Assembly: GCA_048940925.1 (NCBI GenBank)
Contig: JBHLOC010000052.1
Coordinates: 1-33,137, forward strand
Direction of reading: 5' to 3'
Length of the DNA stretch: 33,137 nucleotides
DNA from: Promethearchaeota archaeon
GTDB lineage: Archaea > Asgardarchaeota > Lokiarchaeia > Sigyniarchaeales > SOKP01
The position numbers were made by a program, and so were the translations under genes. Below are positions 1-33,137 of this stretch, piece by piece (the stretch's first letter is position 1; each line of letters starts with the position of its first letter). The notes beneath the pieces are model-generated. The model had not been told where the DNA came from and did not search any database. It saw only the letters and a list, made by a program, of their open reading frames with translations.

Positions 1-19
1 CAAAATCTCGAGATCAACT

Positions 20-508
20 ATGGAATTTCAATTAGATTCATATTGTGGACTATACTGTGGTGCTTGTTTCATTATGAATTCTTATCGCCAAAATCGTAAT
101 GATTGTTTACCAGATGAATGGATAAGCCCTATACATGACAAGGAAATTAAATGCCATGGGTGTAAAAGTGATTTAGTATTTGAAAATTGCCGAGGATGTA
201 GAATTCGCACATGTGCTCAAGCTAAAAAAATTGAGTTTTGTAACGAATGTTCTGAATTTCCCTGTGAAAAAATCAATAATTTAAAAAAACTTAATTTAGC
301 CCATCTTAAAGTAGCTATTCATAATTTAGAAATTATCAAGGAAATAGGTATACAAGAATGGTTAAAACAACAGGAAAAACGTTGGATGTGTTCAAATTGC
401 GGATATTCTTTTTCATGGTATGAAAAAAAATGTACTGAATGTGGTATTGATTTATTTAACAGTATTAAAGAAAAAGCTTTACTCTCAGACTTGGAAAATT
501 CATTATAG
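20..508 (+). CDS. DUF3795-like Cys-rich (Fe-S/Zn-binding) protein with C-terminal zinc ribbon
   Basis: N-terminal CGLYCGAC, then CHGC, CRGCRIRTCA, FCNECSEFPC; C-terminal WxCxxCG...CxxCG. Confidence 0.85.
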   Translation: MEFQLDSYCGLYCGACFIMNSYRQNRNDCLPDEWISPIHDKEIKCHGCKSDLVFENCRGCRIRTCAQAKKIEFCNECSEFPCEKINNLKKLNLAHLKVAIHNLEIIKEIGIQEWLKQQEKRWMCSNCGYSFSWYEKKCTECGIDLFNSIKEKALLSDLENSL

Positions 509-551
509 AAAACATCTTTACAATTAATTTAAAAATTTTTATACTTTCTAT

Positions 552-998
552 ATGAATATGGCTAAAATTCAAATAAAGCCGATTGGTTATGTGAAACGGC
601 AATCAATTGGAGAGGATGATAAAGATAGAAATCTTATTTCAAAGGTAATAATAAATGAAGGTATGAGTAAGGCATTAGATGGTATTGAAGACTTCTCTCA
701 TATTTATATCATCTTCTGGATGGATCAAGTCAAGGATACTAGTTATTTACATTTTCCTCGAAAGGATCAAGATTCCAAACCTATTGGTATATTCGCAACT
801 AGGGCCCCAATTCATCCGAATCCGATTGGATTGACGTTAGTTGAATTTGTAAAACGTGATAAAAATATACTTTGGGTGAAAGGACTCGATGCATTTAATG
901 GAACACCTGTTTTAGACATTAAACCTTATCCTGATTGGGAACATGGGCAATGTATTCTAATTAATGATTTTAGAATTCCAAAATGGTTAAAAAAATAA
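552..998 (+). CDS. trmO: TrmO/TsaA (YaeB) family tRNA m6t6A37 methyltransferase
   Basis: IKPIGYV, LDGIEDFSHIYIIFW, GIFATRAPxHPNPIGLT and GLDAFNGTPVLDIKPY signature motifs. Confidence 0.88.
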   Translation: MNMAKIQIKPIGYVKRQSIGEDDKDRNLISKVIINEGMSKALDGIEDFSHIYIIFWMDQVKDTSYLHFPRKDQDSKPIGIFATRAPIHPNPIGLTLVEFVKRDKNILWVKGLDAFNGTPVLDIKPYPDWEHGQCILINDFRIPKWLKK

Positions 999-1003
999 TT
1001 AAT

Positions 1004-2209
1004 TTAAAATACTTTAATTAGTTTAGTGAGGAATTCAACGCTCCTTTTTTCGTTATTAAGAATCATGTTAATTAAATTAGAGTTATAGATTCTTCGTTCA
1101 GAGCTGTCTAATTTAACAGCAGGCCCCCATAACGTATCTATTACCGGAAATCTATTTCGAATATGGTCTAATATTTCAGCCTTTAAATTAGATACATCAT
1201 ATACAAAAGACTTACTATTACTTATATATTCTACTAATTTTTCTATATTATTTGTTTTATTCCATCTTTTATCCCAATAGGATTGTTTTATAAGGTTTGC
1301 TACATGGGTTGTCTCATAATATATTTTACTTATTGTCTCTAATTCGGAATATTGGGAGTGTTTTTTAGCAGTTTCTTCTAAATATCTACCAGCATTAGAG
1401 CGATCATAAGAAAGTTGTCCAACCTGGGTTGTAACACTCCAAATTACTGGCCAGGTGATTTCTGATTGTTCTATCTCTTCCTTCAAATTAACAAGAGCAG
1501 CTAAACCTTGTTTAACAGATTTTCCTTCCAAAGATGATGTACTATATTTTTGGGCACCGGGATGACTCTTATAAAGTAATGAATCCCCCCTATATAGATT
1601 CACAGCTCGAGTTATTGATTCAAAAACAAGACTTTCTTCCTCTGGTTGTTTTAATTTCTTTTCAAATAGAAAAAGAGGATTATCTGCCCAAATAATAGGT
1701 CCAGGAACAGGACCATCCCATTTTTCTGGAATAGAGATTGTTTCGTATTGAATAGAGTCTAATAAATTCTCTCGACCGATTTGTAAAAAAATTTCATCAG
1801 TATCCTCGTTTAAACCAGTAATAATGTTAGCACCATGATACCATTGACTACCCAAATTAGATGTAATAATAGGATAACCTTGTTCTAATGAATTCATAAT
1901 AAGTTCTTTACTCCTCTCTATTTTTTCATTGATATACCATTTTCCTTCCCAACCAATTGAAGTACAAGCTATCGATATTGTGTCGATCGGTACTCGATCT
2001 CTCATTGGTTCACGTACATCCTCTTTATCATAAACAAATTTGAATGCATCCCCCGATATTCCCGCTAACCACCAAGAATTAGTTTCTTGACCAAGATATC
2101 TTAAACAAGATTCAAGAGCAAGTATAAACATATCTCCAGCATCCCAATTAAGGAAGAAAGCAGGGACATTTTCGATGATCATACAACACCTATCACGACA
2201 AGAATTCAT
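1004..2209 (-). CDS. Hypothetical protein, BtrH N-terminal/C39-peptidase-like fold (true start may be the second Met, MIIENV)
   Basis: 401-aa ORF; LRYLG...LAGISGDAFKF and SLEQGYPII...HGANIITG patterns recall BtrH_N/C39-like domains. Confidence 0.5.
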   Translation of the reverse strand: MNSCRDRCCMIIENVPAFFLNWDAGDMFILALESCLRYLGQETNSWWLAGISGDAFKFVYDKEDVREPMRDRVPIDTISIACTSIGWEGKWYINEKIERSKELIMNSLEQGYPIITSNLGSQWYHGANIITGLNEDTDEIFLQIGRENLLDSIQYETISIPEKWDGPVPGPIIWADNPLFLFEKKLKQPEEESLVFESITRAVNLYRGDSLLYKSHPGAQKYSTSSLEGKSVKQGLAALVNLKEEIEQSEITWPVIWSVTTQVGQLSYDRSNAGRYLEETAKKHSQYSELETISKIYYETTHVANLIKQSYWDKRWNKTNNIEKLVEYISNSKSFVYDVSNLKAEILDHIRNRFPVIDTLWGPAVKLDSSERRIYNSNLINMILNNEKRSVEFLTKLIKVF

Positions 2210-2312
2210 AAAAATAATTAAAATTGAAAATATAGAAGTTGATAAAATGATTATCAGCTTCTTTAATAAATTCTCTTATTTTATGTTAGTTATGGATAGT
2301 AATTAATGATAA

Positions 2313-2678
2313 TTAATACCATTGAGTAGTATCTGCTTCCAGCGTGAGATCATTTAACGTAGCAGCTCCCACTATTTTAACCCCGGGAATTAAATCAACT
2401 TTATCCCATCCTAACATTCTCTTTGAAGCCTCACATACCAGAATTTCAACTCCTGCTTCTAATGTTTTGTCAATCATCTCTTTGACTGTTGGAAAGGAAC
2501 CTAATTTAATTCTTTCAGCTTCACCAGGCTTTAATATTCTTAAGCCTTTTCCTAAGTAATATACCTTAGCGTCTATATCCATTGCTTTTGCAGTCTGAGC
2601 TAAAACAAGAGGAGAATACTGGCGTTCTGGGTCATCACTAGTCTGTACATATAAAATTGATTTTTTTTCCTTACTAAT
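2313..2678 (-). CDS. DsrE/DsrF-like sulfur-relay/peroxiredoxin-family protein (121 aa from an ATT start)
   Basis: GVEILVCEAS, LIPGVKIVGAA and FPTVKEMI motifs; the frame continues 32 codons upstream of the tracked ATG (SILYVQTSDDPERQYSPLVLAQTAKAM) to ATT 6 nt after GAGGTG. Confidence 0.8.
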   Translation of the reverse strand: MSKEKKSILYVQTSDDPERQYSPLVLAQTAKAMDIDAKVYYLGKGLRILKPGEAERIKLGSFPTVKEMIDKTLEAGVEILVCEASKRMLGWDKVDLIPGVKIVGAATLNDLTLEADTTQWY

Positions 2679-3053
2679 TTTTCACACCTCTTTAGACAAA
2701 TTGCTTTTTTATTCAATCAAAAAACCACTAATTCCGGTTAAATTGAAAGTATAAATGTTCGTATAGTTTTTTTAAAGAAAAATTAAAATTTCAATTATAA
2801 TCAATCATCAAATTTAATTGAGAGTTTATATAATATTACCATTCTTACTTTTTAATTAAATAAGCATATTTTCACTTGCTAAGCGTAATTTTAAATTAAC
2901 CCAATTAAATGCTATCTATTAATTTGTTATAGAGACAATGATCTAAAAATAACTAATTTAAGTCTGAAGAAAAGCTGGAACCTGAGTTATCTAGTGCAAC
3001 TTTAAAGTTTTTTAAAGATGTTTTTTTTATCATATTAATAAATGGTGTAATAG

Positions 3054-3746
3054 GTGTGTCAAATTTTGAATCTTATTCCCTTATTCTCATCTTTTGTTTC
3101 ATTTGTTTTTGCAGTGTTATTGTTAATTCAATTCATCAAAAGACGTAAGATCCATCAATTATTGTGGATGATCGCATTATTGTTTTTTGGAATATCCACT
3201 TTAATGGAACTATTAATGAATCCAGATATTTTTGGTTTCAATCTTATTCTCTTCAGTATATTCTATGTAACCGCATCTTCATTAGTAGGATTCTTGGGCG
3301 CGGGACAATTATATTTAATATTTAAAAACAAAATTTCCCATTTTTTCTTATTATTTGTAATCCTTTTCACACTATTCCTTCTCATAGCTTTAATCATTGT
3401 TCCTTTTCCCACATCTTTAACCTTCGTAGGTGAACTTGGAGAAGATATTCGCGTCATTTCTAATGGATATCCTATTTCTGTCAGGATTTTTGCAATTTTG
3501 TTAGCCTCTGTGGGAGGAATAATATTACTTTTAGGTTCTCTATATAGCTTCGTTAGAGACAGAAAGCGGTATTATGCACTTTTTTTTGCAGTTGGTGTAA
3601 TTTTTCCTTTACTTCGCAATGTTCCTTTTGGTTATCTTGGAAATGAATTAGCATGCGTAATTTTCTTGTTTACTGGATTTTTATTGAGCATTTTATATTT
3701 AAAAAAAAGATCAAATCTTATGGAATCCATTAAAAATTTTACATGA
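3054..3746 (+). CDS. Integral membrane protein, about 7 TM helices, unknown function
   Basis: 230-aa ORF with about seven hydrophobic segments; HQLLWMIAL and GFLGAGQLYL motifs. Confidence 0.8.
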   Translation: MCQILNLIPLFSSFVSFVFAVLLLIQFIKRRKIHQLLWMIALLFFGISTLMELLMNPDIFGFNLILFSIFYVTASSLVGFLGAGQLYLIFKNKISHFFLLFVILFTLFLLIALIIVPFPTSLTFVGELGEDIRVISNGYPISVRIFAILLASVGGIILLLGSLYSFVRDRKRYYALFFAVGVIFPLLRNVPFGYLGNELACVIFLFTGFLLSILYLKKRSNLMESIKNFT

Positions 3747-3941
3747 AAACTAACTATTAGAGATATTATAATACTAGTTCCATAATCTGTATATCAAAAA
3801 TTTTAAAAGCAAGATTGAAAAATTTATGTGATAATTATTGATTTATTTTGCAATGTTGAATTTGTGTAAGTGATACTTTGAATTAATAAACACCTTCCAA
3901 TATTTTCCCTATATAAATAATAGTTTTAACTGCTCTTGATA

Positions 3942-5774
3942 TTATTCAATATTACCGAAATATTTTTGGATTAAATTATTCAAATCTAACCAATTATCTT
4001 GATCGGAACAATTTTCTTCTATGTCTTCAATTAAATCTCTATAATTTATATCAAATTCCGTAACTAAAGCTTTTAATTTCCTCTCAAGCAAATTTATATT
4101 TTCTTTTACAATGAGTACAAATACAACATCTTTCGTATTATTTAAATTAAATATTATTGTTCGGTCACCGTGATTTATTGATTTAATTTGAGTTTCTCCC
4201 TTAAGAATTGCTTTTAAAATTGTCATTAACCCTATAATTCCTCCAGAAATTAAAGATGAATCATTAAATCCCTCCAAATTATTAAAGGCATAATCATATA
4301 GCGGTATACCAGATTTATAAATTATATAAAGATGGATTAACACGTCTCTCCATTCTTTTAATGGTAAGCAAATTCTAAATACAGAGTAATTTTCTTTTTC
4401 TTCTGAATCAATATGAATTTGACCCTTATGTAAATCTATTATTTGTTTCGAAAATGAAATTTCTTGATATATTTCATCTCCAGGAGATTGATACAGTTTA
4501 CCCTTTATCCCTATTTCTCCGAAATTATTAACATTTTTTAGATTAATTAAAATATCCTGATCATTTGAATTTCTCCTTATGTAAGAGATAATTTCATTTA
4601 TTACTAGCCTAATCCTCAACTTATCTACTTCAGAATATAAATCTTCAGAAAGATCTATATTAGTTTTTATCTTTCGTGCCTCTTCTTTATCATTTAATGA
4701 ATTGATTAATTCCAATATAATTTCAGACAAACTTTCAGTTTGTTTATTTAAAATCAATTGATCAGATTCCATCTTAGAAATGTTGACTATTTTTCCTACC
4801 AAATCTAAAGATTTTTCCCCCTCATTTTTAATCAATTCTAAGAGTTTTAATACATCATCATCTAATTTATCTCTATAAGAATTTAAAATGATATTAGTAG
4901 CGTTTGATAATACATTTATTGGATTTTTTAATTGTTCTGAAGCTTTACTAGTCATTTTTTTTTTCATGTTATCGAGATCCCTTAACCTCCTATTTTCTTC
5001 TCGGATAATTCTTTCTGCGAGTATTTTTTCAGTGATATCCTGCAACATAACCTGCACAAGTTTTTTATCTCCTATTTTAAATATCGAAAAAAATGCTTGT
5101 ACCCACGATTTTTTGTCATAAGTTCTAAATTCCATGACTTCGCTTAAACCATACTCGAGAACATTTTGAAAAACTTCATTATAATCATCTTTCTGATTTT
5201 CATTTAATTGGATAATATCTGAGAATGGAATATTTTTTAAATCATTCTTCTGTTTATTTAGATATAATTCAGCAGAACTATTACAATCATATACACGCTG
5301 TTGAGAATCTAATAAAAGTATTGAATATGGAAAGCTTTCCACTAAATTCCGATATTTTTCTTCTGATTCTCTTAAAATTTTTTCTGTTCTTTTCCATTTA
5401 GTTATATCTCTTCCAACCTTTATGATTTGCTCAATATTACCATCTTTGTTCTTAATTGGATAGGCTAAAAATTCTATATATAATTCTTCTTCATTAACAT
5501 GATGAATATGAGTAGATTTATTAAAATTGCCAGTCCTTAACACATCCTCAACGGGGCATTGGCATTCTGGAGGTTTACAAATGGATTTTTTCCCATGCGT
5601 TAACTTAAAACATTTGTTTCCTATAATTTGCTTTTTGTTTAAACCATATTTTAAACAAAAAGTTTCATTCACATCTTTGATTGATAAATCTTTATCTAAG
5701 ATCATAATTTCATCAAATATAGAATCTAAAATTATCCTAAAACGTTCATTTTCTTGTTTTATACTATATTCCAT
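3942..5774 (-). CDS. PAS-PAS-degenerate HisKA/HATPase (pseudokinase) fused to a C-terminal longin-like domain
   Basis: Two PAS/PAC units ending RDIT and QDIT; H-box SEQLKNP lacks His; N/G boxes lost; tail LIHLYIIYKSGIPLY...LISGGIIGL...VVFVLIV...LKALVTEF has the longin pattern. Confidence 0.8.
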   Translation of the reverse strand: MEYSIKQENERFRIILDSIFDEIMILDKDLSIKDVNETFCLKYGLNKKQIIGNKCFKLTHGKKSICKPPECQCPVEDVLRTGNFNKSTHIHHVNEEELYIEFLAYPIKNKDGNIEQIIKVGRDITKWKRTEKILRESEEKYRNLVESFPYSILLLDSQQRVYDCNSSAELYLNKQKNDLKNIPFSDIIQLNENQKDDYNEVFQNVLEYGLSEVMEFRTYDKKSWVQAFFSIFKIGDKKLVQVMLQDITEKILAERIIREENRRLRDLDNMKKKMTSKASEQLKNPINVLSNATNIILNSYRDKLDDDVLKLLELIKNEGEKSLDLVGKIVNISKMESDQLILNKQTESLSEIILELINSLNDKEEARKIKTNIDLSEDLYSEVDKLRIRLVINEIISYIRRNSNDQDILINLKNVNNFGEIGIKGKLYQSPGDEIYQEISFSKQIIDLHKGQIHIDSEEKENYSVFRICLPLKEWRDVLIHLYIIYKSGIPLYDYAFNNLEGFNDSSLISGGIIGLMTILKAILKGETQIKSINHGDRTIIFNLNNTKDVVFVLIVKENINLLERKLKALVTEFDINYRDLIEDIEENCSDQDNWLDLNNLIQKYFGNIE

Positions 5775-5793
5775 TTTTATATCACCTAAAAAG

Positions 5794-7356
5794 TTATACT
5801 GTTATTTTTTTTCTATTATTTTTTTGTTCCTCATAAACAATGGGATTTAAAAGTTCAAATAAAATGATAAAATTACTCCCCTTAGTATAATCACCCTTAA
5901 CTTTATTTTCTATCCAGATTTTCCCATTATAGCTTTCTATTATCTTTTTTACAAGCGATAAACCTATTCCTAAACCTTTAATTGAATCAACTCTCTCTTT
6001 GTATCCTCGCTTGAAAACTAATTCTTTCAATTGATCTGGAATTCCTCTGCCATTATCAATAAATTCAATTTTAAGATATGTATTCCTATTTTCTTGAACT
6101 TTTGATATTCTGATAATTATCTCAATTATTGAATTATCATTATGTCGGACACAATTTAATAAAATATTTTCAAATAAATCAATTAAAAGATTATTTCCTT
6201 TAATGTAATAAGGTTTTTCGGGTGCGCTTAATTGGATGTTAATCTTTTTTTCTTGAAACATTGTAGTAATATATTTGATCGATTGTCTTAAGATCGGATA
6301 AACTTCCATTCGTGTAAATTTTCCTTTATCTGCTTCAATTTCAGACAGTTTAATAACGTTTGATATTAATTTCCCTGCTCTGTTAATTTGTTCTTCAGCA
6401 ACCTGGATTAATTCTTCAAAATTTTCAATTTTTATGGATTCATTTTGACATAATGGTAATAGTTCTATAAATGAAACAAAAAATTGAAAAATATTGTTAA
6501 TATCATGAACAAAGATATCTTTATACAAGTTGATTTGATTATAAGCATCTCGATATCTTTTTTCTGACTCTTTCAACATTTGCTCTGATTTTTTCCGTTC
6601 AGATATATCCCTTATTATATCTATAACTGCTGGTTGTCCTTTAAAGTTCAAAATTGGAGTACAACTATATTCAAAATGCTTAGTTTCAGTTTTATTTGGG
6701 TTAAAGTAAATTAATTCATACCTTCTGTTGACATCGTAATTATTGGATAATATGTTAAATGAACAGTGCTCGCATATACTTTTATTACTTGTTAAAATGT
6801 TATAACATTCTTTTCCAATTTGATGACTTCCAAACATCTCTTTGGCCTTTTTGTTCATATAAAATATTTTCAAATCTTTTGATATAACAATAATTGAATC
6901 ATTAGTGTTTGATAAGATTAAATTCAATTCTTCTTCAGATTCCTTGATTTGTTGATTAATTGTCATGCGTTTCGTGATATCTCTTCCAAGCTTAACGATT
7001 TGTTCAATATTGCCATTCTTATCCTTTATTGGATAAGCTAGAATCTCTAAATATATTTCTTTTTCATCAATATGATGACTATGAACTGATTCCGCAAATT
7101 TACCCGTTTTTAAAACATCCTCAACTGGACATTTACATTCTGGAGGTTTACAAATAGAATTTCTCCCATGAGTTACTTTGTAACACTTATTTGCTATGAC
7201 ATTTTCCTTATCGACGTTATATTTTAAACAAAAAGATTTATTCACATCTTTTATTGAAAAATCTTTATTTAAAATCATTATTTCATCTGAAATGGAATCA
7301 AAAATTGATATCAAGTTCTTTCCTTTTTGATTATAATTGTCTGGCAATTCATTCAC
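5794..7356 (-). CDS. Cytoplasmic PAS-PAS sensor histidine kinase
   Basis: H-box FVHDINN, N-box ENILLNCVRH, G1 DNGRG, G2 GLGIGL, G3 GSNF; two PAS domains; no TM segment. Confidence 0.92.
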   Translation of the reverse strand: MNELPDNYNQKGKNLISIFDSISDEIMILNKDFSIKDVNKSFCLKYNVDKENVIANKCYKVTHGRNSICKPPECKCPVEDVLKTGKFAESVHSHHIDEKEIYLEILAYPIKDKNGNIEQIVKLGRDITKRMTINQQIKESEEELNLILSNTNDSIIVISKDLKIFYMNKKAKEMFGSHQIGKECYNILTSNKSICEHCSFNILSNNYDVNRRYELIYFNPNKTETKHFEYSCTPILNFKGQPAVIDIIRDISERKKSEQMLKESEKRYRDAYNQINLYKDIFVHDINNIFQFFVSFIELLPLCQNESIKIENFEELIQVAEEQINRAGKLISNVIKLSEIEADKGKFTRMEVYPILRQSIKYITTMFQEKKINIQLSAPEKPYYIKGNNLLIDLFENILLNCVRHNDNSIIEIIIRISKVQENRNTYLKIEFIDNGRGIPDQLKELVFKRGYKERVDSIKGLGIGLSLVKKIIESYNGKIWIENKVKGDYTKGSNFIILFELLNPIVYEEQKNNRKKITV

Positions 7357-7413
7357 TTTAAAAAATATTTTTTTTAATTAAATTAAAATTTGATTTATTT
7401 TCATTTTGAAATG

Positions 7414-8124
7414 CTATTTTAATGACTCCTTAAAGTTTAAAAACTTTTTCTCATTAAATATCTCCTTCTCTTTATGATAAAACATACAACTTTGTTTTTC
7501 TAGGCCAGTCACATAAATATTTTTTTTAGCACACCAATAAAGACCTGTTGGATTAGGATTGTAAGCATATCTACAGTCTGAAGATATAAATTCTTTTTTT
7601 TCTTCTCTCCAATTAAAATATTCAAACATTCTTTCGCAAAAAGTTTCAGAATTTTCATCAAACGGATAACTCATTATACAATGCGTTCCAATTACCGTTT
7701 TCCTTAACTTTACAGGAATAAATCCTAATTTACTGAAAAATCTTAATTTATCTTGTTTGCAGCTTACCACTAATAAAAAAATATAAAATTTTTTATATTC
7801 TCTAATTTCATTTTCAATAATTGATTTAATTAATTGCGAACCTAATCCGATTCTTCTGCAATTTTTTCTAATTTCAATTGTATCTAAGTAAAAAAGAGAG
7901 ATATCATTATATATAGATAGAAAGATTAAATTTAGACAGCCAACAATCTTATTAAATTCATTCAAAAGGTAATGAGTCTTATTTAGATATCCAAAATACC
8001 AATTTTCTTCCAAACCAGAATTCTCTATATATCTTGATGGTATCTCATCTTTTCGATATATTTTGTATTTGTAATCTTGGATTAAAAAGTTCCCCGGATT
8101 TCCTTTATGGGTATCTAATATAAT
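7414..8124 (-). CDS. GNAT N-acetyltransferase with C-terminal three-Cys microdomain (start uncertain: ATT 8124/ATA 8121 or TTG 8013)
   Basis: Acetyl-CoA motif A IRKNCRRIGLGSQLI and FFSKLGF; frame open upstream to a GAGGAG site at 8133-8138; tail SDC...WC...SCMFY. Confidence 0.8.
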   Translation of the reverse strand: MILDTHKGNPGNFLIQDYKYKIYRKDEIPSRYIENSGLEENWYFGYLNKTHYLLNEFNKIVGCLNLIFLSIYNDISLFYLDTIEIRKNCRRIGLGSQLIKSIIENEIREYKKFYIFLLVVSCKQDKLRFFSKLGFIPVKLRKTVIGTHCIMSYPFDENSETFCERMFEYFNWREEKKEFISSDCRYAYNPNPTGLYWCAKKNIYVTGLEKQSCMFYHKEKEIFNEKKFLNFKESLK

Positions 8125-8239
8125 AAAATAATCTCCTCTTGTTATTTTATATAATCATAAATTAAACAAAGATACTCTCTTTTATCTGCATGACTTTTTC
8201 TGTTTACCTGTTGAGATCGTAATTGTATGACCAAATTAA

Positions 8240-8698
8240 TTATAACAATTTAACCAAATTGCCCATTTTATCAAAATTGTCAGTCTTTGTTAATGTCGAA
8301 AGATATTCTCCTAATTTATATATTGTTTGATTTAATTCAAATAATACAACCCCTAAATTCAAATAAATTGGGAATAACACTGACATCATAACTTCATTTG
8401 TTATTGATTGAAGAATAATCATAAATCCGTTATCATCTATTTGATTACCCGCTTGGATTTTAATTTGCTTCAAACAATTTTTATTTTTTATAATAGTAAG
8501 GCCATTTTCAGCCAATGAAATTACTCCCGCACATATAGCGGCTATAGACTGAAAATAATCTCCATCCTCATTAAAATTAGCAATATCGATTGCAATAATA
8601 AAACCATCTTGGGTAAACAGCATAGAGTTAATAATACCTGTTTGTTCTCTCAACTTTTTTAAAATATCATAAATCTCTTTTTCAGTTATATTAAACAT
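8240..8698 (-). CDS. Roadblock/LC7 (MglB/LAMTOR-like) protein
   Basis: SMLFTQDGFIIA, IAAICAGVISLAE, LNLGVVLFEL; overlaps the GTPase stop codon. Confidence 0.88.
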   Translation of the reverse strand: MFNITEKEIYDILKKLREQTGIINSMLFTQDGFIIAIDIANFNEDGDYFQSIAAICAGVISLAENGLTIIKNKNCLKQIKIQAGNQIDDNGFMIILQSITNEVMMSVLFPIYLNLGVVLFELNQTIYKLGEYLSTLTKTDNFDKMGNLVKLL

Positions 8699-9341
8699 CT
8701 AACACAGACACCTCATCTTTATGTACTATTTTTTCCGAATTTCCCTTTAAAATAATTTTAAGTACAGCAATAACTGCATCTTTTATTCCAATATTACATT
8801 TAGCGGACCCTTTATACACTTCCTCACCTATTAAATTCTTAATCATTTCAATGTCATGGTAATCGCTTCTATCAGATTTATTAGCTATTATTTTCATAGG
8901 AATATTGTATCCTAATGAGATTTTTGTTTCTTCTAGAATAACTAATGCGTTACCTATATTAGATAAATCACAACCATCTATTAACATAATAACACCATCA
9001 CTACCTTTTGCTAATATTTTTCTAACTGAAGCAAATTGCATCTGTCCAGGACATCCTTTTAGTTCTAATTCTATTATATGCCAACCAGAGTATTCATCTT
9101 TGTCTCTCATATATTCAATTTTACTCATGATTAAGCCATTTGTTTCAAAATTTAAGTTTGGTCTAACCCAAACTAATCTTGCTAAATCAAAACCTGTAGT
9201 AGTATGCGTTTTATCATCATCATATGGGATATTTAATTCTTTTTCCACAGAAATTGCTTTATCATCAAGAGTATGAATTAAAGTCGTTTTACCTGAATTA
9301 AAAAATCCAGTGACAAAAATTTTAATCTTATTATTTAACAT
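8691..9341 (-). CDS. Small GTPase, MglA/conservon CvnD-like (ATP_bind_1 type)
   Basis: G1 GFFNSGKT, switch I KTHTTTGFD, G3 GCPGQ, G4 NKSD, G5 SAK; adjacent to a roadblock gene. Confidence 0.88.
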   Translation of the reverse strand: MLNNKIKIFVTGFFNSGKTTLIHTLDDKAISVEKELNIPYDDDKTHTTTGFDLARLVWVRPNLNFETNGLIMSKIEYMRDKDEYSGWHIIELELKGCPGQMQFASVRKILAKGSDGVIMLIDGCDLSNIGNALVILEETKISLGYNIPMKIIANKSDRSDYHDIEMIKNLIGEEVYKGSAKCNIGIKDAVIAVLKIILKGNSEKIVHKDEVSVLDV

Positions 9342-9708
9342 TTTATATTTCCTTTCTTATTATTATTTTTATAAAAAAACTCTGCTTAATTCTTGTTTTC
9401 ATATAAAAATCTTTTCTTAACTATTTTCTTTTGAAATCTTTTTCCCTAACCCGTAATACTAATATATATTTATTTATTTAAATTTATTTTTTTAGTAAAA
9501 CCACAAAAAGATCTATATTAATTAAAATAAATTCTACATATTCTAAAGATTCACTATGATTATTTCTCTTTAATAACTTTTTCTTATAGAAAGATTTATA
9601 TATAAATTTTTTCATATCCTTTTCGTATAAAAAAATATGTATATAATAAAAATTCATAACAAAAACAAAATAACATCATAAAAACCATAAAAGAATAGAT
9701 GACAAATT
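9342..9708. promoter_or_regulatory. Divergent promoter region of the signalling cluster
   Basis: 367-bp very AT-rich gap between head-to-head genes with TATA-like runs (e.g. GATTTATATATAAA near 9593-9606); start sites not resolvable. Confidence 0.55.
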
Positions 9709-10179
9709 ATGGCAAATTATAAACAATTGTTGGATATATCAAATGCAACACTAGTTGCGATGGGAAAAGCTATGATAAACATGGGATTAAATATCCCCTT
9801 AGTATGGAATGAATGTGCAAATGTGTTCGAAAATAGTGCAAAAAATCTTTTAAAAGACGCTGGTATGGTAATTGAGGGTGATAATGTTAAGTCTATTACT
9901 GAAGATTTTACTAAAAAGGTGAAAGATTTAGGTTTCTGCCAAAGAGCTAATATTTTAGAACTCACTGACGAGAAACTTGTCATTGATCTTGGAGAATGCG
10001 TCTTTGCTTCTGCCACCAAAGTCTTTAGAGGTAATGATCGAGATTTTATTCCTCCATGTCCATTTATGTCGATGCTGTACAGCACAATCACTGAAAAAAC
10101 AGGTAAAATAGGGTATATCGAAGCCTGTCAATGGAAACCTGAACAAAATACATCAATTTTTACCGTAAGGTTAGAATAA
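9709..10179 (+). CDS. Stand-alone V4R / methanogen-output-domain-like protein with conserved Cys
   Basis: LVIDLGECVFA...PPCPFMSML...IEAC...SIFTVRL topology typical of V4R/MetOD1-like folds. Confidence 0.65.
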   Translation: MANYKQLLDISNATLVAMGKAMINMGLNIPLVWNECANVFENSAKNLLKDAGMVIEGDNVKSITEDFTKKVKDLGFCQRANILELTDEKLVIDLGECVFASATKVFRGNDRDFIPPCPFMSMLYSTITEKTGKIGYIEACQWKPEQNTSIFTVRLE

Positions 10180-10198
10180 TTTAGGAGTGATGACAAAT

Positions 10199-18831: not shown

Positions 18832-19389
18832 TTGCGGACCATGATTGGTAAGGATAAGTTCGAAGATGGTAGAAAGTACGATACAAAATTATACGATGAT
18901 CAATTCATTCATTTTGCGGATAATTCTTTAATGGGAGTATTAATAATTCAAAGAGGATACTTAAAATATTTTAATCAAAAATTCACAGAGATATTTGGTT
19001 ATACTAAAGAAGATATCTTAAAATGGAAAAAAAGAGAATTTTATAAGATTGTTCACCCGGATGATTTACCTAATTTAGTGAAGAATTTCAAGATTGAAGA
19101 TGACCGAAAGACAGTGTCAGTTAAATTTCGAGGAGTATCCAAAACCAAAAAAATCATTAACATTGAAAATTATAATTGTAGAATAGAATATAATAATAAA
19201 ACCGCAATCCTATCTAGTTATGTTAAGATATCTCCAAAAGAAGAAGAAGTTTATACTCCAAAAATATATACAATAAAAACAGGAAAAAAAATCTTAATAG
19301 AATATAAACCTAAAATAATTGAGATATTAAAAAGTCAAGGCATAAAATTTGATATTATTAAGTCTTGTACATACCGAGAAGAAAACTAA
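18832..19389 (+). CDS. Single-PAS-domain protein (copy A)
   Basis: NSLMGVLIIQ...YFNQKFTEIFGYT...IVHPDD PAS motifs; ungapped paralog at 21102-21659. Confidence 0.88.
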   Translation: MRTMIGKDKFEDGRKYDTKLYDDQFIHFADNSLMGVLIIQRGYLKYFNQKFTEIFGYTKEDILKWKKREFYKIVHPDDLPNLVKNFKIEDDRKTVSVKFRGVSKTKKIINIENYNCRIEYNNKTAILSSYVKISPKEEEVYTPKIYTIKTGKKILIEYKPKIIEILKSQGIKFDIIKSCTYREEN

Positions 19390-19548
19390 TCATTCTTTTT
19401 CTCTAATCTCTTCAAAATGAATATTATAATGTTTTTCGGGATCAATAATTTTATATTTTATAAGTTTTCTAGGGATAATTATTACATAATCTGGACCCAT
19501 TGACGCTAATTTGTGATCTTCTAAAGTAAAGATTTTCTTCTTTACCAT
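19390..19548 (-). CDS. 52-aa AbrB/MazE/SpoVT-like small protein MVKKKIFTLEDHKLASMGPDYVIIIPRKLIKYKIIDPEKHYNIHFEEIREKE (not in the ORF track)
   Basis: ATG-TGA ORF abutting the PAS stop; KxxxxGxxhhhhIP swapped-hairpin pattern; conserved second copy at 20937-21072. Confidence 0.72.
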   Translation of the reverse strand: MVKKKIFTLEDHKLASMGPDYVIIIPRKLIKYKIIDPEKHYNIHFEEIREKE

Positions 19549-19867
19549 AATTTAAAAGGGCAAAAATAACTTAAAATATTTTTTGTTATGTTTTATAGAA
19601 ATTAAAATACCCTCTCTAAAGGTGACAATATATTGGATTCTATTAATTTATTTTACGAAAATGGATAAATTATTGAACTAAAGCCTTCCAATTGGAAATA
19701 CTGATGCTAAAAATCTTAATAAAAATTTGATATCTCTTATTATTTCAATTAAATAACAGATTCAATTTTCATATTAAAGGAACTTACATTTATGTAAAAT
19801 GAAATTATTTAGATATATTTAAATAAAATAAGAAAAACATAATAGTATCTAATAAAGATTTATAGAG

Positions 19868-19891
19868 ATCCCTATAAGAATCCCTATAAGA
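19868..19891 (+). repeat. Perfect 12-bp tandem repeat ATCCCTATAAGA x2 in a promoter position
   Basis: Read directly; sits just 3' of a TTTATA box and about 50 bp before the 19944 start. Confidence 0.8.
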
Positions 19892-19943
19892 ATATTATTA
19901 TTAGATGATAAAAATAAGACAAGAAAGCTAAATGTGAAAAATT

Positions 19944-20384
19944 ATGGTAAAAGGAAAATTACTAGTAGGACCAATATTAGGAATTATCGGAGGTGGCTTA
20001 CTTCTTATTGTTGGATTCTTGTCCTTCGGAGTCCAAGCAGGAGTAGAACCAACACTAGCACTATTAACACTCACATGGGGGGACGTTGGTTTTGATCCGA
20101 TCCTCTTTACTATCAGTTCTATTCTTACCTTAGTATTTGCTGCATTAGCGATTATTGGTGCTATTCTGGGATTTGTTGGTAAGAGAGTCCCAGGAGGAGC
20201 TCTAATGTTAATAGGCGGTATTGGGGCAGTTGTTGGTTATTTTGTCCCTGTAGGAGTAATTGATTTACCTCTTCCATATCCAGATGTACCTATCTCATTA
20301 GTTTACCCTGGTTTATTCTGGGTTCCAGGATTTTTAATTTTAATTAGCGGAATCCTAGGTTTAGCCTTAAAGGCAAAGTCTTAA
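19944..20384 (+). CDS. Gly-rich four-TM membrane protein
   Basis: Four hydrophobic segments with GxxxG-like motifs. Confidence 0.85.
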   Translation: MVKGKLLVGPILGIIGGGLLLIVGFLSFGVQAGVEPTLALLTLTWGDVGFDPILFTISSILTLVFAALAIIGAILGFVGKRVPGGALMLIGGIGAVVGYFVPVGVIDLPLPYPDVPISLVYPGLFWVPGFLILISGILGLALKAKS

Positions 20385-20936
20385 AAGCTACCCATTAGTG
20401 ATTTTGCTAATTTAAATATTTTTTTTTCTAATGTGCATTATTAAAAACTAGATTAAACTTGAAGTTGAATTTTATAAAGGATTTATAATCTTATTCTGAT
20501 TACTTTTTGGTTTATGATGGTTTTAATATCTCCTTATTGAATCACCGATATTATACAATACATATTTTGTATTTTAACTCTTAACCTTATTCCGAATGAA
20601 GAATGTTCATGATTTTAATGATATTAATCATTTTTATAATAATAACCTATCAAGAAAAATACGGGATAATCATCAAACGTTGAATTTAAACTGCCCAAAA
20701 ATAAAATTTTTGCGAAAGCGATAGATCTATTAATGACAACTCTTCTAAGAAAAAGAAAATGATAGTTTTTGTAGAAAAATCGTTAGAAGACTCTTTTGAT
20801 ATATTTATTATAATTACATTTATATTCATTCATTAAATTAAGGATTTCTTTTCAAATTTATAATTTAATTAGAGGAAAATCTAATTCTATAAAACACAAT
20901 GCGAAATATTATAAGTAATTTTTATTGAATTAAAAC

Positions 20937-21072
20937 ATGGAAGAGAATAGAAAAATAATTACATTACAAATTGGCATCAATAGGTCCAGATTATGTAGTA
21001 ATTATTCCTCGAAAATTAATTAAGCACAAAATTATTGATCCCGAAAAACAATACAATGTTCATTTTGAATGA
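20937..21072 (+). pseudogene. Frameshifted second copy of the AbrB-like small gene
   Basis: MEENRKIITL, then an apparent 8-nt deletion relative to copy 1, then KLASIGPDYVVIIPRKLIKHKIIDPEKQYNVHFE* in another frame (TTG at 20971 could give 33 aa). Confidence 0.65.
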
Positions 21073-21101
21073 GTTTTTTAATTTAGATCGTAAAATTGAA
21101 G

Positions 21102-21659
21102 TTAGTCTTCTTCTCGATATGAGTAATTCTTTATAACACAAAATTTCAGGTTATTATCTTTTAAGATTTTGACTACTTCGGGATTATACTCTAGAAATAT
21201 TTTCTTTTTTGTGTTTATTACTATTGTCTTAGGAATAAACTCAGTATCTATTTCTGGAGATTCTTTCACATAACTAGCTAGATACGCTGTTTTATTATTG
21301 TACTCAATTTTACATGTGTAGTTTAAAATATCAATTAGCTGATTGTTTTTAGTTATTCCCCTATATCTTGCTGTTATAGTTCTTTTATCATCTTCAACTT
21401 TTAATTTTTTTAATATCTTTGGCAAATCCTCCGGATGAATAATCTTTTGAAATTCCCTTTTTTCCCACTTTTGAACTTCTTCTTTAGTATAGCCAAATAT
21501 TTCTAAAAATTTTTGATTAAAATATTTTATATATCCTCTTTGAATTATTAGAATGCCCATTGAAGAATTATCAACAAAATGAATGAATTGATCATCATAT
21601 AATTTTGTATCGTAATTTCCACCTTCTTCAATGTTATCCTTACTAATCATAGTCCGCAA
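21102..21659 (-). CDS. Single-PAS-domain protein (copy B, inverted)
   Basis: Same length (185 aa) and ungapped alignment to 18832-19389, e.g. YDTKLYDDQFIHF and IEYNNKTA. Confidence 0.88.
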   Translation of the reverse strand: MRTMISKDNIEEGGNYDTKLYDDQFIHFVDNSSMGILIIQRGYIKYFNQKFLEIFGYTKEEVQKWEKREFQKIIHPEDLPKILKKLKVEDDKRTITARYRGITKNNQLIDILNYTCKIEYNNKTAYLASYVKESPEIDTEFIPKTIVINTKKKIFLEYNPEVVKILKDNNLKFCVIKNYSYREED

Positions 21660-21849
21660 ATATAATAATATTAGTTTTTCTTTTTAATTTTATTAAACAG
21701 AAAGTTTTTAGTCCTAACTATGTATAATTGTTGCTGTCTCATATTTTATTTAGAGATAAGTTTTGACTTTTTAATATTAGAGTTTTCAAATATTTTAAAA
21801 CAATTTGAAAAATAAAAATTTAAATAGATTTAAGTAGATTATATATCTA

Positions 21850-21882
21850 GGGCATAGAAAAGCCTATAGAAAAACCTATAGA
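21850..21882 (+). promoter_or_regulatory. 12-bp-period CCTATAGA array upstream of the 21972 gene
   Basis: GGGCATAGA (21850), GCCTATAGA (21862), ACCTATAGA (21874). Confidence 0.4.
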
Positions 21883-21971
21883 TATATCATTTGATTCGGA
21901 GAAATCGAATAATAGAAACTAGTTAAAATTGAATGGATTAATCCTTGAAATATTAATGAAGATGAAAAGAA

Positions 21972-22379
21972 ATGTCAAAAATAGAAATGAGTAAAGAATT
22001 TCTTTTATTTCTAGTAACAACGTTGAAAATGCTAAAGACTATAATAATCCAGCATGGTGAAACTATTAGAAATTATCTAGATGTTCGAGCAATGTCAACA
22101 ATGAATAGAATCTTATGCCAAGAGGAAAGATTCAAACAAATTTCTAAGGATATGACAAAATTGATGAAACGTATAATTAGTAATGAAGAATTTATTTTGT
22201 ATTTAGAGAATTCTAAAAAATTATCAGATAAATTATCATTAACTAAAGATTCAATAAATACACAAGTTGAAAGTGCGATAGCTGATTTTCAAATACATTT
22301 TAAAGATTTGAACGAAAAAATGGAGGAAATGGATAATACATTAAATTCTATCATTCAATCGTTGAAAGAAAATAATTAA
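21972..22379 (+). CDS. Hypothetical helical/coiled-coil protein
   Basis: 135-aa ORF; decayed copies nearby preserve the reading frame. Confidence 0.75.
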   Translation: MSKIEMSKEFLLFLVTTLKMLKTIIIQHGETIRNYLDVRAMSTMNRILCQEERFKQISKDMTKLMKRIISNEEFILYLENSKKLSDKLSLTKDSINTQVESAIADFQIHFKDLNEKMEEMDNTLNSIIQSLKENN

Positions 22380-22468
22380 GTTTAAGTTATATCTGTTCGA
22401 TTTCTATTAGGATTCATTAGAAAGGTTATATGTTTCATAATTCCAATTAAAGAATTACCCTAAAGGGG

Positions 22469-22587
22469 GGCACCGATCATCAAGACCTAATAACAAGTTC
22501 AAAAACAAAATAGGGGAAGGAAGCCGAAATCTTAGTGTGCTTCTACACATTACCAAAAGACAAAAATCCAGGATGTTGATGAAAACT
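22469..22587. repeat. 119-nt non-coding element, copy 1 (candidate structured RNA)
   Basis: 101/119 identical without gaps to 25803-25921; GC-richer than its flanks. Confidence 0.8.
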
Positions 22588-22826
22588 ATAATAATTAATT
22601 CAGTATTGTAATTATAAAGAATTCATTAATTTTATTCCTCCCTCTGGCACCCCCCATCTTTTTTGTCATTTGTGATGGTTTTATTGTTACATTACTTATT
22701 TCACATTCTACGTGGTTGAGTTTATAGAGCTTGAGAAAAAAATCCAGGAACTATAATAAAAAGATACAACAAGCAATAACTTAAAAAAACTTAAAGAGTG
22801 AAAAGATATCCCAACGATTTTTAATT

Positions 22827-23282
22827 TTAAATCTTCATTTTAACAGCTATAATTTCTCCTGAAGCACACTCTTTTTCTTTTACAAACAATGAACAAGTTA
22901 CTCTTGCTTTACGTTCCTTCATTTCCTGTATTCGAGCTCTAAAAATCCATGGCCTATTTAATGGAGTCGGTTGTAAAAATTTTACTAATAATGTTCCAGT
23001 AGCATATGTAATTACTGGTTCTGAATCTTCTTCTCTTCCTTCTGCTCGATAAGCCGCTGAAGCCACTGCATTAAGACAGTGACAATCGAGAATTGTAGCA
23101 ATAATACCTCCACATCCCCTCCCAGGATATGCGCAATGGTGCCTTTTTGGTTTCCATATACAAATACATTCTTCCCCCTCCCAATAACTCTTTATCTGTA
23201 GCCCTTGTTCATTATTCCTTCCACAACCCCAACAATAGGTGCCTAATTCAGGCCATTTATCTTGAATTGCTTTATTTTCCAT
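22827..23282 (-). CDS. PaaI-family hotdog-fold thioesterase
   Basis: CWGCGRNNEQGL, GGIIATILDCH, TGTLLVKFLQPTP. Confidence 0.88.
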   Translation of the reverse strand: MENKAIQDKWPELGTYCWGCGRNNEQGLQIKSYWEGEECICIWKPKRHHCAYPGRGCGGIIATILDCHCLNAVASAAYRAEGREEDSEPVITYATGTLLVKFLQPTPLNRPWIFRARIQEMKERKARVTCSLFVKEKECASGEIIAVKMKI

Positions 23283-23460
23283 ATAAATCTCTCTTAATTT
23301 AATTTTTAATATATCTGATTGGATTACTGAGACATTTATATTTTTGATATAAATGTCAATTTTAAATATAACTTATGTAACATCAATTATAAAGTATTGA
23401 GTCTTTAACCCTCTATTTTAAAATAAAGTCGCAATAAAATCATCTTTGATATTAACAAAT

Positions 23461-23834
23461 ACTAATGTATTCTGCATAGAATAATGCTAGAAAATCTAGC
23501 ATTCCGAGACTATCAAATTTCTTGAAACAATCTAGATATTCAGGCAATGTCAACAATGAATAGAATCTTATATCAAGTCGAAAGACTAAAAAAAATTTCT
23601 AAAGATATGAAAACATTTATGGAGCGTATAGCTAGTGATGAAGAATTTGAATTGTATTTAAAGAGTTCTAAAAAATTATCAAATGAACAATAAGCAAATG
23701 AAGATTCAATAAATACGCAAGTTGTTAATCTGATAGCTGATTTTCAATTAAATTTTAAAGAATTGAACGAAAAAATGGAGGAAATGGATAATATATTAAA
23801 TTCTATCATTCAATCCTTGAAAGAAATTAATTAA
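23461..23834 (+). pseudogene. Decayed copy of the 21972-22379 gene
   Basis: LDIQAMSTMNRIL...LNEKMEEMDNILNSIIQSLKEIN*; internal TAA at 23691 (TCA in the intact gene); disrupted 5' part. Confidence 0.85.
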
Positions 23835-23999
23835 GTTTAAGGAATGAATATAAATTAATTTTTAGAAAAGAATATTATATGAAAGCAATTTTCAGTTTCT
23901 TATTCTTATTAGCGTTTTATTTATAAATATGCGGACATAAATGTAATTGTAGAAGTTATTATAATATTTCTTATAAGTTAAGTCAGAGGTGTAGGGAAT

Positions 24000-24218
24000 A
24001 TACCTATAAATTATTCTCATAATAAGGAACTAGAAAATTCACGAGTGAGAGTATGTTTTGATTGCCATCAGTATCATTCTGTTAGCGTGACTGATTATAA
24101 TACCATAAAATCATTACATCAATTTGAGATAAATCATCGTGGACATAGAACTCAAATAGTAAATCTAAAAGAACTAAAGTCAGATGCTTCTAATGCTCCT
24201 GTTTATCACTCAGTTTAA
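24000..24218 (+). CDS. Small CxxC...HxxH zinc-finger protein (72 aa from ATA 24000, or 57 aa from GTG 24045; not in the ORF track)
   Basis: RVCFDCHQY...FEINHRGHRTQIV; GAGGTG at 23986-23991. Confidence 0.75.
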   Translation: MPINYSHNKELENSRVRVCFDCHQYHSVSVTDYNTIKSLHQFEINHRGHRTQIVNLKELKSDASNAPVYHSV

Positions 24219-24292
24219 AAACCAGATTCATTAAGTGCTTCTAAAGATAATATTAGAAATAAAATTATCTTTGATGTTGATATATTATACTC

Positions 24293-24442
24293 ACTAATGG
24301 AAAACTTCATAGAATGATGCTAGGATATATGGTAAACAAAGATTCTCAAATTTCTTGAAATTATCAAGATATTCGAGCAGTATCATCAATTAATAGAATC
24401 GTACAAAAAGAAGAAAGATTTAAAAAAAGCTTCAAAATATAA
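24293..24442 (+). pseudogene. Third, truncated fragment of the 21972-22379 family
   Basis: NYQDIRAVSSINRIVQKEERFKK versus NYLDVRAMSTMNRILCQEERFKQ; shares 5' sequence with the 23461 copy. Confidence 0.65.
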
Positions 24443-24443
24443 G

Positions 24444-25487
24444 TTATAATATATTTAATTCTTCAAAAATATCCTTTGTAATCTGATATTCCACTGGATG
24501 ATTTTCCTTACCAACATTAAACTGATATTTAAGAGTTTTCATATCAATAATTTTAATCCAATTTAAAAATGAAAAGAGCGTTAATACTTTTCTAGTATAA
24601 GTCGAATTTTTGTTTAATTTATCTTTATTAACAAAGTCCTCCATTATTGCTAAATATTCTAAAATGGTTTTCTTACCAGAATTGTAATCTTTAAAACTTA
24701 ATATACTGTTTTCATTCTGCGAAAGAACGACCCAAAAATGATGTTTCTTATCTTTCAACATTTGATCAACTGAGATTAATTTATTAATATTATATTTACA
24801 CAAAATTTTTCTCTGTTTTATTAAAGCTTCTTGATTCTTAAATAAGGGAGTTATCTTAAAAGTAAATTGGATAAATTTATCTTCATAATAGAAATTAATT
24901 AGTTTAAGACCAAAATATCCTATCAAACCAGCAATCCCTTTACTATAAACAAAATGAATATTACTATAAAACCCTCTATACTCAATAATAATATTATTTT
25001 CCTGAGAATACACATCAAATCTTTCAGTTAATTTATTTTGGATTAAAAATTTTTCAAATAGTCTCAAAATTTTAATCGCATCCTCATTAGTGAAACTGCT
25101 AAGTTTTAAAGTGCCTAACGCAAAATTCCTATAAGTCATATACGAGTTTAAGATTAATTTCCCTAGAGGTCGATATTTGTCGAGTTCAATAGATTCTTCA
25201 AATTGATGTGGATTAACCTTTACAAGTAGTTCATCAAAAAAATTAGTGATTTCTTTTTTAGGAACATTTTTGATTTTTTCAAGCTCGTTTAAATCATTAC
25301 CTGCACTAAAAAACTTTACGCAAATTTCTAAGATGTTATTCATAAACACAGAAATGTTTTTAAATCGTTTATCTTTCGTCTTTTTAAATGTATCTTTCTG
25401 ATATCTTTCTAAGTAATCTTTTATTGACTTTGAAATTGAGGCTGATAATGTAGTTTTTTTATTACCTAAATAGTTTTTATATTTCAT
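24444..25487 (-). CDS. Hypothetical protein with N-terminal ribbon-helix-helix-like segment
   Basis: 347-aa ORF; TTLSASISKSIKDYL...NISVFMNNILE pattern. Confidence 0.65.
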   Translation of the reverse strand: MKYKNYLGNKKTTLSASISKSIKDYLERYQKDTFKKTKDKRFKNISVFMNNILEICVKFFSAGNDLNELEKIKNVPKKEITNFFDELLVKVNPHQFEESIELDKYRPLGKLILNSYMTYRNFALGTLKLSSFTNEDAIKILRLFEKFLIQNKLTERFDVYSQENNIIIEYRGFYSNIHFVYSKGIAGLIGYFGLKLINFYYEDKFIQFTFKITPLFKNQEALIKQRKILCKYNINKLISVDQMLKDKKHHFWVVLSQNENSILSFKDYNSGKKTILEYLAIMEDFVNKDKLNKNSTYTRKVLTLFSFLNWIKIIDMKTLKYQFNVGKENHPVEYQITKDIFEELNIL

Positions 25488-25802
25488 ATTCTTAGAAAAG
25501 TTATAAAAAAAATCTAATTGTTAAGTCTGAGGAATAATCAAACTCAAATAAAAGATTTTCTTTTTTTACTTTTTTAAATATATGTCTTTTTTTTTTTACG
25601 ATAATCGGCTATAAAATATAAAGTTATTTAAGAATAAACTTAAAAAATTACGCATAAGAAATTAAAAAATTTTATAATATTCTTTAAATATGAATTTGCT
25701 CATTTCTAAAACGTTATTAGGAGGTTTTTTTTGAGCTATTTATTTAGATTATAATAACTTTAAAGTGCTAATAATTAAGATAAAAGAATGATCTAAAAGG
25801 GT

Positions 25803-25921
25803 GGCACCCATCAACAAGACCTAACAATAAGGTCAACAACAAAATAGGGGGAGGAGGGCGAAATCAGAGTGTGCTACTACACACTACCAAAAGACAAAAA
25901 TCCAGGGTGTTGATGGGAGCC
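25803..25921. ncRNA. 119-nt non-coding element, copy 2: closed multi-stem structure
   Basis: GGCACCCATCAACA / TGTTGATGGGAGCC closing stem (13/14 pairs), inner hairpins GACCT/AGGTC and AGTGTG/CACACT; RNA status inferred. Confidence 0.5.
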
Positions 25922-26185
25922 ATAGTAATTTAAATGAAATTTATCTCTAACTTATTCCTCATTCATTTTAATAAATAAACTTATTGTTACCTAGTTAGAT
26001 TTAGGATAAAACTGTTAAAAATTTAATTGTACTTTTATTAGTATTACCAAAGATATTAATTTTGGAAAAATCGCTAATTCTATATGCACTTTAACAATTT
26101 ATATAACCATTATCCAAAATTCCTTGTTTTAAATAAAAATGAAAGTGTAGACGCTATGTCAATCTTGTGAAACAAATGGAGATTA

Positions 26186-26497
26186 ATAAAAAAACATAAA
26201 CTCACAAATGAACGGTGGATTCAAAAAGATTATCGATCTTTCCAATTTTATGGAGAAGACAAATTATCAAGAGAAATTGTGCCCCAAGTAAAAGATATAG
26301 TTTACGTTGACTTAAATAATATTGAAAAAGCTACTGTAACTAGTATAAGGTCAAATTATAATCTCTTTTTTCAATTTAAACCTTTTTTTAACCTAAACCA
26401 TAATCAGACATTTTCTGTAAAACTCAAAATGGATGATTACCTTGAACTAAAGGATTTATTATATAAACAAATTCCTCTAAAAATAATAAAGAAATAA
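26186..26497 (+). CDS. Hypothetical protein (103 aa from ATA 26186, or 72 aa from GTG 26279)
   Basis: Frame open 31 codons upstream of the GTG to an ATA just after GGAG. Confidence 0.55.
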   Translation: MKKHKLTNERWIQKDYRSFQFYGEDKLSREIVPQVKDIVYVDLNNIEKATVTSIRSNYNLFFQFKPFFNLNHNQTFSVKLKMDDYLELKDLLYKQIPLKIIKK

Positions 26498-26782
26498 ATA
26501 AGGGTATTCTATTTTTTTCCTTTGTTTTTATACAAAAAATCTGAAGGAATAAAAAAAATTAATAATTTTCACTTTTTTAATCTGAAAAGTTAATTCTCAT
26601 AAAGATCACGAATGATAACCAAGTCATCTATATGGCCTGCATTCCTGCGATTGAGTTGCCTAATGATCATCTTTTTGGTCCCCATGGTTCAGAAGCTACA
26701 AAAAAAGTTAATTTAAACTTAGAAGAACAAGGATTAAGAAAAAAATAAAAAATATAATGACAACACCACCAAATTAATTTAA

Positions 26783-26884
26783 CTTTTGAAGTATTGGAGC
26801 TGGAATTGGGAACACCTTCTGAAATCTTATGCAATTCGATGGTCAGTAGAAAAGATTTTCCTCTCCCATCCCCTCTCTAGCTAG
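26783..26884 (+). mobile_element. Possible IS4/IS701-type transposase remnant
   Basis: HLLKSYAIRWSVEKIF matches the Y-x2-R-W-x2-E-x2-F signature; no start codon and no ends found. Confidence 0.35.
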
Positions 26885-27051
26885 GACCAAACGGTAAAAA
26901 CCTTCTCTTATTATATGAATCGACTGCTCAATGCTTATCTTTCCAATAAAATGGTATTATGGGATAGAGAGTTTTCCCAACCCTCAATATTGGAAAAAAT
27001 TATAAAATTAAAAAAATTTTAATTTTTAGAGATAGTCTTTATTATCTCCTC

Positions 27052-27654
27052 TTATTTACAGCAATTATCTTTATAAGTTGGAAAGATCTTACATAATTCA
27101 GTTATACTCCTAGTAAGATCATTATCACTACATAAATCTTGTTTACGATTTTTGCATATTATTTCAATAAGTTTATTCATTTGATTTCTTGCTTCCTCAC
27201 ATATAATTACCGGTTTTGGGGGTTCAAGATCAATACCACCTAGACCACCATCTCCAGATAAGACACCAGGAGTCAATTCCCTATATATAACATTGATTGT
27301 ATCGATAACTGTGCCCCATTCAGTAATTTTTGGAGTACAACAAGGTTTACAACAGTATTTTCGATATAAATCATAAAGCTTGCATAAAGTCGTTATTACT
27401 TCATTTGTATTTTCAGCACAAAAGTCAATCTCTCTTTTTAATAATTCATCACATATATAATCAATAATAGATCTAATCTTTTTTTCAAGTTGTTGACAAT
27501 AATCGCTTCGATATGTCGTAATAAGCTTAGCAATCTTACGGACTGTTTCATCTGAGTCTGAAATTTGTTTTAATACATTAATATTTTTAATGAATTGCTC
27601 AGAATTTTCCCTATTTGAACCTAAATTCATTTTATTCATATGTTCTTTTAACAT
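27052..27654 (-). CDS. Cys-rich helical protein with a duplicated six-Cys domain
   Basis: C-x14-C-x7/10-C-x11/12-C-x9-CC twice; GGGTGA before the start. Confidence 0.75.
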   Translation of the reverse strand: MLKEHMNKMNLGSNRENSEQFIKNINVLKQISDSDETVRKIAKLITTYRSDYCQQLEKKIRSIIDYICDELLKREIDFCAENTNEVITTLCKLYDLYRKYCCKPCCTPKITEWGTVIDTINVIYRELTPGVLSGDGGLGGIDLEPPKPVIICEEARNQMNKLIEIICKNRKQDLCSDNDLTRSITELCKIFPTYKDNCCK

Positions 27655-27884
27655 TTTATTTCACCCGAAAATTAAGAGATTGTAAAACAATTTCTTATTG
27701 GTACTTAAATCATAAGTTAAAGATTTATTTAAATTTTTACTTTTCTGTAAAACCCATTGAACTTCTTGATTTTTAGCAGAATATAATTCTTTTCTAATCA
27801 AGCGTTTAAACAATTTAACAAAAATGTTAAATAGAAGCACCCTTATTTTTTATTTAATCTTTAAATATATATGGGCGAAATAAA

Positions 27885-29186
27885 ATGAGATGCTCTTTAA
27901 AGAGGATCAGCTATTTATTAATGCTAGGTATCATTTTTACTTTATTTTTTACTAACATTGTTAATCCCAATACTTTACATCTATTAGCTTGGGGAGCAAA
28001 AGATGAAACTTTGAATAATGAACAAAAATGTGCGGGATTTTGGATAATTAATCATGTATACATTAATGAAAATGATCCTCTAAATAATTGGGCCACAATA
28101 GAGGCTACATATCCATGGTGCAGTGGCTCTGGAGATCATGATGACCCTTATATCATTGAAGATGTGTTTATAAATGGAGGAGGAGAAGGTATTTGTATCC
28201 ATATTATGAATTCTAATGTTTATTTTGAGATACAAAACTGCACTCTTACTAATGCCTCTTATGGCATTAAACTAGATTATACAACTAAAGGATATATTTA
28301 TTCAAATAAATTAAAGAATAATAATGCAAGTGGAGTTGGCTTATTTAATTCAAATGAAAACTTTATTCATTCAAACAGTTTTTATGATAACAGCATTGAT
28401 GGAATTTATTTATCGGAGTCTGAAAGAAATGTAATCACTCATAATAATATCTCATTTAATGATTATTATGGAATCAGATTACACGTATCTAATGAAAATG
28501 CAGTAGTTAATAATACAATAGTTTACTCTGAGTTAGGTATTGAAATTTATGGCGATGAGAATGAAATTATCTATAATTTCATTTATAATAATACTGGAAC
28601 GGGAATTAAGCTTATGGAAGCCAATCAAAATAGAATTGCAGCCAATTTTTTTTATCATAATCTGAATTCAGGTCTAGATTTCTACCAATCTGATACCAAT
28701 AGAATTACCAGTAATATTATCAACAATAACTCGCAAGGCATCGTGTTATACGATTCTGATTCAAACATTTTGACATGCAATAATATCACAAAAAACAGAT
28801 TTTATGGGGTTTATCTTGACAATCTAACTAATGATAATAGTGTCTCTTTGAATAATTTCATTGAAAATTGTCTAGCCCCCTCCTCATTAGCAAATAGCCA
28901 AGCTTATGATTGGGATAAGGATTCTGAGAACATGTTCTCTCAGAATTATTGGGATGATTGGAATGGTAATGGAGGATATGGTATAGATGGGCCTTCAGGC
29001 ACTTTTACAAATGAGGATTCAGATCCCCTAGACAGTCCAACTGATATTTATGATTGTCCTCCTTTAGGAGATGTTGTGATTGGTCTTTCAGGTACAATTT
29101 TTCTTTTGATACTATGCATTGCTTTCGCTTCACTTGTTGTATGCGCAAAAAAACGCAAATTTATAGAATTGCGTTTTGAATCTTAA
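27885..29186 (+). CDS. Exported NosD/CASH parallel beta-helix protein with C-terminal membrane anchor
   Basis: Signal peptide, WCSGSGxxxDPYIIE, repeated GIxL..SxxNxIxxN, NYWDDW, terminal TM helix plus basic tail. Confidence 0.88.
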   Translation: MRCSLKRISYLLMLGIIFTLFFTNIVNPNTLHLLAWGAKDETLNNEQKCAGFWIINHVYINENDPLNNWATIEATYPWCSGSGDHDDPYIIEDVFINGGGEGICIHIMNSNVYFEIQNCTLTNASYGIKLDYTTKGYIYSNKLKNNNASGVGLFNSNENFIHSNSFYDNSIDGIYLSESERNVITHNNISFNDYYGIRLHVSNENAVVNNTIVYSELGIEIYGDENEIIYNFIYNNTGTGIKLMEANQNRIAANFFYHNLNSGLDFYQSDTNRITSNIINNNSQGIVLYDSDSNILTCNNITKNRFYGVYLDNLTNDNSVSLNNFIENCLAPSSLANSQAYDWDKDSENMFSQNYWDDWNGNGGYGIDGPSGTFTNEDSDPLDSPTDIYDCPPLGDVVIGLSGTIFLLILCIAFASLVVCAKKRKFIELRFES

Positions 29187-29274
29187 AAATAATTCAAAAA
29201 GATCAATATAGAGAGTTATAAGTAAGATAAATTAAATGAATTATTTTAAATAAGCTAAAAGAAAGTGATATCGA

Positions 29275-29877
29275 ATGGACATTGTCATTAAACAACTTAA
29301 TTCAAGCCTTTTAGATGATTTTTTATATTATTTTGACAAGGTAGCCTTTAGCGATAATCCTGAATGGTCTGGATGTTATTGCCAATTCTACCATTTTGAA
29401 GGAAAACTCAAAGAATTTTCTCTTCTCTATAAAAGAAAAGATTGGGCTCAACGAACTGGCAAAGAAAATAGGGATGCAGCAATAAAACTAATTAATTCAG
29501 AAAAGATGAGTGGATTCTTAGTATACCACTATGGAAATCCTATTGGGTGGTGTAACGCTAATTCAAAAGATTTTTATCCAGTATTAATTCAGGATGAAAA
29601 TATTAATTATGTATCTGAAGGAAAAACTGCTTCTATTGTCTGCTTTTTAATTGCTCCAGAATATAGAAAAAAAGGGATCGCAAAAAAACTATTAGAATTT
29701 ATTACTAAATATTATGCCTCTAAAAATTTCGATTATATTGAAGCTTATCCAAGAAAAAATGTGAAGTTCCCATATTGTGCAGAAGGTCCAATGGCCCTCT
29801 ATGAATCTGAAGGATTCTTAATATATAAGGAGTTTGACGATTTCTATATAGCAAGAAAAGAACTAAAATTGTATTAA
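29275..29877 (+). CDS. GNAT-family N-acetyltransferase
   Basis: CYC, PIGWC, IVCFLIAPEYRKKGIA, IEAYP, LYESEGF. Confidence 0.88.
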   Translation: MDIVIKQLNSSLLDDFLYYFDKVAFSDNPEWSGCYCQFYHFEGKLKEFSLLYKRKDWAQRTGKENRDAAIKLINSEKMSGFLVYHYGNPIGWCNANSKDFYPVLIQDENINYVSEGKTASIVCFLIAPEYRKKGIAKKLLEFITKYYASKNFDYIEAYPRKNVKFPYCAEGPMALYESEGFLIYKEFDDFYIARKELKLY

Positions 29878-30045
29878 TTATTTTCAAAACAATAGACTAT
29901 AAAGATTTTAGATTAAAGAAATTCTGACAAAAAACTGAAAATTGATAAGACCTAATTTTCTTTTAAAAAATTTTGATTTATTTATTTGGTATCAAATGAT
30001 ATATATAAGGGGTTATTCTTTTTGTTTATAATACTAATTACTCTT

Positions 30046-30558
30046 TTATTTTTCGCAAAATTTATTTTGACATTTATTATCTAAACAACAACACCCTTCA
30101 AAATCGAAATTCAGAGGGATTATAAAATCATTTGGAACATCAGTAATGACATTCATTACTAACTTATTTACCTTAGGATTTTTCCTAAAATGGCAATTTA
30201 TGATTTTTTCAAGTTCTTTAAGCGTAAATCCTACCATAAGTATGCTAAGATTGAAAACGCCACTCAGACGTAATACATTGATCATAAAAGGACATTGGTT
30301 TACTATTTTTTCTATCATCACAGGGTCTGTAGTTTCAAGATCAATTCGTACAAGAGCTAAATCAAAGGATTTTAAGTTAATACCTGCTTGATATTTAAAT
30401 ATTCCTGATTCTTCAAGTTTCCGAAGCCTCATTCCAATAGTTGGTTGGCTCTTATTAATTCTTTTTCCAATCTCAGAATGAGAAATAGAAGGATTTGCTT
30501 GTAGTATTTCTATAATCCTTCGATCAATTTCATCAATATTGTTATGATTCCTTAACAC
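30046..30558 (-). CDS. Lrp/AsnC-family transcriptional regulator with Cys-rich tail
   Basis: IDEIDRRIIEILQ...SQPTIGMRLRKLEESG HTH, RAM domain, tail GCCCLDNKCQNKFC. Confidence 0.9.
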   Translation of the reverse strand: MLRNHNNIDEIDRRIIEILQANPSISHSEIGKRINKSQPTIGMRLRKLEESGIFKYQAGINLKSFDLALVRIDLETTDPVMIEKIVNQCPFMINVLRLSGVFNLSILMVGFTLKELEKIINCHFRKNPKVNKLVMNVITDVPNDFIIPLNFDFEGCCCLDNKCQNKFCEK

Positions 30559-31007
30559 TTAAAACACCCTATCTTGATCTTCTGAAAAATTTTTAATTAG
30601 TAATTAGACTTTATATAAAGAAATTCTATTTCATTTTTTAAATCTTCTTTTTAATTCTTGAAAAACTTAGAAATAGCTAAATTAAAGACTAAATTAGAAA
30701 AAGTAAAACTAACAATATCATTTATTAAGAAAATGATTTCTTTTTTAAATAAAGAATTTGAGGAGAAAAAAAGAAAAAACCTAATTTTCCCTTAAAGAGA
30801 TCAATCCGAAAGTACAGAACTATATCATAGCGAAACTATTAGTTGGCCAAAAGGTCATCCCTATTGAGGGGATTATCATGAACACAGGTCCCCTTCTTAA
30901 GAGCGGACATAAGTTTGAAGGAAAGGGAAATTCAGAGTCTGATTTCAATGAAAATTCCTTTGAAAAATGTCATTAGTCTGCAATAATATAGAGCTTTTGT
31001 TATTGAA

Positions 31008-31889
31008 CTAGAAAAACCCACATACTAACCGCTTCAATTTCCTTAAATAATTTTTGAAAATGCTTTTTTGCCATATAAACAATTCTATCGTGCAATATTT
31101 CTTAAAACCCATCCGTTTATACATATTTAAACCCATCTCAGTTGAATGAAGAACTGCAGTCTCATATCCTAATTTTTTAGCCTCGTTTAGGGAAGCAAAA
31201 GTTATCGCAGTACCGATCCCTTTACCACGTACTTCTTCTAATGTAGTAACATTATGAATACCTGCAACACCTGCTTTATACAATACTAATGAAGAAGCGA
31301 CAGGATTTCCATCATAATATGCTAAGAATGCACTTGCTAAAGCCTTATCATTCAAAAGTATACCTGAGAAAGCCCTGTAAAAAAAATCAGAAGGAACTTC
31401 TTTTGGAAACCCAAAACCCATTAGAATTATATCATTCCATAATTTCAATGTCTCCATATTTTCAATCTTTATTATCTCTACTTTATTTACAATTTCTCTT
31501 TCTGTGCTCAAAATGTTTAGGTTGTAAGCCATTCCCTGAAGCTTGTCAAGGATAAATCCATTTTTGATTAATAGCTCTCCCATTTTTTTTGGAGTGCTTG
31601 ATGGACCAATCACCCAGAGAAAGGGAACTTTTCTCTTTTTAAAAAAAGTAATGTTTTCCTTTATTTTTTTCATAGGATTTTCTGACGAAATATGATTATC
31701 TATTACCCCATTAAAGAAAAAAAAGGAGATACCCGTTGAGAATCTGGAGAACTCCTCAGTTTCTTCATATTGATTATCTTCGAGCTCGGTATTTACCATA
31801 GATCTAAAAAATTCATAAAAATTGAACTCAATTGCATGTTCAATTTCAGGTTGGTTTGGGTTTTTAAGGATATTTATAAAATGATTCAC
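31008..31889 (-). CDS. GNAT-family N-acetyltransferase (two-domain type)
   Basis: AGIHNVTTLEEVRGKGIG, LHSTEMGLNMYKRMGF. Confidence 0.9.
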   Translation of the reverse strand: MNHFINILKNPNQPEIEHAIEFNFYEFFRSMVNTELEDNQYEETEEFSRFSTGISFFFFNGVIDNHISSENPMKKIKENITFFKKRKVPFLWVIGPSSTPKKMGELLIKNGFILDKLQGMAYNLNILSTEREIVNKVEIIKIENMETLKLWNDIILMGFGFPKEVPSDFFYRAFSGILLNDKALASAFLAYYDGNPVASSLVLYKAGVAGIHNVTTLEEVRGKGIGTAITFASLNEAKKLGYETAVLHSTEMGLNMYKRMGFKKYCTIELFIWQKSIFKNYLRKLKRLVCGFF

Positions 31890-32033
31890 TTCTAAAGTTT
31901 TGATTTTAATATATTTTAGTCTTTTTTTAGCATTATTAAATTTTGTCCCTATTTTCTGTGAAATTGGAATGGAAAGCTAAATTCAGCTCAAAACAAGATA
32001 AGATTTATCATTTGATCTATTTTAATGTTAAAC

Positions 32034-32633
32034 TTATGTTTCTAAAATGTCTTTACCGCAGTTACTACAAAATTGAGCATTGATGGAAATAGGCTTACCA
32101 CAATGCGGACACATTTTTTGTGGGATATGTTTAGGTAGTTTTATAGTAGGGTGTTTTTCTCTGTATTTTCTTTCGATCTGTAAAACTGCTATTCCAGTCC
32201 CGCATATTAATATACTTTCTATAATGGGTCCTATCACACCGAATCCAGCATTAAAAAAATCCCAGATCCCTAAAAAAAATAAACCGCCATGATTATAATG
32301 ATCTAATAATATCATGTAAATAATCAGGGGTATCATTATTGAAATTCCTGTTATAATCCAAGTAATTCCTATCGTTCTATTTTTAAAATATCCTTTCTTG
32401 TATAAATAACCACTTATTATATAGAATATTGAGACAATGCCGATAACTATTGTCGTTGTAATTCCAAGATACAATATAAATGGATCCATTATAAAGTCAT
32501 AATAATTTCCAATTTCAACTAATCCCCATAACCAAATATTAAAATAACCATAGAAAGAAGCTACAGGTGTGATAATTCCTATAATCCCAAGTATTCCACT
32601 AAATAATGGAAATAACCAAATATAGCTTTTCAT
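32034..32633 (-). CDS. Membrane protein with C-terminal double zinc ribbon
   Basis: About four TM segments; CPHCG...FCSNCG. Confidence 0.85.
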   Translation of the reverse strand: MKSYIWLFPLFSGILGIIGIITPVASFYGYFNIWLWGLVEIGNYYDFIMDPFILYLGITTTIVIGIVSIFYIISGYLYKKGYFKNRTIGITWIITGISIMIPLIIYMILLDHYNHGGLFFLGIWDFFNAGFGVIGPIIESILICGTGIAVLQIERKYREKHPTIKLPKHIPQKMCPHCGKPISINAQFCSNCGKDILET

Positions 32634-32788
32634 AACTTTTTGTCTTTTTCGAATATTAATTATATGTATATAGATTTTCTTTTAAAAATTTTTTTTATAT
32701 TATATTAAATCATACATTATAGCCAGTATCCTTTAAAGATTAAGAAAAGGTTAGGAGATAGGTAAGTATTAGTGATTAAGCTTGATTT

Positions 32789-33067
32789 ATGTGCCAATGG
32801 GATAAAGAATTGACTTAGGCTCAATACATTAATAAGGATTTTTGCATTAATATGCAGTCCGGTCCTTACTATCTATAGATATTAAGGGATGATTTTATAA
32901 CTGTTCGGAATATTGATTGGGAAATGGGTTACTGGCTAACTATTCAGAACCATATTACTCAAGCTTTTCTTTACTCAGCTGAAGTATTGAATTATCTTGC
33001 TGACTTTTGGATACAAAAACCAAGATTTAAATTTAAATATTTAGACCGCATTACTATTTTAATGTAA
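32789..33067 (+). pseudogene. Possible decayed gene fragment with two in-frame TAG codons
   Basis: MCQWDKELT*AQYINKDFCINMQSGPYYL*ILRDDFITVRNIDWEMGYWLTIQNHITQAFLYSAEVLNYLADFW...; protein-like composition only. Confidence 0.3.
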
Positions 33068-33137
33068 TTGTAATTTAATTCCATTTCTCCTATGTTCTTA
33101 GATCTAAAAAAATAATAAAGATTAAGGGAGGGAAAAA

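What the first reader, a model, noticed from the sequence alone, without database searches (positions are those of the whole stretch)
3942..5774. Predicted-dead histidine kinase whose output is a longin-like domain
Seen: compared with the intact kinase at 13854-16898, SHELRTP becomes SEQLKNP (His to Glu, codon at 4935-4937), the N-box NILLNAIK becomes EIISYIRR, and G1/G2 are missing. The 610-aa frame is intact and ends in a ~130-aa longin-like domain (about 3942-4350). Known: longin domains act as small-GTPase platforms in eukaryotic GEF/GAP complexes, and pseudokinases such as DivL act as allosteric adaptors. Inference: this protein is a physical bridge from PAS sensing to GTPase control.
Basis: partly seen in the sequence, partly recalled or inferred. 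Interest (0 to 1): 0.82.

Follow-up and report, generated by a model that had tools for sequence, protein, structure and literature searches.

The report
Dead sensor kinase with longin tail
An Asgard archaeon encodes a bacterial-style sensor kinase that lost its catalytic residues long ago and ends in a eukaryote-style longin domain; its gene travels with a small GTPase and roadblock genes, so it probably passes sensor signals to a GTP switch by binding rather than by phosphorylation, though that binding is not yet shown.

Summary
Observation confirmed. 3942-5774(-) encodes an intact 610-aa PAS-PAS-HisKA-HATPase-longin protein of an Asgard (Lokiarchaeia-type) archaeon. The phospho-His is Glu (GAA, 4935-4937); the N, G1 and G2 boxes and the ATP lid are gone. 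This is old, not recent decay: 0 of 70 homologs keep the His, the G1 Asp or the first two G2 glycines. The family is one clade by kinase core alone (SH-aLRT 99.8) and every domain is under purifying selection. [quoted passage not shown] At 13 of 20 genomic loci the gene lies 0.7-5.9 kb downstream of an MglA-like GTPase/roadblock pair; in one genome the same longin is fused to that roadblock. A link to this GTPase is therefore likely but rests on genome context only. Longin/two-component fusions in Asgards are published in outline (Liu et al.). I found no paper on this conserved dead family or its GTPase partner. The scan noted this family before on other DNA. It is confined to one order, so probably not ancestral to eukaryotes. 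New variant of a known kind; interest 0.55.

The parts
3942..5774 (-). Pseudo-histidine-kinase/longin gene, 610 aa (P0001)
   Evidence: Shine-Dalgarno-like AGGTGA 6 nt before the ATG, 19 nt after the stop of the upstream kinase
5397..5744 (-). PAS1 (res 11-126) with a Cys/His cluster (C55, H60, C66, C71, C73); 68% identical to PAS1 of the upstream intact kinase
   Evidence: Pfam; motif in 23 of 26 long family members and in only 4 proteins of the genome, the two pseudokinases and their upstream kinases; 77/113 identical
5025..5366 (-). PAS2 (res ~137-250)
   Evidence: Pfam PAS_8/PAS_9
4755..4991 (-). HisKA/DHp dimerisation domain (res 262-340), the best conserved part of the family
   Evidence: Pfam E 6.5e-7; mean pairwise identity 0.57
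4935..4937 (-). Glu280 (GAA) in place of the phospho-accepting His
   Evidence: E62/K7/D1 and no His in 70 homologs
4362..4742 (-). Degenerate HATPase/CA domain (res 345-471): fold kept, N box eroded (4572-4595), G1 Asp, F box, ATP lid and G2 lost
3954..4349 (-). Longin domain (res ~476-607); conserved ISGGxxG helix and IDHGDR hairpin; no GP motif, no arginine finger
5794..7356 (-). Upstream intact PAS-PAS histidine kinase of another clade (H, N, G1, G2 present), shares PAS1
7414..8013 (-). GNAT acetyltransferase (HEAT-repeat-fused in other copies of the cluster)
8240..8698 (-). Roadblock RB1, overlapping the GTPase stop; likely cognate MglB-type regulator
   Evidence: Pfam Robl_LC7 E 8.5e-4; directly follows the GTPase in the loci
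8691..9341 (-). MglA-like small GTPase (G3 reads CPGQ, lacking the DxxG Asp); candidate target
   Evidence: MglA E 1.3e-4; Sar1 similar
9709..13819 (+). Divergent arm: V4R/Bet3-like gene (my reading, no Pfam hit, not tested), 46-aa Cys microprotein, two roadblocks, coiled-coil protein with a roadblock-like end, HisKA-REC regulator
   Evidence: order conserved
13854..16898 (-). Intact multi-PAS histidine kinase closing the cluster; same broad clade as the ancestor of the pseudokinase

Best explanation
A non-catalytic, dimeric sensor-scaffold that feeds a sensory signal into the cluster's roadblock/MglA-like GTPase module through its longin domain. SHOWN (sequence, models): it cannot use the canonical His or ATP site; DHp, CA fold and longin are kept under selection; it is gene-linked to the GTPase and RB1. 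FROM ESTABLISHED KNOWLEDGE: HisKA domains dimerise and relay PAS conformational changes along the coiled coil; longin and roadblock domains form dimeric platforms for small GTPases (PMC10933270). INFERRED: the Cys/His PAS1 senses metal or redox state, or a regulator docks on the DHp; the DHp dimer shifts; the CA remnant acts as a rigid arm that moves the two longins; this sets whether they pair with each other or with a roadblock partner on the GTPase, and so tunes or localises its GTP cycle. It is probably an accessory platform (scaffold or exchange-factor-like), not the catalytic GAP, which is more likely RB1.
For: His, G1 Asp and first two G2 Gly absent in 70/70 homologs. No protein with both a canonical H-box and this longin among the best 150 hits in 1.84 billion representatives. 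One clade on the kinase core alone, 45 vs 48 rows, SH-aLRT 99.8. dN/dS 0.04-0.50 in all domains. CA relaxed and DHp kept: identity 0.39/0.57 against 0.53/0.49 in intact kinases. Longin fold. 13 of 20 loci lie 0.7-5.9 kb downstream of the GTPase on the same strand, 4 more are cut by contig ends. 11 of 151 genomes have both genes, 5 only the pseudokinase, 3 only the GTPase (kin and linked genes are not independent). In G010 the same longin is fused to RB1 right behind the GTPase, with no kinase (L083:3384-4250, E 1.6e-49). The genome's third His-less kinase is itself fused to an Arf-like GTPase.
Against: All support for the GTPase link is guilt by association. Four GTPase clusters have no longin in the DNA held (G012 twice, G020, G143 C104); one pseudokinase sits in a cluster without the GTPase (G078); a 1485-aa subfamily lies beside an operon I read as V-type ATPase (G049 C25, G005 C4). 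The same longin class is a promiscuous tail: 17 hits in this genome, 8 on multi-pass membrane proteins. Some longins have roles unrelated to GTPases (PMC10933270). No GP motif or arginine finger. The DHp is slightly better conserved than the longin (0.565 vs 0.528).
Confidence: 0.5

Rival explanations
1. The working end is the DHp. The protein regulates the cluster's two-component arm, either binding the phosphorylated HisKA-REC regulator as DivL binds DivK~P, or poisoning an intact kinase by DHp heterodimers as RetS does to GacS. The longin is then a localisation or oligomerisation tag, or the signal runs from GTPase to kinase.
For: DHp is the most conserved domain. PAS1 is 68% identical to that of the adjacent intact kinase, so both may read one signal or pair up. 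Position H+4 stays Ser/Asn/Thr in 67/70. An intact kinase of the parent clade and a REC protein are in the cluster. Precedents: PMC4211667, PMC8498467.
Against: DHp conservation is expected from homodimer packing alone; putative regulator-docking positions H+7 and H+8 are variable (37% each). In G010 the longin stays in the cluster with only a CA remnant (L082:2759-3643) or fused to RB1, without any DHp. Not exclusive of the best explanation.
Confidence: 0.25
2. The longin is a generic Lokiarchaeal sensor output that pairs with other longins or acts on another GTPase elsewhere in the genome; the gene is an optional passenger of the cluster.
For: 17 related longins in the genome on varied N-termini; the subfamily beside the ATPase operon and the clusters without longin.
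Against: The linkage holds across three genera and in paralogous copies, and the longin is kept and fused to RB1 when the kinase is lost.
Confidence: 0.2
3. A recently decayed kinase or a chance fusion with no function.
For: The CA domain is eroding by stepwise lid deletion (41-53 of 70 gapped at the F box) and the gene is patchy (16 of 151 genomes).
Against: Open frames in all loci, dN/dS well below 1, one origin with divergence to about 40% identity, no His-bearing member.
Confidence: 0.03

Closest known systems
Asgard NPRL2-like longin domains fused to two-component domains (Liu et al., bioRxiv 10.1101/2020.10.19.343400, Fig. 5c)
   Same: Longin domain joined to two-component signalling domains in Asgard archaea.
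   Different: The text names no catalytically dead kinase and no partner GTPase. This longin resembles Fuzzy/sedlin/AP-sigma more than NPRL2/FLCN and lacks their motifs. The figure is not held, so I could not check whether this exact architecture is drawn.
DivL pseudokinase of Caulobacter (PMC4211667)
   Same: PAS-DHp-CA scaffold, His replaced, no kinase activity expected; model matches DivL at Z 16.9.
   Different: DivL has Tyr, still binds TNP-ATP weakly and has no longin; here the ATP lid is deleted and the presumed output is a longin.
Actinobacterial conservons / G protein systems (CvnA-D; PMC12236503, PMC4316618)
   Same: Gene cluster joining a histidine-kinase-like sensor, an MglB-type roadblock and an MglA-family GTPase.
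   Different: CvnA8 has ATPase and autophosphorylation activity and a C-terminal LPxR motif; the four-gene order has CvnC and no regulator. Here the sensor is dead and carries a longin, and the cluster has several roadblocks, a REC protein and intact kinases.
Eukaryotic longin GEF platforms (Mon1-Ccz1, Fuzzy-Inturned, TRAPP Bet5-Trs23) and longin GAPs (FLCN, NPRL2, SMCR8; PMC12290439)
   Same: Longin fold; best matches are Fuzzy, sedlin, AP sigma and Sec22.
   Different: 9-19% identity, single longin on a kinase scaffold, no GP motif or arginine finger, and the candidate GTPase is MglA-like, not Rab, Rag or Arf.
Lokiarchaeal roadblock-longin protein (PDB 8yqg, 8yqk)
   Same: Asgard longin that dimerises (entry title); Z 9.3; G010 has a roadblock-longin fusion of this family.
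   Different: No sensor or kinase part; weaker match than the eukaryotic longins.

Membership tests
Active HisKA histidine kinase | Phospho-accepting His in the H box | tested here: not met
   Glu280; 0/70 homologs have His
Active HisKA histidine kinase | N-box Asn, G1 Asp (DxGxG), G2 (GxGxG) and ATP lid | tested here: not met
   Tyr, Gly, absent, deleted; G1 Asp 0/70, first two G2 Gly 0/70, N-box Asn 14/70
Histidine pseudokinase (DivL-like) | DHp-CA fold kept | tested here: met
   Model matches HK853, WalK, DivL
Histidine pseudokinase (DivL-like) | Catalytic loss conserved under purifying selection | tested here: met
Histidine pseudokinase (DivL-like) | No autophosphorylation; binds a phosphorylated regulator or another kinase | not testable with these tools
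   needs biochemistry
Longin fold | Five-stranded sheet, order beta-beta-alpha-beta-beta-beta-alpha-alpha, no N-terminal roadblock helix | tested here: met
   DSSP on the model; Z 12.8-11.4 to longins vs 7.9 to MglB
GAP-type longins (FLCN/NPRL2/SMCR8) | GP motif before strand 2 | tested here: not met
   0/69; feature defined in PMC12290439
GAP-type longins (FLCN/NPRL2/SMCR8) | Arginine finger in the strand 4-5 loop (position from my own knowledge) | tested here: not met
   Arg in that loop in 5/69, none conserved. A conserved Arg538 lies elsewhere, in the strand 3-4 hairpin, and is shared with a membrane-protein longin
Longin GEF platforms (Mon1-Ccz1, TRAPP) | Longin dimer binds a small GTPase and speeds exchange | not testable with these tools
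   needs binding and exchange assays
Conservon (AGPS) | cvnA-B-C-D order with CvnC and an LPxR-tailed kinase | tested here: not met
   Gene order differs, no LPxR tail, REC protein present; no profile search for CvnC was run
Conservon (AGPS) | MglA-family GTPase coupled to an MglB-type roadblock | tested here: met
   G3 without Asp, MglA hit E 1.3e-4, adjacent roadblock; MglA group not assigned by a tree
Asgard NPRL2-like longin/two-component fusions (Liu et al.) | Longin of the NPRL2-like asCOGs fused to two-component domains | tested here: inconclusive
   Fusion yes; NPRL2-likeness weak (GATOR1 entry Z 9.1 vs Fuzzy 12.8); asCOG profiles and Fig. 5c not available

The most novel reading that the evidence does not exclude
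An undescribed prokaryotic G-protein pathway in which a dead sensor kinase uses PAS-driven dimer motion to open or close a longin platform that directly sets the nucleotide state of its cluster's MglA-like GTPase: the first signal-gated longin exchange factor or co-GAP with a named archaeal target, and one of at least two independent cases in this lineage where a kinase lost catalysis on being wired to a GTPase module.
Probability: 0.3. Interest if true: 0.8.

Novelty: new variant of a known kind. Interest (0 to 1): 0.55.

Why it matters
Asgard genomes hold dozens of longins and small GTPases, but no archaeal longin has a known target, and Tran et al. (PMC10933270) note that genome layout rarely reveals the pairs. 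This family names a candidate pair (longin plus MglA-like GTPase and RB1) in soluble proteins that can be expressed and assayed. If they interact, it shows how a bacterial-type sensor can be rewired to a GTP switch without phosphorylation. Limits: it was found in one order only (16 of 151 genomes; 0 of 160 sampled from other families of the phylum, one from a second family), so it is probably a lineage-specific invention, not a eukaryotic ancestor.

Tried and rejected
1) Complex prediction of two longins with the GTPase, GTP and Mg: no verdict (0.20 and 0.04; mark 0.32; controls not run). It is no evidence either way. 2) Sequence search of solved structures with the longin alignment gave only weak hits (Bet5 E 0.59-0.76); Pfam Fuz_longin_1 stayed under its cut-off; the fold call rests on structure searches. 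3) Papers holding 'Asgard', 'longin' and 'histidine kinase' together: none. PMC10343646 mentions one Lokiarchaeum pseudo-kinase (KKK40347.1, 39 kDa) but no longin; PMC5847659 has no longin. 4) An intact-His ancestor with a longin: not found in three searches. 5) The conserved His535 of the IDHGDR hairpin as a substitute phospho-site: rejected, the motif also occurs in kinase-free longins. 6) Rab-like GTPase 17978-18523 as partner: only near 4 clusters. 7) Homology to the longin of the Arf-fused pseudokinase: not detected (hhalign 0.2%). 8) Sigma-70 promoter scan: at chance level and not suited to archaea. 9) The tree is the quick IQ-TREE search, SH-aLRT only; dN/dS is Nei-Gojobori with several pairs near saturation; the Fisher P overstates because genes are linked and genomes related.

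Full report
1. Observation. The frame 3942-5774(-) is open for 610 aa. Pfam gives PAS, PAS, HisKA (271-337) and a sub-threshold Fuz_longin_1 hit (481-572), and no HATPase_c, whereas both neighbouring kinases score HATPase_c at E below 1e-16. The H box reads SEQLKNP with GAA at 4937-4935. Aligned to intact kinases, the N-box Asn is Tyr, the G1 Asp is Gly, the F box and lid are deleted and G2 has no Gly.

2. Fold. An AlphaFold2 model of residues 472-610 (pLDDT 81) has the longin order of strands and helices. The top 25 Foldseek hits are AP/COPI, TRAPP and Mon1-Ccz1 chains. The independent wide search ranks Fuzzy (Z 12.8, rmsd 3.3 A, 125 aligned), sedlin (11.9), AP sigma and Sec22 (11.8) above a Lokiarchaeal longin (9.3) and MglB (7.9). 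A model of 250-610 keeps the DHp-CA fold (WalK CA Z 17.0; DivL 16.9) with the longin joined by about five residues.

3. Family. 70 proteins match kinase core and longin together at E below 1e-56; the next hit is at 1e-13, and those that carry a name are labelled as Asgard archaea, mostly Promethearchaeota. None has the His (Glu 62, Lys 7, Asp 1), the G1 Asp, or the first two G2 glycines. A profile search of 1.84 billion representatives gave 15 clusters that span both parts; none with a readable H box has His, and none of the 117 canonical-H-box hits has this longin. On kinase cores alone, 45 members form one branch (SH-aLRT 99.8, quick tree) among intact kinases of the HELKTP type, so His loss and longin gain map to one stem. 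dN/dS is 0.04-0.50 in every domain. The CA domain is relaxed and the DHp is not: identities 0.39 and 0.57, against 0.53 and 0.49 in intact kinases. N-termini vary: one to many PAS domains, sometimes a receiver. This is a maintained pseudokinase family, not decay.

4. Context. The gene ends a left arm (GTPase, roadblock RB1, GNAT, intact PAS kinase, pseudokinase) that diverges from a right arm (V4R-like gene by my reading, two roadblocks, coiled-coil protein, HisKA-REC), closed by an intact multi-PAS kinase. The GTPase lacks the G3 Asp and hits MglA, the hallmark given in PMC4316618. A second copy of the cluster lies on contig C82. Among 151 genomes of the order, 16 have the pseudokinase, 14 this GTPase subfamily and 11 both. 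Of 20 pseudokinase loci, 13 lie 0.7-5.9 kb downstream of the GTPase on the same strand, 4 are cut by contig ends, 1 is in a cluster without the GTPase, and 2 form a 1485-aa subfamily beside an operon I read as V-type ATPase. In G010 one cluster has RB1 fused to this longin directly behind the GTPase, and another keeps a CA remnant plus longin without DHp or PAS. Four GTPase clusters show no longin in the DNA held. So the longin is the part that stays with the module, but it is optional. PAS1 carries a Cys/His cluster and is 68% identical to PAS1 of the upstream kinase.

5. Controls within the genome. 21 of 24 full kinase cores keep the His. The three without are the two longin fusions and a 1124-aa protein on C24 that contains an Arf-like GTPase domain. 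That second family derives from the other kinase clade, matches in 58 of 151 genomes, and lacks the His in 17 of 19 genes checked. Loss of catalysis thus went with fusion to GTPase-module domains twice. On the other side, this longin class is a common tail here: 17 hits, 8 on multi-pass membrane proteins, so a longin alone does not point to one target.

6. Mechanism. Best reading (0.5): a dimeric sensor-scaffold. PAS input or docking on the DHp shifts the helical bundle, the CA remnant moves the two longins, and they engage the roadblock/GTPase module. Dimerisation and relay follow from general knowledge of HisKA proteins; GTPase platforms from PMC10933270; the target is inferred from linkage and the RB1 fusion. 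A catalytic GAP role is unlikely: the GP motif is absent in 69/69 and no Arg is conserved in the strand 4-5 loop. Rivals: a DivL- or RetS-type role through the DHp (0.25), a generic output unrelated to this GTPase (0.2), decay (0.03).

7. What is known. Liu et al. report many fusions of NPRL2-like longins with two-component domains in Asgards, without the dead kinase or a partner in the text. One Lokiarchaeum pseudo-kinase is mentioned in PMC10343646. Conservons already link a kinase-like sensor, a roadblock and an MglA-type GTPase in Actinobacteria, but CvnA8 is catalytically active and has no longin. I found no paper on this family. Earlier notes of this scan describe the same family on other DNA; they are not independent evidence.

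8. Verdict. Real, conserved and testable; a new variant of known kinds. The family was found only in this order, nearly all in one family, which limits its bearing on eukaryote origins, and the GTPase link is unproven. Interest 0.55.

Noticed in passing
L096:416-3790 (+) (G000:C24:21415-24789): 1124-aa protein with an Arf-like GTPase domain (148-308), two PAS domains and a His-less kinase tail from the other kinase clade; the flanks of the GTPase look longin-like by eye. Matches in 58 of 151 genomes; His lost in 17 of 19 checked. Noted earlier by the scan on other DNA.
   Followed up: partly
L083:3384-4250 (-) (G010:C160): Roadblock RB1 fused to the same longin subfamily directly after the GTPase, with no kinase part.
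   Followed up: partly
L082:2759-3643 (+) (G010:C139): 294-aa protein with only a CA remnant plus longin; PAS and DHp lost.
   Followed up: partly
L031:8372-12829 (-) (G049:C25); L036:15104-15853 (-): 1485-aa multi-PAS member of the family placed tail to tail with an operon that reads as V/A-type ATPase, away from the GTPase cluster.
   Followed up: no
L038:8004-20000 and L087 (G000:C82): Second copy of the whole cluster in this genome; its HisKA-REC regulator has also lost the His (SSELKRP), unlike the window's copy.
   Followed up: partly
window 7414-8013 (-) and 10187-10327 (+): The GNAT protein's C-terminal end and a 46-aa ORF share a small Cys motif (C-x-Y/F ... WC-x-KKNIYVT ... C-x-FY). 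The GNAT is 199 aa here but 486 aa with HEAT repeats on C82.
   Followed up: no
L032:16202-17101, L068:13805-14680, L071:6318-7208, L075:12631-13533: Several copies of the cluster carry a gene I read as a TFB paralog (zinc-ribbon start; not scanned) next to the pseudokinase; the window's copy has none.
   Followed up: no
L088-L092 (G000 C78, C8, C43, C4, C41): Eight proteins with about 6-12 predicted membrane helices end in a related longin: a possible family of membrane sensors with longin outputs.
   Followed up: partly
window 17154-21659: Rab-like GTPase (17978-18523), two small single-PAS proteins (18832-19389, 21102-21659) and a helical protein (17154-17819) recur together beside the C82 copy of the cluster.
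   Followed up: no
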